A stretch of DNA of 16,129 bases from a virus. The translations under genes were made by a program, and so were the position numbers. Numbering within the stretch: position 1 is the stretch's first letter; each line of letters begins with the position of its first letter. Location of the stretch: the UHGV virus genome UHGV-0120322; one strand, written 5' to 3'. Of this stretch, positions 1 through 16,129 are shown piece after piece. The notes beneath the pieces are model-generated. The model made no database searches. It saw nothing but the letters and a program-made list of their open reading frames with translations, and had not been told where the DNA came from.

Positions 1-34
1 TGGGCCGCAGGTTCGAATCCTGCAGGGCGCGCCA
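1..34 (+). tRNA. argU: 3' end of tRNA-Arg (T-arm and acceptor 3' strand ending GCGCGCCA); partial, window starts inside the gene; prophage attL overlaps it
   Basis: Sequence GGTTCGAATCC (T-loop) followed by acceptor 3' strand and CCA; recognised as the argU 3' end which is the known DLP12 integration site; integrase gene immediately adjacent. Confidence 0.8.
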
Positions 35-49
35 TTACAATTCAATCAG

Positions 50-1213
50 TTACGCCTTCTTTATATCCTCCATAATTCCAGAGTGGGACATATTTGGGAC
101 ATTATCACCAAAAATGTCGTCTATTTTCCTCGCATGCTCTGTCAAATGATTAGGCGCAAGGTGAGCATACCTACGAACCATTTCTATGGACTCCCATCCG
201 CCCATTTCCTGAAGCACTGATAATGGGACGCCTGACTGAATCAGCCAGCTTGCCCAGGTGTGTCTGAGGTCATGGAAACGGAAATCTTCAATTCCTGCAC
301 GACGACAAGCTGATAGCCATGATGTCTTGCTGTCGATGCGCATCTTCCTGACCGCAGGCGTTGATGTTCCATCTGCTCGCTTAGCCGCCTTGGTATGTAC
401 AAACACCCATTTGTGATGCTTGCCTATTTGATCACGCAACACTTTACAGGCGGTATCGTTCAGCGCCACACCAATGGCGCGGTTTGATTTGCTCTCTTCT
501 GGATTCACCCAGGCAACTCGTCGCTGCATGTCGATTTGTTGCCATTCCAGATTTATGATGTTCGACTTTCTCAGACCAGTTGCCAGCGCAAACTTGACGA
601 CAGATTTCAGTGGTTCGGGGCACTCATCAATAAGGCGTTTTGCTTCCTCCTTTTCCAGCCATCTGACTCGCTTGTTTCTGACCGCTGGTATCTTGATGAC
701 AGGCGCTTTTTCCAGCCACTTCCAGTCGCGTTCTGCAGCACGGAGAATAGCCTTTATCATGGCAAGATGCTTTGCCTTTGTCTGAGTTGATACTGGCTTT
801 GGTTCATAAACAGGCAGTTCTTTACCTTTCCTGATGGCGGCCTGAACTTTCTGTTTCCATATTTCTTTCGTCTTTCTGTTATGCATTCTGCTTACAGCAG
901 AGTAAATCTTTGCCTCCGAGATATCTTTAAGCCTTATACCCTCAAAATGTTCAAGCCAGAACTCAATCCGGCTTTTATCTGAATCGAGAGATTTTTTATC
1001 AGCTTTTTCCTCAAGCCATCTTAGGCAGGCCTCTTCAAAAGTGACATCAGGTAAATCCCCTAGCTTTTCTACTCGCCAGAGTTCTGCTTTTCGCTTGTCG
1101 TGCAACTCCTGAGCTTGCCGCTTGTCCTTTGTGCCAAGAGATTCCTTAATTCGTTTCCCGCCCGGGAGCGAATACGAGGCATACCATATTTCATTTCTGC
1201 GGAAGAGTGACAT
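50..1213 (-). CDS. intD: Tyrosine site-specific integrase, P22/DLP12 type (387 aa)
   Basis: 387-aa ORF with C-terminal catalytic motifs (HDLRHTWAS...Y) typical of tyrosine recombinases; located next to tRNA-Arg; recognised as IntD-like. Confidence 0.95.
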
Positions 1214-1440
1214 TTTCTTTCCTCTGTTATGCCATCACCCGCGCTCACCTGGACAGTATGCAGCGGAGACTGAAGCGCCGCAATGCAGGCTTGCCGTGTT
1301 GTGAGGTAAGGAGATTTTGGCTTGGTTGGATCTTTACGTGTTGCCTGTAGGCGGCCTGTTCGTATCCAGTTGGTGGCGGTTGGTCTGGATATCTTAAGAA
1401 ACTGACAGGCCTCATCGAGTGTGAGGCTGTATGATTCCAT
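1069..1440 (-). CDS. xis: Excisionase (Xis), P22 type; start taken at [31 protein letters not shown], overlaps the 5' end of int
   Basis: N-terminal helix-turn-helix-like excisionase motif; position directly upstream of int on same strand; frame open to 1069 so 3' end overlaps int by about 145 nt; exact C-terminus uncertain. Confidence 0.6.
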
Positions 1441-1690
1441 GGTTACCTCTGCTTTTTGAACGCATGTCACGTAACTTCTTAATGTGTTCTGCCGTTTCGA
1501 TCTCTTCTGCTATCCGATCTGCATCAGCTTTATTCACAGGTTCAAAGTCATGATTAAAGCGGAACATGCTGGCGATACATGTTCTGCCTTTTCGGATGTA
1601 GTGAACTTTGTTGTGGGTAGAACGCAGGATTTTGCAGGGAGTGCCGTGGTGGTCGACGTACCAGGTGTTAGGGTAAATCACTCTGAACAT
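1412..1690 (-). CDS. Hypothetical small phage protein (92 aa)
   Basis: ORF in tight head-to-tail overlap with xis and the upstream gene, typical of phage early-left accessory operons; no family recognised. Confidence 0.5.
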   Translation of the reverse strand: MFRVIYPNTWYVDHHGTPCKILRSTHNKVHYIRKGRTCIASMFRFNHDFEPVNKADADRIAEEIETAEHIKKLRDMRSKSRGNHGIIQPHTR

Positions 1691-2003
1691 TCTTGACCTT
1701 GTGTTGTGCGGATTGATATTCAGTGCTGATATTCACCTTTATAGCGAACACCTTTACCGGTTTATCGCCAAAGTGTGGATGTGTGATTGTCTTCACTTCA
1801 TATCCGTCATACGGAACATCAATTCTGCGACTGGAATCGTCGCGCTTCGGATATCCCTTTGTGATAATCAGGCGGTCATACTCCCGGAACATAATTCGCT
1901 TATTCCAATAGTCATTACACAGGCGATACTCCTCCGTTTTCTCTCCGCGAATCATGGCATCGAAAAATTCACTTTTAACAGGAAGTTGCAGGTTAGCCAT
2001 CAC
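1668..2003 (-). CDS. Hypothetical phage protein (111 aa), possibly ASCH/PUA-like fold
   Basis: ORF with 4-nt ATGA overlap to the upstream TraR-like gene; motif FFDAMIRGEKTEEYR is reminiscent of ASCH-type domains (weak recognition only). Confidence 0.5.
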   Translation of the reverse strand: MMANLQLPVKSEFFDAMIRGEKTEEYRLCNDYWNKRIMFREYDRLIITKGYPKRDDSSRRIDVPYDGYEVKTITHPHFGDKPVKVFAIKVNISTEYQSAQHKVKNVQSDLP

Positions 2004-2221
2004 TTAATCCCCCTTTGTTTGCGGATAAGCTCCAGATCTTGCTGGCAACTGGCGCAAGTTCGACAACCCTGAACGGCTAGGCGTCTTCGTTCATCTATCG
2101 GATCACCACACTCACAACAATGAGTGGCAGATACAGCCAGGTGGTTCAGGCGGCGCATTTTTATTGCTGTGTTGCGCTGTAATTCTTCTATTTCTGATGC
2201 TGAATCAATGATGTCTGCCAT
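2000..2221 (-). CDS. TraR/DksA-family C4 zinc-finger protein (73 aa)
   Basis: CxxC...(17 aa)...CxxC spacing (CCECGDPIDERRRLAVQGCRTCASC) characteristic of TraR/DksA C4 zinc fingers; common in lambdoid early-left regions. Confidence 0.7.
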   Translation of the reverse strand: MADIIDSASEIEELQRNTAIKMRRLNHLAVSATHCCECGDPIDERRRLAVQGCRTCASCQQDLELIRKQRGIK

Positions 2222-2273
2222 CTTCCATTAATCCCTGAATTGTTGGTTAATACGCTTGAGGGTGAATGCGAAC

Positions 2274-2300
2274 AATAAAAAAGGAGCCTGTAGCTCCCTG
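2274..2300 (-). terminator. Candidate intrinsic terminator for leftward transcription (stem GGAGC/GCTCC followed by U-run on minus strand)
   Basis: Minus-strand reading CCTCAGGGAGCTACAGGCTCCTTTTTTATTG: GC-rich hairpin plus T6 tract, in the 98-bp gap between two minus-strand genes. Confidence 0.45.
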
Positions 2301-2319
2301 AGGATTTTGCTTTTCATGT

Positions 2320-2601
2320 TCACCGTTCCTTAAAGGCGCCGTTTAACATACCGATTGCCAGACTTAAATGAGTCGGTGTGAATCCCATCAGCGTTACCGT
2401 TTCGCGGTGCTTCTTCAGTACGCTACGGCAAATGTCATCGACGTTTTTATCCGGAAACTGCTGTCTGGCTTTTTTGATTTCAGAATTAGCCTGACGGGCA
2501 ATGCTGCGAAGGGCGTTTTCCTGCTGAGGTGTCACTGAACAAGCCCCATGTCGGCAAGCATAAGCACACAGAATATGAAGCCCGCTGCCAGAAAAATGCA
2601 T
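2320..2601 (-). CDS. Hypothetical protein at the lambda orf61 position (93 aa from first ATG; true start may be internal)
   Basis: ORF directly downstream of the orf63-like gene; Cys/His-rich N-terminus without clear RBS, so start uncertain (in-frame GTG at codon 23 is an alternative). Confidence 0.45.
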   Translation of the reverse strand: MHFSGSGLHILCAYACRHGACSVTPQQENALRSIARQANSEIKKARQQFPDKNVDDICRSVLKKHRETVTLMGFTPTHLSLAIGMLNGAFKER

Positions 2602-2611
2602 TCAGTGGTTG

Positions 2612-2803
2612 TCATACCTGGTCTCTCTCATCTGCTTCTGCTTTCGCCACCATCATTTCCAGCTTTTGTGAAAGGGATGCGGCTAACGTATGAAATTCTT
2701 CGTCTGTTTCTACTGGTATTGGCACAAACCTGACTCCAATTTGAGCAAGGTTATGTGCCATCTCAATACTCGTTCTTAACTCAACAGGAGATGCTTTGTG
2801 CAT
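2612..2803 (-). CDS. Lambda orf63-like small protein (63 aa)
   Basis: 63-aa ORF with strong SD (GGGAGG 5 nt upstream of ATG); same size and position (second gene downstream of exo) as lambda orf63. Confidence 0.6.
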   Translation of the reverse strand: MHKASPVELRTSIEMAHNLAQIGVRFVPIPVETDEEFHTLAASLSQKLEMMVAKAEADERDQV

Positions 2804-2964
2804 ACCGCCTCCCGTTTATTATTTATCTTCTCAGCCAGCCGCTGTGCTTTCAGTGGATTTCTGATAACAGAAAGGCCGGGAAATACCCAGCCTCGCTTTG
2901 TAACGGAGTAGACGAAAGTGATCGCGCCTACCCGGATATTATCGTGAGGATGCGTCATCGCCAT
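2776..2964 (-). CDS. Lambda orf60a-like small protein (62 aa), start overlaps the 3' end of exo
   Basis: ORF starting 10 nt inside the end of exo with GGGGAG SD-like sequence; position equivalent to lambda orf60a. Confidence 0.4.
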
Positions 2965-3635
2965 TGCTCCCCAAATACAAAACCAATTTCAGCCAGTGCC
3001 TCGTCCATTTTTTCGATGAACTCCGGCACCATCTCGTTAAAACTCGCCATGTACTTTTCATCCCGCTCAACCACGACATAATGCAGTCCTTCACGCTTCA
3101 TACGCGGGTCATAGTTGGCAAAGTACCAGGCATCTTTTTGTGTCACCCACATGCTGTACTGCACCTGGGCCATGTAAGCCGATTTTATGGCCTCGAAACC
3201 ACCGAGCCGGAACTTCATGAAATCCCGGGAGGTAAACGGGCATTTCAGTTCAAGGCCGTTGCCGTCACTGCATAAACCATCGGGAGAGCAGGCGGTGCGC
3301 ATACTTTCGTCGCGATAGATGATCGGGGATTCAGTAACATTCACGCCGGAAGTGAACTCAAAGAGGGCTCTGGCGTCGTTCTCGTACTGTTTTCCCCAGG
3401 CCAGCGCCTTAGCGTTAACTTCCGGAGCCACACCGGTGCAAACCTCGGCAAGCAGGGTGTGGAAGTAGGACATTTTCATGTCAGGCCACTTCTTTCCGGA
3501 GCGGGGTTTTGCTATCACATTGTGAACTTCTGAAGCGGTGATGACGCCGAGCCGTAATTTGTGCCATGCATCATCCCCCTGTTCGACAGCTCTCACGTCG
3601 ATCCCGGTACGCTGCAGGATAATGTCCGGTGTCAT
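2955..3635 (-). CDS. exo: Lambda exonuclease, Red-alpha (226 aa), full length
   Basis: Translation [40 protein letters not shown]... recognised as essentially identical to phage lambda Exo over its full length. Confidence 0.97.
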
Positions 3636-4417
3636 GCTGCCACCTTCTGCTCAGTGGCTTTCTGTTTCAGGAATCCAAGAGCTTTCACTGCTTCGGCCTG
3701 TGTCAGTTCTGACGATGCGCGAATGTCGCGGCGAAATATCTGGGAACAGAGCGGCAATAAGTCGTCATCCCATGTTTTATCCAGGGCGATCAGCAGAGTG
3801 TTAATTTCCTGCATGGTTTCATCGTTAACCGGAGTGATGTCGCGTTCCGGCTGACGTTCTGCAGTGTATGCGGTATTTTCGACAATGCGCTCGGCTTCAT
3901 CCTTGTCATAGATACCCGCAAATCCGAAGGCCAGACGGGCACACTGAATCATGGCTTTATGCCGTAACATCCGTTTGGGATGCGACTGCCACGGTCCGGT
4001 GATTTCTCTGCCTTCGCGGGTTTTGAATGGTTCGCGGCGGCATTCATCCATCCACTCGGTAACGCAGATCGGATGATTGCGGTCTTTGCGGTAAATCCGG
4101 CATGTGCAGGATTCGTTGTCCTGTTCAAAGTTCATGCCGTCAAACTGCTGGTTTTCGTTGATGATGCGGGACCAGCCATCAACGCCCACCACCGGAACGA
4201 TGCCGTTCTGCTTATCAGGGAAGGCGTAAATTTCTTTCGTCCACGGATTAAGGCCGTACTGGTTGGCGACGATCAACAATGCGATGAACTGCGCATCGCT
4301 GGCATCACCTTTAAATGCCGTCTGGCGAAGAGTGGTGATCAGTTCCTGTGGGTCGACAGAATCCATGCCGACACGTTCAGCCAGCTTCCCAGCCAGCGTT
4401 GCGAGTGCTGTACTCAT
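3632..4417 (-). CDS. bet: Lambda Bet, Red-beta single-strand annealing protein (261 aa), full length
   Basis: Translation [59 protein letters not shown]... recognised as lambda Bet; ATGA overlap with exo. Confidence 0.97.
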
Positions 4418-4422
4418 CCGTT

Positions 4423-4533
4423 TTATACCTCTGAATCAATATCAACCTGGTGGTGAGCAATGGTTTCAACCATGTACCGGATGTGTTCTGCCATGCGCTC
4501 CTGAAACTCAACATCGTCATCAAACGCACGGGT
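4423..4533 (-). pseudogene. gam: gam fragment: only the C-terminal ~36 codons of lambda Gam ([36 protein letters not shown]) are present
   Basis: C-terminal 36 aa match lambda Gam; the N-terminal 48 aa of the 84-aa ORF (4423..4677) are unrelated and encoded antisense to P; junction at about 4531-4534. Confidence 0.85.
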
Positions 4534-5137
4534 ACAACAGGTAGCGCAGATCATCAATGGTGTGTTCAGCCAGTTACTGGCAACTTTCCCGGCGAGCCTG
4601 GCTAACCGGGACCAGAACGAACTGAACGAAATCCGCCGCCAGTGGGTTCTGGCTTTCCGGGAAAACGGGATCACCACGATGGAACAGGTTAACGCAGGAA
4701 TGCGCGTAGCCCGTCGGCAGAATCGACCATTCCTGCCATCACCCGGGCAGTTTGTTGCCTGGTGCCGGGAAGAAGCATCCGTTACCGCCGGGCTGCCAAA
4801 CGCCAGCGAGCTGGTTGATATGGTTTACGAGTATTGCCGGAAACGTGGCCTGTATCCAGATGCAGAGTCTTATCCGTGGAAATCAAACGCGCACTACTGG
4901 CTGGTTACCAACCTGTATCAGAACATGCGGGCCAATGCGCTGACTGATGCGGAATTACGGCGCAAGGCTGCCGATGAACTGGCCTGTATGACAGCGCGAA
5001 TTAACCGTGGTGAGGCGATACCTGAACCAGTAAAACAACTTCCTGTCATGGGCGGGAGACCGCTTAATCGTGTTCAGGCTCTGGCGAAGATCGCAGAAAT
5101 CAAAGCGAAGTTTGGGCTGAAAGGAGCAAGTGTATGA
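4532..5137 (+). pseudogene. peaD: Replication protein P, 5'-truncated (lacks about the first 30-40 codons and its own start/RBS); equivalent to peaD of DLP12
   Basis: Frame translates as [30 protein letters not shown]...KAKFGLKGASV, matching lambda P from about residue 33 to the C-terminus; no ATG or SD at the 5' end. Confidence 0.9.
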
Positions 5138-5427
5138 CGGGCAAAGAGGCAATTATTCATTACCTGGGGACTCATAAGAACTTCTGTGCGCAGGACGTTG
5201 CCGCGGTAACAGGCGCAACAGTAACCAGCATAAATCAGGCTGCGGCTAAAATGGCGCGGGCAGGAATCTTGGTCATTGATGGTAAGGTCTGGCGAACGGT
5301 GTATTACAGATTCGCTACCAGGGAAGAACGGGAAGGAAAGGTGAGCACTAACCTGATTTTTAAGGAGTGTCGCCAGAGTGCCGCGATGAAGCGGGTGTTG
5401 ATGGTTTGGGGGAGGGTAGGGGTATGA
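5134..5427 (+). CDS. ren: Ren (lambda Ren homolog, 97 aa)
   Basis: MTGKEAIIHYLGTH...VTSINQAAAKMARAG...VWRTVYYRFATREEREGK recognised as lambda Ren; ATGA overlap with P stop. Confidence 0.9.
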   Translation: MTGKEAIIHYLGTHKNFCAQDVAAVTGATVTSINQAAAKMARAGILVIDGKVWRTVYYRFATREEREGKVSTNLIFKECRQSAAMKRVLMVWGRVGV

Positions 5428-5624
5428 GCATGATGGATTTCGCAGAAACTAAAAAGGCTATCGACGCCATCACAACCGACTGGTCTATCCGAGGACCGTA
5501 TCACGAAGACGACGGGAAATATTACGCCTTGCTTCGTGGAGAGTGGGTTGGTGGCGGGTATATCGGAAAACGGAAAGCCCTTGATGCCATTCTCGAAAAG
5601 TTAATCCAGGAGGCCGCCCAATGA
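5424..5624 (+). CDS. Hypothetical small phage protein (66 aa), nin-region equivalent
   Basis: ATG with GGGAGGGTAGGGG upstream, ATGA overlap with ren stop; in frame with ORF-track entry 5367..5624. Confidence 0.55.
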   Translation: MSMMDFAETKKAIDAITTDWSIRGPYHEDDGKYYALLRGEWVGGGYIGKRKALDAILEKLIQEAAQ

Positions 5625-5851
5625 GCAACATCGACAAACCAATGACAAACCGTGAACTGGTGGATGCCGCCATTGAATTGGCCGGAGAGTTTTATGCGAT
5701 GCAGGGCTATTCGCATCGTCCTGGCTTCAAGTATTGGCAATCTCCGCACCCGCATGAGCGCCTGTGCTTTGAAATGGCTTGTGTGGCATTCGAAACCATT
5801 CGCGGCTCAGATGTAATGGACGCCGTATCTGAGTTGGAGGATGAAGAATGA
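5621..5851 (+). CDS. Hypothetical small phage protein (76 aa), N-terminus MSNIDK
   Basis: AGGAGG SD 7 nt upstream, ATGA overlaps on both sides (translational coupling). Confidence 0.55.
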   Translation: MSNIDKPMTNRELVDAAIELAGEFYAMQGYSHRPGFKYWQSPHPHERLCFEMACVAFETIRGSDVMDAVSELEDEE

Positions 5852-5964
5852 GCAACATCGACAAACGCGCATTACGTGAAATCGCTGAGGCAGCAGTTGG
5901 TGCACATGAGCGCCTTAGTGTTATGCCGCCTGATGACATTTTCGATATCTCACTGGCAGAATGA
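5848..5964 (+). CDS. Short ORF (38 aa) with MSNIDK N-terminus; probably the N-terminal part of a larger gene interrupted by in-frame TGA at 5962-5964
   Basis: GGAGG SD 7 nt upstream of ATG; same reading frame as the 5965..6261 ORF, which has no SD or ATG of its own. Confidence 0.4.
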   Translation: MSNIDKRALREIAEAAVGAHERLSVMPPDDIFDISLAE

Positions 5965-5991
5965 ACTCAGCTTGATGCAGATATCACTGCC

Positions 5992-6261
5992 TTGAACGCG
6001 CTGAACTCCGCAGCCAACCCAGCCACAGTGCTGGCGCTGCTGGATGAGCTGGAAGCCAAAGACCAGAGGATTGCTGTGCTGACCGAATCGCTCAAGCAGA
6101 CGGTTTCAGGATACAAATCCTGCCTGCGTACCGGACATGAGCGCATTCTTGACCTTGGCGGTGACTGTGACGCGCCCAAAGTGATGATTGCAGGCAATCC
6201 TGACATTCAGCAGGCGCAGAAGCTGATCGCCGCCGCATCCGGTAAAGGAGAGGCATCATGA
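5992..6261 (+). CDS. Hypothetical phage protein, C-terminal part; frame open from 5965 and contiguous with 5848..5964 across a single TGA
   Basis: ORF-track entry with TTG start and no SD; 3' end overlaps the next gene start (ATGA), so it sits in a translationally coupled chain. Confidence 0.5.
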   Translation: MNALNSAANPATVLALLDELEAKDQRIAVLTESLKQTVSGYKSCLRTGHERILDLGGDCDAPKVMIAGNPDIQQAQKLIAAASGKGEAS

Positions 6262-6821
6262 GCACTATTACCAAACAATGGCTGCAGCAGAAAATTGCCG
6301 ACATGGAAGCAGCCAGAGATGAAATCCCGTTCGGTCTGGACGAAGGCGACAGCAACACGCTGGCGGCACTGCGTATCGCGCTGGCATCGCTCGAAGCGGA
6401 GCCTGCCATTCACCGGTGGCGTCGTGTGACCTCTGAGCCATACGGCCCCTATCCTTGGCATTATGGTGATTTTATCGGCTTCTCAAAGCCCGTTGATGGG
6501 ATTGAGGATGAGTATTTTTACTCCGCCCCGCCAGAGCCAGCCAATGCCGAAACCGTAGCCTGGCTGTGGTCACACAGGAAACACCCGAGCGAAGTCACGC
6601 TTGTTCGCCCTGAAGATGATGAGAGAGCGGAGGGTGCTCACTGGTCTGGCTGGAGTTGTCAGGCGCTTTATGCAGCACCGCCAGTTCCGGTATCTGTGCC
6701 CACATTCGAGAAATGGTGTGAGTTGACTGAGCAGAAACCTGTCGGATGGGTGCGTGATGCTATGAAAGAAGCGTATGACGGATGCCGCGACGCCATGCTT
6801 CAGGGTGCCGAAAAAGCCTAG
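6258..6821 (+). CDS. Hypothetical phage protein (187 aa)
   Basis: AAGGAG SD upstream of ATG; ATGA overlap with upstream ORF; no family recognised. Confidence 0.6.
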   Translation: MSTITKQWLQQKIADMEAARDEIPFGLDEGDSNTLAALRIALASLEAEPAIHRWRRVTSEPYGPYPWHYGDFIGFSKPVDGIEDEYFYSAPPEPANAETVAWLWSHRKHPSEVTLVRPEDDERAEGAHWSGWSCQALYAAPPVPVSVPTFEKWCELTEQKPVGWVRDAMKEAYDGCRDAMLQGAEKA

Positions 6822-6833
6822 TCGCCCACCACC

Positions 6834-7064
6834 ATGCAGACCGCGCCAGCCCTAGATTCTTCGCCAAAAATTTCCGAGTCGCCCGTCAGCAACTCTCCGG
6901 TGATTCCGGATGGTTGGGTGCTGGTTCCTAAGGAGCCAACTCCAGAAATGCGTGAGGCGTACCATCAGGCGCAGGAAGAGTGTGAAGATGGCGGTGGATT
7001 ATGGAGCCCAGACCACCAATGGAAGGCCATGATCGCAGCAGCACCGCAGCAGGAGGCGAAGTGA
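6834..7064 (+). CDS. Hypothetical ORF (76 aa) in the same frame as 6258..6821, separated only by a TAG and four sense codons; possibly a 3' extension of that gene
   Basis: No SD upstream of the ATG; same frame as the preceding gene. Confidence 0.4.
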   Translation: MQTAPALDSSPKISESPVSNSPVIPDGWVLVPKEPTPEMREAYHQAQEECEDGGGLWSPDHQWKAMIAAAPQQEAK

Positions 7065-7115
7065 TTATGTCGTGACAGCATAATTGCGATGTCAACGATA
7101 AGCAGAGGTTTGAAA

Positions 7116-7310
7116 ATGAAATCACAATCACCAGTGCAGCATGAAGTTAACATCGACGGCAAAGAGTATGTTGTCACAGTAGTCCAAACCGGCAAGTCAA
7201 CGTGGAGGGCATGGGGAGATTCCTGGGGGCGCCATATAGTCGAAACAGGTTCTAGCGAACATAGCGCGCTTTCTCATTGGAAAGCAAAAGCTTTAGTTAT
7301 GAATGGGTAG
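7116..7310 (+). CDS. Hypothetical small protein (64 aa), start at MKSQSPVQ
   Basis: GAGGT SD 6 nt upstream of ATG at 7116; the earlier ATG at 7089 has no SD. Confidence 0.5.
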   Translation: MKSQSPVQHEVNIDGKEYVVTVVQTGKSTWRAWGDSWGRHIVETGSSEHSALSHWKAKALVMNG

Positions 7311-7333
7311 CGCGGAAACTTTGAAGGTATAAT

Positions 7334-7359
7334 CCCCTCAAATAATCGAGGGGGTTTTT
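7334..7359 (+). terminator. Hairpin CCCCTC-N8-GAGGGG followed by TTTTT; intrinsic terminator or attenuator immediately abutting the next start codon
   Basis: GC-rich 6-bp stem plus T5 run; a perfect TATAAT hexamer sits at 7328-7333 just upstream; the 3' arm doubles as the only SD-like sequence for the 7360 ATG. Confidence 0.5.
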
Positions 7360-7869
7360 ATGTCTGGTTGGGATAACGGTATAGATGCAGTTTCTGCGAT
7401 TGCAGCTATCGCATCTGCGGTAGCAACTTATTTAGCATGGCGATCCTCAGAAGCTAGCAGGGCCACATCCGAAAAAGCTTTGCAGTTGCAAGGAAAGCAG
7501 TATTTGTACGAGACATTAAAAGCTTGCGCTGAGAGAGCGAATTCATACTCAAAAGGAAAGAAAGGGGCTGACTGGAGCTTTCATGACGCAGCCAATATTG
7601 TTCGATGTTTGAACATGGCAATGGGGAGCATAATAAATTACTCAGATACCAACAATCAGGATGCAATGAAAGGTCTGAAGCAATTCTTTATTAGCCAATT
7701 AAACATGGAGCTTTTTGAAGAGCTCAACTATGAGGTTGGGCCTGATGCCTTCTTTCACGGAGAGGAGCTAACCAGCATGACGAGCGATATTTACTCGCAG
7801 TGGTTAAACATTATTTCATTCTTTAACCTCATGATTGTCACAGATGATGACCTCGCCGATGAAACATAG
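7360..7869 (+). CDS. Hypothetical AT-rich moron protein (169 aa) with an N-terminal hydrophobic helix (IDAVSAIAAIASAVATYLAW)
   Basis: Long ORF with visibly lower GC than the flanking nin genes, its own upstream hairpin and TATAAT; no family recognised. Confidence 0.65.
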   Translation: MSGWDNGIDAVSAIAAIASAVATYLAWRSSEASRATSEKALQLQGKQYLYETLKACAERANSYSKGKKGADWSFHDAANIVRCLNMAMGSIINYSDTNNQDAMKGLKQFFISQLNMELFEELNYEVGPDAFFHGEELTSMTSDIYSQWLNIISFFNLMIVTDDDLADET

Positions 7870-8056
7870 CTTGATTGATTTTCCATAATCAACCCGCCAT
7901 AATCATGTCATCGGAGCCTGAACAACTCCGGTGACTTCTGCGCTAAACGGGGACGTTTATGCGCACATACAATCCAAACTCTCTTCTCCCTTCACAGATG
8001 CAGAAATGCACCTGCAATTCTTTGCATCTAGCGTTTGACCTCTGCGGAGGTGAAGC

Positions 8057-8512
8057 GTGAACCTCCCACAAGACGGTATCAAATTGCATCGCGGTAACTT
8101 CACCGCTATCGGTCAGCAGATCCAGCCTTATCTGGAGGACGGAAAATGCTTTCGCATGGTGCTTAAACCGTGGCGCGAGAGACGCAGTCTTTCCCAGAAT
8201 GCACTCAGCCACATGTGGTACAGCGAAATCAGCGAATACCTCATCAGCAGGGGGAAAACGTTCGCTACTGCAGTATGGGTAAAAGATGCACTCAAACACA
8301 CTTATCTCGGTTATGAAACCAAAGAACTGGTTGATGTCGTAACCGGTGAAATCACCACCATTCAGTCATTACGTCATACCTCCGATCTCGATACCGGAGA
8401 GATGTATGTCTTCCTGTGTAAGGTTGAAGCCTGGGCGATGAATATTGGCTGCCACCTGACTATTCCGCAGAGCTGCGAGTTCCAGCTGCTGCGCGACAAG
8501 CAGGAGGCGTAA
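8057..8512 (+). CDS. ybcN: YbcN-like protein (151 aa; DLP12 DNA base-flipping protein family), GTG start
   Basis: Translation [19 protein letters not shown]... recognised as YbcN of DLP12; GGAGG SD upstream of GTG. Confidence 0.85.
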
Positions 8513-8682
8513 TGACTACACCGCTTATTCGTGTCATGAACGGACACATCTACAGAGTACCAAATCGTCGTAAGCGTAAGCCTGAGCTGAAGCCATCCGA
8601 AATACCAACACTGCTAGGGTATACCGCCAGCCTGGTTGATAAAAAATGGTTGCGACTGGCAGCAAGGAGGAATCATGGCTGA
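8512..8682 (+). CDS. ninE: NinE family protein (56 aa)
   Basis: Translation [56 protein letters not shown], basic NinE-type protein; TAATG overlap with ybcN; not in ORF track because under 60 aa. Confidence 0.8.
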   Translation: MTTPLIRVMNGHIYRVPNRRKRKPELKPSEIPTLLGYTASLVDKKWLRLAARRNHG

Positions 8683-8965
8683 TTTGAGAAAAGCAGCGCG
8701 TGGTCGGGAATGCCAGGTAAGAATCCCTGGCATATGTAATGGCAACCCTGAAACGTCTGTACTGGCACATATCCGGCTGGCTGGATTGTGCGGCACCGGT
8801 ACCAAACCGCCAGACCTGATTGCCACCATTGCATGTTCTGCCTGTCACGATGAGATCGACCGTCGCACGCATTTTGTTGACGCTGGATATGCAAAAGAAT
8901 GCGCGCTGGAAGGTATGGCGAGAACACAGGTTATGTGGCTGAAAGAGGGGGTTATTAAGGCGTGA
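8675..8965 (+). CDS. ybcO: YbcO-like protein (96 aa; DUF1364, Cys-rich putative nuclease)
   Basis: Start at [37 protein letters not shown]... with AAGGAGG SD; recognised as YbcO of DLP12. Confidence 0.85.
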
Positions 8966-9324
8966 ATACCTACAGCATCACATTACCCTGGCCTCCGAGC
9001 AATAATCGCTATTACCGCCATAATCGCGGGCGCACGCACGTCAGCGCAGAGGGACAGGCATACCGCGATAACGTCGCTCAAATCATTAAAAACGCAATGC
9101 TGGATATCGGCCTGGCTATGCCAGTGAAAATCCGCATTGAGTGTCACATGCCGGATCGCCGTCGCCGTGACCTGGATAATCTGCAAAAAGCCGCTTTTGA
9201 CGCACTCACCAAAGCAGGTTTCTGGCTGGATGATGCTCAGGTCGTTGATTATCGCGTTGTGAAGATGCCCGTTACCAAAGGTGGGAAGCTGGAGCTGACC
9301 ATCACTGAACTGGGAGATGAATGA
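8962..9324 (+). CDS. rusA: RusA Holliday-junction resolvase (120 aa)
   Basis: Translation [37 protein letters not shown]... recognised as RusA; GTG start overlapping ybcO stop. Confidence 0.95.
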
Positions 9325-9461
9325 TGTTTGAGTCTTATATGGCAGAACTTCTTCGCCACCGTTGGATGCGCCTGCGCTTATATCGTTTCCCCGGTTCTGT
9401 TTTGACCGATTACCGGATACTGAAAAATTACGCCAAAACGCTGACAGTAACAGGCGTATGA
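9321..9461 (+). CDS. ylcG: YlcG-like small protein (46 aa)
   Basis: [46 protein letters not shown]; ATGA overlap with rusA stop; recognised as DLP12 ylcG. Confidence 0.7.
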
Positions 9462-9546
9462 AGTCAGAGATAACGACCGGTTGATACCGTTTTATTGATT
9501 TTTGCTGGCAATTGTCATGCTGGTCTGATTTTTGTGGAGAAAGTTG

Positions 9547-9930
9547 ATGCGTGATATTCAGATGGTTCTTGAGCGTTGGGGGGCATGGGCGGCTAATAAC
9601 CATGAGGATGTGACCTGGTCGTCCATTGCTGCCGGTTTTAAGGGATTGCTTCCTTCAAAAGTAAAATCCCGTCCGCAATGCTGTGATGATGACGCGATGA
9701 TCGTTTGCGGGTGCATGGCCCGTCTGAAAAAGAACAACAGCGATTTGCACGATTTATTAGTGGATTATTATGTCGGCGGTATGACATTCATGTCACTGGC
9801 AAGTAAGCATCGTTGCTCTGATGGTTATATCGGGAAAAAGTTACAGAAGGCTGAGGGAATAATTGAAGGGATGTTAATGGCATTAGATATCCGGTTAGAG
9901 ATGGATATCGTTGTTAATAACTCTAATTAA
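9547..9930 (+). CDS. quuD: Late-gene antiterminator Q (phage 21/82-type, QuuD-like, 127 aa)
   Basis: Start at [24 protein letters not shown]... with GGAGAAAG SD; Cys-rich centre ([12 protein letters not shown]) typical of Q-family zinc-binding antiterminators. Confidence 0.85.
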
Positions 9931-9956
9931 TACGCCAATTATTTACTAAAAGTTAT

Positions 9957-9981
9957 TAAAAATGGGGCGTTGAAACGCCCC
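9957..9981 (-). terminator. Hairpin GGGGCG-TTGAAA-CGCCCC with U-tract on the minus strand; likely terminator for leftward (nmpC-direction) transcription, protecting Q from antisense read-through
   Basis: Perfect 6-bp GC stem; A-tract on plus strand 5' side equals T-run downstream on minus strand. Confidence 0.45.
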
Positions 9982-10108
9982 CAAAAATAAAGGGTAATAT
10001 ATAACAGAAGGTTTGTATAGTTAGAAGCAAGGTTGTGCTTCTAAAGGAAGTGGCTTGAGGGAGCCACTTATATGTTGGGGAGGCAAAGCCTCCCACAACA
10101 TATCTTTT
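9964..10108 (+). promoter_or_regulatory. Late regulatory region downstream of Q: candidate pR'-type promoter (TTGAAA at 9970, TAATAT at 9995, 19-bp spacer) and three hairpins (10024-10041, 10050-10067, 10070-10103 plus CTTTT), the last a candidate tR'-like terminator
   Basis: Position immediately 3' of Q as in lambdoid phages; stem-loops read directly from sequence; promoter hexamers are weak and spacing is suboptimal. Confidence 0.35.
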
Positions 10109-10118
10109 AGTAATCAAA

Positions 10119-11201
10119 TTAGAACTGGTAAACCATACCTACAGCAACGATATCATCGGTAGCAACGCCAGATGCTTTCGTGAAATCGCTCTTATCAATC
10201 AGGTTGATTTTGTAGTCAACAAAAGTGGACATATTTTTGTTGAAGTAATAGGTTGCACCTACATCAACATATTCAACCAGGTCCTGATCACCCCAAACAC
10301 CCAAGTCTTTTCCTTTAGAATGCAGGTAAGCAACGGATGGACGCAGGCCGAAGTCGAACTGATATTGTGCAACAGCTTCGAAGTTTTGTGCTTTGTTGGC
10401 AATATGGTTATTACCAAAAACAGTCATGTTCTGGGTTTCAGAATAGGTGGTGGCCAGATAGATGTTGTTCGCATCATATTTCAGACCAGCTGCCCATACT
10501 TCAGCATTTTGACCAGAAGCATTCAGACCGTTGTTACCGTAGATAACCTGATTATTAGTGCGATCAGATTTAGCATAGGTTGCACCCACGCCGAATCCTT
10601 CATACTCATAAGTAGTTGAGAAACCGAAACCATCGCCATTAGCTTCAGTTACTTCTTTTCGGTCATTTTTGCCCTGATACTGAGCTGCAAAGTTCAGGCC
10701 ATCAACCAGACCAAAGAAGTCGTTGTTACGATAAGTTGCAACACCTGTGGTGCGACCAGTCATGAATACATCTGTTTGGGTCCAGGTATCGCCACCGAAT
10801 TCTGGCAGAACGTCGGTCCATGCACCAATATCGTATGCTACACCGTAGTTACGGCCATAATCGATGGAGCCGTAGTCACCGAATTTCAGGCCAGCGAAGG
10901 CAAGACGGGTTTTATCTTTGGAGGAACCTTGAGATTCAGCGCGGTTGCCTTTGAATTCATATTCCCACTGACCGAAACCAGTCAGTTGATCGTTGATTTG
11001 GGTTTCACCTTTGAAGCCAAGACGGGCATAAGTAGTATCACCATCATCTGCATCATTAGAGGAGAAGTAGTGCTTAGCATTAACTTTCCCGTACAGATCC
11101 AGCTTGTTACTGTCTTTATTATAAATTTCAGCTGCCTGAGCAGACATCGCCATCAGTACTGATGCAGCTACAGCAGAAATTGCCACTGTTAATTTTTTCA
11201 T
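10119..11201 (-). CDS. nmpC: Outer-membrane porin, OmpC/NmpC (Lc) family, intact (360 aa with signal peptide [23 protein letters not shown])
   Basis: Classic general-porin sequence ending in the C-terminal aromatic residue (...VGMVYQF); encoded antisense between Q and the lysis genes as in DLP12/PA-2. Confidence 0.95.
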
Positions 11202-11790
11202 CGTGAGCCCTTTTTTTTGAACTATTATTAAAAAATGATGTCACTGCGCGATAAATATTCATCTAATCAATGTGATTATTTCAAGATGTAAGTTTTGGTT
11301 TCTCGTTTAATTTGTGAAGTAGATCTCTATTTTTATCTGAACTTTTTTCTATCGAATCCTATTCATGGCTCTTGGCTGAATAAAAATAAATCTATTAGCC
11401 AATTTATATTAATGGCTGTTATTTATGGGGGGTCTATAATTCGATGGTTTAATTTAAATTAACTAAAAATAACGCCGGAAATTATTTATTGGTTATTTGT
11501 TGAGGTTTTCTTATGTATTTGTGGTGGTGTTTTGAACACTCGGTAGCATTCTCATAAATATCATTCAGTGGTTTACGTACGTAAAAAATTGGTTATGCTG
11601 TTAAGAGTGGTTACTTCGTCACACAGCTTAAACCCGCCGTCGAGCTGGTTTTTCCATTTTTTGAGTCTCGATATTAGCTGATAACTCAATACCTGAGTTA
11701 TTCACTGACTCCGAGTCTGTTACGTTTCTGCTTTTTTGCGATACGTTGTATTCCCTCAATTTACACCCGCTTTGTCTGCGAGGTGGGGTT

Positions 11791-12006
11791 ATGAAATCCA
11801 TGGATAAGTTAACAACGGGTGTCGCCTATGGCACCTCAGCAGGTAGTGCCGGTTACTGGTTTTTACAGCTGCTCGATAAAGTCACGCCCTCACAGTGGGC
11901 AGCAATAGGTGTGCTGGGTAGCCTGGTATTTGGCCTGCTGACGTACCTGACAAACCTTTATTTCAAGATTAAAGAAGATAAGCGCAAGGCTGCGAGAGGT
12001 GAATAA
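11791..12006 (+). CDS. essD: Class II holin (phage 21 S-type pinholin, 71 aa) with dual-start motif MKSM
   Basis: [71 protein letters not shown], two TM segments; GAGGTGG SD; the upstream in-frame ATG at 11746 lacks an SD. Confidence 0.9.
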
Positions 12007-12503
12007 TGCCTCCATCATTACGAAAAGCAGTTGCTGCTGCTATTGGTGGCGGAGCAATTGCTATAGCATCAGTGTTAATCACTGGCCCAAGTGGTGACGA
12101 TGGCCTGGAAGGTGTCAGCTACATACCATACAAAGATATCGTTGGCGTATGGACTGTATGTCACGGACACACCGGAAAAGACATCATGCTCGGTAAAACG
12201 TATACCGAAGCAGAATGCAAAGCCCTCCTGAATAAAGACCTTGCCACGGTTGCCAGACAAATTAACCCGTACATCAAAGTCGATATACCGGAAACAACGC
12301 GCGGCGCTCTTTACTCGTTCGTCTACAACGTGGGTGCTGGCAATTTCAGAACATCGACGCTTCTTCGCAAAATAAACCAGGGTGATATTAAAGGCGCATG
12401 TGATCAGCTACGGCGCTGGACATACGCTGGCGGTAATCAATGGAAAGGACTGATGACTCGCCGTGAGATTGAGCGTGAAGTCTGTTTGTGGGGGAAACAA
12501 TGA
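12006..12503 (+). CDS. rrrD: SAR endolysin (phage 21 R-type lysozyme, 165 aa)
   Basis: N-terminal Gly/Ala-rich signal-anchor-release segment ([20 protein letters not shown]) followed by a lysozyme domain; immediately after the holin. Confidence 0.95.
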
Positions 12504-12958
12504 GCAGAGTAACCGCGATTATCTCCGCTCTGGTTATCTGCATCATCGTCTGCCTGTCATTGGCTGTTAATCATTACCGTGATAACGCAATCGCCTACAA
12601 AGAGCAGCGCGATAACAAGGCCAGTGAACTGGAGAAGGCGAACGCCACCATCGCTGACATGCGGAAGCGTCAACGTGATGTAGCAGAACTCGACGCAAGA
12701 TACACAAAGGAGCTTGCTGATGCTAACGCGACTATCGAAAGTCTCCGTGCTGATGTTTCTGCTGGGCGTAAGCGCCTGCAAGTCGCCGCCACCTGTGCAA
12801 AGTCAACGACCGGAGCCAGCGGCATGGGCGATGGAGAAAGCCCAGGACTTACAGCAGATGCTGAACTCAATTATTACCGTCTCCGAAGTGGAATCGACAA
12901 GATAACCGCGCAGGTTAACTACCTGCAGGAATACATCAGGACGCAATGCCTGAAATAA
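12500..12958 (+). CDS. rzpD: Rz i-spanin (inner-membrane spanin subunit)
   Basis: ATGA overlap with endolysin stop; N-terminal TM helix ([20 protein letters not shown]) then coiled-coil-like periplasmic domain. Confidence 0.85.
12714..12905 (+). CDS. rzoD: Rz1 o-spanin lipoprotein embedded in the +1 frame of Rz (63 aa precursor; lipobox VSAC; proline-rich mature part)
   Basis: AAGGAG SD 7 nt upstream of ATG inside Rz; signal peptide plus lipobox Cys, then [12 protein letters not shown]. Confidence 0.8.
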
Positions 12959-12989
12959 TTTTTTTGCAAATCACAAAGTCCATTTAATG

Positions 12990-13014
12990 AGCCTCGCGAT
13001 GCGGGGCTTTTTTT
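12990..13014 (+). terminator. Intrinsic terminator after the lysis cassette (AGCCTCGC-GAT-GCGGGGCT followed by T7)
   Basis: 8-bp stem with one G-U pair, 3-nt loop, immediately followed by TTTTTTT, 32 nt after the Rz stop. Confidence 0.65.
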
Positions 13015-13163
13015 ACATCTGAATTTCACAGCGCATCTCACGCGCATATTACATCACCCGAGCCTTTCAGAAAGTTGAGCCTGAGAACTGCCGTATATGG
13101 TGGCGACCATCTCGGGGCGGCTTTTCTGTGAGACAGGCTCACTTTCTAAAAGGTAAAGACGCT

Positions 13164-13652
13164 ATGAACCAATTAGAAGAAAAGCTTCAAAGAATGATTT
13201 CCTTATACAAGGAAGATAACTGCCAAAAAGTTCCTGAAAACATCGCAGAGTTAATGGAATTGGCAAGTGAATTTTCTGGCATGCTTAAGTCGTCAGGTGT
13301 TCGGTCAGCGTTCTTTGTTGAAATGCTGATGCACGGCGGACTTATGGCAACAATGAGACGTGTAATGGAAGACCAGAGAAAAGAACCTCCTCAGGTATAC
13401 GTTTTGTCATCGAAGAAAACTGGGCTAACCAAAATTGGGTATTCATCCAACATTCCACAACGCATCAAATCGCTTGGCAACTCTGGACCAGACTGCTTGA
13501 AGCTTGAGTGCCTGATCCCTGGTGGAAGAGAAACTGAAAACATGCTTCATCGCAAATTTGCCGCAAAGAGAAAGCACGGTGAATGGTTCGCCCTGTCCAA
13601 GGATGACATTGAGGGATTGAAATCTGTAGCGATTACTTCTGATGGCTATTAA
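13164..13652 (+). CDS. GIY-YIG superfamily / T5orf172-domain protein (162 aa): helical N-terminal region plus C-terminal T5orf172-like nuclease-fold domain
   Basis: C-terminal motifs VYVLSSKKTGLTKIGYSSN ... R ... E ... GEWF match the T5orf172 (GIY-YIG-like) pattern; AAGG SD; sits where lambda carries bor; lower GC than the lysis genes. Confidence 0.7.
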   Translation: MNQLEEKLQRMISLYKEDNCQKVPENIAELMELASEFSGMLKSSGVRSAFFVEMLMHGGLMATMRRVMEDQRKEPPQVYVLSSKKTGLTKIGYSSNIPQRIKSLGNSGPDCLKLECLIPGGRETENMLHRKFAAKRKHGEWFALSKDDIEGLKSVAITSDGY

Positions 13653-14120
13653 TGCTTGTTTAGAGCAATTTTCATAACAACTCTTCATTACAAAGCCCAT
13701 CTACTGGTGGGCTTGATAATGAAACCGTGATTTACATCCCCACAATCCGGGTATGTAAAAGATAGTTCAGGCGAGAACGGATTTAACTAAATCTGTGCGC
13801 CACCAGTTAACGGCAGTACCACGAAACAACCCAAGCCAGTAAGTGGGGAAATAACACCGGCAGCCACTGAAAGATGAACCTCCTGCCTTATGGCAAAAAA
13901 GATTCTTTGTGGTGGCGGACTGATGGAAAGACATCCTAATTTCAGCCAAACATTGAAGGAGTTGTTATGTCAGCAGAAGGTTTCAATAACCCATCAAAAT
14001 TCCGGGATGAGTGGGATAGCAGCGTAAAGAGTAAGTGATGCCATCACAAAAGCCATTCCCTACAGAGTGGCTTTGATAATGGCTTATACCCTACACGGGA
14101 TAACTTAACTGATATCCCTT

Positions 14121-14285
14121 TTAAAGGATAAAGGTATTCAAGCCTGACACATCATGCGCTGTATCGTCGCCGTATTCCCGTATTAACAGAGACCGTAGCC
14201 CGACGGGGAACTCCTTCTGCGCGAGTGTGCGGGAATAATCAAAAACGATGCACACCGGGGTTACCGGGTACACATATTTCATCAT
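14121..14285 (-). CDS. Possible small ORF (54 aa, MMKYVYPVTPVCIVFDYSRTLAQKEFPVGLRSLLIREYGDDTAHDVSGLNTFIL); uncertain
   Basis: Protein-like composition in a GC-rich patch, but no clear SD; under 60 aa so absent from the ORF track. Confidence 0.2.
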   Translation of the reverse strand: MMKYVYPVTPVCIVFDYSRTLAQKEFPVGLRSLLIREYGDDTAHDVSGLNTFIL

Positions 14286-14330
14286 GCCAGCGAGTCCGGT
14301 TCTGGCACGGAAGAAACCGGACGTTATGAT

Positions 14331-14741
14331 TTAGTGCGGAAATATTTGTGTAGTGTTCTGAATGTTCTCAGTAAAGAGTAATGAATTATCAAAGGTATAG
14401 TAATACCTTTTGTTTTCGTGGATATTTGTAATCCATCTGAAAACCCCTGCTGTAGCAAGATTTTTCCTGTATTCGTAAAATGATAACTCTCCTGATTTGA
14501 ATCCTTTTAAGGTGGCTTCTATAAGGCATTTATTTTTTGAAAATCTTACATTTACAACCTTACTCTGTCCTTTTATTAAAACCGTATTATCGTTTTCAAG
14601 AACAAGATGAATATTCTCTGTGGCTAAATAGTAAATGTAATGTGAGACATTGTGACGTTTTAGTTCAGAATAAAACCAGTGATAGTTTAAATTATTTCGC
14701 ACTTTATCGAATATTTGTTTAAAAATGGCAACCTGAGCCAT
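14331..14741 (-). CDS. ybcV: YbcV-like protein (DUF1398 family, 136 aa), start taken at [11 protein letters not shown]
   Basis: Recognised as similar to DLP12 YbcV; GAAGG SD 7 nt upstream of the second ATG (14741); very low GC. Confidence 0.8.
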
Positions 14742-14798
14742 TGTAGTACCTTCCATGTGATATGAAGGTACCTAGTCTGCACGATTATCTAAATTGCT

Positions 14799-15032
14799 TC
14801 AATCTGGTCTGACCTGCTTTCTGAGCAATTCAGTAATGTCACTCTTTTCTTTGTTTGCTTCAGGCGAAACTCTTTTTTCTGAGCACAGTCTTCGGCGGCA
14901 GGCTTCAATGACCCAGGCTGAGAAATTCCCGGACCCTTTTTGATCAAGAGCGATGTTAATTTGTTCAATCATTTGGTTAGGAAAGCGGATGTTGCGGGTT
15001 GTTGTTCTGCGGGTTCTGTTCTTCGTTGACAT
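14799..15032 (-). CDS. ylcI: Ribbon-helix-helix (Arc/MetJ/CopG-like) small DNA-binding protein, DUF3950/YlcI-like (77 aa)
   Basis: Basic N-terminus then RNIRFPNQMIEQINIALDQKG-SGNFSAWVIEACRRRL, a beta-strand/helix/G-turn/helix RHH pattern; the conserved NIRF motif is recalled for YlcI-type proteins (tentative). Confidence 0.6.
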   Translation of the reverse strand: MSTKNRTRRTTTRNIRFPNQMIEQINIALDQKGSGNFSAWVIEACRRRLCSEKRVSPEANKEKSDITELLRKQVRPD

Positions 15033-15189
15033 GAGGTTGCCCTGTATTCAGTGTCACTGATTTGTATTGTCTGAAGTTGTTTTTACGTTAAGTTGATGCA
15101 GATCAATTAATACGATACCTGCGTCATAATTGATTATTTGACGTGGTTTGATGGCGTAGATGCACGTTGTGACATGTAGATGATAATCA

Positions 15190-15420
15190 TTATCATTTTG
15201 CGGGTCCTTTCCGGCGATCCGACAGGTTACGGGGCGGCGACCTCGCGGGTTTTCGCTATTTATGAAAATTTTCCGGTTTAAGGTGTTTCCGTTCTTCTTC
15301 GTCGTAACTTAATGTTTTTATTTAAAATACCCCCTGAAAAGAAAGGAAACGACAGGTGCTGAAAACGGGCTTTTTGGCCTCTGTCGTTTCCTTTCTCTGT
15401 TTTTGTCCGTGGAATGAACA
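15190..15420. other. Lambda-type cos site: cosQ-side right-end sequence, cosN 12-nt cohesive end GGGCGGCGACCT at 15232-15243, cosB region up to the Nu1 start
   Basis: ...CCGACAGGTTACG|GGGCGGCGACCTCGCGGGTTTTCGCTATTTATGAAAATTTTCCGGTTTAAGG... recognised as the joined right and left ends of phage lambda with a few substitutions. Confidence 0.85.
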
Positions 15421-15648
15421 ATGGAAGTCAACAAAAAGCAGCTGGCTGACATTTTCGGTGCGAGTATCCGTACCATTCAGAACTGGCAGGAACAGGGAAT
15501 GCCCGTTCTGCGAGGCGGTGGCAAGGGTAATGAGGTGCTTTATGACTCTGCCGCCGTCATAAAATGGTATGCCGAAAGGGATGCTGAAATTGAGAACGAA
15601 AACCCGGCATCTGATGCCGTTAACGATTTGCTGAACACACCAGTGTAA
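15421..15648 (+). pseudogene. Terminase small subunit Nu1, N-terminal ~60 codons only, fused in frame to an unrelated 15-codon tail
   Basis: MEVNKKQLADIFGASIRTIQNWQEQGMPVLRGGGKGNEVLYDSAAVIKWYAERDAEIENE matches lambda Nu1 (winged-helix DNA-binding domain); the remainder NPASDAVNDLLNTPV does not. Confidence 0.85.
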
Positions 15649-15657
15649 GGGATGTTT

Positions 15658-15828
15658 ATGACGAGCAAAGAAACCTTTACCCATTACCAGCCGCTGGGCA
15701 ACAGTGACCCGGCTCATACCGCAACCGCGCCCGGCGGATTGAGTGCGAAAGCGCCTGCAATGACCCCGCTGATGCCGGATAAGTGGTGTGTAAATTCTAG
15801 CCCCATCATCTGTGTTTTTTTTCATTAA
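15658..15828 (+). pseudogene. Head decoration protein D fragment (first ~39 codons of lambda gpD, then unrelated sequence to a stop)
   Basis: [39 protein letters not shown] matches the lambda gpD N-terminus; diverges after PLM. Confidence 0.8.
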
Positions 15829-15893
15829 TTTCACCATGTTATAGTTTTATTTGTGAATTAAATCAATTATGGCAATGAATTACAAGGGGTTAA

Positions 15894-16129
15894 ATGCTGC
15901 CGCAGCATAGCGATATTGAAATAGCCTGGTATGCTTCAATACAGCAGGAGCCGAATGGCTGGAAGACCGTCACCACACAGTTCTACATCCAGGAATTCAG
16001 TGAGTATATTGCGCCACTGCAGGATGCTGTAGATCTGGAAATCGCAACGGAGGAAGAAAGATCGTTGCTGGAAGCCTGAAAAAAGTATCGGGTGCTGCTA
16101 AACCGTGTGGACACTTCCGTAGCACCAGA
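15894..16129 (+). pseudogene. Tail-fibre assembly protein (Tfa family) C-terminal fragment with in-frame TGA at 16077-16079 replacing the conserved Trp; runs off the window end
   Basis: ...[40 protein letters not shown] matches the Tfa C-terminal consensus ([17 protein letters not shown]) apart from the stop. Confidence 0.75.

Follow-up and report, generated by a model that had tools for sequence, protein, structure and literature searches.

The gene at 2000-2221 of UHGV virus genome UHGV-0120322 raises two questions. These are what its small product is, and whether this particular copy is able to act on the transcription of the host. The window, which is the whole stretch of 16,129 nucleotides that was analysed, had been described in an earlier note as carrying a TraR/DksA-like zinc-finger gene within a compact accessory operon. 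The gene is an orthologue of lambda orf73, its product would bind RNA polymerase (RNAP) and not DNA with a TraR-like mechanism, and the copy in the window is most likely silent or weakly transcribed. This joint reading is considered highly probable. The gene, the family, the mechanism, and even a structural model are all already in the literature and are thus already known. The sole non-trivial addition of the present analysis is the probable orphaned state of this copy. The features of the region are as follows.

1412-1690, minus strand: DUF4222 gene (PHROG 285), 92 aa, with a 23-nt overlap with the 110-aa gene
1668-2000, minus strand: 110-aa gene (PHROG 625), which occupies the place of lambda ea22
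2000-2221, minus strand: orf73 orthologue, a predicted 73-aa TraR-family RNAP secondary-channel factor (from profiles, alignment, and predicted structure)
2228-2323, minus strand: 31-codon ORF, which stops 6 nt before the orf73 ATG (compare phage 21 CPT_21_39)
2281-2299, minus strand: intrinsic-terminator-like hairpin with a GGAGC-3 nt loop-GCTCC core and then T6, just upstream of orf73
2320-2601, minus strand: orf61 homologue, full-length, 93 aa
2612-2803, minus strand: orf63 homologue (DUF1382)
2776-2964, minus strand: orf60a homologue (DUF1317)
2955-3635, minus strand: exo, an upstream gene in the same leftward transcription unit as orf73
3632-4417, minus strand: bet, an upstream gene in the same leftward transcription unit as orf73
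4423-4533, minus strand: 3' remnant of gam (last ~37 codons), joined at the junction 4533/4534 to the interior of P on the other strand
Lambda (L001) 2893-3114, minus strand: lambda orf73 ORF, unannotated in NC_001416

The gene is an open reading frame of 73 codons on the minus strand, from ATG to TGA, and its product is MADIIDSASEIEELQRNTAIKMRRLNHLAVSATHCCECGDPIDERRRLAVQGCRTCASCQQDLELIRKQRGIK. This product is identical to RefSeq WP_000763362.1, a 'TraR/DksA family transcriptional regulator' from the prophage of E. coli LR-25. A profile search for the TraR/DksA C4 family, which had been proposed as a check, gave matches to Pfam PF01258 (zf-dskA_traR; 36.0 bits against a gathering score of 24.9, E=6.8e-9) and to PHROG 54, 'DksA-like zinc-finger protein' (E=1.8e-25, 1-70 of 75 positions covered). 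The NCBIfam model TIGR02419 (phage/conjugal plasmid C-4 type zinc finger protein, TraR family) gave 56.0 bits, slightly below its curated cut-off of 59.7. The NCBIfam DksA/TraR equivalog models gave scores far below their cut-offs. In a search of PDB sequences, the product was aligned over its full length to F-plasmid TraR chains (5W1S and 6N57), and the zinc domain of YbiI was also aligned. By these matches, the gene is a genuine TraR/DksA-family C4 zinc-finger gene, as the earlier note had proposed. Its product falls within the TraR family and, more narrowly, among the orthologues of lambda Orf73. With no coiled coil and only half the length of DksA, it is not counted as DksA proper.

The identity of the gene becomes clearer in a comparison with lambda. 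The lambda reference (NC_001416) has no annotation between ea22 and orf61, yet a 73-codon ORF is present there. Lambda Orf73 and the product of the window are identical at 67 of 73 positions (92%) with no gaps. The two genes differ at 19 of 222 nt, which amounts to nine synonymous and six non-synonymous codons, and codons 1-27 are identical. The six replacements (Q28L, I30V, V49A, E61Q, S67R, and S72I) are all outside the hallmark residues and would be expected to leave activity unchanged. Both proteins have six cysteines, at positions 35, 36, 38, 53, 56, and 59. The synteny is also that of lambda, with exo, orf60a, orf63, orf61, and orf73 on the same strand, and the interval from orf61 to orf73 has a mean column identity of ~95% with lambda. 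The gene of this exo-xis block is lambda's own orf73, so it does not count as a new accessory gene. The conserved block described in the literature is orf60a-orf63-orf61-orf73-ea22. In the window the next gene is not ea22, which bears on the block and not on the orthology of orf73.

The hallmarks of TraR and Orf73 have been listed by Gopalkrishnan et al. 2022 (PMC9239242) and Donaldson 2021 (PMC8614690). They are a DxxDxA motif, a CxxC-17-CxxC zinc site, equivalents of TraR R48 and R49, an ExxRK/ExxRL motif, and an acidic residue in the C-terminal helix; two extra cysteines are a hallmark specific to Orf73. TraR R48 contacts the beta' rim helices and R49 contacts beta'Si3 (PMC9239242, PMC8614690). 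In the product of the window, DxxDxA is found as D3-I-I-D6-S-A8 and is aligned with D3, D6, and A8 of TraR. The zinc site is made up of C35, C38, C56, and C59, and a spacer of 17 residues separates C38 from C56. The four cysteines align with TraR C37, C40, C58, and C61. C36 and C53 are the extra cysteines. R46 and R47 align with TraR R48 and R49, and E64 aligns with E66. The ExxRL motif is E44-R-R-R47-L48, in which E44 is kept relative to TraR (E46). A search of 5.8 billion proteins supplied 33 homologues for an alignment. D6, A8, C35, C53, C56, and C59 are invariant in it, D3, C38, R46, and R47 are conserved in at least 90% of members, and C36 is freely variable. Loss of the four-cysteine spacing had been named as a finding that would speak against the family, and the spacing is kept both in the alignment with TraR and in that of the 33 homologues. 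Every functional hallmark of TraR and Orf73 is thus retained at the sequence level.

The predicted fold is consistent with this assignment. An AlphaFold2 model built on the 33-homologue alignment reaches a pLDDT of 81.6 and shows a long helix (5-27), a zinc knuckle (33-56), and a C-terminal helix (57-69). When it was compared to the PDB with Foldseek, the top two matches were RNAP-bound TraR chains, 6N57_M (E=5.2e-4, prob 1.00) and 5W1S_M. These were followed by YbiI, DksA, and DksA2. DksA chains were aligned to the model only in part (TMt ~0.3).

What the protein can do has been established with lambda Orf73. The purified protein inhibits rrnB P1 with an IC50 of ~50 nM, which is equal to that of TraR, and does so without ppGpp; rpsT P2 is also inhibited without ppGpp (PMC9239242). 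Lambda Orf73 and DksA compete for RNAP in an Fe2+-cleavage assay, and the D3N and D6N variants lose most of their activity (PMC9239242). With pL driving lambda Orf73 from a defective prophage, rrn leader RNA fell to 29% and rpsT mRNA to 45%. When it was expressed from pBAD, they were down 14-fold and 7-fold, respectively (PMC9239242). Host growth is slowed by Orf73, and inactivation of orf73 by point mutations or an in-frame deletion made the induced phage yield 3-4-fold lower (PMC9239242). Activation of thrABC, argI, and rpoH P3 is weak if it occurs at all, and the lambda lytic promoters that were tested were unchanged by Orf73.

By analogy, the product of the window most likely binds in the RNAP secondary channel and inhibits rrnB P1 independently of ppGpp. 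This mechanism is taken from the TraR structures and from the experiments on the 92%-identical lambda Orf73. The N-terminal helix would enter the secondary channel, with DxxDxA (D3, D6, and A8) near the active site. The Zn-ribbon domain (C35/C38/C56/C59) would sit on the beta' rim helices via R46 and touch beta'Si3 via R47, and the C-terminal helix (E64) would meet the beta lobe/Si1. The resulting conformational change would destabilise short-lived open complexes. Promoters for rRNA and ribosomal proteins could in this way be turned off without ppGpp, and host growth would be slowed and resources made available to phage production. In an intact phage, orf73 would be transcribed early from pL, and antitermination would presumably be needed to pass the hairpin just upstream of the gene. 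The DksA-like action on RNAP that had been suggested for this gene is thus supported, by analogy, by the competition of lambda Orf73 with DksA and by its inhibition of rRNA and ribosomal-protein promoters (PMC9239242).

The genes around orf73 are those of the leftward operon. The 31-codon ORF upstream is probably the counterpart of lambda orf2313, which was seen by ribosome profiling and has the same length and position. The orf61 homologue is present in its full length of 93 aa, and lambda orf61 is shortened to 61 aa by one additional A in an A-run. Downstream, the orf73 TGA and the next ATG share one base, an A, in TGATG. Because of this overlap, the start of the 110-aa gene is best placed at 2000 and not at the GTG at 2003. 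The annotations of phage 21 and ev207 start this gene likewise, with the same placement as 1668-2000. The ORF that had been given as 1668-2003 therefore exists, but with a likelier start at the ATG.

The function class of PHROG 625, the family of the 110-aa product, is unknown. The product has no meaningful match in Pfam (up to E=10), NCBIfam, or PDB sequences. Its relatives are named 'ASCH domain-containing protein' by NCBI. The best, though weak, PDB matches of its AlphaFold2 model (pLDDT 80.7) are ASCH-domain proteins, namely 3IUW (E=0.04, prob 0.91), 1XNE, and 5GUS. An ASCH/PUA-like fold is plausible for this protein on the basis of the model. Together, the 110-aa gene and the DUF4222 gene sit where lambda has ea22 and ea8.5. 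The three-gene module that they form with orf73 was found at a coverage of at least 80% in 593 of 5,426 complete E. coli genomes, and some DNA matching the module is present in about two-thirds of them. PADLOC assigned neither orf73 nor its neighbours to a defence system.

This arrangement alters part of what had been said of the gene's surroundings. The small genes do overlap tightly, as described, by one base and by 23 nt. The two that were said to flank orf73 are both downstream of it, on the xis side. They do not form a separate compact accessory operon with orf73; all of these genes lie at the end of the long early operon that runs leftward. The supposed distinctness from the lambda ea genes holds for the two downstream genes. 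It does not hold for orf73, which is lambda's own, and the arrangement is already found in phage 21 and ev207.

The sequence of the window is that of a prophage of the DLP12 type, and it sits at argU, a tRNA-Arg site. Its integrase gene (50-1213) is named intD in related genomes. The right part contains ren, a ninB-like gene (ybcN in LR-25), rusA, the Q antiterminator, and a porin gene, as well as P21-type holin, lysozyme, and Rz genes. No match was found in the window with Rfam at the gathering threshold or with ARAGORN. The nearest complete relative is the prophage of E. coli LR-25, with 98.9% identity over 81% of the window. Between bet and P, the LR-25 prophage has gam, kil, a BamE-like gene, an S24 repressor, a cro-like regulator, a YdaT-domain gene, and a replication gene.

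The window has lost this segment. The deletion junction was located by reading the window and LR-25 sequences and by a pattern search. Positions 4380-4533 of the window are colinear with 5880-6033 of the LR-25 locus, and the alignment then jumps to ~10337 of LR-25, inside P. Pfam agrees: of Gam, the ORF at 4423-4677 covers no more than the final 38 positions, and the ORF at 4562-5137 matches P truncated at its N-terminus. About 4.3 kb from gam to P are absent, including the repressor, cro, the O/replication initiator, and the early leftward promoter region. Other, independent gam-P deletions exist in E. coli, as for example in strain 2015C-4136CT1.

The deletion bears directly on whether orf73 can be expressed. 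Early expression from pL is a feature of the group that the window lacks; the gam-P segment that carries the early promoters in LR-25 is missing. A consensus scan of 1000-7590 gave no minus-strand sigma-70-like site at threshold, although transcription may come from weak or non-sigma-70 promoters or from read-through. One candidate promoter upstream of orf73 that was noticed by eye, TTGTTC-17-TATTAA, has a match of only 7/12 and was dismissed. The stem of the hairpin at 2281-2299 is shared without change by lambda, phage 21, and LR-25. The hairpin may correspond to the lambda tL3 terminator. The orf73 copy of the window is judged to have kept its coding capacity and to have lost its native expression signal. 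It is probably orphaned, and silent or weakly transcribed, because the early leftward promoter went with the deletion, as did the repressor, cro, and O. The proposal that the gene could modulate host transcription thus stands for the capacity of the protein and is doubtful for this copy, whose early control region is deleted.

One account of this state is that orf73 is an unexpressed relic, intact only since the gam-to-P deletion is recent, which is useless to the host and will decay. This account is slightly favoured. The early control region is gone, the scan gave no promoter-like minus-strand site upstream, and a terminator-like hairpin lies right before the gene. The 912-bp three-gene module has 100% DNA identity to copies in other E. 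coli prophages, which suggests little time for divergence. The exact gam/P junction was not found in the 5,426 complete E. coli genomes. DLP12 of E. coli K-12 has already lost the whole exo-xis block and keeps only intD, xisD', exoD', peaD', and renD. However, every reading frame in the window from the DUF4222 gene through bet is still uninterrupted, low-level transcription is common for cryptic-prophage genes, and expression cannot be given by sequence alone. The account touches only the expression state and is compatible with the identity of the protein as an Orf73 orthologue.

The physiology of Orf73 is itself disputed, as one group has described a pro-lysogenic role with a lower phage yield and another a higher yield. 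It has also been tied to host replication, since an older study linked the orf73-ea22-ea8.5-orf55 cluster to a block of it. The main role of orf73 could then be to bias the choice between lysis and lysogeny, or to block the initiation of host replication (the 'bin' phenotype of this cluster), and not to increase the burst. Deletion of orf73 in lambda and Phi24B led to lower survival and lower lysogenisation in the literature, and dnaA promoters are inhibited in vitro at high Orf73 (IC50 0.4-1.7 uM). A single-copy prophage hardly changed dnaA mRNA, though, and non-polar point mutants cut phage yield 3-4-fold. In addition, the partners ea22, ea8.5, and orf55 are absent downstream of orf73 in the window. 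Such a main role is therefore regarded as rather unlikely.

The extra cysteines allow for another possibility. The Orf73 subfamily could be a redox-sensitive variant of TraR, in which the extra cysteines, notably C53, alter zinc ligation or form disulfides. C53 is invariant in 33 of 33 subfamily members and is a Val in TraR, and C36 is variable. The exo-xis region has been tied to peroxide-induced induction of Stx prophages (PMC4699033). The canonical CxxC-17-CxxC ligands are all there, though, and purified Orf73 inhibits as well as TraR, so that redox control appears improbable. Capture by the host is a still more speculative reading. Here, with phage control lost through the gam-to-P deletion, a weak or stress-responsive host-type promoter would drive orf73 as a ppGpp-independent brake on ribosome synthesis, perhaps redox-sensitive via Cys53, and the gene would be a domesticated phage TraR that benefits the bacterium and not the phage; little credence is given to this. 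That the gene is spurious, or encodes a generic DNA-binding zinc ribbon, was rejected as next to impossible. Short ORFs with CxxC...CxxC do occur often, and unrelated zinc knuckles are numerous in the Foldseek list at E>0.5, but the product has full-length profile matches including PHROG 54, aligns with TraR, has TraR as its Foldseek match, is 92% identical to a protein shown to bind RNAP, and has the N-terminal DxxDxA helix that generic zinc ribbons lack.

The Orf73 orthology has its main use in annotation, and a suitable label for the gene is 'lambda Orf73-like TraR-family RNAP-binding regulator'. Of wider interest is the survival of an intact, potent growth-inhibitory regulator in a prophage without a repressor and an early promoter. 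If it is expressed, a phage host-takeover factor would be at work in a cryptic prophage.

Among the closest known systems is lambda Orf73 (alias Orf2310). It has the same length, the same hallmarks (DxxDxA, ExxRL, and E64), and the same place after exo-orf60a-orf63-orf61, and lambda also has a 31-codon ORF and a terminator-like hairpin before orf73. The two differ downstream, where lambda has ea22 and ea8.5 and the window has the ASCH-like and DUF4222 genes. They differ also in context: unlike in lambda, orf73 of the window is in a defective DLP12-type prophage at argU without the early promoter region.

Phage 21 and ev207 are closer in sequence. A search with the surrounding 1.8 kb matched 361 phage records, with identities of ~94% for lambda-like isolates and 96-97% for phage 21 and ev207. 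The proteins of phage 21 (CPT_21_38) and ev207 (gp36) are one residue (H27Y) from the product of the window, and both phages have the same three-gene module of orf73, the 110-aa gene, and DUF4222. The DUF4222 gene is 79 aa in phage 21-type relatives and 92 aa in the window, because homology to phage 21 stops near 1461 of the window. Phage 21, ev207, and LR-25-type prophages retain gam, kil, and the immunity region, which the window is without.

F-plasmid TraR (5W1S and 6N57) is the best structural match, even though only 32% of residues are identical. It is of the same length class and also has a single N-terminal helix, a C4 zinc domain, and a C-terminal helix, and its key residues D3, D6, A8, C37/40/58/61, E46, R48, R49, and E66 are all matched in the protein of the window. 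TraR differs from Orf73 in that it has four cysteines and not six, is encoded in a conjugation operon, and activates several promoters, whereas Orf73 activates weakly if at all. E. coli DksA (1TJL, 5VSW, and 7KHI) has the PF01258 C4 domain, the RNAP site, and the class of target promoters in common with the protein of the window. At ~150 aa it is about twice as long, its acidic DxxDxA tip is borne by a coiled coil, and it is fully active only with ppGpp. The protein of the window, with 73 aa and a single helix, belongs in the ppGpp-independent TraR branch.

The product of orf73, the TraR-family zinc-finger gene at 2000-2221 on the minus strand, contains two cysteines that can be regarded as extra to its C4 motif. 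Of these, C53 is invariant in the Orf73 subfamily (33 of 33 aligned proteins), whereas the F-plasmid protein TraR has valine at this position. The other, C36, varies freely (C/I/S/E/G/A/V). This pattern of conservation suggests that C53 has a conserved role, for example as an alternative zinc ligand or in a redox function.

Two genes of the same module follow orf73. The first is listed here.

1668-2000, minus strand, gene for a 110-aa protein with weak ASCH/PUA-like resemblance in its AF2 model

No match to this protein was found in Pfam, NCBIfam or PDB sequences. In its AF2 model (pLDDT 80.7) there is a weak likeness to ASCH/PUA-like domains, with 3IUW (prob 0.91), 1XNE and 5GUS as the matches. 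The last ~15 residues are modeled with low confidence, and the homologues, which are 93-114 aa long, vary in length at this C-terminal end. The second gene, a DUF4222 ORF, has its C-terminal part at 1412-1470 on the minus strand. It encodes 92 aa in the window and in the related prophage of E. coli LR-25, but 79 aa in phages 21 and ev207. Nucleotide homology to these two phages ends near 1461, and the C-terminal tail therefore comes from the DLP12-specific int-xis segment. The DUF4222 gene thus contains an intragenic mosaic joint.

The int-xis segment and the attachment site contain the following.

1069-1470, minus strand, excisionase-like ORF (full profile of PHROG 2907, E=4e-46; HTH_17 domain)
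1-49, left edge of the window, with argU (tRNA-Arg) in the first ~34 bases (3' end only, placed from the colinear LR-25 locus)

The excisionase-like ORF and the integrase gene have 145 nt in common. In its place, the PGAP annotation of LR-25 has no more than a pseudogene fragment of 63 nt, and xisD of K-12 is labelled a pseudogene. The argU gene is the prophage attachment site. ARAGORN did not call its 3' end in the window because the rest of the gene lies beyond the window edge.

The early region has been disrupted by a deletion of ~4.3 kb. Within 4423-4700, what is left of gam (its final ~37 codons, minus strand) is joined at 4533/4534 to the interior of the replication gene P (plus strand). 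The LR-25 prophage still has what is lost here: kil, the genes for the repressor and the replication initiator, cro, and the early promoters. This exact junction was not found in 5,426 complete E. coli genomes. Independent gam-P deletions are present in other prophages.

The right part of the window carries additional genes.

5992-6261, plus strand, short Ead/Ea22-like ORF to the right of ren (Pfam match, E=2.6e-11)
6258-6821, adjoining 187-aa ORF matching only PHROGs of unknown function
10119-11201, minus strand, porin gene of the OmpC/NmpC type, full-length (Porin_1, E=3e-152)
13128-13652, plus strand, GIY-YIG/T5orf172-type protein after the lysis genes (MUG113 and T5orf172 domains, PHROG 4284)

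In lambda, ea22 is kept far from the place of the Ead/Ea22-like ORF. The porin gene, on the opposite strand, has the Q antiterminator gene on one side and the lysis cassette on the other, which is the classic DLP12 moron position. The GIY-YIG/T5orf172-type protein gives a weak hit (E=8e-6) to PDC-S57, a candidate defence family of PADLOC.

The region just upstream of orf73 can be compared with lambda and phage 21.

2228-2323, minus strand, 31-codon ORF whose stop is 6 nt before the orf73 start
2281-2299, minus strand, conserved intrinsic-terminator-like hairpin with a T6 tract, inside the 31-codon ORF
2320-2601, minus strand, continuous 93-aa orf61 homologue (PHROG 303)

In both length and position, the 31-codon ORF matches lambda orf2313, known from ribosome profiling. 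The hairpin (MFE -10.6 kcal/mol, z = -1.7) may correspond to tL3 of lambda. The orf61 homologue of phage 21 is likewise continuous and 93 aa long. The apparent truncation of lambda Orf61 relative to Stx phages is already in the literature; its A-run is one A longer than that of the window (AAAAAAA versus AAAAAA), and this extra A cuts the lambda protein to 61 aa.

Follow-up and report, generated by a model that had tools for sequence, protein, structure and literature searches.

How the lambda genes exo and bet, which serve recombination, come to survive complete in a cryptic prophage that has lost the control region in front of them, and whether they are preserved or transcribed there, is the question raised by the stretch of DNA analyzed here, UHGV virus genome UHGV-0120322 (16,129 nucleotides, hereafter the window). 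Because its left end is 99.8% identical and its right arm 91–95% identical to K-12 DLP12, the window is, judging from these alignments, a decayed DLP12 allele inserted at argU. The left-end match spans positions 1–1308 (argU 3′ end, intD, and xisD; K-12 564766–566073), and the right-arm match spans 7875–12769 (ylcH/ybcN to rzpD), with the gene order ybcN-ninE-ybcO-rusA-ylcG-quuD, porin, essD-rrrD-rzpD and Pfam assignments to RusA, antiterminator Q, and porin. The element is defective: strain LR-25 has a repressor-to-P segment that is missing here, and comparison with NCTC9112 places deletions of head and tail genes at 15601/2 and 15779/80. No Rfam family reached its gathering score anywhere in the window. 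A first-pass annotation had described the element as enriched for recombination functions; ybcN (a homologue of Orf), ybcO, and rusA are standard nin-region genes of this prophage family, K-12 DLP12 included, and do not bear that description out. Feature coordinates are collected in Table 1.

Table 1. Features of the window that bear on the exo-bet region, in window coordinates.
Feature	Position	Strand	Description
argU 3′ 34 nt	1–34	+	tRNA gene; left prophage end
Integrase intD	50–1213	-	PF00589; left prophage end
orf63 (DUF1382)	2612–2803	-	Pfam; colinear with lambda, in the leftward operon after exo
orf60a (DUF1317)	2776–2964	-	Pfam; colinear with lambda, downstream of exo in the leftward operon
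Terminator-like hairpin 3′ of exo	2872–2894	-	Consensus scan only
exo (lambda exonuclease, Red-alpha)	2955–3635	-	Complete 226-aa ORF, ATG start
bet (Red-beta single-strand annealing protein)	3632–4417	-	Complete 261-aa ORF, ATG start
gam remnant	4423–4534	-	Last 36 codons and stop, no start codon of its own; its 112 nt are identical to the lambda gam 3′ end
Chimeric 84-aa ORF	4423–4677	-	GTG start; 47 codons antisense to P plus gam tail; probably not a gene
Shine-Dalgarno GAGG of bet	4428–4431	-	10 nt 5′ of the ATG, inside the gam remnant; direct reading
Deletion junction	4531–4534		GGTA microhomology; gam ...CACGGGTA / CAACAGGTAGCG... P; overlapping BLAST ends against lambda, LR-25, and NCTC9112
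P remnant	4535–5137	+	P from about codon 33; PF06992 (Phage_lambda_P); aligns with lambda from 39677 onward
ren	5134–5427	+	Aligns with lambda ren and K-12 renD
Terminator-like hairpin 3′ of porin	9981–9964		
Intact nmpC-type porin	10119–11201	leftward	Next leftward gene upstream of bet

The first-pass annotation had called exo and bet complete, in their normal overlapping arrangement, and potentially functional, and precise alignment to lambda (NC_001416) agrees with it. The bet stop and exo start share 4 bp (ATGA), which is the native lambda arrangement, and this coupling overlap as well as the ribosome-binding sites are intact. In codon alignments neither gene contains an indel. For exo there are 19 nucleotide and 6 amino acid differences (T90A, R166Q, N168D, I189V, D200N, and I202M), leaving 220 identical residues among the 226 aligned, and for bet there are 26 nucleotide and 2 amino acid differences (D96N and A255T). 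The codons that differ are mostly synonymous (13/19 in exo and 23/25 in bet). At the protein level, Exo matches the Pfam YqaJ family (PF09588, E = 2e-30) and, over all 226 residues, lambda exonuclease in the PDB (6M9K/1AVQ, E = 1e-153). Residues R28, D119, E129, and K131 are all kept; from published lambda Exo structures we take the last three to be catalytic and R28 to belong to the 5′-phosphate pocket. Bet matches Pfam RecT (PF03837) over residues 24–183 (E = 2e-33). Its N-terminal DNA-binding/annealing domain is present (residues 1–178 match PDB 7UJL, E = 9e-122), as is the C-terminal domain that binds Exo and SSB in Red-beta (residues 182–261 match 8TFU/6M9K chain D), in which A255T is the only change from lambda. 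Since the pair cannot be distinguished from alleles of fuller, presumably active prophages, Exo and Bet would very probably work if they were made. Lambda Bet alone is enough for oligonucleotide recombination, while recombination of double-stranded DNA requires both Exo and Bet and is less efficient when Gam is missing.

What lies in front of the two genes is the product of a deletion. By BLAST, window 2010–4534 is colinear with lambda 30402–32927 (96.7% identity) and window 4531–5400 with lambda 39677–40546 (93.4% identity). The parental sites read ...CACGGGTA^ATGG in gam and ...GCAGGTA^CAGCAGG in P. The deletion amounts to 4,298 bp (∼4.3 kb) in LR-25 and 6.7 kb in lambda coordinates. In lambda terms, it would have removed the rest of gam, kil, cIII, ea10, ral, sieB, N, pL, rex, cI, cro, cII, O with ori, and the start of P. 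Most of gam is indeed gone, as had been noted, and the Pfam Gam match of what is left covers profile positions 61–98 only. The gam tail is also part of a chimeric ORF whose exact sequence is absent among ∼15 billion predicted proteins. On the other side of the junction, the longest ORF of the P remnant (the equivalent of K-12 peaD) starts from a GTG at 4562, encodes 191 residues, and has no pR; ren, which carries an IS3 in K-12 (renD), is free of that insertion here. The loss extends beyond the list first drawn up, which had named pL, N, and most of gam: because P begins only at about codon 33 to the right of the junction, O, the origin, and the start of P are missing as well. That the upstream control region has been deleted holds good, and every upstream early-left signal is certainly gone. 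The specific naming of pL and N, on the other hand, was an analogy with lambda. In LR-25 the interval absent from the window contains the 5′ part of gam, kilR, a lipoprotein gene, an S24 repressor, ydaS- and ydaT-like genes, O, and P codons 1–32; this early region is Rac-like, and no N homologue was found in it. Some other prophages at the argU/intD locus (L028) do have a lambda-type N-sieB-ral-cIII-kil region.

LR-25, the closest undeleted relative at the same locus, also indicates how old the deletion is. It is 99.78% identical to the window over positions 1–4534, with 10 differences in 4.5 kb: none in exo and seven in bet, one of which changes an amino acid. Contigs with the exact Exo protein number at least 999 and those with the exact Bet protein 135; in most cases the prophage still has gam, kilR, the repressor, O, and P. 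The intactness of the two genes requires no special cause because the deletion is young, with exo DNA the same as in LR-25 and both exact proteins common in fuller prophages. Their survival had been read as preservation of a recombineering module; the identity of exo to that of an undeleted relative means that there has been too little time for decay, and intactness in this allele reflects a recent deletion without demonstrating selection for retention.

Nine of the 10 differences from LR-25 cluster at 3788–4525 beside the junction, as would be expected of a mosaic tract. Such a tract could mean that exo and bet, neutral for the host, undergo repeated recombination with lambdoid phages, infecting or co-resident, that renews or uses them. 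Lambda recombines readily with DLP12 sequences (PMC3945230), and similar exo-bet DNA is found in about 3,976 of 5,426 complete E. coli genomes. Gene flow of this kind is nevertheless compatible with the genes being silent relics, to which it merely adds a route of maintenance, and the region bears no direct sign of conversion after the deletion; we regard it as an unlikely explanation in its own right.

The exact junction was found in none of the 5,426 complete RefSeq E. coli genomes and in neither the GTDB representative genomes nor IMG/VR. A metagenome scaffold (ERZ28619540 scaffold_55) is 100% identical to the window over 12.4 kb and is the only full-length identical record found, which might suggest that the junction is an assembly chimera of metagenome scaffolds and that the real prophage is undeleted. 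We consider this highly improbable. The junction-specific 191-residue P ORF is present on eight contigs from several sources, five of them with the gene order of the window, and the junction shares a TA-type microhomology with junctions in finished genomes including that of K-12. The allele is real but rare (∼5 contigs).

Since nothing recognizable transcribes exo and bet in the window, we infer that they are most likely silent or expressed at the level of noise. The first-pass annotation had left room for a fortuitous promoter at the junction or for transcription from the chimeric gam ORF, and neither idea gains support from the sequence. A consensus scan detected no minus-strand sigma-70-like site in 2600–6000. 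In a position weight matrix scan of the 1.6 kb upstream of bet the best site scored 7.5 bits, which is not above background: a score of 7 bits or more occurs at 242 sites in the window, and lambda pL and pR score 13 bits. A promoter 5′ of bet, created by the junction or lying antisense to the rightward genes, thus remained at background in both scans. All ORFs from 4562 to 9930 point away from bet. Read-through from the leftward porin was considered as another source of transcripts and set aside, as the gene is followed by a terminator-like hairpin and then by 5.7 kb of antisense sequence before bet is reached. Lack of a sigma-70 consensus is not proof that there is no transcription, and weak, alternative-sigma, or pervasive antisense promoters may lie inside the P remnant or ren. 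Comparable genes in known cryptic prophages behave as silent copies: expression of DLP12 rusA and ybcN needs insertions that supply a promoter (PMC4118853), and Rac recET stays silent until sbcA mutations activate it or lambda captures it (PMC3945230).

An unrecognized antisense promoter in the P remnant or ren is also what a selected function for the pair would call for. On that reading the module has been domesticated, with selection keeping Exo and Bet for RecA-independent recombination or repair through low or conditional expression. Complete genes, ribosome-binding sites, and coupling overlap would all fit, and so would the persistence of exo-bet beside independent truncations, namely IS1/gam′-bet-exo in one allele (L024) and exo-bet-gam/P′ in a remnant type found in seven complete genomes (L003-type), a pattern that could hint at some benefit. 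However, alleles at the argU/intD locus with deletions in the early region have usually lost exo-bet too. The bet gene is gone from K-12 (exo fragment only), REL606 (dam′/P′), TUM12357 (exo only), and L015/L016 (orf60a/P′), as well as from L020, L023, L026, L027, L033, L034, L036, and L038. As far as these allele sequences go, the pattern is no argument for preferential retention of exo-bet. In addition, 10 differences from the undeleted relative are too little divergence to test selection, the consensus and matrix scans found no promoter-like site, and the allele is missing from every complete genome searched. Domestication therefore strikes us as improbable.

Taken together, we think it likely that exo and bet in the window are silent relics, left without a promoter when a DLP12-type prophage recently suffered a deletion, and that they would be functional if expressed. 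A single recent illegitimate deletion between GGTA in gam and GGTA in P would account for the arrangement. It would have taken the early control and replication region in its entirety: the leftward early promoter and its operators, the repressor, cro-like genes, kil, most of gam, O with its origin, and the first ∼32 codons of P. What would be left is a 5′-truncated bet-exo operon that retains its ribosome-binding sites and translational coupling and now stands head to head with the rightward P remnant. Such a latent module might gain expression from a mutation that creates a promoter or from an IS insertion, as for recET of Rac and rusA of DLP12; alternatively, an incoming lambdoid phage might acquire bet-exo by recombination.

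The junction itself led to a separate observation on how these prophages are eroded. Setting 40-odd alleles against the fullest relative of each (LR-25, NCTC9112, and others) yielded 26 distinct IS-free deletion junctions (J1–J26), two of which (J17 and J26) are only partly resolved. Among the 24 that were tabulated, microhomologies containing TA were GGTA (J1, the window), TA seven times, GTA three times, and TAC, TAG, TAAC, GGTAC, and TATTCGT; one further junction reads ..GATA/TACTGG with both TAs retained. TA is thus part of the microhomology in 16 of the 20 junctions with at least 2 bp of it, compared with 4.2% of random position pairs with at least 2 bp (binomial p about 4e-19), and J25, the 25th junction, likewise shares TA. 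The same end points recur, exact to the nucleotide, and may lie on either side of a junction. The P site of the window (4531–4535, GCCGCAGG-TA-CAGCAGG) has at least seven different partners, among them gam (window), exo (TUM12357), orf60a (L015/L016), a site near xis (L042/L043), and an e14-type ymfQ gene (ML35), and as a left end it is joined to two sequences on its right (L046 and L051). Seven other sites were each used two or three times, and 19 coincident end-point pairs were counted where ∼1 is expected among TA sites (p about 3e-18). Site B of the TA junctions is GCCGCAGGTACAGCAGG. The flank consensus is weak and asymmetric (G at -2 in 14/20 sites, C/G at -4 and +3, G at +4), and partner sites share no similarity beyond the microhomology.

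None of several explanations tried for the TA junctions was borne out. Splice-like GT...AG ends, IS1 pseudo-ends (GGTAATG), and terminal inverted repeats in the deleted segments fit J1 only. Type II restriction sites with TA overhangs would need a common 4- or 6-mer, and none was found. A serine recombinase with a TA crossover was set aside since no TA-type inversions turned up, only IS1-associated strand switches. Pseudo-att sites for IntD would fit few cases, as the argU T-stem motif GCAGGT is present at three sites and missing from most, and the cos-like similarity of site D is limited to some alleles. No relevant description of TA-specific illegitimate recombination or of prophage deletion hot spots was found in the literature. 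We tentatively suggest that the deletion that orphaned exo-bet may belong to a TA-centered family that reuses a few hot sites, pointing to enzyme-driven, site-selective prophage erosion in E. coli, a proposal that we rate as plausible and somewhat short of probable. Possible agents include a TA-specific transposase, recombinase, or nuclease making or resolving 2-nt staggered breaks at G-N-TA; an integrase acting on pseudo-sites (the three with GCAGGT); a type IA topoisomerase, with C at -4 on one strand in 15/20 sites; or a polymerase-slippage hot spot. Because the sample is small, comes from a single prophage family, and was collected opportunistically, this regularity is a lead and not a result. 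Were it confirmed, it would carry more weight than the exo-bet allele, as the decay of E. coli prophages would then owe its pattern to a specific molecular activity and not to random deletion at short homologies.

Taken by itself, the exo-bet allele is of little importance. Cryptic prophages whose intact phage recombination genes go unexpressed are already well known, roughly three in four complete E. coli genomes contain exo-bet homologues, and the main use of the allele is as a snapshot of DLP12 at an intermediate and ordinary stage of prophage decay. One practical caveat is that a Red system may lie dormant in natural isolates, where a single promoter mutation or IS insertion could turn it on.

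The window can be compared with several known systems, among them the lambda Red operon (gam-bet-exo, driven by pL with N antitermination). Its exo and bet are orthologous to those of lambda (97% nucleotide identity) and agree with them in length, 4-bp overlap, and bet ribosome-binding site; orf60a and orf63 follow downstream in both. Unlike lambda, however, the window has no promoter, operators, or antiterminator, its gam is reduced to 36 C-terminal codons, and the operon faces a truncated P head to head. A similar remnant was built on purpose in engineered recombineering strains of the DY330/DY380 type, in which a non-excisable prophage supplies chromosomal exo and bet as in the window; those strains keep pL, cI857, N, and gam and therefore have heat-inducible Red, whereas all four are missing here. 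K-12 DLP12 shares the attachment site, the integrase (99.8%), and the nin/Q/porin/lysis arm. As the first-pass annotation had said, it holds only a fragment of exo (exoD, 306 bp, window 2929–3234), in addition to 312 bp of P (from window about 4826). It has extra junctions, at 1308/2930 and 3234/4827 in window coordinates, that the window lacks, and it alone carries IS3 in ren, IS5 in nmpC, and the emrE-ybcK-ybcL-ybcM segment. The K-12 exo/P deletion spans the junction of the window, and therefore the two alleles are different products of decay; TUM12357 (int-exo-P′) is a possible precursor of the K-12 form. Finally, the window resembles recET of Rac and rusA of DLP12 in having intact phage recombination genes within a defective prophage and no promoter that could be found. 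The protein families differ (RecE/RecT in Rac and RusA in DLP12 as opposed to Exo/Bet in the window), and both of those systems become active through sbcA mutations or IS insertions (PMC3945230, PMC4118853).

The dinucleotide TA lies at the centre of 16 of the 20 DLP12-type prophage deletion junctions whose microhomology is 2 bp or longer, where the null is 4%; this sample is small, opportunistic and drawn from one prophage family, and it is best regarded as a lead. The loci concerned are L002, L003, L015, L016, L026, L027, L033, L034, L036, L038, L039, L042-L044, L046 and L051, and the corresponding sites in the window are listed in the table. A weak G-N-TA consensus flanks the junctions, and a few end points among them are reused exactly. 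The P-gene site, for example, has served at least seven times as a deletion end point, on the left or on the right side, with an e14-type ymfQ gene as one of its partners.

Coordinates of deletion-junction sites and other features in the window
Feature	Position	Strand	Description
Deletion-junction site, P gene	4531-4535
Deletion-junction site	2929-2931
Deletion-junction site	1308
Deletion-junction site	3234
Deletion-junction site	4826
Deletion-junction site	15601-15602
Deletion-junction site	15779-15780
nmpC-type porin gene, intact	10119-11201	-	360 aa, Porin_1
Terminator-like hairpin 3' of the porin gene	9981-9964
174-aa ORF	13128-13652	+	Counterpart of LR-25 gene annotated GIY-YIG / T5orf172 nuclease family

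The same P site recurs in strain TUM12357 (L039; NZ_CP134370, 2350-3607), where intD is followed by the K-12-type junction (1308 joined to 2930 in window coordinates), a nearly full exo, and a P remnant joined at that site (CCCGGTAC/AGCAGG, the slash marking the junction). One more exo-to-P deletion would yield the exoD-peaD arrangement of K-12, so K-12 DLP12 may derive from a TUM12357-type allele. Retention of bet-exo beside a truncation was found in two other independent cases. At L024 (GCA_052260915.1), gam carries an IS1 insertion and everything up to ybcO is deleted, while at L003, found in NZ_CP027550 and in six further complete genomes, a P remnant is fused to exo-bet-gam and truncated kilR through the junction ..GATA/TACTGG, in a remnant that lies elsewhere in the chromosome and lacks an integrase.

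Of the ten differences from LR-25 over the 4.5 kb compared, nine fall within window positions 3788-4525, the 740 bp adjoining the junction that comprise the gam stub together with the 5' half of bet. Judged from the sequence, this clustering suggests the boundary of a recombination tract near 3788. The early region varies among prophages with identical IntD integrase: that of LR-25 (L017, 5035-9332) is Rac-like, with kilR, an S24 repressor and ydaS/ydaT-like genes and without N, whereas that of L028 is lambda-like (N, sieB, ral, cIII, kil, cII). The window therefore does not reveal the immunity type of its ancestor.

At the right end, a 179-bp island (15601-15780) matches a stretch of NCTC9112 (L018, 27071-27249) that covers the last part of the S49 head protease gene and the beginning of the head-decoration gene. 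Since its neighbours are a truncated nohD (Nu1) on one side and the ybcY/tfaX region on the other, the morphogenesis genes were lost through two further deletions. The left junction reads GAAAA/CCCGG, and its nohD end point is common to a different deletion at L026 (GAAAA/CCCGA).

The 174-aa ORF lies within a 1.4-kb block (12770-14154) missing from K-12 and NCTC9112. Small ORFs occur at positions 5401-7874, between ren and ylcH/ybcN, two being Ea22-like in the matching metagenome locus; this segment is a mosaic substitution rather than a deletion. NCTC9112 is colinear here, whereas LR-25 carries a DUF4041/SNIPE nuclease and Bro-N, and K-12 carries emrE-ylcJ-ybcK-ybcL-ybcM. K-12 also differs in its nmpC-type porin gene, which is interrupted by IS5 but intact in the window.

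Follow-up and report, generated by a model that had tools for sequence, protein, structure and literature searches.

The interrupted frame and its prophage context

The window, that is, the whole stretch of 16,129 nucleotides that was analyzed (UHGV virus genome UHGV-0120322), carries on its rightward strand, in this order, P, ren, two small ORFs and an Ea22-like gene that is broken by a stop codon. The frame opens with an ATG at 5848 to 5850 and is closed after 38 codons by an in-frame TGA (5962 to 5964), the next base being A; the same frame then runs on to its natural stop, a TGA at 6259 to 6261. ATGA overlaps are found at all five gene junctions from P through the gene at 6258: the ATG at 5848 overlaps the stop of an upstream 76-aa ORF (ATGA at 5848 to 5851), and the natural stop overlaps the ATG of the next gene at 6258. 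A first-pass annotation, made from the letters of the sequence, had described the frame from ATG 5848, the TGA at 5962 to 5964, the open frame to 6261 and the ATGA overlap, and all four were confirmed on the sequence. The features to which the text refers are listed here.

4531 to 4534, no strand: junction of a deletion of about 4.6 kb, placed by blastn against NCTC9112 and 2018-06-4CC, with annotation.
5621 to 5851, plus strand: upstream 76-aa gene, coupled via ATGA; intact here, frameshifted or deleted in many prophages with the GGA allele.
5836 to 5840, plus strand: Shine-Dalgarno sequence GGAGG of the Ea22-like gene, as read from the sequence, 7 nt 5′ of the ATG.
5848 to 5964, plus strand: 5′ fragment of the Ea22-like gene, 38 codons (MSNIDK...SLAE) and the premature TGA.
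5933 to 5962, plus strand: speculative promoter-like match, ATGACA-18 nt-(TGg)CAGAAT, the last T of which is the mutant base 5962.
5962 to 5964, plus strand: premature stop TGA, with T5962 in place of the G of the ancestral GGA (Gly39).
5965 to 6261, plus strand: 3′ remainder of the Ea22-like gene, 98 sense codons and the natural stop, in frame and without a ribosome-binding site of its own.
6245 to 6250, plus strand: AAGGAG, which serves the next gene as its Shine-Dalgarno sequence; it lies within codons K133-G134-E135 of the Ea22-like gene, 7 nt before ATG 6258.
6258 to 7064, plus strand: next gene, 268 aa when intact, here cut by a TAG at 6819 to 6821.

Four in-frame start codons are present downstream of the premature stop (TTG 5992, GTG 6028, GTG 6181 and ATG 6184), and reading of the sequence before each of the four revealed no Shine-Dalgarno sequence. 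The earlier statement that the downstream part lacks such a sequence therefore stands, while the accompanying statement that it offers only a TTG needs correction. The ATGA overlap at 6258 had also been taken as a sign of coupled translation. The next gene has a strong Shine-Dalgarno sequence of its own, so its translation need not depend on coupling, and the overlap, which the intact ancestor already had, does not speak for translation of the downstream part. An open frame of 99 codons past a stop has a chance of about 1 to 3% in random sequence; independently of this figure, whether the two parts constitute one gene is settled by homology at the level of sequence, as described below.

The window begins in a tRNA-Arg, with intD adjoining, as in the NCTC9112 prophage. 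Compared with the complete prophage of NCTC9112, the 4.6-kb deletion, the flanking aligned segments of which have 4 nt in common at the junction, reaches from the 5′ end of gam across the immunity region and O to roughly codon 32 of P, and what is left of the P gene is the 191-aa ORF at 4562 to 5137. With this deletion both early promoters, including pR, are gone. Relative to NCTC9112, a second deletion of ∼5.3 kb has removed the head genes from terminase to protease, with its junction at about 15601 to 15602 of the window. In a megablast search with the whole window, no complete E. coli genome in the collection matched more than 83% of its length. A promoter scan of positions 4200 to 7400 found no convincing promoter ahead of the gene chain, and the chain may not be transcribed at all in this strain. 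The cryptic lambdoid prophage DLP12 of K-12 carries the nonsense pseudogenes exoD, peaD and renD, and the present element resembles prophages of the DLP12 type in being defective, with large deletions, point-inactivated small genes and a pseudogene label in RefSeq. It differs from DLP12-type decay in that the same nonsense allele occurs also in apparently complete prophages; the allele is therefore either older than the decay of the present prophage or unconnected with it.

Family assignment and the ancestral codon

With the stop replaced by Gly, the repaired 137-aa product matches the Pfam family Ead_Ea22 (PF13935) over residues 2 to 100 with 85.5 bits (E = 6.6e-24; the cut-off of the family, its gathering threshold, is 27 bits), and a single domain thus runs across the stop. 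In E. coli 2018-06-4CC the DNA is 100% identical, and RefSeq lists it there as a pseudogene of an “ead/Ea22-like family protein”, a family name given by PGAP, with the remark “internal stop”; the near-identical DNA of S51, SF-468, KKa014, and fS54a is annotated likewise. Other searches contributed little: an NCBIfam scan of the repaired protein and three neighbours identified no family, a PHROGs scan returned families of unknown function only, and a sequence search of the PDB gave nothing meaningful (the best match was a ribose-binding protein, with E = 0.61). An AlphaFold model of the repaired protein, for which 40 homologs were supplied as input, is all-helical with a mean pLDDT of 87.4 and places helices at residues 6 to 24, 28 to 34, 41 to 55, 58 to 102, 110 to 115, and 118 to 132. 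Residue 39 falls in a low-confidence loop between helices, the mean pLDDT of residues 31 to 40 being 61. According to this model, about 72% of the protein, including its long central helix and its C-terminal part, is lost by truncation at codon 39 of 137, and the 38-aa stub retains only the first two short helices.

Ea22 proteins begin with a short N-terminal segment, which is followed by a central coiled coil and then by a C-terminal domain that varies, and they are strongly mosaic (PMC10834534, PMC7093339). The repaired protein has the architecture of the family: its N-terminal segment is short, its central helix is long, the C-terminal module is variable and the chain ends in a K/RGE motif. 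In its conserved N-terminus, helix, variable module and K/RGE end it is like lambda Ea22 and P22 EaD (PF13935/IPR025153). Lambda Ea22 has 182 aa, whereas the present protein has 137 aa and an unrelated C-terminal part, and in the window it is cut at codon 39. The location differs as well: lambda ea22 lies in the exo-xis segment of the early-left region and the present gene is found in the rightward early operon, with ren on one side and the nin genes on the other. The exo-xis location is, however, a positional feature of lambda ea22 and not a criterion of PF13935. Lambda and Phi24B Ea22 have been reported as pro-lysogenic (PMC7093339); this activity has been shown for those two proteins only. 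Taking the domain match and the annotation together, positions 5848 to 6261 are one Ead/Ea22-like gene, belonging to the small, all-helical, mosaic accessory genes of lambdoid phages.

The intact allele WP_029488729.1 (strain G1/2) has the same length of 414 nt and four base differences across the gene, with GGA where the window has TGA. An 82-nt probe centred on this codon had matches in 59 records, drawn from 56 complete E. coli genomes; of these, 11 RefSeq records, representing 10 genomes, were exact matches (the TGA allele) and 48 had one or two mismatches. All six of the mismatched records that were fetched carry GGA, and their products of 114, 125, 137, and 180 aa have the same N-terminal module joined to different C-terminal modules. 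Altogether 13 genes without the TGA were read, two in the isolated phages Louie and mEp213 and 11 in complete E. coli genomes; they have five different C-terminal modules, and every one of the 13 has GGA. Gly39 is kept in all nine aligned homologs, again including Louie and mEp213. The first-pass annotation had expected TGG at this position in homologs, and the codon is instead GGA, for Gly, throughout the 13; it had also considered that homologs might prove to be two consistently separate genes, and every homolog examined is a single continuous gene across the position of the stop. Its suggestion of a recent nonsense mutation fared better, and agrees with the one-base difference to GGA, the near-identical TGA haplotypes and the pseudogene flag with internal stop in RefSeq. 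As judged from these alleles, the lesion is a single G-to-T transversion at 5962 that converts GGA (Gly39) to TGA. Codons 19 to 55 are identical in DNA among all homologs except for this T/G, and dN/dS around the stop is for this reason uninformative.

The C-terminal end of the family was also compared. The terminal GKGE is invariant across homologs with unrelated C-terminal modules, and the K/RGE motif of the Ea22 literature is encoded at 6244 to 6252 by AAAGGAGAG, a sequence that holds the Shine-Dalgarno AAGGAG of the next gene. The motif may reflect a conserved ribosome-binding site or a recombination junction rather than a protein function.

Distribution of the TGA allele and the state of the cassette

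The TGA allele is found in 10 of the 56 complete E. coli genomes that bear the module. The exact 38-aa stub is present on 398 contigs, and the three commonest intact 137-aa variants are present on 601, 408, and 164 contigs (about 1,200); TGA thus represents roughly a quarter of all gene copies, a proportion that is subject to database sampling bias. Sixteen TGA loci, of which six belong to complete genomes and 10 to further assemblies of isolates or metagenomes, vary among one another at three positions at most over 877 nt (blastn, window positions 5424 to 6300) and comprise two haplotypes (CCCAAA versus CCAGAA at 6177 to 6178) and two singletons. Their carriers are varied: the P gene has at least four distinct haplotypes among them, one of which is common to the GGA strain NCTC9112, the repressor/immunity, Q and lysis modules differ, and the carriers come from five countries. 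The allele is present in several prophage backbones, among them some apparently complete prophages. Near-identical TGA loci combined with varied P, immunity, Q and lysis modules indicate one origin and then spread, and the sequences point to a single, fairly recent origin of the allele, followed by dissemination through recombination of lambdoid prophages and clonal expansion. None of the TGA alleles examined (16 loci) has a further disabling mutation downstream of the stop. A clean frame 3′ of the stop is expected for a young lesion, but it is equally what a frame still in use would show.

The surroundings of the gene were compared among eight prophages. A segment of ∼1.3 kb (5278 to 6563), reaching from the 3′ end of ren into the first part of the gene at 6258, hardly varies in the eight, while the adjoining P gene (4558 to 5277) has 58 variable sites and shuffled haplotypes in the same set. 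The segment looks like a recently spread recombination module.

Lesions are found in the neighbouring genes too. In most GGA-allele prophages the upstream 76-aa gene is independently disrupted, by a +T after 5777 or by an 11-nt deletion at 5633 to 5643 (loci L002, L011, L013, L016, and L017), and the 70-aa product of the +T form is present on 639 contigs versus 743 for the intact 76-aa product; a 6-nt in-frame insertion is a further change in the cassette of sister alleles. Both cassette genes are intact in only two of the 13 complete-genome copies read, those of C8 and QDFD216, and at most one of the two (the 76-aa gene or the Ea22-like gene) is disrupted in any copy read. With so small a number of independent events, selection and chance are hard to separate. 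In the next gene, the TAG at 6819 to 6821 is a second G-to-T nonsense change, the codon being GAG (Glu188) in the intact copies of G1/2, SF-468, and KKa014. Its truncated 187-aa product is present on 60 contigs, compared with more than 350 for the intact 268-aa forms, and RefSeq lists the 187-aa fragment in 2018-06-4CC as a normal CDS. The picture suggested by these sequences is of a cassette of dispensable accessory genes under relaxed selection, or possibly selected against. In one GGA-allele prophage (QEC11-421, locus L016), the start codon of the Ea22-like gene is ATA rather than ATG, a difference equivalent to window position 5850, and the gene keeps a normal protein accession in RefSeq.

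Interpretation of the UGA codon

The sequence around the stop was examined for signals of recoding. Conservation of the stop among homologs was not found, TGA being limited to one near-identical haplotype and the others having GGA. The predicted RNA fold of 5950 to 6040 is no more stable than that of shuffled sequence (z = −1.04), and a permissive Rfam scan of 5700 to 6400 (E ≤ 10) detected no SECIS element or relevant family, its sole match being a spurious lncRNA. Selenocysteine insertion with a SECIS element, and likewise a stimulatory hairpin, were rejected, as there is no hairpin and no Rfam match and the homologs have Gly rather than Cys or Sec. A +1 frameshift at the stop was rejected since that frame closes after 10 codons (TGA at 5993 to 5995). 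The G-to-T change also creates an ATG at 5961 to 5963, in the −1 frame relative to the gene, and the −1 option was rejected because this ATG opens an ORF of only four codons (M-N-S-A-stop).

The first-pass annotation had proposed, as an alternative to a mutation, a gene expressed by low-level read-through, on the ground that UGA followed by A is a leaky context. Natural E. coli isolates carry the efficient RF2-B variant. Ribosome profiling of RF2-B E. coli indicates that UGAA is rapidly terminated and that UGA read-through products are undetectable, the products of nudL and pheL being seen only with the defective RF2 of K-12 (PMC5373646), so that the argument from context is limited to K-12 at most. 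The read-through proposal gains no positive support from the other results either, the stop being unconserved, RNA structure absent and the ancestral residue Gly; decoding by tRNA-Trp would, by comparison with the homologs, insert Trp at a position that is otherwise always Gly. Some basal near-cognate read-through is certain to take place at a low level, and nothing suggests that it is used. The Qbeta A1 protein is a functional product of UGA read-through in a coliphage. In having an in-frame UGA followed by an open frame, the present locus is like Qbeta A1 and the K-12 nudL and pheL extensions. In those three, however, a functional protein ends naturally at the stop, which is conserved, and read-through appends something extra, whereas in the present gene the UGA has taken the place of a conserved Gly (codon 39 of 137) and no homolog has it; the nudL and pheL cases rest, moreover, on the weak RF2 of K-12.

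We consider it very probable that positions 5848 to 6261 are an Ead/Ea22-like gene inactivated by the change of Gly39 to UGA, and that the change arose once and spread as a neutral or nearly neutral loss. Translation begun at ATG 5848 would end after 38 codons with release of the two-helix stub. The allele would have arisen a single time and then been passed on as clones expanded and lambdoid prophages recombined, the gene being dispensable and its loss neutral or nearly so, and the open 98 downstream codons and the ATGA overlap would persist only owing to the youth of the lesion. We infer that no functional protein is made and that the loss is neutral. The locus is most probably a segregating nonsense pseudogene, and the RefSeq annotation already flags it as a pseudogene.

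It is unlikely that the allele is instead an attenuated one, in which near-cognate decoding by tRNA-Trp or tRNA-Cys would give a little full-length and functional G39W or G39C protein and expression would be lowered rather than abolished. No stop of E. coli is leakier than UGA, and natural read-through at nudL and pheL in K-12 speaks for such an arrangement, as do the open frame 3′ of the stop in 16 of 16 TGA loci and the commonness of the allele, and Trp or Cys might be tolerated at residue 39, given the low-confidence loop (pLDDT 61). These points are set against the confinement of the stop to one near-identical haplotype, with GGA in every other homolog and an invariant Gly39, the lack of a stimulatory structure, and the rapid termination at UGAA, with undetectable products, in RF2-B strains; in the window, moreover, the gene lies in a prophage that has lost pR. 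Quite unlikely, too, is a selected mutation, whether because the lysogen or the phage gains from losing the Ea22-like protein or because the G-to-T change makes an internal sigma-70 promoter (5933 to 5962) for the downstream genes. The frequency of the allele and its presence in several prophage backbones would fit selection, as would three independent common disruptive alleles (the TGA, the +T after 5777 and the 11-nt deletion) in the cassette at 5621 to 6261, the survival of both genes in so few copies, and the near-equal counts of the +T product and its intact form. But the events number only three, mutual exclusivity is expected on a star-like genealogy, and clonal outbreaks dominate public databases. 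As for the promoter, the mutant T is position 6 of the sole promoter-like match in 4200 to 7400, with a −35-like ATGACA 18 nt upstream of a −10-like CAGAAT that has an extended TG; this −10 element matches at only four of six positions, and one match is below the 2.2 expected by chance in the scanned interval. That the UGA allele is a selected regulatory variant of either kind, supplying a trickle of read-through Ea22-like protein or an internal promoter for downstream early genes, is improbable. Such a variant would, if real, explain the frequency of about a quarter and the presence in several otherwise complete prophages, and it would fit the independent disruption of the adjoining 76-aa gene in most remaining copies.

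Very unlikely is an arrangement of two genes, a 38-aa peptide and a C-terminal protein initiated or reinitiated at TTG 5992 or GTG 6028. Gene callers do emit ORFs of 89 and 77 aa from these two codons, but neither has a Shine-Dalgarno sequence, the homologs are continuous and one Pfam domain spans the stop. The C-terminal domain of lambda Ea22 alone, furthermore, fails to reproduce the function of the full-length protein (PMC10834534). A sequencing or assembly error, or selenocysteine at the UGA, has practically no probability left: beyond the in-frame TGA itself nothing speaks for either, the ancestral residue is Gly, no SECIS-like hairpin or Rfam match is present, and the identical base occurs in more than 20 independent assemblies (10 complete genomes, with 11 RefSeq records, and 10 further isolate or metagenome assemblies), by which the error raised in the first-pass annotation is excluded and both ideas are refuted. 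Against the neutral loss of an Ead/Ea22-like gene speak the frequency of the stub and its presence in apparently complete prophages, which leave some room for a selective advantage or for a residual function through basal read-through.

The 38-aa, 77-aa and 89-aa “hypothetical proteins” that hundreds of assemblies list at this locus all derive, as fragments, from a single Ead/Ea22-like gene. The TGA locus is a natural knock-out, and the GGA sister alleles in near-identical modules could be used with it for testing the ren-proximal Ea22-like variant. Common disruptive alleles in three adjacent small genes are a modest pointer to a cassette that lysogens can do without, or that is even selected against in them.

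A 19-nt direct repeat, ATGAGCAACATCGACAAAC, is present at 5621 to 5639 and at 5848 to 5866, where it forms the first codons (MSNIDK) of two adjacent genes that are otherwise unrelated. This repeat is likely a hot spot for module shuffling of the Ea22-like family.

Follow-up and report, generated by a model that had tools for sequence, protein, structure and literature searches.

A probable recent nonsense mutation splits a 268-codon accessory gene in the nin region of a lambdoid prophage

The in-frame TAG at 6819-6821 of the DNA analyzed here (a stretch of 16,129 nucleotides from virus genome UHGV-0120322, referred to below as the window) is, with high confidence, a recent G→T nonsense mutation that split a 268-codon accessory gene, and the split is ordinary decay rather than a programmed event. 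We propose that the neighbouring ead/Ea22-like gene was the first on this haplotype to acquire a G→T nonsense change, and that a second G→T change, at codon 188, then turned GAG into TAG. Ribosomes beginning at the SD-equipped start at 6258 would now stop after residue 187, at the onset of a low-complexity spacer, leaving a 76-codon ORF as the orphaned 3' end of the gene, and little or no C-terminal module would be produced. Such a truncation would be neutral or nearly neutral in a dispensable phage accessory gene. The double-stop haplotype would then have moved, within an identical tract of 3.9 kb, to different prophage backgrounds, one of the recipients being the defective DLP12-site prophage in the window.

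All of the reading frames concerned lie on the + strand. The 5' ORF (6258..6821) contains codons 1-187 of the gene, begins at an ATG at 6258 with a good SD (aaaggagaggcatcATG), and closes at the premature TAG, which occupies codon 188 (6819..6821) and derives from GAG (Glu188) by the G→T change at 6819. The 3' part (6822..7064) holds codons 189-268 and the terminal TGA, and encodes an S/P/T-rich spacer followed by the C-terminal module (VIPDGWVLVPKEPTPEM...AAAPQQEAK). Within it, the 76-codon ORF, in the same frame as the 187-codon ORF, extends from ATG 6834 to TGA 7062-7064, and is separated from the TAG by four sense codons, TCG CCC ACC ACC (12 nt). The initial annotation placed both ORFs and their frame exactly right, and its observation that ATG 6834 lacks an SD is borne out by the anti-SD duplex energy, which was +0.2 kcal/mol for the 20 nt 5' of this ATG, compared with -6.8 to -11.8 kcal/mol at nearby genuine starts, and a median of -2.5 kcal/mol for all ATGs in the window. 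The lack of a ribosome-binding site is explained by the origin of ATG 6834, which the alignments described below identify as the pre-existing internal Met193 codon of the longer gene. A promoter scan, in which an independent start for the 76-aa ORF was sought, gave no signal above shuffle expectation. In relatives, RefSeq names the 187-aa product as a hypothetical protein (WP_162721248.1) without a pseudogene flag and leaves the 76-aa ORF unannotated, and the 76-aa protein has been entered separately elsewhere (e.g., BBP27362.1). A further ORF of 64 codons with its own SD (7116..7310, + strand), also unannotated in the RefSeq relatives, lies 3' of the 268-codon gene.

The allelic state of codon 188 was determined by using positions 6100-7320 as a megablast query against 5,426 complete E. 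coli genomes, among which 24 records gave full query coverage at ≥98.9% identity. Reciprocal searches for exact 81-mers with codon 188 at the centre, in TAG and GAG versions, placed GAG in 21 of the 24 records and TAG in the remaining 3, which represent two strains (two assemblies of 2018-06-4CC, and EH08-18-36). Both GAG records that were examined, SF-468 and 23AR0885, contain a single CDS of 807 nt encoding 268 aa (WP_060710351.1 and WP_050488089.1, respectively). When the window was aligned with SF-468 over the 807-nt gene, the only mismatch was GAG to TAG, such that codons 1-187 and the orphaned 3' part are both 100% identical to the intact allele. The initial annotation had called for alignment to relatives, and held that relatives stopping at the same site, ahead of an unrelated downstream gene, would speak against a broken gene; the alignment shows the opposite, namely one continuous 268-aa gene with GAG at codon 188 in those 21 of 24 records. 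An exact-sequence look-up in a collection of 15 billion proteins gave a similar distribution, with the intact 268-aa protein on 217 contigs and variants of the same length on 103, 39, and 33; the 187-aa product is on 60 contigs, and the 76-aa ORF is called on 67. The TAG haplotype is indexed in 120 blocks of this collection. These comparisons indicate that the two ORFs are halves of one gene of 268 codons, and that TAG is a derived minority allele produced by a G→T transversion from Glu188. Collinear intact orthologues have a sense codon at this position, the stop is derived and belongs to one haplotype, and the 76-aa ORF is homologous to the intact C-terminus and has no translation signals of its own.

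The neighbouring ead/Ea22-like gene (PF13935; 5848..6261, + strand), whose stop overlaps the start of the 268-codon gene (ATGA), is a pseudogene, and the in-frame stop that had been reported in it is real (TGA 5962-5964, codon 39). The intact form scores 83 bits against PF13935 (cut-off 27), strain 23AR0885 retains an intact gene of 139 aa, and RefSeq flags the gene in relatives with 'internal stop'. This stop is also a derived G→T change (GGA→TGA): of 59 records, 11 have the TGA 81-mer and 47 have the GGA version. Every TAG record also has the ead TGA, and the TAG clade is nested within the 11-record TGA clade. Because all of the TAG records carry TGA, the ead mutation came first, followed by the mutation in the 268-codon gene.

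Ten TAG-bearing loci retrieved by exact-protein look-up were 100% identical to the window over 5848-7320 (1473 nt), except for a one-base indel in a G-run at 7225, and therefore represent one young haplotype; since the rest of the gene is base-for-base like the intact alleles, the lesion itself is also young. These loci come from independent assemblies, among them a metagenome scaffold and the complete genomes of two different strains, and place the haplotype in no fewer than three or four prophage contexts. One is the thrW-site prophage of 2018-06-4CC, which is apparently complete and has one annotated pseudogene. The second is the window's own arrangement, to which a metagenome scaffold (L008) is 100% identical over 14.8 kb, and in the third (L007/L014) a further 4.5 kb has been lost, which brings the integrase directly against the 3' part of ead. 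The segment carrying both stops (5181..9044) is the same in the window and in the thrW-site prophage, with flanks that are ∼5% diverged: there are 0-2 mismatches within 5181-9044, 33 within 4537-5180, and 19 within 9045-9440. This 3.9-kb segment is a recombination tract or a recently shared module, consistent with the exchange that temperate phages are reported to undergo with defective prophages (PMC3945230). The presence of TAG in the apparently complete thrW prophage implies that a defective element is not necessarily the place where the mutation originated.

The locus corresponds to the nin region of a lambdoid prophage, and its nin-like placement was correctly recognized at the outset, with ren on one side and ybcN/ninE/rusA/Q on the other. 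The full gene order is P, ren, three small ORFs, the ead/Ea22-like gene, the 268-codon gene, two ORFs, ybcN, ninE, ybcO, rusA, ylcG, and Q. At 4531..4534, a deletion junction fuses a partial gam (- strand) to a partial P (+ strand); by blastn, the window up to 4534 matches another locus (L004) up to 13596, and the window from 4531 onward matches L004 from 18432 onward. The genes gone at the gam-P junction, relative to the thrW prophage, are those of the immunity/replication region (kil, repressor, cro-like, ydaT, and O), and the same arrangement, with a 191-aa Phage_lambda_P fragment, is found in L008. The prophage in the window is accordingly defective, and pL and pR would also have been lost from this copy. 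Given the loss of the kil-to-O region, and presumably of pL and pR with it, the nin genes in the window's copy are probably unexpressed and free of selection. In L007 and L008, the integrase gene intD lies beside the sfm fimbrial genes and fimZ, marking a DLP12-type site, and the window resembles cryptic or defective lambdoid prophages of the DLP12 type in containing ybcN, ninE, ybcO, rusA, ylcG, Q, an OmpC/NmpC-like porin, and lysis genes. The position between P/ren and Q is the same as that of the nin region of phage lambda, although the 268-codon gene has no counterpart in lambda. The lambda nin-region genes are dispensable for lytic growth, as seen from the nin5 deletion phenotype, and by analogy inactivating mutations would be tolerated here.

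Other lesions are found in the same region. Frameshifted versions of the 268-aa gene exist elsewhere (P0125, on 34 contigs, and P0133), a stop-loss fuses the gene to the next ORF in P0128, and in strain S51 a 566-bp deletion joins it to the 64-codon ORF at 7116-7310. The same 64-codon ORF is frameshifted in 2018-06-4CC by loss of one G (7225), and 23AR0885 has a frameshift in the upstream 76-aa gene. The suggestion made in the initial annotation, that selection on this region is relaxed, is well supported by these independent lesions, by the derived, minority, G→T character of both stops, and by the loss of the immunity/replication region. Its further argument, that two adjacent stops exceed chance expectation, was a reasonable intuition and proves underpowered: 4.1% of random substitutions in both genes give stops, so that the probability of at least two among ten substitutions is 0.06, which hints at an absence of purifying selection, and few substitutions have occurred on this lineage.

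The repeated disruption of the 268-aa gene in other lineages, and the occurrence of the double-stop haplotype on ∼60 contigs in several contexts that include an apparently intact prophage, raise the question of whether the lysogen came under positive selection to lose the C-terminal module (and Ead), as might happen if the full-length proteins are costly or toxic. The distribution indicates that the truncated allele is tolerated, and it could conceivably be favoured in functional phages. However, scattered frameshifts, deletions, and stop-loss are equally predicted by neutral decay, and the intact alleles are still the majority. Moreover, because the haplotype is embedded in an identical tract of 3.9 kb, hitch-hiking or clonal expansion can account for its spread. 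We consider selection for the truncated forms to be very unlikely.

Homologues of the intact protein place the stop at a boundary within a modular family. The 268-aa query returned 4408 homologues, many of which are single polypeptides from Enterobacter, Salmonella, and E. coli with 100% coverage of the query, and in the alignment the residues flanking the stop site are contiguous (e.g., ...AMLQGVENAETPTTMQTAPALDSSPKI...GNSPVIPDGW). The family is strongly mosaic, with variable modules linked by conserved junction peptides (ALASLEAEP, AAPPxPVSVP, CRAAMLQGA[D/E], and GNSPVIPDGW) and a terminal AAAPQQEVK. In some members an optional S/P/T-rich spacer (xAE[S/T]PTTMQTAPALDSSPKI..ESP) is inserted from CRAAMLQGAE to GNSPVIPDGW; in the window, TAG has replaced the initial Glu of this spacer, whose internal Met is ATG 6834. 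The stop falls at the junction between the body of the protein and a conserved C-terminal module of ∼55 residues. The profile phrog_60 matches the full-length protein over residues 1-267 (E 3.8e-26) in one stretch that spans the stop site. The C-terminal module, as represented by the 76-aa ORF, matches phrog_12449, phrog_5913, phrog_60, and phrog_17860, three of them at the C-terminal end of the profile. AlphaFold2 modelled the 268-aa protein poorly overall (mean pLDDT 52.5), with confident prediction only of the N-terminal helical hairpin (1-47) and the C-terminal two-helix module (218-265); pLDDT is 68-86 at residues 218-265 and <50 in the linker at 178-216, which holds the stop. The 268-aa protein gave no Pfam match at E≤0.1, PF13935 and PF04448 included, no NCBIfam or PADLOC match, and no match in a PDB profile search (best E=0.1). 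None of the sequenced phages in INPHARED contains the gene in full, the highest coverage being 15% of a 1.6-kb query; only modules are shared with sequenced phages, such as mEp213, mEp043, and mEp390.

The 268-aa family is similar to Ead/Ea22-type proteins in being built of exchangeable modules, and some homologues with shared N-terminal modules either terminate in DUF551 (PF04448) or carry the name ead/Ea22-like. Ea22 genes themselves are mosaic, with interchangeable C-terminal domains that include DUF551 (Goddard et al., 2024, PMC10834534). The 268-aa gene differs from them in its location, which is the nin region and not the exo-xis region, and in its lack of a Pfam match. We also examined the proposal in the initial annotation that the downstream peptide echoes the C-terminus of the upstream protein, as a repeated module. 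When the C-terminus of the 187-aa product was aligned locally with the 76-aa product, the best score was 41, which 140 of 2000 shuffles attained (p≈0.07), and BLASTP of the two segments alone was marginal (E=0.003, 7/24 identities). The similarity is not significant, and we rejected it as a sign of a duplicated module.

The position of the stop also bears on whether the gene has undergone fission, with re-initiation at ATG 6834 yielding the body and the C-terminal module as separate functional polypeptides. Termination-reinitiation across short distances is known in E. coli even when an SD is lacking, and the start within four codons of the stop has a suitable geometry. The split coincides exactly with a module junction, within a linker that is predicted to be disordered, and the family is highly modular, with shorter natural members of 148-188 aa that have fewer modules (e.g., P0035, P0037, and P0080). 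Against these points, ATG 6834 is an old internal Met codon and no newly arisen start, and it lacks an SD. The two-cistron layout is limited to one young haplotype and is not conserved, the relatives being single-cistron; RefSeq omits the 76-aa ORF, and the stability and function of a free module are supposition. Fission is accordingly very unlikely, but if true, it would show how modules of mosaic Ea22/DUF551-type phage proteins turn into separate genes. The preferred reading, truncation by a nonsense mutation, leaves some room for activity as well: the protein loses no more than its spacer and C-terminal module, and since the stop lies exactly at a module boundary, the 187-aa product may stay functional, in which case 'pseudogene' may overstate the loss.

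The initial annotation had offered stop-codon read-through as another possibility, by which both the 187-aa and the 268-aa products would be made at a useful frequency. The A1 protein of phage Qβ is produced by read-through of UGA, and the present locus resembles that system in having an open coding extension that continues in the same frame beyond an in-frame stop. The downstream frame is open here, its C-terminal module is intact and conserved, and the neighbouring ead/Ea22-like gene likewise contains an in-frame stop. However, the openness of the frame is accounted for by the youth of the mutation, there being zero other differences, and the stops in the two adjacent genes differ both in codon (TGA and TAG) and in time of origin. 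Unlike in Qβ, the stop is non-conserved, a derived and minority state, with GAG in 21 of the 24 records and a sense codon or contiguous sequence at this site in all of the aligned distant homologues, and it has no stimulatory element. ARAGORN found no suppressor tRNA, or tRNA of any kind, in the window; there was no match to an Rfam recoding element within 5000-8000 at E≤1; and no stable RNA structure was predicted 3' of the TAG (MFE z=+0.36, 6800-6920). The non-conserved stop and the results of these searches argue against read-through being in use, and we regard it as extremely unlikely. As for a false stop introduced by sequencing or assembly, which a one-base difference from the intact alleles could suggest, its probability is negligible and the error is excluded, the same base recurring in 10 or more loci from independent assemblies and the exact 187-aa product on 60 contigs.

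Ordinary decay of an accessory gene remains the favoured explanation, and none of the findings directly contradicts it. The cryptic lambdoid prophages DLP12, Rac, and Qin of E. coli K-12 contain nonsense and frameshift pseudogenes, and the element in the window and its relatives similarly gather point, indel, and deletion lesions in accessory genes. The present lesion differs from the pseudogenes of those elements in appearing very young, with a 3' part that is still perfect. The locus offers no evidence of recoding in E. coli prophages. For annotation, WP_162721248.1 and the 76-aa entries are two halves of one gene, to be treated as a truncated allele or pseudogene, and the finding has little import beyond annotation. 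It provides a clean small case of stepwise prophage decay, in which two G→T nonsense mutations would have been followed by a G-run frameshift in one sub-lineage and by large deletions in another, and in which the decayed segment can be seen to have moved between prophages, probably as a 3.9-kb recombination tract.

We compared the prophage in the window with the thrW prophage of strain 2018-06-4CC (locus L004). A truncated gam on the minus strand is fused to a truncated replication gene P on the plus strand, with a 4-nt overlap at the deletion junction (4531-4534), and the segment absent from the window (L004 13597-18431) comprises the entire immunity/early-regulation/O region. Therefore, the prophage is a defective remnant, at a DLP12-type site. 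A sister haplotype, at loci L007 and L014, is 100% identical to the window and carries an additional 4.5-kb deletion, equivalent to 1513-6016, that places the integrase-proximal region directly against the 3' portion of ead, a pseudogene (5848-6261, plus strand). This haplotype is a later stage in the same decay series.

Alignment of homologues of the protein encoded by the nin-region 268-aa gene (6258-7064, plus strand) revealed mosaics, in which unrelated modules are linked by strongly conserved junction peptides. These peptides (ALASLEAEP, AAPPxPVSVP, CRAAMLQGA[D/E], GNSPVIPDGW and AAAPQQEVK; window positions 6378-6404, 6663-6704, 6780-6812, 6888-6917 and 7035-7061) look like homologous-recombination joints, at which modules might be shuffled. 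The central segment, HRWRRVTSEPYGPYPWHYGDFIGFSKPVDGIEDEYFYSAPP...WSGWSCQALYAAPP (6408-6710, residues ~51-150), is a conserved module, near-invariant among Enterobacteriaceae homologues; despite this conservation, its AlphaFold2 pLDDT is below 50, and it had no match in family libraries.

Downstream lies a 64-codon ORF (7116-7310, plus strand), which has a reasonable Shine-Dalgarno (SD) sequence (-6.8 kcal/mol) and is called by other pipelines, and is unannotated in RefSeq relatives. It contains a G-run (7221-7225), and its frameshift in 2018-06-4CC (L001, L009, L011) is the loss of one G at 7225. The ORF did not match PADLOC or NCBIfam models, nor did the overlapping 73-codon frame (7089-7310) match Pfam or PHROG models. 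In E. coli S51 (L015), a 566-bp deletion equivalent to 6605-7170 creates an in-frame fusion between the 268-aa gene, at codon ~116, and the 64-codon ORF, and the fusion product is present in RefSeq as a 160-aa hypothetical protein (WP_064638497.1). A protein of 350 aa (P0128) is a separate, stop-loss fusion of the same two frames. Beyond the 64-codon ORF, a terminator-like hairpin with a 9-bp stem and a T-run (7331-7356) stands directly upstream of the start of a 169-codon ORF (7360-7869, phrog_1779), and overlaps its strong SD region.

Each of the two premature stops arose by a G→T transversion, GGA→TGA in ead (5962-5964) and GAG→TAG in the 268-aa gene (6819-6821), and from only two cases no mutational cause, oxidative damage for example, can be deduced. 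When the window was compared with a prophage distinct from its own, at thrW (L005, L006, L009), only 0-2 differences were found across 5181-9044, while the sides are ~5% diverged, with 33 mismatches on the left (4537-5180) and 19 on the right (9045-9440). By this comparison, 5181-9044 is a clear recombination tract, which moves both stop codons between prophage backgrounds. Some fragments of the 268-aa gene on chromosome-size contigs encode proteins (P0138, P0148) that end in ...PTPEMR, suggesting a putative further premature stop at the next GAG codon (Glu232; 6951-6953). In E. coli 23AR0885, a lineage that retains intact copies of both ead and the 268-aa gene, the upstream 76-aa gene (phrog_4132; L003 2521-2752, equivalent to 5621-5851) carries an annotated frameshift. 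The genes broken in this cluster differ from lineage to lineage.

Follow-up and report, generated by a model that had tools for sequence, protein, structure and literature searches.

A moron of the lambdoid phages, in the Juhala/Hendrix definition, is a unit that consists of a promoter, a gene and a terminator. In bacteriophage T4, a promoter located inside a hairpin that sequesters the ribosome-binding site (RBS) controls the translation of gene e (lysozyme), soc, 49 and I-TevI (McPheeters et al. 1986, as summarized in PMC3014915), and for gene e the effect is 100-fold (PMC3014915). Long transcripts initiated upstream fold this hairpin and bury the Shine-Dalgarno sequence (SD) and the AUG, whereas the transcripts of the internal promoter, because this promoter lies in the DNA that encodes the 5' strand, lack that strand and hence are translated. 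[quoted passage not shown] Here we compare these systems with a locus in the virus genome UHGV-0120322, in which a short, widely shared cassette precedes a gene for a 169-amino acid (aa) protein. The window, that is, the whole stretch of DNA that was analyzed, has a length of 16,129 nucleotides (nt); the 169-aa gene lies between ren/Ea22-like open reading frames (ORFs) on its 5' side and ylcH-ybcN (NinB-like) on its 3' side. The features of the locus are as follows.

7116..7310, plus strand: orf64, a small ORF of 64 aa, with a GAGG SD 7 nt upstream of its ATG
7328..7333, plus strand: TATAAT, a perfect -10-like hexamer, positions 4-6 of which (AAT) form the base of the hairpin stem
7331..7356, plus strand: hairpin of about -14 kcal/mol, in which a stem of 9 bp (AATCCCCTC/GAGGGGGTT) closes a loop of 8 nt
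7334-7339, plus strand: CCCCTC, core of the 5' arm of the hairpin
7340-7347, plus strand: the 8-nt loop, AAATAATC
7348-7353, plus strand: GAGGGG, with an extra G at 7354; the resulting SD, GAGGGGG, is the 3' arm of the hairpin and lies 5 nt upstream of the ATG
7355..7359, plus strand: T5 run, the U-tract of the terminator-like site, with the ATG directly downstream
7360..7869, plus strand: the 169-aa ORF (WP_000017329.1, PHROG 1779), with its ATG at 7360
7870..7958, plus strand: conserved intergenic stretch downstream of the 169-aa gene, with the promoter-like TTGATT-17-CATAAT (7875-7903) and an inverted repeat
7959-8060, plus strand: ylcH/orf33, downstream of the intergenic stretch
8057-8512, plus strand: ybcN, downstream of ylcH/orf33

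An earlier, sequence-only reading of this DNA had placed TATAAT at 7328-7333 and the ATG at 7360, immediately after T5, and had taken the 3' arm of the hairpin for the only SD of the gene; both points are borne out, GAGGGGG being the single SD-like sequence upstream of the ATG. The hairpin that it described, CCCCTC-N8-GAGGGG followed by T5, is present as well but has a longer stem than claimed; given that the true stem comprises 9 bp at 7331-7356, the 3' half of the hexamer, AAT, is inside it. Five of the 9 pairs are G-C, and the stem energy is -14.2 kcal/mol. As two residues of T5 can become part of the stem, the remaining U-tract is short, and a strong terminator would be expected to have a longer run than T5.

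The GC content across 7100-7850 is 0.41-0.46, compared with 0.51-0.58 upstream and 0.48-0.53 downstream, and the slot upstream of ylcH-ybcN is occupied by theta in HK639 and by other genes in other phages. The sequence-only reading was right about the lower GC relative to the neighboring genes and in describing a low-GC accessory gene located in the nin region. An accessory gene of deviant GC that lies inserted among conserved temperate-phage genes and has its own promoter-like element resembles a moron, and this label, which was also proposed, fits the base composition and the variable slot. It fails on the 3' side of the gene: the terminator scan detected no terminator-like site from the stop codon (7869) to ylcH (7959), and the next candidate, with a 5-bp stem (7999-8016), is inside ylcH. 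Unlike in a moron, the terminator-like hairpin is upstream of the gene and overlaps the promoter-like hexamer, and control would lie with a portable cassette that is conserved, not with a promoter particular to the gene. The intergenic stretch at 7870..7958 is also kept downstream of members of the 169-aa family in several genera. Within this stretch, the phage 82 record (X92588) annotates a putative -35/-10 pair and a 'possible regulator-binding site'. In the source prophage, pR and N are gone via a ~4.8-kb deletion, and the cassette and the 169-aa gene are 100% identical to the copies in intact prophages.

The cassette spans ~32 nt and consists of TATAAT, a GC-rich hairpin with a variable loop and the SD as its 3' arm, a U-run and the ATG. 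It matches more than 120 viral contigs, compared with 13 for a control shifted by 1 nt, and is found behind at least 53 distinct upstream contexts. The cargo comprises at least 7 unrelated genes, among which a DNA polymerase III theta (holE/hot-like) homologue is the commonest; the cargo families include theta (PF06440), phrog_16632, PHROG 1779, DUF1643 and a TonB_C secreted protein, and further cargo consists of a 192-aa protein with a hydrophobic N-terminal region and an 82-aa protein. When the cassettes upstream of the 169-aa family and theta genes were collected through protein homology alone, before the hexamer filter, 42 unique ones were obtained. The sources of the cassettes collected in this way include Serratia, Yersinia, Pectobacterium and bat-gut phages, and one such cassette lies at a theta remnant in locus L388. 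The T-run is present in the cassettes of E. coli, Klebsiella, Enterobacter and Kluyvera and absent from those of Serratia, Yersinia, Pectobacterium and the bat-gut phages; ZF40 likewise has none. Because many of the copies come from close relatives, part of this conservation reflects shared descent. On this comparative evidence, the cassette is common to many unrelated cargo genes, and the notion of a promoter-hairpin private to the 169-aa gene has to be given up. The P1 hot gene was considered as a further bearer and rejected, as it has a different, Lpa-type late promoter and no cassette. A literature search with the exact cassette motif matched an unrelated plant paper and no phage paper, and in the papers searched, those dealing with prophage theta, HK620 linkers, lambdoid defence hotspots or terminators of the nin region yielded nothing on the cassette.

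On its own, TATAAT shows no excess over chance in the window (3 occurrences, with 6.9 expected); the composite of hexamer and hairpin is seen once, with 0.01 expected, and is conserved across genera. In a scan that did not include the hexamer in the query, TATAAT abutted the stem in 62 of the 65 lambdoid-type matches, the other three being one TACAAT and two CTATTA (a decayed locus). This geometry, with the hexamer abutting or overlapping the 5' arm, fits a putative promoter embedded in the hairpin. Among 24 aligned cassettes, the hexamer varies at position 5 only, with a compensating change in the stem, although, this set having been chosen for the presence of TA[TC]A[AC]T, the lack of variation at the other five positions is in part a product of the selection. 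The 3' half of the hexamer, which pairs with ATT or GTT in the different copies, is accounted for by pairing alone; the unpaired 5' TAT does not differ among these 24 preselected cassettes, and the 6 nt that precede it vary. The hexamer and the hairpin are retained together even where the T-run is missing or a second SD is present, and TATACT is retained before stand-alone theta genes that lie beside opposite-strand genes, with no canonical promoter on the theta strand. As judged from these comparisons, the hexamer is conserved beyond the needs of pairing. The consensus promoter scan called no promoter at 7328-7333, the best -35 match in the window being 3/6; across the 53 upstream contexts, -35 scores equal those at control offsets, and the extended -10 element TGn occurs once, so that neither is enriched. 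With no conserved -35 or TGn, the cassette should be weak as a sigma-70 promoter. What remains of the earlier suggestion that the gene has a promoter of its own is the perfect -10 hexamer, unaccompanied by a -35 or extended -10 element and part of a cassette that serves unrelated genes.

Both sides change in 6 of the 9 stem pairs among the 24 aligned cassettes, and 91.7% of the alignment cells are paired, compared with 46-63% in slid controls, with 0 of 500 shuffles reaching the observed values; the automatic RNAfold register misplaced some divergent rows, and the alignment was registered by hand with loops replaced, so that the covariation count leans towards structure. The compensated pairs include CCCCTC/GAGGGG versus CCCTTC/GAAGGG (L257), with a wobble intermediate in L260, and AAT/ATT versus ACT/AGT. 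From the pattern of these substitutions, the hairpin is selected for pairing. Opening of 7348-7362 is predicted to cost 12-14 kcal/mol in read-through RNA that begins at 7250 or 7300, and 2-5 kcal/mol in RNA that begins in the loop, at 7340 or 7341; thus, to open the segment from the SD to the AUG, read-through RNA is predicted to require ~9 kcal/mol more than loop-start RNA. In read-through RNA, the predicted probability that the SD is unpaired is 0.00; in loop-start RNA, the SD is still weakly paired with downstream sequence in silico. The scan scored the hairpin as terminator-like, with a GC-rich stem-loop and a U-tract, which makes it a predicted terminator. A search of Rfam over 6800-8300 detected no family at E<=1. 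A boxB/nut site was rejected by reasoning because both the length and the sequence of the loop vary freely, and an RNase III site because the stem is too short.

We give about even chances to the reading under which 7328-7869 is a single unit of cassette and cargo at the head of the nin region of enterobacterial lambdoid prophages, with a -10-in-hairpin switch that controls the cargo, in this case the PHROG 1779 protein. RNA derived from upstream would form the hairpin, which would block translation of the cargo and, where the U-run is present, would also terminate RNA polymerase that is not antiterminated. RNA polymerase recruited by the embedded -10 would start ~7 nt downstream, in the loop (predicted start 7339-7342), and the resulting RNA would be translated because the hairpin cannot form in it. 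Synthesis of the cargo would then be restricted to cassette-made transcripts, for example, in a repressed prophage, by a logic analogous to that of T4 gene e, soc and I-TevI. The core of this scheme, namely that a read-through hairpin hides the SD and can terminate whereas a start at the embedded -10 frees the SD, had been put forward in the sequence-only reading, and the comparative evidence and the thermodynamic predictions are in its favor.

The parallel with T4 gene e involves both the long upstream-initiated transcripts, which here are predicted to fold a hairpin that buries the SD and AUG, and the location of a -10-only promoter, here a putative one, in the DNA for the 5' strand; the difference of ~9 kcal/mol is predicted to give a large effect in the cassette. 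However, the T4 promoters are gp55-dependent late promoters (TATAAATA) of a lytic phage, where the arrangement delays synthesis, whereas the cassette has a sigma-70 consensus -10 and belongs to temperate phages. Also unlike T4 gene e, the hairpin of the cassette is, in the E. coli/Klebsiella clade, at the same time a terminator-like site, and the cassette, the function of which we infer, is reused before many unrelated genes.

The 169-aa protein matches the PHROG 1779 HMM with E=2.5e-77 and 259.5 bits, residues 3-167 aligning with profile positions 2-169 of 169. Since no function has been assigned to this family, membership in it says nothing on mechanism. The 29 close homologues are enterobacterial wherever the source is named, and the family is rare (36 clusters among 1.84 billion representatives). 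Searches of Pfam, NCBIfam and PADLOC gave no match to the protein, searches of PDB and BFVD, including a profile search against PDB sequences, gave no significant fold or sequence match, and no mention of WP_000017329 was found in the papers searched. Accordingly, the protein is indeed unassignable as far as Pfam, NCBIfam and PDB are concerned, as stated earlier, but it has a full-length match to an orphan family. The AF2 model is confident and all helical (pLDDT 89.3, pTM 0.73). The protein begins with a hydrophobic helix rich in Ala and Ser, continues as a helical bundle and ends in an acidic tail (DDDLADET). The maximum Kyte-Doolittle value over 19-mers is 1.74 in this protein and 1.0-2.5 across the family, so that the membrane anchor that had been claimed is marginal here, although the hydrophobic N-terminal helix is present and other members reach 2.5. 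The flanks of this helix are acidic on the N side and basic on the C side, which suggests an N-out/C-in topology; the helix most likely anchors the helical bundle and its acidic tail, on the cytoplasmic side, to the inner membrane. Given that no catalytic-type residues are conserved in the family alignments, we infer that the protein acts by binding another protein. A HEPN toxin/Abi assignment was pursued on the basis of HepT matches (E about 0.6) that were obtained with a pLDDT-69 model and were gone with the pLDDT-89 model; this lead was rejected because the family alignments contain no Rx4-6H motif and no conserved Arg/His pair.

The small upstream ORF, orf64, has homologues with 89% (L241) and 59% (L047) identity in which the reading frame is intact, and 30 of the 57 nucleotide differences from L047 are at third codon positions; as judged from these comparisons, orf64 is probably a real gene. 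The family is rare (6 clusters), has no Pfam, PHROG, NCBIfam or PADLOC match, and is left unannotated by PGAP in the identical SF-468 locus. The 59% homologue in L047 precedes a cassette with a DUF1643 gene and, for this reason, orf64 is not specific to the 169-aa gene; the idea of a dedicated partner and of a two-gene system formed by orf64 and the 169-aa gene was dropped.

The cassette could, with some reservation on our part as to its likelihood, be a mere intrinsic terminator of the nin region, an analogue of tR2 that holds the SD of the next gene, in which case TATAAT would be kept through A-U extension of the stem and recent ancestry, and the gene would be expressed only from N-antiterminated pR transcripts in lytic growth; we regard this explanation as somewhat unlikely. 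By architecture, the site does resemble lambda tR2-tR4, being a GC-rich hairpin with a T-run between the replication/ren genes and ninB, and an identical hairpin is annotated as 'terminator' in phage HK639; the terminator-like scan score, the stem of about -14 kcal/mol with the T-run next to it, the pairing of the hexamer's AAT, the lack of a -35 and a palindromic version of the cassette between convergent genes, a placement like that of a bidirectional terminator, all point the same way. However, unlike the lambda terminators, the hairpin includes the SD of the following gene together with one half of a -10 hexamer, and its homologues in other genera (Serratia, Yersinia, ZF40 and the bat-gut phages) keep hexamer and hairpin without the T-run. 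The constancy of the unpaired TAT next to variable upstream bases and the persistence of TATACT before stand-alone theta genes that have no co-directional upstream gene also argue against a mere terminator. Moreover, the stable hairpin would occlude the SD in antiterminated read-through RNA too, so that expression from pR alone would be poor. Quite improbable, in our estimate, is that the cassette is chiefly a recombination joint, a conserved 'linker' at a module boundary through which Red/RecET-type homologous recombination swaps accessory genes, with regulation being secondary. Such linkers were reportedly proposed by Clark and co-workers in 2001 for HK620. One sequence of ~30 nt connecting 53 upstream contexts with at least 7 cargo families is what a joint would look like, as are the stacking of cassettes within one phage and the repeated adjacency of 169-aa family genes to theta genes or truncated theta remnants. 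Pure recombination homology, however, predicts uniform conservation, whereas the stem shows compensatory changes and the loop varies freely; distant versions keep the architecture (hexamer, anti-SD and SD) with the sequence lost, which indicates selection on function. The joint and regulatory readings are not mutually exclusive.

With respect to the cargo, we consider it unlikely that the 169-aa protein, by itself or in combination with orf64, acts as a prophage determinant of superinfection exclusion or abortive infection, although it may help to exclude other phages. The low GC of this accessory gene, the variable slot that it occupies in temperate phages and the probable (putative) membrane anchor of its product would suit such a role; nearby slots hold PD-lambda-1 (PhiR26_1), which is a named defence gene, and an ORF judged by eye to be TIR-like (L034), and the preservation of the identical sequence in a prophage that has lost the immunity region is consistent with retention for host benefit. 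Against this, PADLOC-DB v2 contains 0 families that match the 169-aa protein, orf64 or the two upstream ORFs even at E<=1, the protein has no fold or sequence likeness to known defence proteins and neither conserved catalytic-type residues nor the HEPN motif, orf64 is not co-inherited with it, and the commonest occupant of the slot, theta, is a replication accessory protein and not a defence gene. The link to exclusion or abortive infection drawn in the sequence-only reading thus gained nothing from the PADLOC, Pfam and NCBIfam searches or from the PDB fold and sequence searches, all of which were negative. The 169-aa protein is still an orphan, a candidate for phenotypic screening rather than an established defence gene.

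Returning to the -10-in-hairpin switch, we tentatively propose, as a possibility, a broader version in which the cassette is a portable, undescribed switch that would combine a terminator, a sigma-70 -10 and a conditional RBS in one hairpin, so that the cargo would be translatable only from its own short transcript, as in the prophage state; the cassette would also serve as an exchange joint, and the 169-aa family would be one lysogen-specific cargo. If the embedded -10 is active, this would amount to a compact rule by which accessory genes are silent in lytic read-through RNA and expressed in lysogens. If so, the signature TATA(A/C)T, anti-SD, loop and SD would find lysogen-expressed cargo in enterobacterial prophages, including the widespread phage theta (holE/hot-like) genes, and the existence of a short conserved joint would help explain the mosaicism of the nin region.

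The start of the 169-aa gene is formed by a compact element of about 32 nt (hereafter, the cassette), which combines a TATAAT hexamer with a hairpin that carries the Shine-Dalgarno (SD) sequence in its 3' arm:

7328-7333, plus strand: TATAAT hexamer
7334-7339, plus strand: CCCCTC, 5' arm
7340-7347, plus strand: 8-nt loop, AAATAATC
7348-7353, plus strand: GAGGGG, 3' arm, with an additional G at 7354
7355-7359, plus strand: T5 run, followed directly by the ATG at 7360
7360-7869, plus strand: 169-residue ORF

The features described in the sequence-only reading were all located at their coordinates, the stem being longer than proposed: the scan and the fold agree on 9 pairs, AATCCCCTC/GAGGGGGTT, at 7331-7356, so that the 3' half of the hexamer belongs to the stem. 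A single TATAAT means nothing (3 in the window vs 6.9 expected), whereas the composite of hexamer and hairpin occurs once against an expectation of 0.01. The GC content is 0.41-0.46 across 7100-7850, compared to 0.51-0.58 upstream.

The cassette had been taken to be the gene's own, and instead is common to unrelated cargo families behind differing upstream flanks. In Enterobacter, Phytobacter and Kluyvera, homologs of the 169-aa protein are preceded by TATAAT-CCCCTC-loop-GAGGGG despite different upstream flanks (with 1 base between hexamer and stem in the Phytobacter copy). Among viral contigs, at least 120 loci matched TATAATCCCCTC-N6-10-GAGGGG; displacing the hexamer by one base, as a control, gave 13 matches. 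The ORFs that follow belong to unrelated families, the commonest being an 85-aa homolog of the DNA polymerase III theta subunit (PF06440, E=6e-36); the others include a 60-aa family (phrog_16632), the 169-aa family, DUF1643, a secreted TonB_C protein, a 192-aa protein with a hydrophobic N-terminal region and an 82-aa protein. In HK639, the identical hairpin, annotated as 'terminator', heads orf60-theta-orf73, which directly precedes the stretch upstream of ninB that is common to HK639 and the window. The 60-aa ORF located right after this cassette (2319-2501 of the HK639 locus; MSNEEMTPAEKYKAS..., phrog_16632) is absent from the annotation of the HK639 record, and its stop codon overlaps the theta start (TAATG).

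Several cassettes can stack within one phage, and members of the 169-aa family, including some of just 24-29% identity, repeatedly adjoin theta genes or truncated theta remnants (L257-L266, L007/L264, L388 4804-5519, L391 4880-5462). The start of the window gene, MSGW, is similar to the MSDW/MSQW of theta, and the family appears to have been repeatedly inserted into, or substituted for, theta at this slot. A palindromic cassette with a perfect 12-bp stem (TATAATCCCCTC-loop-GAGGGGATTATA) is present in L130 (9720-9750) and in L030, L047, L081, L131 and L137; the L130 copy separates a truncated theta gene from a convergent 163-aa ORF and resembles a bidirectional terminator. Taken together, the reuse, the stacking and the adjacency to theta indicate that the slot behaves as a site where accessory genes are swapped. 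In a Klebsiella-type phage (L034), a 270-aa ORF at 8446-9258, the N-terminus of which looks TIR-like by eye, is located just 5' of the cassette-theta unit.

The hairpin is under selection, and the hexamer is conserved beyond its contribution to pairing. A hexamer-free scan (CCCCTC-N6-10-GAGGGG-N-TTTT-N-ATG) yielded generic terminators that follow A-rich sequence and lack an ORF, along with 65 lambdoid-type copies; in 62 of these TATAAT abuts the stem, one has TACAAT, and the two with CTATTA come from a locus whose theta gene is interrupted by a stop. Upstream regions of genes homologous at the protein level to the 169-aa family or theta were also gathered and, after those without a TA[TC]A[AC]T hexamer were set aside, gave 42 unique cassettes with stems mostly of -13 to -15 kcal/mol. 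The Serratia, Yersinia and Pectobacterium phages, a bat-gut phage and a theta remnant show the same architecture in other sequences, namely TATA(A/C)T, a pyrimidine-rich anti-SD, the loop and the SD; the T-run is missing from most of these distant cassettes. In a covariation alignment of 24 cassettes, for which the register was fixed by hand and the loops replaced, biasing the pair count towards structure, 91.7% of the cells are paired and 6 of the 9 pairs show two-sided changes, values reached by none of 500 shuffles, with 46-63% pairing in slid controls. The fifth hexamer base changes in concert with its pairing partner (18 cassettes have A-U and 5 have C-G). The TAT at the 5' end, which is unpaired, is identical in 24/24 whereas the six preceding bases vary; given that these rows were preselected for the hexamer, the 62 of 65 copies are the less biased evidence. 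In two Proteus phages where theta adjoins opposite-strand genes, TATACT is kept about 23 nt 5' of the ATG; in the one scanned, no canonical promoter was detected upstream of theta on its strand. Across 53 distinct upstream contexts, there was no -35 or TGn enrichment.

The 169-aa protein, whose soluble domain the sequence-only reading could not assign to a family, matches PHROG 1779, a catalogued family of unknown function, over its full length. It has 29 close homologs, every named source of which is enterobacterial, and a search of 1.84 billion representatives at E<=0.001 gave just 36 clusters. AlphaFold, with a 32-sequence alignment, produced a confident all-alpha model (pLDDT 89.3, pTM 0.73) in which a long helix (residues 5-64) precedes a bundle of shorter ones; fold and sequence searches gave no specific match. 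The residues conserved across the family alignment are chiefly small or hydrophobic (A20, A23, S33, Q44, L53, A57, N61, W72, P128, W148) and include no catalytic-type motif; an acidic C-terminal tail is common. The proposed membrane anchor is a marginal one: the Ala/Ser-rich N-terminal segment is acidic on its N-side and basic on its C-side, suggesting a putative N-out/C-in anchor, with marginal hydrophobicity (Kyte-Doolittle 1.74 in a 19-residue window; up to 2.5 in relatives).

The 64-aa ORF just upstream (7116-7310, plus strand) is probably a real gene because the frame is undisturbed in a 59% homolog and third codon positions account for 30 of the 57 nucleotide differences between the two. 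The family is rare and is also found 5' of a DUF1643 cassette, which rules it out as a dedicated partner of the 169-aa gene. Downstream, the conserved intergenic stretch 7870-7958, which is kept 3' of family members in several genera, contains TTGATT-17-CATAAT (7875-7903), which resembles a promoter, together with two repeats, one direct (CCATAATCA) and one inverted (CGGAG..CTCCG). In the record of phage 82, this stretch is labelled as a putative promoter and 'possible regulator-binding site'.

Window 7000-8000 shows 100% identity to a lambdoid prophage in E. coli SF-468. Of 5,426 complete E. coli genomes, 23 match all 1001 bases at 99.7% identity or better, and the cassette plus gene (7328-7869) reaches at least 99% in 26 genomes. 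The gene order in SF-468 is P, ren, small ORFs, Ea22-like genes, WP_000017329.1 (the 169-aa protein, labelled 'hypothetical protein'), ylcH, ybcN (NinB-like, PHROG 72), ninE, ybcO, rusA and Q. A divergent homolog, with 44-46% amino acid identity in PhiR26_1 and PhiR5_1, two related phages, is present in about 175 additional genomes, including O104:H4, where it is also immediately 5' of ylcH-ybcN. The window's own prophage is degraded. Compared to SF-468, a deletion of about 4.8 kb (window 4423-5137) fused a 3' fragment of gam (minus strand) to a 5'-truncated P, removing the immunity region (N, repressor, cro), the pL and pR promoters and O; accordingly, read-through from pR is impossible in this copy. 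A similar junction occurs in only 2 of the 5,426 genomes, each as two aligned pieces with 83% query cover and about 95% identity. The Ea22-like gene (268 aa in SF-468) is split by a G-to-T nonsense change at 6819 into ORFs 6258-6821 and 6834-7064.

In PhiR26_1, which carries the divergent 169-aa homolog, a gene annotated as PD-lambda-1, a named defense system (L002 1-1245), is found on the opposite strand, some 1.6 kb upstream of that homolog, with Rha between them. In a prophage (L391 5673-8389), an S-type pyocin gene (PF06958), together with a small adjoining ORF, is located on the opposite strand right after a distant family gene. The interpretation of the locus as a promoter-in-hairpin unit with an exclusion or abortive-infection gene is partly supported: the structural observation stands, and there is no direct support for the 169-aa protein being a defense gene.

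Opening the region from SD to AUG (7348-7362) costs 12-14 kcal/mol in RNA from 7250 or 7300 vs 2-5 kcal/mol in RNA from 7340 or 7341, where a start from the embedded -10 would fall. In the T4 genes e, soc, 49 and I-TevI, the ribosome-binding site is buried in long transcripts, and it is the transcripts of a late promoter with only a -10, embedded in the helix's 5' strand, that are translated (PMC3014915); the geometry of the cassette fits this arrangement. Given this geometry and the energy difference, the favored reading is that the cassette both insulates its cargo and drives its own transcript. The cargo would be shielded from upstream transcription by SD occlusion, to which termination would add in the E. 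coli/Klebsiella clade, and the cassette itself would drive a translatable transcript; the promoter activity, start site, termination efficiency and lysogen-specific expression are inferred. The main competing explanations are that the cassette is a plain nin-region terminator, as the HK639 annotation has it, or that it is chiefly a recombination linker, which is compatible with a regulatory role. The hexamer conserved beyond pairing, and the distant cassettes lacking the T-run, speak against the former; the stacking and the variety of cargo speak for the latter. No description of the cassette was encountered, and its exact string was found in no phage paper within an incomplete coverage of the literature. 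The cassette, a conserved, putative promoter-in-hairpin unit that also resembles a terminator and recurs at the head of many accessory genes, is a more interesting result than the 169-aa gene.

Follow-up and report, generated by a model that had tools for sequence, protein, structure and literature searches.

What is the dense cluster of hairpins that lies between the antiterminator gene and the porin gene of a lambdoid prophage, and to which of its two neighbors does it belong? The DNA analyzed here (16,129 nt, called the window below) is a DLP12-type lambdoid prophage of E. coli, in which quuD, the gene for the Q antiterminator, is followed by the nmpC/lc porin gene on the opposite strand and then by essD-rrrD. 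An initial annotation made from the letters of the sequence had assigned the spacer between quuD and the porin gene (9931-10118) to late transcription, as a pR'/qut site with a short leader RNA that Q can modify, facing terminators for transcription that arrives from nmpC.

Gene layout and distribution of the locus

The quuD gene (9547..9930, plus strand) encodes a protein of the Pfam Q21 family (PF06530, E 6e-54), and identical E. coli genomes carry the quuD annotation for it. QuuD shares 79% amino acid identity with Q of the Stx phages H-19B/933W and 85% with Q of PhiR55_1, and its match to Q21 in the PDB (E 1e-8) indicates only distant relatedness. Judged by sequence, it is a Q of the Q933/H-19B type, closest to Q of the Stx phages H-19B/933W. 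The porin gene (10119..11201, minus strand; stop codon at 10119-10121) is intact and encodes 360 amino acids with a Porin_1 domain (Pfam, E 3e-152); its relatives are annotated as porin, ompC, or OmpD. It is a lysogenic-conversion gene placed between Q and pR'. In K-12, nmpC is interrupted by IS5, which the window copy is not. A tRNA scan of the window found none.

Of 5426 complete E. coli genomes, 2503 carry the quuD-nmpC spacer, as do 36 phages, and the porin gene always adjoins it. With the porin as query, IMG/VR gave 80 loci (98-100% identity), in which linkage between Q and the cluster breaks only at apparent IS1 and IS5 insertions, recognized by eye from their divergent ends. A partial match in JB2 is flanked by an IS5-like element.

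Four hairpins in the spacer

All four stem-loops described in the initial annotation are present in 9931-10118, at the same positions or within 1-3 nt of them, including the palindrome at 10070-10103 followed by CTTTT on the plus strand. Hairpin 1 (9964-9971/9974-9981) has a stem of 8 bp, 100% complementary, with its U-tract on the minus strand (-13.9 kcal/mol, z -4.4). Read on the minus strand, hairpin 2 (10021-10029/10036-10044) has 9 bp, 100% complementary, around a 6-nt loop (-10.2 kcal/mol, z -6.1); hairpin 3 (10048-10055/10062-10069) has 8 bp, again 100% complementary with a 6-nt loop (-10.9 kcal/mol, z -5.3); and hairpin 4 (10070-10103) has 15 bp with one bulged base and a GC-rich top (-23.3 kcal/mol, z -6.5), followed on the plus strand by CTTTTAG. 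Folded alone, the individual hairpins gave z from -4.4 to -6.6. Structure in the cluster exceeds chance on both strands: the minus strand of the 191-nt spacer folds at -67.7 kcal/mol against -35.1 +/- 4.0 for shuffled sequences (z -8.2), and the plus strand at -71.6 kcal/mol (z -7.4), with 0 of 200 shuffles as good in either orientation. The minimum-energy fold of the minus strand leaves 9982-10020 unpaired. There is also a long-range inverted repeat (9943-9956/10100-10113), one arm of which lies beyond the terminator and which is conserved only in part.

A search of the whole window against Rfam at gathering thresholds gave no family match, and a permissive one (E <= 10) over 9850-10200 gave nothing credible, the best being AniS and traJ_5 with E about 1. 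No RNA gene is annotated in the K-12 spacer in NC_000913.3. Two coding assignments were considered and rejected, an ORF of 53 aa on the minus strand (9956-10117) and the products annotated at the spacer in PA-2 and Chlobot as 'ORF1' or hypothetical proteins, in both cases because indels among variants shift the frame.

Variants of hairpin 4 preserve its structure by deletion of the bulge, insertion of a partner for the bulge, or a shift of the bulge, and substitutions in hairpin 1 are concentrated in the loop and top pair. Hairpin 2 shows A-U to G-U changes in 6 of 30 variants, tolerated on the minus-strand RNA only, and in hairpin 3 several variants break one or two pairs and covariation is absent. 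Wobble-type changes are mixed as to strand: they favor the minus strand in hairpins 2 and 4 but the plus strand in hairpin 3 and at the top of hairpin 1. Among 30 E. coli and IMG/VR variants, in an alignment that is 96% identical, 55 of 500 shuffles reached the covariation score observed, and 14 of 500 did so with E. albertii added; in sequences this much alike the covariation is not significant and does not establish the hairpins.

A very probable 3' untranslated region for the porin gene

The cluster is very probably the 3' untranslated region (UTR) of the phage porin gene nmpC/lc, that is, the known regulatory RNA IpeX together with its terminator. An intrinsic terminator occupies 9955..9981 on the minus strand, where the GC stem of hairpin 1 (9964-9981) is followed by A-UUUUU-AAU. 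The terminator scan of this strand returned the stem-loop GGGGCGTTTCAACGCCCC followed by ATTTTTAATA, and a GC-rich stem-loop directly before a U-run, as expected of an intrinsic terminator, is seen as GGGGCGUUUCAACGCCCC and then AUUUUUAAU. The scan and the U-tract bear out the one part of the initial interpretation in which hairpin 1 stops opposing transcription from nmpC; the accompanying pR'/qut leader is not supported.

A transcript from the nmpC promoter would run past the stop codon through hairpins 4, 3, and 2, would then cross a roughly 40-nt unstructured, A/U-rich stretch, and would end at hairpin 1 and its U5 (9955-9981). The three upstream hairpins (2-4) most likely protect and shape the IpeX RNA. 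We place ipeX (about 167 nt) at 9952..10118 on the minus strand with approximate ends, its 5' end taken as the first base past the nmpC stop codon and its 3' end in or beyond the U-tract; strand and ends follow from the terminator signature and the literature.

Both location and length agree with IpeX. The spacer lies between the nmpC stop and the minus-strand terminator here as in K-12 DLP12 and in PA-2, and it measures 161-167 nt from the base past the stop codon to the U-tract. Over 231 nt it is 95.7% identical to the spacer of K-12 MG1655, and the K-12 and PA-2 rows are identical across it. The K-12 and PA-2 records carry no ipeX feature, and the equation with IpeX rests on the location described in the literature. 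Castillo-Keller, Vuong, and Misra reportedly placed ipeX, in 2006 (J Bacteriol 188:576), in the 3' UTR of nmpC (DLP12) and of lc (PA-2), which agrees with the identity of K-12 and PA-2 over the spacer, and the abstract of that work reportedly describes the effect of IpeX on ompC as independent of Hfq.

IpeX is a 167-nt RNA from DLP12 that is made from the phage porin promoter within the porin transcript, is processed, and controls OmpC (PMC12197685). It is listed as a post-transcriptional repressor of ompC (PMC3617542, PMC3333887, PMC7177473), with ompF also named as a target (PMC3617542, PMC7177473), and the ipeX sequence lowers OmpC/OmpF upon over-expression or production of the lc transcript (PMC3617542, PMC3333887, PMC7177473, PMC12197685). 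The region is already known from DLP12/PA-2-type prophages, where the IpeX RNA and the porin terminator have been published, so that a known element has been rediscovered here under an interpretation that was largely wrong, with the nmpC terminator as the only part that stands. Either as part of the porin mRNA or once processed, the UTR would lower host OmpC/OmpF, as in the literature, and the lysogen would thereby exchange its own porins for the phage porin.

Comparison with a prophage remnant indicates that the cluster travels with the porin gene. In E. albertii L117 the order is bor, porin, cluster, and then chromosomal ycgN, and Q is absent. Between the porin stop codon and the U-tract, a block of 167 nt is kept at 88.6% identity, and homology stops just past the hairpin-1 U-tract. 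Changes fall mainly in loops, three of them in the loop of hairpin 2, and the closing pair of hairpin 4 shows a compensatory change from C-G to U-A. The cluster was not inherited from chromosomal porins, because in Citrobacter, Salmonella, and Enterobacter the chromosomal porin genes related to nmpC have just a single simple terminator with no similarity to it.

A candidate seed for the ompC leader

How would this RNA act on a host porin? The single-stranded stretch at 9985..10013 (minus strand, 5'-AACCUUCUGUUAUAU-AUUAC-CCUUUAUUU-3') is a candidate IpeX seed. The minimum-energy fold leaves it unpaired, it hardly varies among 30 variants and E. albertii, and it is identical in the window and K-12/PA-2; on its other strand it holds the TAATAT that had been taken for a -10 hexamer. 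The seed finds its complement in the ompC leader from -31 to -7, with 24 bp arranged as 15 + 9 bp and a predicted duplex energy of -26.4 kcal/mol (RNAduplex, which ignores kinetics and proteins), against -15.4 +/- 3.0 kcal/mol for shuffles, of which 1 in 200 was as good. By the same method the 5' end of MicC gave -26.5 kcal/mol with ompC, and the cost of opening the site is 1.6 kcal/mol in IpeX and 4.3 kcal/mol in MicC. Only 0.075% of 4000 random 141-nt background windows, drawn from about 80 enterobacterial porin loci, reach -26.4 kcal/mol, and all of the top eight come from the 5' leaders of porin genes. The predicted pairing with ompF (-24 to +9) is weaker than that with ompC and does not exceed chance (17 of 200 shuffles did as well), and duplex predictions with full-length IpeX were uninformative.

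The features predicted here, an accessible seed with extended and specific complementarity to the ompC translation-initiation region, are those of a base-pairing antisense sRNA like MicC or MicF. The unstructured stretch at 9985-10013 would be the active seed, and pairing with ompC from -31 to -7 would cover the Shine-Dalgarno sequence, overlap the MicC site, and block translation as MicC does. We propose tentatively that IpeX could be a MicC-like antisense RNA whose seed silences the host porin by pairing with the ompC leader.

This proposal contradicts the statement in one review that IpeX does not act via base pairing to the mRNAs of ompC and ompF (PMC3617542), and others may have noticed or tested the complementarity before. 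Elsewhere the action of IpeX is described as not reliant solely on complementarity with ompC mRNA (PMC12197685). On the published view IpeX would act through protein titration or another indirect route, and the complementarity to ompC would be a relic or a coincidence. We consider this a serious alternative, if a somewhat doubtful one, given a duplex that covers the Shine-Dalgarno sequence at the energy of MicC and is cheaper to open, a background in which only porin leaders match as well, and a seed that hardly varies.

It is quite unlikely that the cluster is a passive 3' end, with the nmpC terminator and stabilizing hairpins also blocking rightward transcripts from quuD and with no role in trans. 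Strong hairpins on both strands and a terminator that faces nmpC fit such an architecture, and hairpin 4 with the U4-5 behind it could stop rightward transcripts; on the plus strand this hairpin folds at -22.7 kcal/mol and is followed by CUUUU/CUUUUU, has an A-U-rich base, and was not called by the terminator scan. When an rrnB terminator was added to the K-12 spacer, IS5 activity was unchanged, which led the authors to conclude that transcription does not cross rightward, probably owing to intrinsic terminators (PMC11677980). However, the literature has ipeX lowering OmpC and OmpF, one simple terminator suffices for the related chromosomal porin genes, and the stretch without structure equals the stems in conservation and shows specific complementarity to leaders of the ompC type. 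An insulator role may hold alongside one in trans.

The late promoter

If the cluster belongs to the porin gene, where does late transcription start? Homology places the late promoter served by QuuD most likely at 11572..11599 on the plus strand, past nmpC and not in 9931-10118, with a -35 element TTTACG (11572-11577), a 16-nt spacer that includes an invariant CGTAAAAA, a -10 element TATGCT (11594-11599), and a start site that by alignment would fall at about 11604-11606. The region matches H-19B 1922-2003 (blastn, 77% identity, E 5e-12), and the stretch 11571-11653 is the only window sequence homologous to pR' of H-19B/933W-type phages. About 290 Stx phages carry the same element, there overlapping the 3' end of Q, and the aligned position is annotated as 'pR' putative late promoter' in OP797663 and KR781488; the pR' start of Stx phages has been mapped by dRNA-seq, 258 nt ahead of tR' (PMC7547250).

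An invariant box in the initial transcribed sequence, TAAGAGTGGTTAC (11602..11614, plus strand), is a candidate sigma-dependent pause or Q-loading region. It is exact in 16 of 18 loci, each of which either follows a Q of the Q933/QuuD type or belongs to a DLP12-type prophage; phage 21 and Lambda_2E9 lack it, and the window has it once. The promoter-proximal terminator of the leader (11630..11653, plus strand) is the 'possible rho-independent terminator' of 933W-type annotation, and is weakened in the window by a G-to-T change in its 3' arm (-6.5 kcal/mol, z -0.1, vs. -12.2 kcal/mol, z -2.3, in K-12).

The layout of PhiR55_1 is alike, with Q, a reverse-strand gene (a different one), and then the same pR' element, and its spacer between Q and the reverse-strand gene looks by eye unrelated to 9931-10118. 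Phage 434B is viable with a segment that contains the DLP12 Q, late promoter, and nmpC::IS5 (PMC9119081), and therefore a working Q-dependent late promoter lies within that segment. With pR' most likely past nmpC, the porin gene and its UTR would be a reverse-oriented insert between Q and pR', and therefore outside the path of late transcription.

The hexamers named in the initial annotation as the best promoter candidates, TTGAAA (9970-9975) and TAATAT (9995-10000) at 19-bp spacing, are present in the spacer. A promoter scan of both strands of 9931-10118 found no sigma-70-like site, and TATAGT at 10016-10021 could be a -10-like, sigma-dependent pause element within the first 25 or so transcribed bases, although it carries little weight when no credible promoter precedes it. 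TTGAAA, the proposed -35 element, is not conserved: it sits in the loop and top of hairpin 1, at the most variable positions, which read TTGAAG, TTGCAA, TGGAAA, or TGTCAA in relatives. Comparison with phages 82 and 21 had been suggested as a check. The features described for phage 82 pR', an AAA start, an extended -10-like element at +6 to +14, and GCC at +15-17 (PMC5001585), do not fit, and QuuD is not a Q82-type protein; the repeat ATTGAGCA/AATGAGCA of the phage 21 QBE was not seen after quuD on reading the sequence. Late transcription would, by homology, begin outside the spacer, the outcome that the initial annotation had named as refuting it.

In the scheme that these hexamers were meant to serve, a TTGAAA-19-TAATAT promoter would make a short plus-strand leader that pauses at TATAGT and ends at hairpin 4 and CUUUU (tR'), and QuuD would load there and antiterminate through antisense nmpC into the lysis genes; in its favor are the position of pR' in phage 21 and H-19B, where it starts only a few bases from the Q stop, the conserved block from TAATAT to the downstream TATAGT, the U4-U5 after hairpin 4 on the plus strand, and a superficially similar TAATGT...TGTTAGAAT right after Q in Lambda_2E9 (Q gene 85% identical in DNA over nt 1-360). 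The scheme is scarcely credible, since no site passes the scan, the hexamers stand 19 bp apart, and a variable hairpin loop holds the -35, since TG precedes TATAGT only in the window and TA in all relatives, since the IpeX seed explains the conserved block and the A-U-rich base of hairpin 4 is atypical of an intrinsic terminator, and since the closest relatives of QuuD have their pR' homolog at 11572-11653, PhiR55_1 shares Q and that element but by eye not the spacer, and the cluster persists in E. albertii without Q.

Implications

The structural observation was correct and its label wrong, for a region that is IpeX and is found in about half of complete E. coli genomes. The textbook arrangement of Q followed immediately by pR' fails in the DLP12-type family, in which a reverse-oriented conversion gene with a regulatory 3' UTR lies between them; therefore, pR' should not be taken to adjoin Q, either by annotation pipelines or by readers. 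With 24 bp and an energy equivalent to that of MicC, the complementarity of IpeX to the ompC leader offers a simple and directly testable mechanism, and if it is true, IpeX would be an early example of a phage-borne, 3' UTR-embedded antisense regulator of a host porin.

Comparison with known systems

Like the late cassette of other lambdoid phages (phage 21, 82, lambda, and the Stx phages), the window has a Q gene, here quuD, and a pR' homolog with a short leader and terminator (11572-11653). It differs in that Q and the promoter are about 1.64 kb apart, with the reverse porin gene and its UTR between them, whereas in phage 21 and H-19B the promoter lies 0-7 nt from the Q stop or overlaps Q. 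The kind of RNA first envisaged for the cluster exists in the Stx phages as StxS (Sy et al. 2020), an sRNA from the terminated pR' leader. StxS is the 74-nt 3' part of a 258-nt leader, and its counterpart region would lie after nmpC and not in 9931-10118; the first roughly 50 nt of the StxS precursor are homologous to window 11604-11653, and the DLP12 leader diverges from it past the proximal terminator.

With IpeX as published (Castillo-Keller et al.), the cluster shares its locus between the nmpC/lc stop and a Rho-independent terminator, adjoining quuD, as well as its length of about 167 nt and its host element, a DLP12-type prophage. The window differs from IpeX of K-12 by TG at 10014-10015, an altered bulge base, and altered loop bases, and our proposal differs from published summaries in its mechanism, a MicC-like pairing with the ompC leader. 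The predicted target sites on ompC overlap (-30 to -15 for MicC, -31 to -7 for IpeX), and the two RNAs are alike in duplex energy (-26.5 vs. -26.4) and in their seeds (MicC GUUAUAUGCCUUUAUUG, IpeX GUUAUAUAUUACCCUUUAUUU), a likeness judged on the seed alone. Each is linked to a porin gene other than its own target, MicC lying by ompN. They differ in that MicC, which represses ompC, has a gene of its own, carries its seed at the 5' end, and is Hfq-dependent, whereas IpeX is a 3' UTR with three hairpins ahead of a candidate seed that lies just before the terminator.

Identity and structure of the quuD-nmpC spacer

The window is an E. coli lambdoid prophage of the DLP12 type. Several complete E. 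coli genomes match its region 9900-10130 at 100% identity and K-12 MG1655 matches it at 95.7%; versions of the region were found in 2503 of 5426 complete E. coli genomes, where annotation gives rusA, ylcG, and quuD (Q), followed by an oppositely oriented porin gene and then essD and rrrD. The porin gene is named nmpC, or, in RefSeq, "ompC" or "porin". The hairpin cluster fills 9931-10118, the entire spacer between quuD (9547-9930, plus strand; Pfam PF06530, E 6e-54), whose product QuuD is the Q antiterminator, and nmpC (10119-11201, minus strand; Porin_1, E 3e-152); essD lies at 11791-12006 (plus strand).

All four stem-loops proposed in the initial annotation were found as inverted repeats in the spacer, numbered here by rising coordinate: hairpin 1 (9964-9971/9974-9981, 8 bp), hairpin 2 (10021-10029/10036-10044, 9 bp), hairpin 3 (10048-10055/10062-10069, 8 bp), and hairpin 4 (10070-10103, 15 bp with one bulge). 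Each is significant when folded singly. For the whole spacer the folding energy is -67.7 kcal/mol (z -8.2) on the minus strand and -71.6 kcal/mol (z -7.4) on the plus strand, with 0/200 shuffles as good in either case. Along the minus strand the stop codon is followed by hairpins 4, 3, and 2, an unpaired A/U-rich stretch of ~40 nt, a GC hairpin, and AUUUUU. On this strand the cluster is a long structured 3'UTR with a canonical intrinsic terminator at its end, which bears out the proposal of a leftward-facing nmpC terminator, here GC hairpin 1 followed by AUUUUU; a terminator scan marked hairpin 1 on the minus strand as the sole terminator-like site in the spacer.

The cluster is an already known element, the IpeX RNA together with the nmpC terminator. 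In 2006, Castillo-Keller, Vuong and Misra reportedly mapped ipeX to untranslated sequence between the nmpC stop codon and a predicted Rho-independent terminator, and the identical sequence is said to lie in the PA-2 lc 3'UTR, the lc transcript inhibiting OmpC. K-12 and PA-2 are identical across the spacer in our alignment rows, in agreement with that identity. Location and size of the cluster match ipeX, and so identify it with the known RNA, described in a recent review as a 167-nt RNA from cryptic prophage DLP12 (PMC12197685). IpeX is listed among the post-transcriptional repressors of ompC (PMC3617542, PMC3333887, PMC7177473), with ompF also named as a target by two papers (PMC3617542, PMC7177473). 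It went unflagged because no RNA gene is annotated at the spacer in RefSeq or NC_000913.3 and no Rfam family matches the cluster.

A 14-nt inverted repeat (9943-9956/10100-10113, 13/14 complementary) encloses the entire cluster and closes a multibranch structure in the minimum-energy folds of both strands. One of its arms lies past the terminator U-tract, so that this pairing would form only in read-through or plus-strand RNA, and the repeat is conserved only partly in K-12. A 53-codon ORF with a TTG start (9956-10117, minus strand) spans the whole cluster, and short hypothetical proteins are annotated there in some phage records; the ORF is almost certainly non-coding, because single-base indels among variants disrupt its frame.

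A putative late promoter downstream of nmpC

The spacer had also been read as a pR'/qut late leader ending at a tR'-like terminator. This reading found no support, given a pR' homolog at 11571-11653, a negative promoter scan, and a variable -35. Both proposed hexamers, TTGAAA and TAATAT, are present, but the scan saw nothing promoter-like in the spacer. TTGAAA sits in the loop and top pair of hairpin 1, relatives vary exactly there (TTGAAG, TTGCAA, TGGAAA, TGTCAA), and the TG needed for an extended -10-like TGTATAGT is private to the window, all relatives having TA. Neither the annotated phage 21 pR'/QBE nor the pR' features described for phage 82 (PMC5001585) have a counterpart in the spacer.

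Late transcription would, at the level of homology, initiate elsewhere, ~1.6 kb downstream of the cluster. QuuD belongs to the Q21 Pfam family, yet is distant from Q21 itself (PDB 6P18, E 1e-8). Its protein identity is 79% to Q of Stx phage H-19B and 85% to Q of phage PhiR55_1, and nt 1-333 of quuD match Q from Stx phages and their relatives (most of 361 phage records), where pR' and the 3' end of Q overlap. Records OP797663 and KR781488 label the segment from -35 to -10 "pR' putative late promoter", and the Stx-phage pR' start site was mapped by dRNA-seq 258 nt upstream of tR' (Sy et al., PMC7547250). The H-19B sequence from -35 to about +48 aligns to 11571-11653 (77% identity, E 5e-12), and a query with 11540-11800 recovers the same element at the Q end in ~290 Stx phages. 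Invariant in the multiple alignment are GTTTAC (-35), CGTAAAAA within the 16-nt spacer, TAT..T (-10; TATGCT in the window), TAAGAGTGGTTAC in the initial transcribed region, and the terminator AACCCGC...GCGGGTTTTT. The 13-mer TAAGAGTGGTTAC occurs once in the window (11602-11614). All 16 compared loci that have either a Q of the QuuD/Q933 type or a DLP12-type prophage contain it, and it was not found in phage 21 or Lambda_2E9. From this homology we place the putative pR' for QuuD at 11572-11599, with a probable start, by alignment, near 11604-11606.

The most telling comparison for this placement is PhiR55_1, where a reverse-strand gene of 148 aa separates Q from the same pR' element; the stretch between Q and this gene seems, on visual inspection, unrelated to 9931-10118. 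Viable phage 434B has Q, late promoter, and lysis region swapped for a K-12 DLP12 segment including nmpC::IS5 (PMC9119081). Its viability shows that a working Q-dependent late promoter lies within that segment, and does not by itself say which side of nmpC carries it. The 148-aa gene of PhiR55_1 (locus L018, 540-1600) encodes a hypothetical protein. In Lambda_2E9 (locus L007, 2501-3559) a QuuD-like Q is followed by a reverse-strand Blc lipocalin gene ahead of the late region; without the TAAGAGTGGTTAC box, this phage may rely on another promoter immediately behind Q.

In the 3' arm of the pR' leader's promoter-proximal terminator (11630-11653, plus strand), the window has T for G (GAGCTGG, versus GAGCGGG in K-12, Lambda_4C10, and ETEC1703), and predicted stability is -6.5 kcal/mol versus -12.2 in K-12; the weakened terminator might allow more basal read-through towards essD-rrrD. 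A strong terminator-like hairpin sits only ~25-50 nt past the start in the pR' leaders of Stx phages (H-19B locus L006, 1979-2003, aligned to window 11630-11653), and in published StxS work the leader 3' end (tR') is at +258 despite it. A sigma-E-type promoter, GAACTA-16-TCACT (11219-11250, plus strand), lies just past the nmpC start codon; the forward primer of a published DLP12 promoter fragment, "-121 to +650", maps to 11129-11148, with +1 at ~11250 (PMC7918800). This site would be a second, host-controlled lysis-gene promoter ~350 nt upstream of the Q-type pR'.

Linkage to the porin gene and conservation

A porin gene flanks the cluster in all cluster-bearing phages (36 records) and IMG/VR loci (80), and the only interruptions seem, from their divergent ends, to be IS insertions. 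In Citrobacter, Salmonella, and Enterobacter, the related porin genes on the chromosome have one simple terminator 20-30 nt past the stop codon and nothing similar to the cluster. What settles the module boundary is a prophage remnant in E. albertii NBRC 107761 (locus L117, 1-3495), in which bor is followed, across a long non-coding gap, by a porin with 89% identity and the cluster, the cluster directly abutting chromosomal ycgN; Q and the lysis genes are missing. From the porin stop codon to just beyond the hairpin-1 U-tract the remnant is homologous (88.6% over 167 nt), and homology ends there. Several changes fall in the loops of hairpins 2, 3, and 4, and the closing pair of hairpin 4 is U-A for C-G; hairpins 1 and 2 each have a single mismatch and hairpin 3 a G-U, the stems being otherwise kept. 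This remnant suggests that porin and UTR were retained by selection after prophage decay. Among E. coli variants the hairpin 4 bulge is deleted, paired via an insertion, or shifted by a double change; at 96% identity the sequences are too similar for formal covariation statistics to reach significance, and wobble-type changes do not decide between strands.

On the plus strand, hairpin 4 with CUUUU (CUUUUU in K-12) could terminate rightward transcripts exiting quuD. In K-12, an rrnB terminator placed in the spacer left IS5 activity unchanged and an inserted Ptet promoter altered it; rightward transcription, according to those authors, does not cross the spacer, probably owing to intrinsic terminators (PMC11677980). 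These data fit, but do not prove, an insulating role beside the IpeX function. The locus clearly illustrates how a conversion gene can sit between Q and pR' together with a regulatory UTR of its own.

Candidate pairing of IpeX with the ompC leader

The unpaired stretch between hairpin 2 and the terminator (10013-9985, minus strand; 5'-AACCUUCUGUUAUAU-AUUAC-CCUUUAUUU-3') is as conserved as the stems, is nearly invariant among 30 variants, and differs in E. albertii by one transition that would preserve a G-U pair. It is complementary to the ompC leader 5'-AAAUAAAGG-C-AUAUAACAGAGGGUU-3' from -31 to -7, Shine-Dalgarno GAGGG included, with a predicted duplex (RNAduplex) of 15 + 9 bp at -26.4 kcal/mol. 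Dinucleotide shuffles of the stretch gave -15.4 +/- 3.0 against ompC (1/200 as good). A background of 4000 windows of 141 nt, drawn at random from ~80 enterobacterial porin loci, averaged -11.7 +/- 3.3; only 0.075% reached -26.4, and the best eight windows all lay just upstream of a porin start codon, so that the stretch is specifically "anti-porin-leader". For ompF, the best duplex (-18.8, -24 to +9, AUUACCCU segment versus GAGGGUAAU) was no better than chance (17/200 shuffles as good), and ompA and nmpC's own leader gave no duplex of note. The longest exact words common to the stretch and the ompC leader are 9-10 nt, and a BLAST-type search with an 11-nt word would therefore overlook the match.

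We lean slightly towards MicC-like pairing as the most likely mechanism for ompC. The lead may go past the published literature and is testable. One review says that base pairing with ompC and ompF mRNAs is not how IpeX acts (PMC3617542), and another that its action does not depend solely on complementarity to ompC mRNA (PMC12197685). MicC has a seed similar to that of IpeX, GUUAUAU...CCUUUAUU, and its 5' end forms a predicted duplex of -26.5 kcal/mol (RNAduplex) with the ompC leader at a site overlapping that of IpeX, the cost of opening their own structure being 1.6 kcal/mol for IpeX and 4.3 kcal/mol for the MicC 5' end.

Follow-up and report, generated by a model that had tools for sequence, protein, structure and literature searches.

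The Lc porin was described in the 1970s and 1980s, and NmpC, together with the prophage DLP12, in the 1980s. The promoter of the K-12 gene (PnmpC) is a sigma70 promoter with a mapped transcription start site, located inside the 199 bp before the start codon; it is activated by CRP, and its repressors are OmpR, IHF, and MprA (PMC11677980). In K-12 NCM3722, where nmpC is intact, NmpC amounts to about 2% of the proteome and falls in the carbon-limitation sector, and OmpC is reduced more than 10-fold relative to MG1655, a proteome-level account published in 2021 (PMC8144880). Trimeric-pore conductance in lipid bilayers has been credited to NmpC, a sister allele of the porin considered here (Hindahl 1984, as cited in PMC8144880). 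The sRNA ipeX, described in 2006, was reported to repress ompC and ompF. For the Q antiterminator of DLP12, Q-dependent read-through into the lysis genes S, R, and Rz was reported (Rueggeberg 2013, as cited in PMC7918800). The gene, its IS5-split twin in K-12, its promoter, the ipeX RNA, and the high expression of the gene when intact have all been published previously, and the protein is common in RefSeq.

We consider it highly likely that the locus analyzed here holds a functional NmpC/Lc allele, borne in reverse orientation, as a moron, by a defective DLP12-like prophage, with its own promoter and ipeX, and placed between Q and the late promoter. The single point on which the initial annotation has to be corrected is the position of that late promoter, as the porin module is probably shielded from late transcription in elements of the DLP12/PA-2 type.

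The stretch of DNA that was analyzed (16,129 nucleotides of UHGV virus genome UHGV-0120322, hereafter the window) is a lambdoid prophage of the DLP12 type. In the best-matching genomes, tRNA-Arg (argU) adjoins the element, as it does DLP12 in K-12; a tRNA scan of the window found none. Flanked by Q on one side and the lysis genes on the other, the porin gene is read in the opposite direction to both, in the following arrangement.

50–1213, minus strand: intD, followed by exo, bet, and a gam remnant
after the gam remnant: a 5'-truncated P, ren, genes of the nin region, rusA, and ylcG, and then Q
9547–9930, plus strand: Q, an antiterminator of the quuD type (Pfam Phage_antitermQ, E 6e-54), convergent with the porin gene
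10119–11201, minus strand: porin coding sequence of 360 aa with an ATG start, an NmpC/Lc (OmpD-like) allele
11791–12006, plus strand: S21-type holin S (Pfam Phage_holin_2_1, E 2e-35)
12006–12503, plus strand: lysozyme R (Pfam Phage_lysozyme, E 2.5e-45)
12488–12958, plus strand: Rz (Pfam Phage_lysis, E 2e-39)
11791–12958, plus strand: the S/R/Rz lysis cassette as a whole, followed by ybcV/ylcI-like genes and a tail-fibre-assembly fragment

The 3' remnant of gam is joined to the 5'-truncated P at 4525–4562, so that the entire segment for immunity and early control (kil, cIII, N, cI, cro, cII, and O) has been deleted. None of 5,426 complete E. coli genomes contained this exact gam–P junction in one piece; the closest of them spread a 300-bp query over about 610 bp. 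The window contains no nohD, no terminase gene, and no virion gene apart from the tail-fibre-assembly fragment, an absence that suggests another large deletion affecting the late region. What remains is a defective prophage and not an inducible lysogen, and for this reason the porin behaves as a resident host gene instead of as the trait of an inducible lysogen. The initial annotation had spoken of lysogenic conversion; an intact porin is indeed borne by the prophage, and the term is a loose one for a remnant with a gam–P fusion that has lost N, cI, cro, and O. Two additional ORFs were observed to the right of the lysis genes. Just past Rz lies a 174-aa ORF (13128–13652, plus strand) with GIY-YIG-type domains (MUG113, T5orf172), at a place where DLP12 of K-12 has borD on the opposite strand, and an ORF of 171 aa without a match in Pfam (15322–15837, minus strand) precedes the short Caudo_TAP tail-fibre-assembly fragment (15894–16079, plus strand).

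In the ORF listing of the window, the porin gene is one uninterrupted ORF that corresponds exactly to 10119–11201 on the minus strand. Its product matched the Pfam family Porin_1 (PF00267) over the full length of the profile (porin residues 29–360 against positions 1–337 of 337; E 3e-152), with a score of 507.3 bits against a cutoff of 23.7. Among the NCBIfam models, the OmpC subfamily model was passed (515.5 bits, cutoff 484), and the scores for the PhoE equivalog NF007544 (505.7, cutoff 599) and the OmpF equivalog NF007446 (480.1, cutoff 583) fell below the respective cutoffs. Because both equivalog cutoffs were missed and only the broader OmpC subfamily model was passed, the porin is neither PhoE nor OmpF. 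The solved chains of OmpC, OmpK36, OmpK37, PhoE, and OmpF aligned from their residue 1 to the end with porin residues 24–360 (E down to 1e-135), which places the start of the mature protein at the end of the signal peptide.

11133–11201, minus strand: signal peptide of 23 codons with cleavage after AQA, equal to the sig_peptide of J02580; the solved mature porins start at residue 24

These first 23 residues show no difference from the annotated sig_peptide of the PA-2 lc gene (J02580). The motif of the L3 constriction loop was found at residues 131–138 (VLPEFGGD, containing PEFGG), and the C terminus (...GMVYQF) has the terminal Phe of the outer-membrane beta-signal. An AlphaFold2 model built with 24 homologues, of moderate confidence (pLDDT 67.6), contained 16 predicted strand segments, and in Foldseek it matched OmpC, OmpK36, and OmpF with TM values of 0.83–0.87. 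The sequence at 10119–11201 is thus an intact general diffusion porin gene of the NmpC/Lc type, and the description of the ORF in the initial annotation as complete, with a signal peptide and a C-terminal Phe, is borne out by the end-to-end Porin_1 match, the signal peptide identical to that of J02580, and the ending ...VYQF.

The initial annotation had also named a frameshift on precise alignment as a possible flaw of the gene; the alignments revealed none. The porin is identical at 330 of 360 positions (91.7%) to PA-2 Lc and equally to K-12 NmpC, from which IS5 had been taken out in silico before the comparison. With respect to Lc, there are just two indels, both in frame, of 3 and 2 codons. 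By the predicted topology, 26 of the 35 alignment columns that differ from Lc, both indels included, fall in surface loops L4, L5, L6, and L8, and 28 of the 35 columns that differ from the IS5-less NmpC would lie in loops L3, L4, L5, L6, and L8. Such a clustering of differences in loops is the pattern usual among porin alleles. The disruption of the K-12 DLP12 copy by an insertion element, to which attention had been drawn from the start, is confirmed by the genome record (NC_000913.3), where IS5B is located near the 3' end of the gene and the K-12 ORF enters IS5 after ...DFTK.

The protein is exactly RefSeq WP_024238521.1. The same coding sequence was present in the two genomes that were compared, and the exact protein occurs on at least 1000 contigs. 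The cluster formed around it at 90% has 2741 member sequences, Shigella proteins among them. Three temperate phages that have been isolated, ev099, ev243, and PhiR70_1, encode porins 99.4–99.7% identical to it, and 42 phage records, including P7 and a phage 434 record, have a porin of the NmpC/Lc type. The same layout of Q, opposite-strand porin, and lysis genes was observed in K-12, in PA-2, and in 36 phage records. A porin match at 80% coverage or more was obtained in 2463 of 5426 complete E. coli genomes, a figure that is not a count of intact genes, because the search joins pieces across a 1.2-kb IS. In a separate observation, the NmpC-type porin of OL657227.1 (Escherichia phage 434) is annotated with "IS5 insertion after codon 346", a disruption like that of the K-12 DLP12 copy, which suggests that the late region of this phage 434 was derived from the K-12 qsr'/DLP12 prophage.

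The region upstream of the porin gene was compared with the characterized K-12 promoter and with the PA-2 record.

11202–11401, minus strand: porin promoter region PnmpC, 99.0% identical to K-12 over −1 to −200
11313–11328, within PnmpC: pair of CRP half-sites, TGTGA-N6-TCTCT, with a CAP site at the equivalent position in J02580

Judged by this similarity, the window allele would be expected to behave like K-12 NmpC. The gene is real and intact, and it is very probably expressed. The initial annotation had proposed outer-membrane proteomics of the source strain as a check of its view that expression would alter the outer membrane; such an experiment is in effect already done for the sister allele in NCM3722, and that view agrees with the NmpC and OmpC levels found there and with the ipeX 3' UTR described below. 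In a comparison over 9900–11500 with E. coli CFSAN061772, there were 11 substitutions, every one of them within the 62 bp of 11427–11488, and the sequences were otherwise identical; this segment of the AT-rich spacer between the porin and S looks like a small recombination patch. It was also observed that porin codons 5–7 (11181–11187, minus strand; mRNA ACAGUGGC) are complementary to the 5' seed of the sRNA RybB, which we take to be GCCACUG. In E. coli, nmpC is a reported RybB target (PMC3333887).

Between the porin stop codon and the Q stop codon there are 188 bp, with 96% column identity to the sequence downstream of K-12 nmpC and PA-2 lc. Nearly the entire spacer is occupied by the ipeX 3' UTR.

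9952–10118, minus strand: 3' UTR of the porin gene, homologous to ipeX sRNA, of about 167 nt, with three stem-loops and then a terminator
9954–9981, minus strand: intrinsic terminator of the porin/ipeX transcript, GGGGCG-TTTCAA-CGCCCC followed by ATTTTTAATA, with the hairpin at 9964–9981, from a terminator scan and folding

When folded on the porin strand, the ipeX region was strongly structured (z-score −8.5), and all six differences from K-12 are at positions predicted to be unpaired. An Rfam scan of the whole window returned zero families, and ipeX is apparently absent from Rfam. The sRNA svsR (PMC12247714), which was also considered, is a different prophage sRNA that lies in cI, and is not ipeX.

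In the mechanism that we propose, the protein would be an OmpD-like general diffusion porin of 16 strands, encoded by a reverse-oriented moron at argU. Transcription would run leftward from the CRP-activated sigma70 promoter PnmpC, the signal peptide of 23 residues would lead to export, and the product would form a trimeric pore in the outer membrane. The same transcript would carry ipeX (about 167 nt) and would stop at the intrinsic terminator, just short of the stop codon of Q, and ipeX would in turn lower OmpC and OmpF post-transcriptionally. The net effect would be the replacement of OmpC by the prophage porin, chiefly under carbon limitation, with altered permeability and an altered receptor surface for phages and colicins. 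With the porin module inserted between Q and its cognate late promoter, Q acting in trans would drive S-R-Rz without antisense transcription of the porin, and solely read-through from nin–Q could give antisense RNA. Prophage porins alter antibiotic permeability and the phage/colicin receptor surface, and therefore they matter for strain phenotypes.

The position of the late promoter was addressed by comparison with the Shiga toxin phages 933W and H-19B. The Q protein, annotated as quuD in matching genomes, is 77% identical in amino acids to Q of 933W. The structures of Q21 (6p18 and 6jnx) were also considered as a guide to the Q-binding site, and were dropped in favor of 933W and H-19B, as the match of our Q to Q21 is distant (E 1e-8). 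In the two phages, a pR'/tR' region comes directly after Q; its homologue in the window is an 85-bp block at 11571–11654, between the porin start and S.

11571–11614, plus strand: putative pR'-like late promoter, with −35 TTTACG (11572–11577), N16, −10 TATGCT (11594–11599), and the conserved TAAGAGTGGTTAC (11602–11614)
11626–11655, plus strand: putative tR'-like hairpin and T run, aligned with the tR' feature of 933W, weakened by the T at 11646

In 933W and H-19B, the segment that starts at the Q stop codon comprises TTTACG-N16-TATCAT, then the conserved TAAGAGTGGTTAC, and then a GC hairpin plus T run, and the 933W record (Y10775.2) labels its parts "promoter, putative; homologous to pR'" and "terminator, putative; homologous to tR'". 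In DLP12 of K-12 and in PA-2, the homologous block is likewise located between the porin start codon and S. The conserved pR' block was found in 362 phage records, and in the window it is present as a single copy (11571–11614). Since the block at 11571–11654 lies beyond the porin start, Q-dependent late transcripts should begin past the porin. That the block is a working late promoter is presumed from its homology, and its hexamers (TTTACG-N16-TATGCT) are weak, with 8 of 12 positions agreeing with the consensus, and were missed by the promoter scan. The initial annotation had placed the porin antisense to the late operon and had concluded that late transcripts must cross it. The orientation stands, as the porin is encoded in reverse with respect to both Q and S/R/Rz, and the crossing is not supported, given the pR'-like block at 11571–11654: late transcripts probably do not traverse the porin in antisense.

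For the leader of 54–56 nt, the minimum free energy came to −8.6 kcal/mol in the window, compared with −14.1 for K-12 and −22.2 for 933W. Position 11646 is a T here and in PA-2, and a G in K-12 and 933W; with the hairpin weakened by T11646, transcription of the lysis genes could be less dependent on Q. The second CAP site of the 1986 PA-2 record corresponds to 11606–11626 of the window and thus falls on the pR'-like leader block (…AGTGGTTACTTCGTCACACAG), and the conservation of this segment may reflect Q/late-promoter function instead of CRP binding.

A published DLP12 reporter bears on the same spacer. The primer Pdlp12Fw of the S-R-Rz lux fusion, stated to have its end at −121 (after Rueggeberg 2015), maps to 11129, so that the reporter fragment lies wholly to the right of 11129, over the spacer between the porin and S. 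Taking 11129 as −121 puts the +1 near 11250, which again lies rightward of the porin start codon. A candidate promoter is found at this place.

11218–11245, plus strand: possible sigmaE-type rightward promoter inferred from tGAACTa-N16-TCACT, with a predicted +1 near 11250, back-to-back with the porin promoter

The assignment follows what we take to be the sigmaE consensus.

Other phages have other cargo in the interval from Q to S. In PhiR55_1, which has a Q of the same family, a reverse ORF of 148 aa (690–1136 of the phage piece, minus strand) lies between Q and the pR'-like block, immediately before the latter, and in mEp460_4F5, also with this Q family, a reverse ORF of 308 aa (210–1136 of the phage piece, minus strand) is directly upstream of the block. 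Neither ORF had a Pfam match. In Lambda_4B5, whose Q is 85% identical in DNA, a promoter-like site and a terminator come right past Q, followed by a reverse-strand gene for the lipocalin Blc (3182–3706 of the phage piece, minus strand). The pR'-like block was looked for in Lambda_4B5 from Q up to S and was absent, so the link between Q and the block is not universal, as this phage lacks the block despite a related Q.

Three other readings of the locus were weighed. The one that fares best, and that we still judge unlikely, is that the porin is transcribed in antisense by delayed-early read-through from nin–Q, which would modulate the porin and IpeX by transcriptional interference or RNA pairing. 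It is favored by the geometry, as Q and the porin are convergent with stop codons just 188 bp apart, and by the terminators: the minus-strand hairpin at 9964–9981 has no T run on the plus strand, and a plus-strand hairpin at about 10071–10101 is followed by four Ts and no more. With the immunity region deleted, however, N and pR are absent, and four strong hairpins stand in the path. Such antisense RNA should therefore be limited, there being no antitermination.

That the porin is intact yet silent, quiescent in a dead prophage and with no effect on the envelope in normal conditions, seems to us a good deal less probable than its expression, and we regard it as improbable. In its favor are the defective state of the prophage, the long AT-rich stretch upstream of the gene, the word "quiescent" applied to nmpC of E. 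coli B in the title of Prilipov 1998, and the repression of K-12 PnmpC by OmpR, IHF, and MprA. Against this, the transcriptionally active K-12 PnmpC and the promoter region here share 99% identity, the intact DLP12 nmpC yields about 2% of the NCM3722 proteome, and the exact protein recurs undecayed on at least 1000 contigs.

The idea that the late promoter directly follows Q, as in lambda, with Q-modified transcripts crossing the porin in antisense before S, is very improbable: the pR'-like block of 933W and H-19B does begin at the Q stop codon, Lambda_4B5 has the promoter-like site, terminator, and reverse lipocalin gene after its related Q, and the plus strand of the Q–porin spacer folds into hairpins, the last followed by CUUUU, but the consensus promoter scan found no promoter-like site in this spacer (9931–10118), which is nearly all ipeX, the sole copy of the pR' block in the window is at 11571–11614, and the regulatory fragment of the DLP12 lysis operon is entirely to the right of 11129.

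Starting again from a functional porin allele between Q and the late promoter, a broader and highly speculative idea, to which we give little credence, is that in this Q family the interval from Q to a displaced pR' is a dedicated slot, insulated from transcription, for reverse cargo with its own promoter, such as the porin with ipeX here and the ORFs of PhiR55_1 and mEp460_4F5. The convergent transcripts would meet at ipeX, and either read-through from nin–Q upon induction would produce an anti-IpeX RNA that lifts the repression of OmpC and OmpF, or read-through from the porin would damp Q. If so, envelope remodelling would be coupled to the lysis decision by either route.

The comparison with known systems can be made at several distances. 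The stx genes of 933W and H-19B resemble the porin module in being cargo between Q and S, and have in common with it the Q family (77% in amino acids) and the pR'/tR' block. They are located downstream of pR'–tR', on the late strand, and are expressed with the late genes, whereas the porin module, with a promoter of its own and in the reverse orientation, precedes the block and separates Q from pR'. Also more distant are OmpC, OmpF, and PhoE of E. coli (2j1n, 2zfg, and 1pho), with which the window porin, by its predicted model, has in common the fold (TM 0.83–0.90), as well as the PEFGG motif of L3 and the C-terminal Phe, although identity is just 59–64%; in addition, the window porin is prophage-borne and, according to the literature on its relatives, CRP-activated, unlike the control of ompC. 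The closest relatives outside prophages are the OmpD proteins of Salmonella and Citrobacter, which are 78–82% identical over the full length and also belong to the Porin_1 family; ompD is chromosomal and does not have the phage neighbors Q and S that flank the porin here.

PA-2 Lc (J02580) is similar in its opposite-strand placement, with the Q region on one side and the lysis genes on the other. The record has an annotated CAP site, the signal peptide and the first 98 residues are identical, and the 3' UTR is shared. PA-2, however, is a viable converting phage, and the element in the window is a defective remnant; the loop sequences of the two porins also differ. The nearest system is NmpC in the DLP12 (qsr') prophage of K-12, in which the locus (argU, intD ... 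quuD, porin, essD, rrrD, rzpD) and the orientation are equal, and the ipeX 3' UTR (about 95–96%), the promoter region (99%), and the pR'-like block (98%) are nearly identical. The two prophages differ in their internal deletions, with gam fused to P here, and the window allele is 5 residues shorter than K-12 NmpC. In MG1655, IS5B interrupts nmpC after about codon 346; the copy in the window is whole.

Follow-up and report, generated by a model that had tools for sequence, protein, structure and literature searches.

What kind of gene has taken the place of bor behind the lysis genes of a lambdoid prophage, how did it come to be there, and what might it do? These questions are raised by a DNA stretch of 16,129 nt from the viral genome UHGV-0120322 (hereafter the window), in which a plus-strand gene for a protein of 162 amino acid residues follows Rz. 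An initial annotation, made from the letters of the sequence, described this gene as a T5orf172/GIY-YIG-type nuclease gene fused to a helical N-terminal region, and regarded it as horizontally acquired cargo in a moron position, insulated by a terminator. Here, we followed up these claims with profile searches, structure modelling, RNA folding and comparison with related phages and prophages. The gene is an uncharacterised member of a familiar family, and its annotation already exists in databases. Taken alone it adds little, because phage T5orf172 nucleases are known and this exact protein has been annotated before. Its context, in turn, defines a widely conserved lambdoid slot, in which nucleases (T5orf172, HNH) and proteins of the Rha/KilA-N/Ant type interchange behind a structured leader. 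In the sources searched, four points go beyond the annotation, each an incremental step: the homology of the N-terminal domain with HkbL, the spectrum of cargo found in the slot, a covarying leader that sequesters the Shine-Dalgarno sequence, and a step in sequence identity at the borders of the cassette. Together with E. coli, the phages HK106, HK97 and P22 offer a tractable system for asking whether T5orf172 genes home or compete. The locus also gives a route to the role of HkbL-like modules, and a handle on how phages keep toxic late accessory genes throttled.

The host element and the position of bor

The DNA of the window belongs to a cryptic prophage of the DLP12 type at argU, with intD adjoining argU at the left end of the window. 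The whole window aligns with DLP12 of E. coli K-12, including rusA, quuD and the lysis genes essD, rrrD and rzpD. An nmpC-type porin gene is intact on the minus strand, and the prophage has no head or tail genes. Homology to K-12 DLP12 breaks at position 12769, inside Rz, and resumes at 14155, just before the ybcV homologue, which encodes a DUF1398 protein (14331-14756, minus strand). In K-12, the corresponding interval holds the 3' end of rzpD and borD, so that the window gene occupies the K-12 bor position and has replaced bor relative to K-12, in agreement with the initial annotation. The replaced block, 12770-14154, exceeds the gene itself. This place is equivalent to that of lambda bor and DLP12 borD, which lie between Rz on one side and ybcV and the packaging genes on the other, but neither of them is homologous to the window gene. 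Moreover, bor is on the opposite strand and is expressed in the lysogen, whereas the window gene has the orientation of the late operon and no detectable promoter. The features of the region are collected in Table 1.

Table 1 Features of the slot, its leader and its cargo in the window.
Feature	Position	Strand	Description and basis
Intrinsic terminator t1, after Rz	12989..13014	+	9-bp GC-rich stem 12989-13009, then T7 run; terminator scan
Direct repeat GCGCAT-N5-GCGCAT, between t1 and hairpin	13031..13047	+	Conserved
Leader hairpin, ~95 nt	13062..13154	+	Outer helix ~20 bp; MFE -44.3 kcal/mol, z=-4.1
Recently exchanged cassette tract	13115..13689	+	1 mismatch in 575 nt relative to HK106
Predicted nuclease gene	13164..13652	+	HkbL-like and T5orf172 (GIY-YIG superfamily) domains; equals HK106 gp64, WP_016245257.1
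N-terminal domain	13164..13388	+	Residues ~1-75; acidic three-helix bundle, homologous to HK620 HkbL/phrog_875
T5orf172/MUG113 nuclease domain	13389..13628	+	Residues 76-155; Y79, K90, R100, E125, H129, E140
Conserved right flank of slot, whatever the cargo	13686..13935	+	Hairpin 13693-13714; near-invariant block ~13825-13935
Lineage-specific 129-bp insertion	13936..14064	.	Absent from HK106, HK620 and Chlobot
Second conserved right-flank block	14065..14132	+	Shared with slot-bearing phages

The gene and its relatives in databases

A mechanically derived reading frame with the same end (13652) opens earlier, at GTG 13128. The ATG at 13164 is nevertheless the supported start, because AAGG lies 10 nt upstream of it, because the N-terminus that it gives is common to the homologues, and because the sequence shared by different cargo genes stops exactly there. 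Translation from this ATG yields an intact open reading frame of 162 residues, which confirms the gene as it had first been delimited. The protein matches PHROG 4284, a family of unknown function, from end to end (E=9e-88). The same gene is found in HK106 as gp64 (YP_007151734.1), with the RefSeq name 'GIY-YIG nuclease family protein', and there too it is placed after Rz and an annotated rho-independent terminator. The two reading frames are identical at 488 of 489 nt, and the only difference between the proteins is M61R in HK106. HK106 is an HK97-like, viable phage, whereas the window is a DLP12-type cryptic prophage, so that the gene is shared while the backbone differs. The NCBIfam profiles gave no match to the 162-residue protein. 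In PADLOC-DB v2, the sole match is a weak one to the candidate PDC-S57 (E=7e-6), and it covers residues 73-146, that is, the nuclease domain only. A search of the T5orf172 literature found no experimental work on HK106 gp64, WP_016245257.1 or PHROG 4284.

Phage Chlobot also has the gene. Furthermore, 74 complete E. coli genomes cover the region, with 100% identity in at least the best 20 of the 74, and in some of these genomes the DLP12-type remnants are far more decayed. These occurrences bear on whether the gene is a functionless passenger, a selfish cassette that was stranded in a cryptic prophage, is neutral now and awaits decay. Such a fate would suit a host element that lacks structural genes; truncated copies exist in the database as well (P0010-P0012 and P0015), and P0002, the representative of a 98%-identical cluster, has the substitution E140G. 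However, the reading frame is full-length in the viable phages HK106 and Chlobot and in the 74 complete E. coli genomes, and the motifs of the protein are kept among homologues down to about 23-30% identity. We consider the passenger explanation very doubtful.

The C-terminal nuclease domain

The assignment to the T5orf172/GIY-YIG families held up in the profile search. The protein matches the Pfam families MUG113 (PF13455) with E=6e-15 and 56 bits, against a cut-off of 22.3, and T5orf172 (PF10544) with E=2.8e-10 and 41 bits, against a cut-off of 20, while the generic Pfam GIY-YIG model stays below threshold on this protein (E=0.19). The motif set of the family, (V/I)Y ... KIG ... R ... E..LH ... 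GEWF, is present. In an alignment of 65 homologues, with identity down to about 23%, Y79, K90, I91, G92, R100 and E125 are invariant, and H129 and the segment G139-E140-W141-F142 reach at least 90% conservation. R100 and E125, at the Arg and the Glu of the motif set, are thus retained.

An AF2 model built from this 65-sequence alignment has a mean pLDDT of 89.6. The C-terminal domain is modelled as a GIY-YIG fold, which can be described as a three-stranded β-sheet flanked by helices; following the N-terminal helices, the order of the elements is β-β-α-β-α-β-α. The defence nuclease PD-T4-3, UvrC, T4 EndoII and Eco29kI appear further down the list of matches. In profile alignments that are weak, Y79 aligns with the GIY tyrosine (Y19 of UvrC and Y6 of I-TevI) and R100 with the catalytic arginine (R39 of UvrC and R27 of I-TevI), while the Asn of the canonical catalytic set (Tyr, Tyr, Arg, Glu and Asn) was assigned to no residue. 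The position of the YIG tyrosine is occupied by K90, as it is throughout the family (KIG for YIG), whereas the canonical GIY-YIG nucleases Slx1/HIGLE, I-TevI, the N-domain of UvrC and Eco29kI have the tyrosine.

E125 lies near the start of the helix behind strand 3, where I-TevI and UvrC have their catalytic Glu. We infer from this secondary-structure position and from the topology of the model, rather than from a residue-level superposition, that E125 is the probable equivalent of that Glu. The equivalence stays topological because the hhalign alignment of the family profile with I-TevI is weak (E=0.025) and limited to the first half. The structural check of the catalytic residues that the initial annotation had proposed supported the fold and placed E125 by topology. 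In Odn, a T5orf172 protein of ICP1, DNA cleavage is abolished by mutating the Glu that its authors aligned with the catalytic Glu of I-TevI (PMC8263062). The invariance of Y79, R100 and E125, with H129 nearly invariant, argues for a chemistry that has been retained.

The T5orf172-family homing endonucleases and derivatives of the vibriophage ICP1 and of its satellite PLE (Odn/Gp88, Gp121, Gp130 and CapR) share the Pfam domain and the conserved Arg and Glu with the window protein. The genes of both groups are free-standing; they belong to late or essential operons and lie where genetic exchange has its boundaries. However, the ICP1-type proteins have Zn-finger (CapR/DUF723) or RepA_N domains, whereas the window protein has an acidic HkbL-like module and is much smaller, with 162 residues.

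The N-terminal domain

The N-terminal region had been described as helical, about 75 residues long and of unknown function. The AF2 model agrees with the first part of this description: residues 3-71 form a three-helix bundle with helices 3-20, 23-43 and 49-71. The region is not an orphan, however, as it is HkbL-like. A profile of 16 N-domains aligned with HkbL in hhalign with a probability of 97.8% (E=7e-13) over 71 columns, and comparisons among PHROGs gave reciprocal matches between the N-domain and phrog_875, whose members include the 85-aa HkbL of HK620 and a small HK97 gene that follows gp73. In HK620 and HK97, HkbL is encoded by a separate gene, directly behind a KilA-N gene and in the same slot. 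Judged from these profile alignments, the homology is an addition to the existing annotation, in the sources searched.

By residue count from the translation, the N-domain has 12 acidic and 10 basic residues, and the nuclease domain is basic. The sequence of the N-domain is weakly conserved even among members of the family, and its other matches are to generic helical bundles only. It matched no Pfam family, DNA-binding families included, and no relative among the PDB sequences. No sequence-specific DNA-binding module could be recognised in fusion with the nuclease, and Pfam revealed no Rha, KilA-N or Zn-finger module. A database relative, P0085, has Phage_pRha, an HkbL-like region and T5orf172 in this order in one polypeptide, and other close T5orf172 relatives have AntA heads. 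Seen in this way, the window protein resembles the final, nuclease part of such a chain, with the DNA-binding head missing.

The slot and its alternative cargo

The DNA that is specific to the cargo of the window extends from 13169 to 13685. To its left, segment 12990-13168 has 88% identity with the sequences in front of HK620 hkbK, a KilA-N gene, and of Gally rha. To its right, segments 13686-13935 and 14065-14132 are 91-98% identical to the DNA downstream of hkbK, of Gally rha and of the slot genes of HK544, HK97 and P22, and they are conserved at 93-98% across some 190 phage records. Located between the lysis and the packaging genes, this is the slot that P22 rha, HK97 gp73 and HK620 hkbK classically occupy. 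In P22, the conserved block (window ~13801-13935) begins at the last 10 nt of rha, and in HK97 the match (window ~13801-13935 and 14065-14132) is flanked by the slot genes and the HNH gene gp74. The initial annotation had found no convincing gene in the ~680 bp that follow the reading frame. RefSeq likewise has no gene annotated there, but the stretch is not featureless, since it contains the two conserved blocks. Two small reading frames in the right flank, 13874-13939 on the plus strand and 13787-13867 on the minus strand, were rejected as genes; neither frame is conserved across homologues.

The neighbourhood of the right flank could point to a helper of terminase, acting in packaging or DNA processing by analogy with the HNH protein gp74 of HK97, which is encoded next to cos. 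In HK106, the gene lies directly upstream of a homologue of HNH gp74 and of cos, and in the context of the homologue P0014 it lies upstream of terminase. Nevertheless, the gene is optional, as the same phage types carry Rha, KilA-N or nothing; HK106 retains a gp74-type HNH of its own; and relatives of the gene are also found in tail operons. A packaging helper is highly improbable.

To survey the slot, IMG/VR was scanned with an invariant 15-mer of the leader, which gave 112 leader copies, 56 of them distinct. Rha, with Phage_pRha and ORF11CD3, makes up 58 of the 105 cargo genes located directly behind the leaders. The same position holds three classes of KilA-N proteins, with or without ORF11CD3 or P63C, a second pRha class, ANT, and three HNH_3 homing-type endonucleases. 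T5orf172 is present there in three architectures, namely the window type (13 copies), the P0072 type (2 copies) and a 188-aa form in which the nuclease domain comes first. At least 8 cargo types share both the leader and the right flank. In addition, the slot of contig L078 is empty, and the 5' half of its leader runs straight into the right flank. Taken as a whole, the cargo combines the Rha/KilA-N/Ant/T5orf172 domain pool with genuine families of homing endonucleases.

HK620 with HkbK (KilA-N) and HkbL, HK97 with gp73 (KilA-N) and HK97p61, and P22 with Rha have the same slot, leader type and right flank as the window. Their HkbK, gp73 and Rha cargoes are DNA-binding and have no nuclease domain, whereas the window protein is headless and has its nuclease fused after an HkbL-like module. 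P0085, which combines pRha, HkbL-like and T5orf172 parts, bridges the HkbK/HkbL-type arrangement and that of the window.

A slot dominated by DNA-binding regulators (Rha, KilA-N and ANT) raises the question of whether the protein is itself a regulator that no longer cleaves, either domesticated in the manner of CapR or standing in for Rha, KilA-N or Ant, and binding DNA or a partner protein so as to modulate gene expression or development. The homology of the N-domain with HkbL, the partner gene of the KilA-N genes of HK620 and HK97, speaks in the same direction, and CapR is a documented case of a domesticated T5orf172 regulator (PMC10448857). However, Y79, R100 and E125 do not vary and H129 hardly varies across 65 diverse homologues, and the Rha, KilA-N and Zn-finger modules with which such a protein could bind DNA are missing. 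A regulatory, non-cleaving protein seems quite unlikely to us.

The leader

The terminator reported at 12990-13014 was recovered, with its stem at 12989-13009 and a T-run to ~13014; t1 is annotated as a rho-independent terminator in both HK106 and HK544, and it is conserved in the leader alignment. The columns of the direct repeat GCGCAT-N5-GCGCAT are invariant in six leaders, including the L008 leader, which is 71% identical. In the predicted fold of the hairpin that follows, the Shine-Dalgarno sequence (AAAGGT, 13149-13154) lies inside the 3' arm of the outer helix and is thus paired. An inner GC stem, 13090-13094 with 13117-13121, is followed by UUUUCU and thus forms a second terminator-like element inside the hairpin.

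Nearly all variant leaders fold alike when they are folded one by one. Where the Shine-Dalgarno sequence varies, the opposite arm varies with it, as seen in the pairs CCTTT/AAAGG, CCTTA/TAAGG and CCTA/TAGG. A covariance model, R1, built from the window-type leader, identified 95 copies, which are window 13057-13166 and 94 others; the matches include divergent copies upstream of the KilA-N genes of HK544 and HK97 and at the start of P22 rha. In the R1 alignment, 92.7% of cells are paired, against 46-54% with slid partners, and both partners vary in 28 of 34 pairs, whereas shuffling gave 6.9+/-1.9 such pairs and 0 of 500 shuffles came up to 28; since this alignment was fitted to the model, the figures for pairing and covariation lean towards structure. 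In a plain MAFFT alignment, indels hid the outer helix from RNAalifold, and the per-sequence folds and the covariance-model alignment were used in its place. The window copy folds well on both strands. Across 59 variants the plus strand is weakly favoured, being somewhat more stable and having twice as many G-U pairs.

Rfam gave nothing over the leader or the right flank at E<=1. No sigma-70-like promoter was found upstream of the gene; the sole match in 12700-14900 is downstream of it, at 14302-14330, and reading the region by eye gave only poor -35/-10 candidates. The IHF consensus is not enriched, and its single match in the leader is not conserved. As no promoter was found, a throttled gene of the late operon is the best reading, and not a moron expressed in the lysogen like bor. 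The late-operon orientation, the two terminator-type hairpins and the paired Shine-Dalgarno sequence also contradict the bor-like moron of the initial annotation. Nor is the terminator an insulation specific to this cargo, since it is part of a leader that also precedes rha and kilA-N genes, in HK620, in Gally and in many viral contigs. With t1 and the nested hairpin, the region should let only antiterminated late transcription pass and should then hold translation down. Such throttling would make sense for cargo that binds or cuts DNA. P22 rha has been described as a gene of the late operon, one that harms phage growth without IHF (PMC4936722).

A role in phage-phage conflict, proposed at the outset, is plausible for a predicted nuclease. 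In its defensive form, the protein would be an exclusion nuclease, made in the lysogen or switched on by a compatible Q protein from a superinfecting lambdoid phage, and it would degrade incoming phage or plasmid DNA. The leader is difficult to reconcile with this, as there is no sigma-70-like promoter between Rz and the gene, two terminator-type hairpins stand upstream and the Shine-Dalgarno sequence is sequestered. Moreover, the gene has the direction of the late operon, Rha, KilA-N and HNH genes occupy this slot behind this leader in phages that are fully competent for lytic growth, and every homologue context examined is inside a late operon. The match in PADLOC is restricted to the nuclease domain. 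A defence nuclease is therefore unlikely, but the explanation would revive if the Q of a superinfecting phage can switch on the late operon of the window.

Mobility of the cassette

Comparison with HK106 reveals a step in identity. The 3' part of Rz is 90.3% identical and the intergenic leader 88.4%; identity then rises to 99.8% in the reading frame (1 of 489 nt differs) and falls to 96.1% in the next 283 nt. Around the exchanged tract 13115-13689, there are 24 mismatches in the 107 nt before it and 11 in the 170 nt after it. A reading frame that is nearly identical between flanks of 88-96% identity bears out the horizontal acquisition that had been suggested. The lower GC content noted at the same time is borne out modestly, with 0.43-0.45 in the gene and 0.49-0.53 in the lysis cassette. 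Both leader alleles, the window type and the HK106 type, are found in front of this reading frame, and Rha genes too can follow the window-type leader.

Homologues with 38-51% identity are single, co-oriented insertions at other sites of late operons. At one site, the lysis genes and terminase flank the insertion, which follows a leader with 71% identity; a second site is in a lambda-like tail operon, with the major tail protein on one side and the tail assembly chaperone on the other, and a third is inside another tail cluster. Two marks of a free-standing homing endonuclease gene are present at the locus. The gene shows presence/absence polymorphism at a fixed site with conserved flanks, and near-identical copies occur in diverged backgrounds (HK106, Chlobot and DLP12-type prophages). 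T5orf172 has been described as a homing-endonuclease family that is found at recombination boundaries near terminase and structural genes (PMC10448857). Single co-oriented insertions in late operons are the habit of free-standing homing endonuclease genes, and they match this published picture. However, the mobility could be explained by the conserved flanks alone, because cargo without a nuclease, such as Rha and KilA-N, is swapped just as freely.

Proposed role

We tentatively favour, as the best placed of the explanations, a late-expressed, tightly throttled and catalytically competent T5orf172 nuclease that serves as a selfish or competitive cassette. The gene would be transcribed only within the Q-antiterminated late transcript, and its translation would be low and gated, because the ribosome-binding site is sequestered in the predicted fold. 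The product may be an active DNA endonuclease or nickase of the homing-endonuclease type during lytic development. By cutting related lambdoid genomes or alleles in which it is missing, it would favour the inheritance of its own cassette. The HkbL-like module would act in oligomerisation or partner binding, and not in direct recognition of DNA. The regulator, the passenger and the packaging helper are all less likely than either this homing explanation or the defence nuclease.

The homing explanation has weak points. Lys at the place of the YIG tyrosine, the placing of E125 by topology and the E140G substitution in P0002 all count against it. Zn-finger modules are present in 87% of the T5orf172 homing endonucleases surveyed (PMC10448857), and the window protein, as far as its sequence can be read, differs from most of them in having no recognisable DNA-binding module. 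Furthermore, the host element is cryptic and without head and tail genes, so that a homing lifestyle cannot currently run from this particular copy.

A different account, distinctly a long shot, takes the leader and the protein as a linked pair, in which the leader is a cis-regulatory RNA that has not been described before and the HkbL-T5orf172 protein is a 'headless' nuclease that is targeted in trans. Here, the leader would be a universal platform for the docking and expression of toxic, DNA-targeting cargo in lambdoid phages, joining a terminator inside a long hairpin to the sequestration of the Shine-Dalgarno sequence, and a factor such as RNase III may process or open it. The HkbL-like module would bind proteins of the KilA-N/Rha type, encoded by its own phage or by a competing or resident prophage, and the nuclease would be delivered to the DNA sites that these proteins occupy.

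A structured leader shared by unrelated cargo genes

Over 100 contigs of lambdoid phages share a conserved structured leader that lies 5' of unrelated cargo genes, which encode Rha, KilA-N, ANT, HNH and T5orf172 proteins. The leader is a long hairpin, inside which a terminator-like stem is nested and in which the Shine-Dalgarno sequence is paired. Rfam holds no family for this hairpin. Divergent copies come from HK544, P22 and HK97. The second matches to the leader model in contigs L093, L017 and L046 suggest that the element can be present more than once per phage genome. The GCGCAT direct repeat of the leader could be a protein-binding site; in the leader of contig L008, which is 71% identical, its spacing is N6 instead of N5.

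Features of the window and matching positions in other viral contigs (L-numbers).
Feature	Position	Strand	Remarks
Intact OmpC/NmpC-type porin gene	10119-11201	-	NCBIfam OmpC subfamily, 515 bits
Direct repeat GCGCAT-N5-GCGCAT	13031-13047		Invariant among all leaders compared
Structured leader	13057-13166	+	Also L006 1654-1764, L015 867-971, L016 342-457
Second, weaker leader-model matches	L093 341-433; L017 8535-8627; L046 9716-9829		31-50 bits; elsewhere in these three contigs
Look-alike modules	13693-13721 and 14049-14082		Read by eye
Near-invariant block, ~110 nt	13825-13935		P22, HK97, HK022, HK620, HK106 and ~190 phage records
Gene of a 141-aa protein	14331-14756	-	PHROG 413 label 'head protein'
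Rfam IS009 match	15917-16120	+	110 bits (E=1.6e-25), slightly under the gathering score of 117 bits

Alleles of the slot and a variant of the window protein

The slot, which is the accessory-gene position after the lysis genes, also has an empty allele. In contig L078 (IMGVR_UViG_2698536618_000024), around 3809-3916, the conserved right-flank block follows immediately on the leader's 5' half and inner terminator, and no cargo gene intervenes. Genes for HNH_3-type homing endonucleases of 162-198 aa are found directly 3' of the same leader in L110, L039 and L046, while the slot of L055 carries a T5orf172 protein of 188 aa, whose nuclease domain is N-terminal. Among the homologues of the window protein, P0002, a cluster representative with 114 member sequences, is 98% identical and has the substitutions D109Y and E140G, the latter within a GEWF motif that is otherwise ~90% conserved. 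Either E140 is dispensable or the P0002 lineage is losing function.

The right flank and other genes of the prophage

The near-invariant block of the right flank is kept nearly constant despite the mosaic genes around it; it has no conserved reading frame, and Rfam gives no matching family. In both look-alike modules, as read by eye, GATAATG comes after a hairpin of the form AAAGCC(C)A...TGG(G)CTT(T). Of the two, the one at 14049-14082 sits at the edge of a lineage-specific 129-bp insertion (13936-14064), and a terminator is annotated under it in the record of phage Ayreon.

With the Q gene on one side and the lysis genes on the other, the porin gene is encoded on the strand opposite to theirs. 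It is intact in the window, whereas its homologue nmpC in the DLP12 prophage of K-12 is interrupted by IS5. The PHROG label of the 141-aa protein looks like an annotation artefact: its homologue is named YbcV, a DUF1398 protein, by RefSeq and in K-12, and the gene lies outside any head operon. The IS009 match is in the prophage segment near tfaX.

Follow-up and report, generated by a model that had tools for sequence, protein, structure and literature searches.

The ylcI and DUF1398 genes beside cos of a lambda-type prophage and a derived inverted-repeat allele between them

Two annotated gene families beside cos

The window (the whole stretch of 16,129 nucleotides analysed here, UHGV virus genome UHGV-0120322) proved by sequence comparison to be a DLP12-like lambdoid prophage of E. 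coli. The region studied shares 99.8% identity with a DLP12-like prophage in E. coli strain LWY6, in which the genes run in the order QuuD, porin, lysis genes, a T5orf172/KilA-N protein, DUF1398, YlcI/YnfO, cos, a truncated Nu1 and tail genes, and in which PGAP labels the two genes considered here 'YlcI/YnfO family protein' and 'DUF1398 family protein'. Similar DNA is found in 4789 of 5426 complete E. coli genomes, and also in phages lambda, HK629/630, DE3 and Stx phages. Annotations of the gene pair already exist for E. coli K-12, for phage lambda and for most E. coli genomes. In K-12 the names are ylcI and ybcV in DLP12, and ynfO and ydfO in Qin, while the order in phage lambda is ylcI (64 aa), opposite-strand ybcW, ybcV and bor. 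Both genes are members of the known, functionally uncharacterised ylcI/ynfO and ybcV/ydfO families that lie beside cos of lambda-like prophages. The genes and the cos landmark are located as follows.

15232-15243, plus strand: cosN, the 12-nt cohesive-end sequence GGGCGGCGACCT, 200 nt from the ylcI start codon, read directly and from its cos/Nu1 context.
14799-15032, minus strand: ylcI/ynfO-family gene (DUF3950; NCBIfam YlcI_YnfO_N), 77 aa, assigned from the open reading frame, profile matches and the PGAP annotation of the 99.8% identical genome.
14331-14741, minus strand: DUF1398 gene (ybcV/ydfO family), 136 aa, assigned from Pfam, the match to YdfO and a PGAP start at the second ATG.

A preliminary description of this DNA reported two minus-strand genes separated by 57 nt, which is true when DUF1398 begins at the second ATG (14741), the start that PGAP uses in the LWY6 prophage. 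It also called both genes strongly AT-rich. This holds for DUF1398 and fails for ylcI, whose GC content (45% overall) is close to the 47.5% of the window; GC steps downward from 48% in the YlcI N-terminal domain to 39% in its tail and 31% in DUF1398.

The locus shares protein families, strand and position by cos/nohA-nohD (Nu1) with Qin ynfO-ydfO and with ylcI...ybcV of lambda and DLP12. Its arrangement is that of Qin, where ynfO is directly followed by ydfO, and the two intergenic regions align position for position, with the GGTCAGACC box, GATAAT and the GGAAGG Shine-Dalgarno sequence in both. Lambda and DLP12 differ from the window in having opposite-strand ybcW between the genes and a different YlcI tail.

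YlcI, a conserved N-terminal domain with a variable tail

Of all the genes, ylcI lies nearest to the right-hand cos end, and its transcription is directed away from cos. Two profiles place the protein in its family: Pfam PF13132 (DUF3950), with E=5e-21 and 74.6 bits (cut-off 25), and NCBIfam NF041551, with E=7e-9 and 35.7 bits (cut-off 30). Likewise, YlcI matches phrog_949 with E=8e-34. Within and upstream of the gene we distinguish three features.

14883-15032, minus strand: conserved YlcI N-terminal domain (codons 1-50), consisting of a basic arm, an N-I-R-F-P strand motif and two helices, delimited by near-invariance, AlphaFold2 and hhalign.
14799-14882, minus strand: variable (mosaic) YlcI C-terminal tail, delimited by unrelated tails after residue 50 in the alignment and by the fall in GC from 48% to 39%.
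15102-15134, unstranded: imperfect inverted repeat ATCAATTAatacg / cgtcaTAATTGAT, within the conserved ylcI-cos interval and ~85 nt upstream of the ATG of ylcI.

Alignment of YlcI variants shows that residues 1-50 are almost invariant. Among 30 distinct DNA versions of the first 49 codons, substitutions are overwhelmingly synonymous; one version (L214) carries 10 synonymous and 0 non-synonymous changes. Since the differences are nearly all synonymous, YlcI is a real protein under purifying selection. Even lambda carries this strongly conserved small protein, which is probably DNA-binding, beside its cos.

The mosaic joint between the phage backbone and the downstream cargo falls inside ylcI, after approximately codon 50. 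The type of tail tracks the downstream gene, different tails occurring with different neighbours, and the tail of the window, CSEKRVSPEANKEKSDITELLRKQVRPD, co-occurs with an adjacent DUF1398 gene. An interaction between this tail and DUF1398 in the adjacent arrangement is conceivable from the co-occurrence. On the other side, the ylcI-cos interval is >90% conserved in 71 distinct upstream sequences, and it is kept even where the terminase side of cos differs. We propose that the N-terminal 50 residues constitute a domain co-inherited with the 200-nt interval reaching cosN, and that the C-terminal tail is the recombination joint onto variable cargo. If YlcI autoregulates, the palindrome at 15102-15134 would be the better-placed candidate site.

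The preliminary description further named YlcI a ribbon-helix-helix protein, and the fold is indeed plausible. In the AlphaFold2 model of YlcI the basic N-terminus is extended and leads into two helices (19-32 and 34-52; pLDDT ~90), so that the model has the appearance of a ribbon-helix-helix monomer. In sequence-profile and profile-profile comparisons, N-I-R-F-P of YlcI aligns with N-L-R-W-P of P22 Arc, the Arc query sequence having been checked by its retrieval of named Arc proteins. Comparison with the Arc family profile by hhalign puts the strand and helix A in register with P=0.0018, yet with a probability of 15%. This register pairs Asn11 and Arg13 of Arc, residues that contact DNA bases, with Asn14 and Arg16 of YlcI. 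Like Arc and Mnt of P22, YlcI is small and has a basic N-terminus, the motif N-[IL]-R-[FW]-P and then two helices of matching length; unlike them it has a variable C-terminal tail, and its DNA binding and dimer are putative.

Database searches did not return a significant match that would settle the fold. No ribbon-helix-helix family in Pfam matched YlcI, even at E<=10, and sequence and profile searches of the PDB with YlcI gave no match. Structure searches gave weak matches only, many of them to ribbon-helix-helix antitoxins and regulators, and YlcI matched phrog_497 (HicB-like) with E=0.007. Judged by sequence comparison and modelling, the N-terminal domain of YlcI is plausibly, if unproven, an Arc-like ribbon-helix-helix DNA-binding domain.

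The DUF1398 gene, its control region and its separability from ylcI

From the first ATG, the DUF1398 open reading frame occupies 14331-14756 and encodes 141 aa; from the second ATG it encodes 136 aa. The protein belongs to Pfam PF07166 (E=6.5e-43, 146 bits, cut-off 22), residues 13-131 of the 141-aa form covering profile positions 1-119 of 119, that is, the full length. It matches E. coli YdfO, whose NMR structure is known (PDB 2HH8), with E=2e-67. It is a soluble protein without a hydrophobic segment, so the database labels 'envelope protein' and 'head protein' are unsupported. The AlphaFold2 model is poor (mean pLDDT 47).

A few database signals were set aside. Comparison of DUF1398 with toxin and defence families gave nothing above threshold, and the sub-threshold hits to HEPN_AbiA_CTD (E=0.013) and Csx23 (E=0.017) were taken as chance, as was a match to anthranilate synthase (E=0.0015; 17 bits, cut-off 576). 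A YlcI-DUF1398 fusion protein (P0013, P0014; 233 aa, 761 members) is an artefact of gene calling in which TGA was read as Trp, since the DNA has a TGA stop. Functional read-through of this TGA is unlikely because the common C-tract lengths (8, 10 and 11 nt instead of 9) break the frame.

Upstream of the DUF1398 gene, two elements make up the putative control region.

14802-14818, minus strand: PdhR-box-like palindrome AGCAGGTCAGACCAGAT, with its core GGTCAGACC at 14806-14814, overlapping the last ylcI codons.
14774-14802, minus strand: candidate DUF1398 promoter, TTGAAG (14802-14797), 17 nt, CAGACT (14779-14774), and also GATAAT (14789-14784), read by eye from the alignment.

Aligning the window with the lambda/DLP12 and Qin types shows that all three keep the PdhR-like box upstream of their DUF1398 genes. 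The window and lambda become homologous exactly at this box, ~76 nt ahead of the start codon. The box stays with ybcV in lambda and DLP12, the types in which ybcW lies between the genes. Genomic SELEX in K-12 located PdhR sites at AtcTGGTctgACCtcTT in the ybcV/ybcW spacer and at AAcaGGTcagACCAgaT inside ynfO>ydfO, and ybcV mRNA was down 10-fold in a pdhR mutant (PMC7660256). The box of the window agrees with 9/14 consensus positions, one fewer than K-12.

The TTGAAG-17-CAGACT geometry is the same in lambda. A consensus scan of the minus strand over 14000-15450 returned no sigma-70 promoter, and no terminator was found by scanning between ylcI and the DUF1398 gene. From the alignment we infer that DUF1398 would use its own promoter in this phage; the gene is probably AT-rich moron cargo with its own upstream control region, which includes the conserved GGTCAGACC box (a published K-12 PdhR site). 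More generally, the DUF1398 genes appear to be host-regulated (PdhR) morons. The DUF1398 gene resembles the bor and lom morons of lambda: it is AT-rich (31% GC), is inserted between the lysis genes and cos against the direction of late transcription, has host-factor-dependent control of its own and is present or absent among otherwise similar phages. Unlike bor and lom, DUF1398 has no signal peptide or membrane segment.

Published work on the K-12 relatives reports that ydfO is induced >100-fold by an imidazolium ionic liquid (PMC4077768). A listing of ydfO as 'essential' is confined to a TraDIS screen (PMC5821084), and a Keio ybcV::kan strain is in existence (PMC3945230).

We examined the association of the two genes in 80 viral loci that share one and the same YlcI N-terminal domain. 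The DUF1398 gene comes directly after ylcI in 38 of the 80; a ~560-bp insert with opposite-strand ybcW parts the two in 20; and in 22 there is no DUF1398 gene within 3 kb. In these last loci ylcI usually lacks a same-strand neighbour: the genes that follow it are mostly on the opposite strand (ybcW-like, csp-like or lysis genes), with bor in one group. The cos side is fixed: the lambda-type Nu1 start is 388-389 nt away in 68 loci, and where the terminase genes are of another kind (8 loci), the 240-nt stretch from ylcI through cosN still shows 95-98% identity.

A survey of DUF1398 relatives with 21-48% identity, chromosomal paralogues among them, in one genome per species found no YlcI-like gene upstream; it covered the Escherichia ycgX type next to bluR, Kluyvera, Pseudocitrobacter, Klebsiella, Raoultella, Salmonella diarizonae and Epilithonimonas. 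In that survey YlcI was present only with cos-proximal prophage copies of DUF1398. K-12 ybcW and ylcI form convergent overlapping transcripts (PMC12288877), and in K-12 DLP12 the DUF1398 gene is expressed though ylcI is uncoupled from it by opposite-strand ybcW. These points on YlcI, the mosaic joint and the PdhR morons are useful for annotation and for work on the E. coli 'y-ome', and will be unsurprising to phage specialists.

The inverted repeat at the DUF1398 ribosome-binding site

Two inverted repeats flank the DUF1398 coding sequence.

14745-14772, minus strand: inverted repeat with arms at 14764-14771 and 14746-14753, forming a 9-bp RNA hairpin with a 10-nt loop; a derived allele of the lineage.
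14294-14322, minus strand: 8-bp inverted repeat with a hairpin of -13.4 kcal/mol, 9 nt past the DUF1398 stop codon; unlike an intrinsic terminator, the stem is followed by UACUACAAUGG with no U-run.

The upstream repeat is a perfect 8-bp inverted repeat, GTACCTTC-N10-GAAGGTAC, just as the preliminary description had it, with 10 nt between the arms. That description placed it over both the Shine-Dalgarno sequence and the first ATG. The 3' arm does contain GGAAGG (14754-14749), which stands 7 nt upstream of the second ATG (14741); the first ATG (14756-14754) falls in the loop next to that arm and lacks a Shine-Dalgarno sequence. The second ATG is likely the real DUF1398 start. The predicted RNA fold of the repeat is a 9-bp stem with one G-U pair, at -11.9 kcal/mol, with z = -4.05 and 0/200 shuffles matching it. 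Shuffled versions of the window contain 4.9 +/- 2.9 perfect 8-bp inverted repeats with spacers of 3-20 nt, and the window itself has 15 seeds; because ~5 such repeats are expected by chance per window, a single 8-bp repeat is not significant.

There are no extra copies of the half-site (7 window matches at <=1 mismatch, 8 expected), including near the ylcI promoter, and no Rfam family matches the region.

We compared alleles of the repeat across genomes. Among complete E. coli genomes, 1024 records have the 5' region of this DUF1398 subtype; the exact repeat is present in 133 (13%), and 839 fall in a 90-95% identity band of C-rich alleles. In viral contigs whose DUF1398 protein is 99-100% identical to that of the window (n=73), 9 carry GGTACCTTC and 5 carry GGTACCCTC, the remainder carrying CGCCCCTC, CGCCCCCTC, CACCCCTC, CGCCCCATC or CCCCCCTC. 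A pattern scan of IMG/VR gave, among the 120 loci listed, 7 perfect repeats (6%), 6 with one mismatch and 89% C-rich. The outgroups are C-rich in place of the 5' arm, with TACGCCCCCTC in the Qin type and TACGCGCCCTC in the lambda/DLP12 type. The C-rich form being that of the outgroups and of the other loci, the repeat is derived. At the corresponding position the window has GGTACCTTC, Qin CGCCCCCTC and lambda CGCGCCCTC, and the perfect repeat arises from the version of the window. On its 3' side the Shine-Dalgarno sequence is flanked by GGTACTACA in the window as against GGTTTATCT.

The repeat allele amounts to four clustered substitutions in a C-rich, length-variable spacer just 5' of the Shine-Dalgarno sequence. 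This spacer is hypervariable: even loci with 99-100% identical proteins show tracts from C4 to C7 and several point variants. Three of the four substitutions remove precisely the three positions at which the arm is mismatched to the downstream GAAGGTAC, and from the fourth the stem gains a G-U pair. Such exact repair would point to stepwise selection or to templated (quasi-palindrome) mutation. Both repeat-type alleles share the linked upstream variant GAAAGCAGG, which is consistent with a single origin. Local stability changes with the allele, from -11.9 kcal/mol in the perfect form to -7.9 in the intermediate and -2.6 to -4.7 in the common forms; the mean unpaired probability of the Shine-Dalgarno bases is 0.12, 0.32 and ~0.4-0.5, respectively.

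A conserved hairpin at the ribosome-binding site, or a cis-regulatory RNA, is not what these loci display. The 5' arm is a C-rich tract in 82-89% of related loci, and covariation is absent, as variants of the hairpin destroy pairing and do not compensate. By comparison of the alleles, the repeat is a minority derived variant of the lineage, not a conserved control element. The feature that had suggested a regulatory or toxin-antitoxin module is a minority allele; the observation is real, its significance small and the finding ordinary.

The preliminary description had also offered an mRNA hairpin masking the ribosome-binding site. In this allele such masking is physically plausible, given its stability and the low accessibility of the Shine-Dalgarno bases, although it is lineage-specific and not conserved. 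Known RBS-sequestering hairpins (translational operators) likewise have a stem over the Shine-Dalgarno sequence, and the hairpin of the window has a 10-nt loop and a stability well beyond that of shuffles; it differs from them in being non-conserved, restricted to a minority lineage and without covariation. In transcripts with the 5' arm, the hairpin would sequester the Shine-Dalgarno sequence and lower DUF1398 translation in the lineage. The folding model suggests that the repeat probably dampens DUF1398 translation in this lineage, provided that the 5' arm is transcribed. Should the DUF1398 mRNA start inside the 5' arm, as the candidate -10 CAGACT (14779-14774) would imply, that mRNA would form no hairpin, and the repeat would be relevant only in ylcI read-through.

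Together, these observations make it probable that two distinct accessory genes of a lambda-type prophage, not a two-gene module, make up the interval, with DUF1398 as cargo under its own control and the repeat as a derived allele.

Less likely, though still to be weighed, is a neutral reading: the repeat would be a polymorphism of this lineage without regulatory effect, sitting in a spacer whose C-tract is prone to mutation, and the mRNA would start within or after the 5' arm so that the hairpin is never in the main transcript. The hypervariability of the spacer among loci with near-identical proteins and the ~5 repeats of this kind expected by chance agree with neutrality, and the promoter geometry kept with lambda would put the start inside the 5' arm. 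However, all three arm mismatches are repaired while the rest of the arm is unchanged, the fourth change contributes a G-U pair and there is an allele of intermediate form, a pattern that looks directional. Moreover, transcripts reading through from ylcI would still contain the full hairpin, since no terminator separates the genes.

We consider improbable a more elaborate reading, in which YlcI would be an unrecognised Arc-like repressor at the terminus of lambda-type chromosomes, inherited as a block with cosQ-cosN and controlling cos-proximal cargo or transcription across cos, and in which the hairpin allele would be an adaptive, stepwise-selected silencer of DUF1398 translation.

It is very unlikely that the repeat serves as an operator through which YlcI represses DUF1398 in an autoregulated two-gene module, as the preliminary description had suggested. 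The plausible Arc-like fold of YlcI and the placement of the repeat between both genes, over the translation start, speak for an operator. Against it, the left half-site is absent in 87% of E. coli genomes with the same DUF1398 subtype, in 94% of sampled viral contigs and from the lambda/DLP12 and Qin types, and the N-terminal domain is near-invariant nevertheless, its putative DNA-reading residues included. YlcI also occurs without the site and without DUF1398, and the half-site count in the window is no higher than expected. The repeat is not a conserved operator.

Least credible of all is a type II toxin-antitoxin system with YlcI as the upstream ribbon-helix-helix antitoxin and DUF1398 as the downstream toxin, since the two do not form an obligate adjacent pair (38/20/22 of 80 loci), lambda and DLP12 have an opposite-strand gene between them and a different YlcI tail, and DUF1398 has a PdhR box of its own. 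The absence of a toxin or defence family above threshold, together with reports of over-production of the relatives YdfO and YbcV alone, argues indirectly against a toxin role: YdfO was made alone for its NMR structure (PDB 2HH8), its over-expression is reported to raise oxidative-stress resistance (PMC4077768), and a ybcV over-expression clone could be scored for a glycogen phenotype (PMC2853380) and was hence viable. The pair is not a toxin-antitoxin module.

Past the other end of the DUF1398 gene, the hairpin at 14294-14322 (z = -1.6, not significant) was not called by the terminator scan, and it is possibly a non-canonical 3' end structure.

Conserved block between ylcI and cos

Comparison of homologous loci located a mosaic joint at cos. 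The block running from ylcI to cosN (window 15033-15276) remains 95-98% identical in loci that carry a different terminase set beyond cos (L214, L218, L223, L224, L240, L259, L283 and L286), which makes ylcI part of a conserved "right-end" block. The repeats on either side of cosN are as follows.

15102-15134, inverted repeat with imperfectly matched arms ATCAATTAatacg/cgtcaTAATTGAT, in sequence of high conservation about 85 nt before the ylcI start
15180-15196, palindrome ATGATAATGATTATCAT (I21 among the inverted repeats of the window), conserved in related loci
15340-15396, inverted repeat with 26-nt arms, 85% complementary, between cosN and the Nu1 start

The first of these may be the promoter or operator of ylcI. 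The palindrome ATGATAATGATTATCAT is similar to a Fur box, matching the consensus at 15 of 19 positions, and it is overlapped by a promoter-like site on the plus strand (GTGACA-16-TATCAT) directed across cos towards Nu1. The repeat beyond cosN most likely represents the inverted R sites to which terminase binds in cosB; the Rfam miRNA matches found there are weak and spurious, being produced by the inverted repeat itself. Nu1 is truncated, with part of tail gene L immediately after it (window 15421-15648 and beyond; 16322-17452 in the homologous locus L001), and the prophage is defective.

Start region of the DUF1398 gene

A 6-bp hairpin, AUGGCU...GGUUGCCAU, made by the first six codons of the DUF1398 gene (window 14725-14741, minus strand), is predicted to hold the start codon. 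The same structure is predicted in the lambda version of this region as well as in that of the window, and only weakly in the Qin version. A hot spot of variation occupies the spacer that immediately precedes the Shine-Dalgarno sequence of DUF1398 (14764-14772 in the window, and the corresponding position of loci L011-L210): among otherwise near-identical loci, its poly-C tract ranges from 4 to 7 C, and several point variants occur. This pattern resembles that of a slippage-prone tract.

An apparent fusion and the neighbouring reading frames

A database cluster of 761 members (P0013, P0014; 233 aa; DNA at L003 1274-1975) appears to join DUF3950 to DUF1398 in a single protein. We rejected this fusion as a gene-calling artefact, in which an in-frame TGA in the DNA was taken as Trp. 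Two of the reading frames beyond the DUF1398 gene are listed here.

13128-13652, plus strand, 174-aa protein with MUG113/T5orf172 (GIY-YIG-like) domains, named KilA-N by PGAP
14121-14285, minus strand, 54-aa ORF downstream of DUF1398

The 174-aa protein has a weak match (E=8e-6) to PDC-S57, a candidate defence protein in PADLOC. The 54-aa ORF, which lacks a PGAP annotation, had no family match in a profile search, and its DNA is partially homologous to the lambda ybcV-bor spacer.

Lambda DNA in assemblies of unrelated taxa

The lambda ybcV/ylcI right end recurs at an identical offset in contigs from unrelated taxa (L308-L328, L350-L354), among them Arcanobacterium, Pedobacter, Brevibacillus, Kitasatospora, Flavobacterium and Shewanella. 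Contigs carrying it measure ~0.3-4.6 kb, alongside the ends of larger ones of ~20-150 kb and one of 4 Mb. This distribution looks like assembly contamination by lambda spike-in or 3.6-kb nanopore control DNA; the "YlcI" proteins assigned to Staphylococcus and Bacillus (P0135, P0147, P0210) have the same origin.

Follow-up and report, generated by a model that had tools for sequence, protein, structure and literature searches.

An apparently competent lambda-type cos site beside a collapsed structural module in a DLP12-family defective prophage of Escherichia coli

The 16,129-nt stretch of viral DNA analysed here over its full length (UHGV virus genome UHGV-0120322; hereafter the window) most probably represents a DLP12-family (qsr'-type) defective lambdoid prophage at argU, in which a competent cos site has been kept, the structural module has collapsed stepwise, and any use of cos would depend on a helper phage; we give this reading a probability of about 0.78. 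Judged from its sequence, the right end of the window carries the cos site and the Nu1 remnant of a decayed lambda-like E. coli prophage. The relic is of an ordinary type, already understood as prophage decay, with cos intact and nearly all head and tail genes gone.

The assignment to the DLP12 family is based on the integration site and the gene order. Window positions 1-34 correspond to argU positions 44-77, and the intact integrase gene intD (50-1213), which adjoins the 3' end of the argU tRNA, is 99.7% identical to intD of strain C8, a full-length relative at the same site. The order ybcN-ninE-ybcO-rusA-ylcG-quuD-porin-essD-rrrD-Rz-ybcV-ylcI-cos-nohD'-tfaX agrees with that in relatives, and contigs 100% identical to the window continue from tfaX into appY-ompT-envY, with nfrA following in one such contig. 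Left of cos, the nearest intact gene belongs to the ylcI/ynfO family (14799-15032, minus strand; Pfam DUF3950) and is annotated in the same manner in relatives. In comparison with C8, the O-like initiator and the immunity region are missing and the first 95 nt of P are gone; with O lost and P truncated, the element cannot replicate, and from attL to attR it measures only about 19-20 kb. A helix-turn-helix gene fragment adjoining intD, possibly a remnant of xis, is annotated as a pseudogene in C8 and in strain MRE162. The exact allele is rare, being present in 6 contigs and absent from 5,426 complete E. coli genomes. Our search of the literature for the name nohD returned unrelated acronyms only.

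An earlier note, made from the letters of the window, had described the cos site as near-identical to that of lambda, and our alignment confirms this: a complete cosQ-cosN-cosB lies at 15190-15420, where 7 substitutions and a deletion of 1 bp set it apart from lambda. Identity over window 14870-15602, aligned to lambda 48141-48502 followed by 1-372, is 96.9%. No disabling substitution in cosN or cosB was found in the lambda alignment, cosN being identical and the contact bases of R3 intact. All 8 differences also occur in deposited phage genomes, with all 8 present in phage 2H10 and most of them in PhiR70_1, and no cos substitution private to the window was found in this comparison, in which some of the records listed as phages were possibly assembled from prophages and not from plaque-purified phages. 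The cosQ heptamer GGGTCCT (15202-15208, plus strand), identical to lambda 48473-48479, stands about 17 bp upstream of the cosN region; cosQ is needed for packaging termination (PMC4669245). The resemblance to lambda is far beyond chance. The cosN segment (15230-15245) matches exactly only once in the window, and by homology the nicks would fall at 15231|15232 on the top strand and at 15243|15244 on the bottom strand, leaving the 12-nt cohesive end GGGCGGCGACCT at 15232-15243. The I2 spacer (15244-15280; lambda 13-49), which separates cosN from R3 by a distance critical to function, carries neither substitution nor indel. Since there is no difference from lambda 48487 through lambda 52, cosN, I2 and the cosN-to-R3 spacing are untouched.

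The cosB elements are preserved to a similar degree, with the R3-I1-R2-R1 architecture present and no indel from lambda 1 to 136. R3 (15281-15296, plus strand; lambda 50-65), the main TerS binding site, has a single change, C to T at lambda bp 53, which touches neither the contacted positions (bp 55-63) nor the critical ones (bp 56, 58 and 59) and is also carried by phages 2H10 and PhiR70_1 and by K-12 DLP12. The best matches to the IHF consensus in the I1 region (15297-15339), the IHF bending site between R3 and R2, are located at 15305-15322 on the minus strand; the substitutions at 15304 and 15333 are outside these matches and are common to deposited phage genomes. R2 (15340-15355, minus strand; lambda 109-124) and R1 (15381-15396, plus strand; lambda 151-166) are both identical to lambda; R2 is inverted relative to R3 and R1 and supplies the left arm of an inverted repeat with R1, and the 1-bp deletion between R2 and R1 is found in every natural phage compared. 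On these sequence features, the cos site is competent and of lambda specificity.

To the right of cos begins a fusion ORF of 75 codons (15421-15648, plus strand), composed of Nu1 codons 1-60 (15421-15600) and, in frame, the last 15 codons and the stop of C/Nu3 (15601-15648). The proposal that Nu1 was cut after about 60 codons and that the retained part spans the winged-helix DNA-binding domain was correct on both counts: codons 1-60 are nucleotide-identical to lambda, and the whole domain is within residues 1-60, including the recognition helix (17-24), the wing (31-39) and the dimer patches I11-G13 and S43-A51. These residues are identical to PDB 1J9I and 6HN7, and Pfam Phage_Nu1 matches residues 1-63 of the ORF (E 2.5e-36). 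PDB 7LW0 is placed under TerL in one review, yet its deposited chains are named small subunit. The scaffold-gene origin of the tail, which the earlier note could only assume, is now established, because the 15-codon tail NPASDAVNDLLNTPV and its stop correspond to lambda 5690-5737 in the C/Nu3 frame; a PHROG profile for capsid assembly protein also matches residues 55-75. Exactly this fusion protein is encoded in 6 contigs. With its end at residue 75, the ORF stops short of the central oligomerisation domain and the C-terminal TerL-binding domain of Nu1, and therefore cannot act as a terminase subunit. It is a by-product of the Nu1-to-C deletion and has kept a DNA-binding and dimerising domain. 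The ORF retains the start codon and ribosome-binding site native to lambda. In our promoter and terminator scan the counts were not above those in shuffled sequence and no promoter of the ORF's own stood out, and thus the scan says nothing firm about expression.

What follows the fusion ORF is a series of remnants. A stub of the head decoration gene D (15658-15781, plus strand) is 98.9% identical to lambda and, up to its end at 15781, agrees at 100% with the D allele found in strain A25; it has 41 codons and not the 39 first counted. The alignment of window 15601-15779 to lambda 5690-5868 likewise has 98.9% identity. D was thought to be followed by a fragment of the tail fibre assembly gene tfa, and both are present, although the first 19 codons of the methyltransferase gene ybcY, lying between them on the minus strand (15782-15837), had been overlooked; their translated N-terminus matches C8 YbcY and the region maps to ybcY of C8 and K-12. 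The tfaX pseudogene (15894-16129, plus strand), with an internal TGA at 16077-16079, runs past the end of the window; Pfam Caudo_TAP matches it, and window 15987-16117 is 85.5% identical to lambda tfa 22381-22511. It had been regarded as an outcome of the local deletions, a view we do not retain, because the pseudogene is common to K-12, C8 and the other DLP12-family loci examined and is annotated alike in K-12, PSS-08-1 and C8.

Alignment to lambda and to DLP12-family relatives defined the breakpoints between cos and tfa and shows loss of the structural module in steps by microhomology deletions. Junction 1 (15601-15602) joins lambda 372 to lambda 5690 with a 2-bp AA microhomology, and junction 2 (15781|15782) joins D to ybcY. 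That at least two further deletions occurred with cos being spared, as had been suggested, is borne out by an intermediate, contig L027, which has the identical 372|5690 Nu1|C junction and intact D, E, FI and FII. A first step removed Nu1 codon 61 through nearly all of C, from lambda 372 to lambda 5690, and a later one took out everything from D codon 42 to ybcY codon 19; the immunity and replication functions were lost with a third deletion, which runs from gam to P. All DLP12-family alleles compared have kept cos, and every deletion in them begins to the right of it, at lambda 372, 918 or 1018. The survival of cos is explained by its position to the left of all deletions, together with possible gene conversion from phages. 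A cos without private mutations fits recent deletion equally well and is therefore not evidence that the site is used or maintained.

Lambda nt 372 is a recurrent deletion endpoint, for which we have found 8 distinct junctions (that of the window and 7 others). The Nu1 left flank of these junctions ends in ...GAGAACGAAAA, and the right partners begin with AAYCCG in 6 of the 8. Native Nu1 at 366-377 (CGAAAAGCTGCG) matches lambda 13-24 in inverted orientation at 10 of 12 positions. Lambda 13-24 directly adjoins the bottom-strand nick of cosN, and within it lambda 15-23 reads CGGGTTTTC; the recurrent junction product GAAAACCCG completes an inverted repeat with lambda 13-24. The cut at codon 60 might mark a sequence-directed hotspot tied to cos, at which template switching across this quasi-palindrome, or cos-linked mis-repair, repeatedly turns lambdoid prophages into cos-plus remnants encoding only the TerS DNA-binding domain, and these fragments might persist as Rpp-like packaging decoys; we regard this proposal as doubtful. 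Several other origins were considered and rejected. An adjacent deletion mediated by an IS element does not fit, there being no IS sequence at any junction. Crossover by a Pin-like serine invertase at a pseudo-site would fit the 2-bp AA overlap, but the half-sites are unlike the consensus sequences of hix, gix and cix. A secondary att site of IntD is discounted because no motif of this kind occurs in the att core (window 1-36). A natural Nu1 allele reading ...ENENP is discounted because the 30-mer ending in GAAAACCCG was present in 0 of 50,697 phage records; among complete E. coli genomes this 30-mer was found in strain MRE162 only. Scans of species-representative genomes for the exact junction and for a degenerate pattern found none, and a metagenome scan returned 2 contigs only.

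Helper terminase use of the cos site is plausible. The region would be inactive alone; a terminase of lambda specificity from a co-resident or infecting phage would be expected, together with IHF, to bind at R3-I1-R2-R1 and nick at cosN. The resulting double-strand break would promote recombination with the phage and would also start one-way rightward packaging into tfaX-appY-ompT-envY; alternatively, the site could end packaging begun at an upstream cos. Rightward packaging, through Nu1', D', tfaX, appY and ompT, would mobilise the flanking chromosome and not the prophage body. Mature transducing particles would be formed solely if another cos in the same orientation lay about one lambda genome length (37.7-52 kb) downstream; no second cos was found within 10 kb downstream. 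Such use of the cos of a defective prophage by helper terminase has published precedent. Recombinants of lambda with K-12 DLP12 are about 100-fold commoner than those with Qin or Rac, half of the lambda x DLP12 junctions are at cos, and the nu1 of DLP12 is functional in lambda. Passive prophages can be packaged by a helper's terminase from cos sites in the chromosome, giving 0.7-2 phage per cell (PMC4669245), and prophage Sp4 of O157, in which Nu1 is disrupted by an IS and cos is the same as in Sp14, is packaged in trans (PMC2669165).

The precedents bear directly on the plainest alternative, that the locus is an inert relic whose chromosomal cos is never productively used and all of whose features are neutral debris of recent deletions. 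The rarity of the exact allele, the lack of private changes in cos and in Nu1 1-60, as expected of a young deletion, and the lack of replication functions all agree with it; against this, the equivalent cos region of K-12 DLP12 measurably interacts with infecting lambda, helper terminase uses chromosomal cos in dilysogens and in O157, and nothing in the window sequence would prevent such use. We therefore consider complete inertness unlikely. At the opposite extreme, selection would have kept cos as a mobilisation device, the element, as a satellite or cos island, using helper capsids to spread either itself or appY-ompT. This is the least probable reading and has hardly any chance of being right: retention of cos in every DLP12-family allele compared, with all deletions to its right, and the intact intD would suit it, but replication functions, Rpp and a distinct cosB are all lacking, the putative xis remnant is a pseudogene in the relatives mentioned above, packaging would lead away from the element, a single cos cannot give mature particles (PMC4669245), and the survival of cos is accounted for by its position and possible gene conversion. 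No Rpp-like gene was found among the ORFs mapped, and the cosB is of lambda type. Assignment to the PICIs or other satellites was rejected accordingly, the element having neither a replication module nor Rpp, and a cosB that is the phage's own.

The Nu1(1-60) fragment might itself be an interference protein that occupies cosB or forms mixed dimers with the helper TerS and so lowers helper packaging. Such interference is conceivable because the Rpp proteins of PICIs, which block lambda, mimic exactly this TerS DNA-binding domain; the fragment has kept the recognition helix, the wing and both dimer patches as well as its translation start, and DNA-binding-domain-only Nu1 fragments ending at codon 60 recur in several prophages. 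Small stand-alone domains of the same fold are also found in a defence system, the Nu1 domain matching the 60-residue mad1 profile of PADLOC with E 3e-12. We rejected assignment to MADS defence, as the mad1 match reflects a generic small winged-helix fold, partner mad genes are absent and the neighbours are ordinary prophage genes. Several observations speak against interference: lambda TerS and the isolated domain bind DNA weakly and non-specifically in vitro, the homodimer affinity of the isolated domain is predicted to be low (about 3e-5 M vs 4e-7 M for Rpp-TerS), a mixed dimer, unlike Rpp, would keep lambda cosB specificity, and there is no promoter of its own above shuffled-sequence expectation. 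Moreover, the alleles cut at codon 60 are individually rare and differ from one another in their junk tails, an argument against selection acting on the protein. An effect of the fragment on helper packaging may be possible and would probably be weak, and a role as an interference protein is very unlikely.

As a remnant bearing cos, the region is of no more than the usual importance. At such sites infecting lambdoid phages are known to recombine and exchange genes with the chromosome, and with a second cos nearby such a site can start or stop trans-packaging of host DNA, here that of the appY-ompT-envY region. The allele also provides a clean example of stepwise collapse of a lambdoid structural module with survival of cos, from the full-length C8 through the L027 intermediate to the window. 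The one feature that could have meaning beyond the present case is the recurrent lambda nt 372 breakpoint with AAYCCG partners, since a true mechanism behind it would amount to a specific path by which prophages decay.

Four known systems come close to the element. The cos-type PICI EcCICFT073 (Fillol-Salom et al., 2019; PMC6739421) is likewise chromosomal, with a lambda-like cosQ/cosN that depends on helper TerS/TerL, and encodes a small protein of the TerS DNA-binding fold (Rpp) that pairs with TerS. PICIs, however, replicate and have their own cosB recognised by Rpp-TerS, and Rpp has an added dimerisation domain and high TerS affinity, whereas the window has the phage cosB and neither a replication module nor Rpp. 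The mechanism proposed for the window is that of lambda dilysogens (Feiss et al., 2015; PMC4669245), where the terminase of the helper begins at one chromosomal cosQ-N-B and halts at the following one; the tandem prophages in that work were engineered and have two cos sites separated by one genome length, and one cos is known here. Sp4 of O157 Sakai (Asadulghani et al., 2009; PMC2669165) is, like the present element, a defective lambdoid prophage with a disrupted Nu1 and an intact cos, and a co-resident prophage whose cos is identical provides the terminase that packages it; Sp4 differs in being excisable, near genome size and amplified by the regional replication of a neighbouring prophage, whereas the window element lacks replication functions. 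K-12 DLP12 (qsr') has nohD at full length and some 100 codons of A, with the join to tfa at lambda 1018|22119, and its ybcY is frameshifted; in the window, Nu1 ends at codon 60 and is followed by the C-tail and D stubs, just 19 ybcY codons are left, the immunity region has been lost in the gam-to-P deletion and the porin gene is intact. Both share the argU/intD site, the gene order, the cos haplotype family, the tfaX pseudogene and the downstream appY-ompT.

The window carries a single cosN, and the stretch around it (14870-15602) aligns collinearly with the junction of circularised lambda, 48141-48502 plus 1-372, at 96.9% identity; 14800-16129 was also read directly. On this alignment we found every sub-site of cos: cosQ (GGGTCCT) at 15202-15208; the cohesive-end sequence GGGCGGCGACCT at 15232-15243, from which nicks are predicted between 15231 and 15232 on the top strand and between 15243 and 15244 on the bottom strand; and, in cosB, R3 at 15281-15296, the inverted R2 at 15340-15355 and R1 at 15381-15396, R2 and R1 forming the expected inverted repeat. 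Between 15190 and 15420 there are seven substitutions relative to lambda (at lambda 48467, 48471, 48486, 53, 73, 102 and 134) and one 1-bp deletion (lambda 137). No difference is seen from lambda 48487 to 52, which leaves cosN, the I2 spacer and the distance from cosN to R3 unaltered. R3 is changed at bp 53 alone; according to Murialdo and Feiss, R3 occupies bp 50-65, TerS (the terminase small subunit) contacts bp 55-63, packaging-defective changes lie at bp 56, 58 and 59, and the cosN-cosB spacing is critical. The best IHF-consensus matches of the I1 region, on the minus strand at 15305-15322, contain no substitution. The deposited phage 2H10, one base apart from the window over 231 bp, shares all eight differences; the phage PhiR70_1 (recorded host E. 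coli C) shares most of them and the related K-12 prophage DLP12 several. The complete cos next to a collapsed structural module, proposed in an earlier note, is thus borne out, and no disabling substitution was found in cosN or cosB, one of the points on which that note had let its reading depend. At the level of sequence, the window holds every element defining a lambda-specificity packaging site. The best sigma-70-like match of the region (15169-15196, plus strand; GTGACA, 16-nt spacer, TATCAT, 10/12) lies just left of cosQ, points to the Nu1 remnant and is nearer to consensus than lambda is there; the total count of such matches in the region is not above that in shuffled sequence.

To the right of cos, a fusion ORF of 75 residues (15421-15648) begins with Nu1 codons 1-60, which equal lambda Nu1 at the nucleotide level and whose product has the same protein sequence as the DNA-binding domain solved in 1J9I and 6HN7; Pfam Phage_Nu1 spans residues 1-63. 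The last 15 codons, NPASDAVNDLLNTPV, and the stop correspond to lambda 5690-5737 in the C/Nu3 frame, residues 55-75 match the extreme end of the PHROG 'capsid assembly protein' profile, and window 15601-15779 is 98.9% identical to lambda 5690-5868. Nu1 is therefore cut after about 60 codons, as had been proposed, and the scaffold-gene origin that had been assumed for the fused peptide is confirmed by the C/Nu3-frame and PHROG matches; the junction joins lambda 372 to 5690 with a microhomology of 2 bp (AA). Of TerS, the ORF still encodes the recognition helix (residues 17-24), the wing (31-39) and the dimer patches (I11, F12, G13 and S43, A44, I47, A51), but neither the central domain for oligomerisation nor the C-terminal one that binds TerL (the large subunit), and its product is not a functional TerS. 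A D stub follows at 15658-15781, matching the natural D allele of strain A25 at 100% and having 41 codons rather than the 39 first counted. The Tfa fragment reported next to it is also present, but not directly after D: between 15781 and 15782, D is joined to the 19 codons at the 5' end of ybcY, which lies on the minus strand with its start codon at 15837. The ybcY upstream region comes next, and then a tfaX pseudogene that begins at 15894, is interrupted by a TGA at 16077-16079 and matches Pfam Caudo_TAP. Window 15987-16117 is 85.5% identical to lambda tfa 22381-22511, and this pseudogene carries the same annotation in K-12, PSS-08-1 and C8, the last being a strain with a full-length relative of the prophage.

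Several further observations concern these remnants. The right-hand breakpoint at ybcY codon 19 (GATA/AGTGG) is common to the window (15781/15782) and strain PSS-08-1 (7552/7553 of locus L001), the left partner being D in the former and tfa in the latter; with the microhomology between CCGGATA in D and CCGATA in the tfa stub, this may reflect a shared ancestral junction and a microhomology deletion. Consensus matches point to a promoter-like site ahead of the surviving ybcY start (15866-15893, minus strand), which could be a candidate for antisense transcription across the D and Nu1 remnants and cos, and to a minus-strand terminator-like hairpin (15605-15619) exactly at the Nu1-C junction, composed of the C-end hairpin and a junction T-run; there is also a minus-strand ORF at 15322-15837. 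The Nu1 DNA-binding domain (15421-15585, residues 1-55) matches the 60-residue PADLOC profile mad1 of MADS (E 3e-12), indicating that small stand-alone proteins of this fold occur in defence loci; a MADS locus was rejected here, the other mad genes being absent. In L014 (507-1079), part of a divergent lambdoid remnant with about 75% identity to lambda, Nu1 residues 1-45 are fused in frame to C/Nu3 C-terminal residues (77 aa) and followed by an intact D gene, and this independent fusion shows that the Nu1-to-C-end deletion architecture arose more than once.

Proteins were searched with the 75-residue ORF, and the DNA of matching loci was compared at the junctions. Many truncated Nu1 ORFs were found, with breakpoints spanning residues 14-101, several of them ending at ENE/N. 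Eight distinct junctions, from the loci L011, L015, L016, L017, L018, L020, L022-L025 and L027 as well as the window, have a common left endpoint at lambda 372, the end of Nu1 codon 60 (window 15597-15606). Their right partners are lambda 3370 in B (L016, the complete genome of MRE162), 4485 in C (L011), 5140 in C (L018), 5690 at the C end (the window and L027), one site in stf (L015) and a second (L024 and L025), 17529 in J (L020, in a Qin-like context) and 7159 at the E end (L022 and L023, in another prophage). Six of the eight start with AAYCCG, four of those six being four of the nine AACCCG sites in lambda 1-23000, and native Nu1 at lambda 372 reads AAGCTG, so that only AA is in common with the left parent. 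Given independent events, six of eight has a probability of about 3e-10. GAAAACCCG after this left flank occurs in no phage and in no complete genome except MRE162. One possible explanation is a single founder deletion joining 372 to 3370, with later deletions between 6-bp repeats and gene conversion around cos. The other is a true hotspot, for example by template switching across a native quasi-palindrome: Nu1 366-377 matches lambda 13-24 in inverted orientation at 10 of 12 positions, and the junction product CGAAAACCCG (15597-15606) forms a perfect inverted repeat of 10 nt with CGGGTTTTCG at 15246-15255 (lambda 15-24), directly right of the bottom-strand nick in cosN. The 730-bp left flanks of the lambda-372 alleles fall in different cos haplotypes and the alleles occur in at least three prophage contexts, the Qin-like and other contexts favouring at least some independent events. 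These AAYCCG junctions are the sole feature left unexplained and go slightly beyond routine interest.

Comparison with C8 shows that the window has lost three internal segments. In one of these deletions, within 4423-5137, the C-terminal part of gam is fused to P minus its first 95 nt (junction 4531-4534), removing the repressor and cro region, the O-like initiator, kil and a YdaT gene, and the remnant is thus without immunity and replication initiation. The others run from Nu1 nt 182 to C nt 1273 and from D nt 122-124 to ybcY. Contig L027 has the identical 372/5690 junction together with full-length D, E, FI, FII and parts of tail genes, which places the Nu1-to-C deletion earlier and the D-to-ybcY deletion later; the expectation of at least two further deletions holds, and the collapse was stepwise. 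None of 5,426 complete E. coli genomes has the exact allele. Six recorded contigs encode precisely the 75-residue protein; L027 is one of them, and two others, L026 and L028, are 100% identical to the window, L026 continuing with the expected appY, ompT, envY, ybcH and nfrA.

By analogy with related systems, a lambda-specificity terminase in the same cell would cut the window cos and package rightwards, so that the Nu1 and D remnants, tfaX, appY and ompT would enter the head first and the prophage body, on the opposite side of the cut, would stay unpackaged. For mature particles to form, another cos must lie at a distance of about one lambda genome (37.7-52 kb), and there is none within 10 kb downstream. 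Helper terminase routinely packages passive prophages from chromosomal cos sites, initiation needing cosN and cosB, and termination cosQ, cosN and I2 (Feiss et al., PMC4669245). The O157 Sakai prophage Sp4 is packaged in spite of an IS-disrupted Nu1, the terminase most likely coming from Sp14, which has an identical cos (PMC2669165). Recombinants of lambda with K-12 DLP12 were about 100-fold commoner than those with Qin or Rac; of the junctions that were sequenced, half adjoined cos, and recombinants with DLP12 nu1 were viable (De Paepe et al.).

It is unlikely that the Nu1 fragment inhibits such helper packaging. A structural analogue exists in the PICI protein Rpp, whose TerS-like DNA-binding domain replaces the second TerS domain in the dimer and blocks lambda packaging, but DNA binding by lambda TerS in vitro is low-affinity and non-specific, the homodimer of the Nu1 DNA-binding domain is predicted to be about 100-fold weaker than the Rpp-TerS complex, and a mixed dimer of fragment and TerS would keep lambda cosB recognition. 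The promoter scan gave none above shuffled-sequence expectation, and the fragment would normally be transcribed only via late-operon read-through. Gene content compared with C8 indicates an element unable to replicate, and its identity as a PICI was rejected; since relatives, in addition, have beside intD a fragment of a helix-turn-helix gene that is annotated as a pseudogene and may be an xis remnant, PICI-style self-mobilisation is excluded.

A 174-aa T5orf172/MUG113 (GIY-YIG-like) ORF (13128-13652, plus strand) with a strong phrog_4284 and a weak PADLOC PDC-S57 match occupies the place between Rz and ybcV that bor has in lambda and K-12; the segment of about 1.09 kb holding it (about 12952-14038) is missing from PSS-08-1, otherwise the closest genome, and the ORF may be a moron or defence-type cargo gene.

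The window starts with the argU 3' end and intD, carries exo, bet, partial gam, truncated P and ren, and continues with ybcN-ninE-ybcO-rusA-ylcG-quuD, a porin gene, essD-rrrD-Rz, ybcV- and ylcI-family genes and cos, the whole series being collinear with annotated DLP12-family prophages. The ompC/nmpC-type porin gene (10119-11201, minus strand; 360 aa) is intact, whereas the K-12 DLP12 copy is split by IS5. C8 has the full-length prophage at the same site; its head and tail genes are complete from Nu1 through J, stf and tfa, and after them come ybcY, tfaX, appY and ompT. With its orphan cos, the window adds a new allele to the well-known DLP12/qsr'-type defective prophages, and the cos behaviour that the earlier note proposed, already documented for close relatives, will not surprise a specialist.

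Follow-up and report, generated by a model that had tools for sequence, protein, structure and literature searches.

The TGA codon ending tfaX in a DLP12-type prophage is best read as decay of a tail fiber assembly gene relic

Introduction

The closest described counterpart of the reading frame considered here is tfaX of Escherichia coli K-12 (b0563, formerly ylcE; UniProt TFAX_ECOLI), which has the same 61-amino acid open reading frame in the same type of prophage. In strain MG1655 it is annotated at 582875..583060 as a 186-nt open reading frame between ybcY and appY in the cryptic prophage DLP12. The tfaX remnant and its annotated stop are already known and catalogued.

Several genome-wide studies have touched on this region of the K-12 chromosome. 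Studies of promoter islands and work by genomic SELEX count the ybcY/tfaX spacer, as well as the tfaX/appY region, among the horizontally acquired “promoter islands” to which H-NS binds (PMC3946193, PMC3661553, PMC4469952), and the region has been reported to be both bound and silenced by H-NS (PMC3946193, PMC3661553). A sigma-70 promoter for tfaX, ATGGCA-15-TTAAAT, was predicted from SELEX data (PMC3946193). In an overexpression screen, tfaX was listed among the genes that raise the kanamycin MIC 3-fold (PMC12924614), and a macroarray study reported a 2.55-fold increase for tfaX in one comparison of biofilms (PMC3646849). These two results are weak hints of activity, neither of which shows the native protein, and the literature searched gave no direct evidence of a TfaX protein. 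UGA readthrough in E. coli occurs through Trp-tRNA(Trp) competing with RF2 (PMC10570021).

Here, the tfaX frame at the end of a 16,129-nt stretch of viral DNA (the window, meaning the whole stretch analyzed) is compared with these described systems, with its same-locus alleles and with the tail fiber assembly (Tfa) family.

Results

The tfaX frame of the window occupies positions 15894..16079 on the plus strand and consists of 61 codons and a TGA, as given by the open reading frame list and its translation, which is identical to K-12 b0563 “protein TfaX”. Read from the ATG at 15894, the frame ends in ...SLLEA before the TGA at 16077-16079, and the base following the stop is an A, the first of an AAA. 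Retranslation showed that the coordinates and the reading of the tail fiber assembly frame over 15894-16129, as given in an earlier note on this DNA, are correct. The identity extends beyond the protein, with positions 15824-16129 matching E. coli K-12 MG1655 base for base, TGA included. The exact 61-amino acid protein, which is the TFAX_ECOLI UniRef entry, is found on at least 1000 contigs. Past the TGA, an in-frame continuation (16080..16129, plus strand) adds 16 residues up to the window end, in which the conserved Tfa C-terminal motif is still readable. In K-12 and in the E. coli chromosomal locus L001 the frame goes on for 8 codons beyond the window end before a TAA-TAA, and the frame beyond the TGA is intact for 24 codons. 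That the conserved motif can still be read after the stop suggests that the nonsense mutation may be recent.

The surroundings of the frame are those of a DLP12-type prophage. The window carries intD, recombination genes, the series ybcN-ninE-ybcO-rusA-ylcG-quuD, an ompC/nmpC-like porin gene, essD-rrrD and nohD, and in its closest relative intD adjoins a tRNA-Arg. In all E. coli chromosomal loci examined (L001-L003 and K-12, 98-100% identity), appY lies approximately 0.55-0.6 kb downstream of tfaX; the window stops before appY. Upstream, K-12 DLP12 has tfaD and ybcY, whereas in the window both are deleted and a fragment of the gene D/C head region abuts the tfaX spacer. Two junctions could be placed in this part of the window. 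Codons 1 to approximately 60 of nohD (from 15421 on; positions 1-63 of 164 of the Phage_Nu1 profile) are joined at approximately 15602/15603 to the 3′ end of a lambda-type C/Nu3 gene, which together with the first ~40 codons of the head-decoration gene D makes up 15603-15777 (tblastn). The gene D fragment is in turn joined to the spacer upstream of tfaX at 15777/15778, both junctions having been placed by BLAST. An assignment of 15659-15777 to a terminase-A fragment was rejected, as tblastn identifies the start of gene D there, with the C/Nu3 3′ end before it. No single match covering at least 80% of 15600-16129, a segment that contains both junctions, was found in 5,426 complete E. coli genomes. 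The late region is heavily deleted, and its chain of junctions fits a dead element. The nmpC-like porin gene of the window is intact as a 360-codon open reading frame (10119-11201, minus strand); we take the K-12 copy to be interrupted by IS5. The intact porin gene, with the difference from K-12 in this respect assumed as just stated, and the unique junctions show that the prophage in the window is not K-12’s own.

The TGA at 16077..16079 (plus strand) sits at the conserved tryptophan of the Tfa family and differs from TGG by one G-to-A transition. Alignment pairs it with Trp167 of lambda Tfa, and Trp stands in this motif in the intact Tfa proteins of lambda, phage PhiR29_2 and strain BE2-5. 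In order to cover the family more widely, 1.84 billion cluster representatives were scanned with a same-locus allele (P0002) as query, which returned 150 diverse relatives (the 150 best representatives, from clusters at 50% identity). Among these, 142 span the site; 141 have tryptophan and one has methionine. Closer relatives have tryptophan at this position in 143 cases, leucine in 4, arginine in 2 and proline in 1, with a further 28 not fitting the motif. The earlier note had held that the family has Trp where the stop sits, and had named alignment with intact homologs as the check, with a family lacking Trp there as the outcome that would speak against it. That alignment has now been made, Trp is present, and the observation stands. 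A stop at a conserved Trp is what the common G-to-A transition is expected to produce, because this is the only way in which TGG becomes a stop.

Two alternative accounts of the codon itself bear directly on this site. One is an error of sequencing or assembly at 16079 beside an A homopolymer (TGAAAAAAG versus TGGAAAAAG), and the site does border a run of six A. However, in the set of 5,426 complete genomes, 552 independent E. coli records, MG1655 among them, contain the exact 90-mer with TGA, as does phage PhiR68_2. With an exact 90-nt stretch recurring in that many complete records, the TGA is no sequencing artifact, and this account is extremely improbable. The other is that the UGA encodes selenocysteine, for which nothing speaks except that the codon is in frame; no SECIS family match was obtained at E values up to 1 in 15000-16129, and the homologs carry Trp at the site, not Cys or Sec. 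The probability of this reading is negligible.

The frame interrupted by the TGA is itself only part of a tfa gene. The Tfa-homologous segment (15984..16127, plus strand) comprises codons 31-78, breaks off where the window stops and corresponds to approximately the C-terminal quarter of a lambdoid Tfa. With the stop replaced by W for the profile search, residues 31-78 match positions 75-122 of the 131 in Pfam PF02413 (Caudo_TAP) at 70.3 bits (cut-off 22.1; E 2.2e-19). Calling the frame a tail fiber assembly gene fragment, as the earlier note did, is correct. Against residues 141-191 of the 194 of lambda Tfa, 44 of 51 residues are identical (86%). Approximately 140 N-terminal Tfa residues are absent and the similarity to Tfa is confined to the last ~50 residues; relative to a full-length Caudo_TAP domain, the N-terminal part is missing, and relative to an uninterrupted frame with the conserved Trp, there is the TGA at 16077-16079. 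Lacking the first ~140 of ~194 Tfa residues, tfaX therefore encodes no normal Tfa chaperone. While tfaX shares the C-terminal motif with lambda Tfa, it ends in WLIQP where lambda has WPAVPVME. Its position is also different from that of a working tfa gene. In the window tfaX does not directly follow stf, having the gene D fragment and a deletion junction upstream, and in related loci tfaX comes after ybcY and the real tfa after stf.

The first 30 codons of tfaX (15894..15983, plus strand) are not Tfa-like, have zero Pfam matches and mark the tfaX locus; lambda homology starts at residue 27. A stretch related to these codons occurs in phage Ayreon, downstream of a tfa 3′ end. We considered whether a full-length Tfa bearing the same 30 codons exists, and this was rejected, as the longer matches (P0181, P0182, P0236 and others) are products of deletions that created fusions with pieces of terminase or NohD, and not ancestors. 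The NCBI annotation pipeline PGAP describes the gene as “tail fiber assembly protein; incomplete; missing N-terminus”, TGG alleles included, and adds “internal stop” only for the TGA alleles. Because the TGG alleles too are marked as missing the N-terminus, the open reading frame was already truncated at its N-terminal end before the nonsense mutation occurred.

The homology to tfa also accounts for a match to a noncoding RNA family. If the region were the small RNA IS009 (Rfam RF02111), the coding frame would be irrelevant, and the full-length Rfam model does match 15917-16120 at 110 bits (E ~1e-26). This score is below the gathering threshold of 117, however, and the consensus of the model, unpaired at the position of the TGA, has UGG there. 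Intact tfa genes (those of lambda and PhiR29_2, and tfaD of K-12) reach 224-230 bits with the same model over their 3′ 199 nt. As intact tfa 3′ ends reach such scores, the match to tfaX reflects homology to tfa coding sequence, and there is hardly any likelihood that a small RNA explains the locus. As a side observation, IS009 effectively equals the last 199 nt of the lambdoid tfa coding sequence (for example L007 4857-5055 and L006 1451-1649), and “IS009 sRNA” annotations in prophages probably merely mark tfa genes.

The arrangement of related loci places tfaX in a pair of repeats. The tfa 3′ end forms a direct repeat of ~170 nt, whose copies lie ~929 bp apart and flank an oppositely oriented ybcY methyltransferase gene. 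This repeat around ybcY was found in K-12, BE2-5, PhiR29_2 and Escherichia albertii (repeat loci L007 4857-6102, L005 1480-2727 and, for E. albertii, L021 5995-7628), and tfaX is its downstream copy. Intact downstream copies of 89 amino acids, which end as a canonical Tfa does, are kept by E. albertii, E. coli ECMA0423 and a Shigella flexneri genome.

The tfaX-specific 5′ segment is present in 3,444 of 5,426 complete E. coli genomes (63%) at 95-100% identity, and most tfaX loci other than those with the TGA are different alleles that keep the Trp. One of these is that of strain A39, which differs from the window at one position over 306 nt, the G-to-A change that makes the TGA, and which has an 86-amino acid open reading frame. 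The DNA 3′ of the stop is identical to that of the TGG alleles. At the ybcY-tfaX-appY-ompT locus, TGG is found in A39, RM14516, 2013C-4282 and others, giving the 86-amino acid frame that ends in ...DIEWLIQP; the exact 90-mer with TGG occurs in 9 complete E. coli records of the same 5,426 genomes. Further Trp-keeping alleles have 82 amino acids (common in O157), 101 amino acids (O55:H7 and phage PhiR29_2) or the 89 amino acids seen in E. albertii, ECMA0423 and the S. flexneri genome. Compared with the window, the TGG alleles share the start and the first 61 codons, have Trp at codon 62 and vary in their ends downstream; they adjoin ybcY in every locus examined, and appY-ompT follows where the downstream genes were read, except in PhiR29_2, which is without appY. 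In total, allele lengths are 82, 86, 89, 101 and 105 amino acids, with unrelated tails. A K-12-like record with TGG (BHUCD02) was considered as a possible revertant and rejected, as 44 mismatches to MG1655 in 3.09 kb identify it as another strain.

Many other independent lesions are found at the same locus, including frameshifts after residues 42-53 and deletions that fuse the frame to pieces of terminase or NohD, and in phage Kati the glutamine codon at position 33 has become TAG in addition to the TGA. This spectrum of lesions is that of unconstrained decay, unlike that of a maintained recoding site. Recombinant 3′ ends excepted, the alleles differ by 0-3 bases per 306 nt, which is too little for a meaningful dN/dS.

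These alleles also bear on whether the stop could be functionally leaky, with the UGA followed by A being read by Trp-tRNA at a useful frequency, so that both a 61- and an 86-amino acid TfaX are made and the ancestral Trp is restored. Trp-tRNA(Trp) does read UGA in E. coli (PMC10570021), Trp is the ancestral residue at this stop, and the 24 codons of downstream frame are intact. On the other hand, two features expected of programmed readthrough are absent here: the stop is not conserved among homologs, as TGG is found both in same-locus alleles and in the family (in most alleles and in all but one of the 142 family representatives), and the extension is not conserved as coding sequence, as tails vary and many frameshifts lie upstream. 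The A that follows the stop opens an ancestral Lys codon, the 86-amino acid allele having TGG AAA and others TGG AAT; since it is present in TGG alleles, this A was inherited rather than acquired. Any readthrough product would still be without approximately 72% of Tfa, and the region is reported to be H-NS bound and silenced (PMC3946193, PMC3661553). Wherever TGG has mutated to TGA, misreading by Trp-tRNA would put the Trp back, and this is no evidence of function. Functional leaky termination is accordingly very unlikely.

The earlier note had linked this stop to a second TGA in the window, at 5962-5964, and had seen in the two UGA-A events a pattern compatible with Trp-tRNA misreading. The second TGA (within an open reading frame context of 5848-6261, plus strand) interrupts an ead/Ea22-like gene (Pfam PF13935). 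The intact homologs of phages mEp043 and Bas106 read GGA (Gly) there, and because the codon changed from GGA to TGA, the two stops have no common origin in Trp. A 90-mer search at the 5962 site, which matched 56 complete E. coli genomes, found no exact TGG version. In strain S51, the one match that was read, the same TGA is present and PGAP annotates an “internal stop”. In addition, A is the next base for 33% of the TGA trinucleotides that the window contains, which puts UGA-A at no more than chance. With a companion that replaces Gly and not Trp, an inherited A, an open reading frame that was already a relic and many independent lesions at the tfaX locus, the supposed pattern was not borne out.

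Finally, the sequence upstream of the frame was considered together with the possibility that the 61-amino acid TfaX is a genuine small protein, with the TGA as its plain stop and the truncation having created or refined a new short gene. The AT-rich spacer upstream of tfaX (15778..15893, plus strand; GC 0.34) is the K-12 ybcY-tfaX spacer, its left end being the deletion junction with the head-gene fragment. A Shine-Dalgarno-like AAGGGG lies at 15884-15889, 4 nt before the ATG, as would suit translation of the short frame. The two elements of the predicted promoter are found in the window at 15869-15874 (ATGGCA) and 15890-15895 (TTAAAT), where the -10 box overlaps the ATG, and a transcript from it would therefore begin within the open reading frame and be without its ribosome-binding site; judged from the sequence, this promoter could not express the frame together with that site. 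A scan for consensus promoters and terminators gave no more matches than shuffled sequence. The listing of tfaX in the K-12 MG1655 RefSeq annotation as a coding sequence and not a pseudogene favors the small protein, as do the kanamycin MIC result upon overexpression (PMC12924614), the 2.55-fold increase in the biofilm macroarray (PMC3646849) and the frequency of the TGA allele (552 complete records, at least 1000 contigs). PGAP, by contrast, calls tfaX a pseudogene, the many different truncations at the locus favor no particular length, and the frequency of the allele can be attributed to clonal sampling of K-12-like strains. Taken together, a genuine small protein is improbable, if somewhat less so than the other alternatives considered here.

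Discussion

The reading that fits these observations best, to which we assign a probability of roughly 0.9, is that the TGA in tfaX reflects neutral decay of a vestigial lambdoid tfa 3′ fragment in a DLP12-type cryptic prophage, for which no recoding mechanism is needed. It brings together what was observed directly, namely that the sequence is identical to K-12 tfaX, that the gene is truncated, that one base separates it from the TGG alleles and that many alternative lesions occur. The earlier note had allowed that the stop may simply be pseudogenization, and this was the right reading, the gene being a truncated relic for which other lineages carry other lesions.

On this reading, tfaX is the downstream one of the two tfa 3′ ends that flank ybcY in related phages and prophages, and is fused to approximately 30 unrelated codons that supply the ATG. 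In the lineage of K-12 and the window, one G-to-A change turned the conserved TGG into TGA, shortening an 86-codon relic open reading frame to 61 codons. The mutation was presumably neutral, and the dead DNA may persist because it adjoins appY and ompT, cargo genes that have been retained and with which we infer that it hitch-hikes.

A function for the short tfaX frame is possible, as its 5′ segment is retained in 63% of genomes and intact 89-amino acid versions exist. A more specific proposal would be that the relic is expressed despite H-NS silencing, that background misreading of UGA by Trp-tRNA, which is stronger in strains of the K-12 type and in certain growth conditions, yields a little of the 86-amino acid form beside the 61-amino acid form, and that either form serves the cell in some way, such as through the reported effect of overexpression on kanamycin MIC; we regard this as a long shot.

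The flagged stop is the annotated end of K-12 tfaX, and with the collapse of the supposed two-UGA-A pattern it matters little in itself. It is of use as a worked example, in that a stop at a conserved Trp codon should be taken for recoding only where homologs share that stop.

Two further records containing tfaX deserve mention. Phage PhiR68_2 (L004, PV340576.1), deposited as a “complete phage genome”, carries ybcY, a TGA-type tfaX, appY and ompT at 1776-5256; either the cargo island is packaged by DLP12-like phages or the record contains host DNA. In the 3,287-bp contig DEQI01000113.1 (L023), assigned to the metagenome-assembled genome “Planococcaceae bacterium UBA3370”, a 255-nt stretch is 100% identical to the K-12-type tfaX allele, which is probably E. 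coli contamination of this Firmicutes metagenome-assembled genome.
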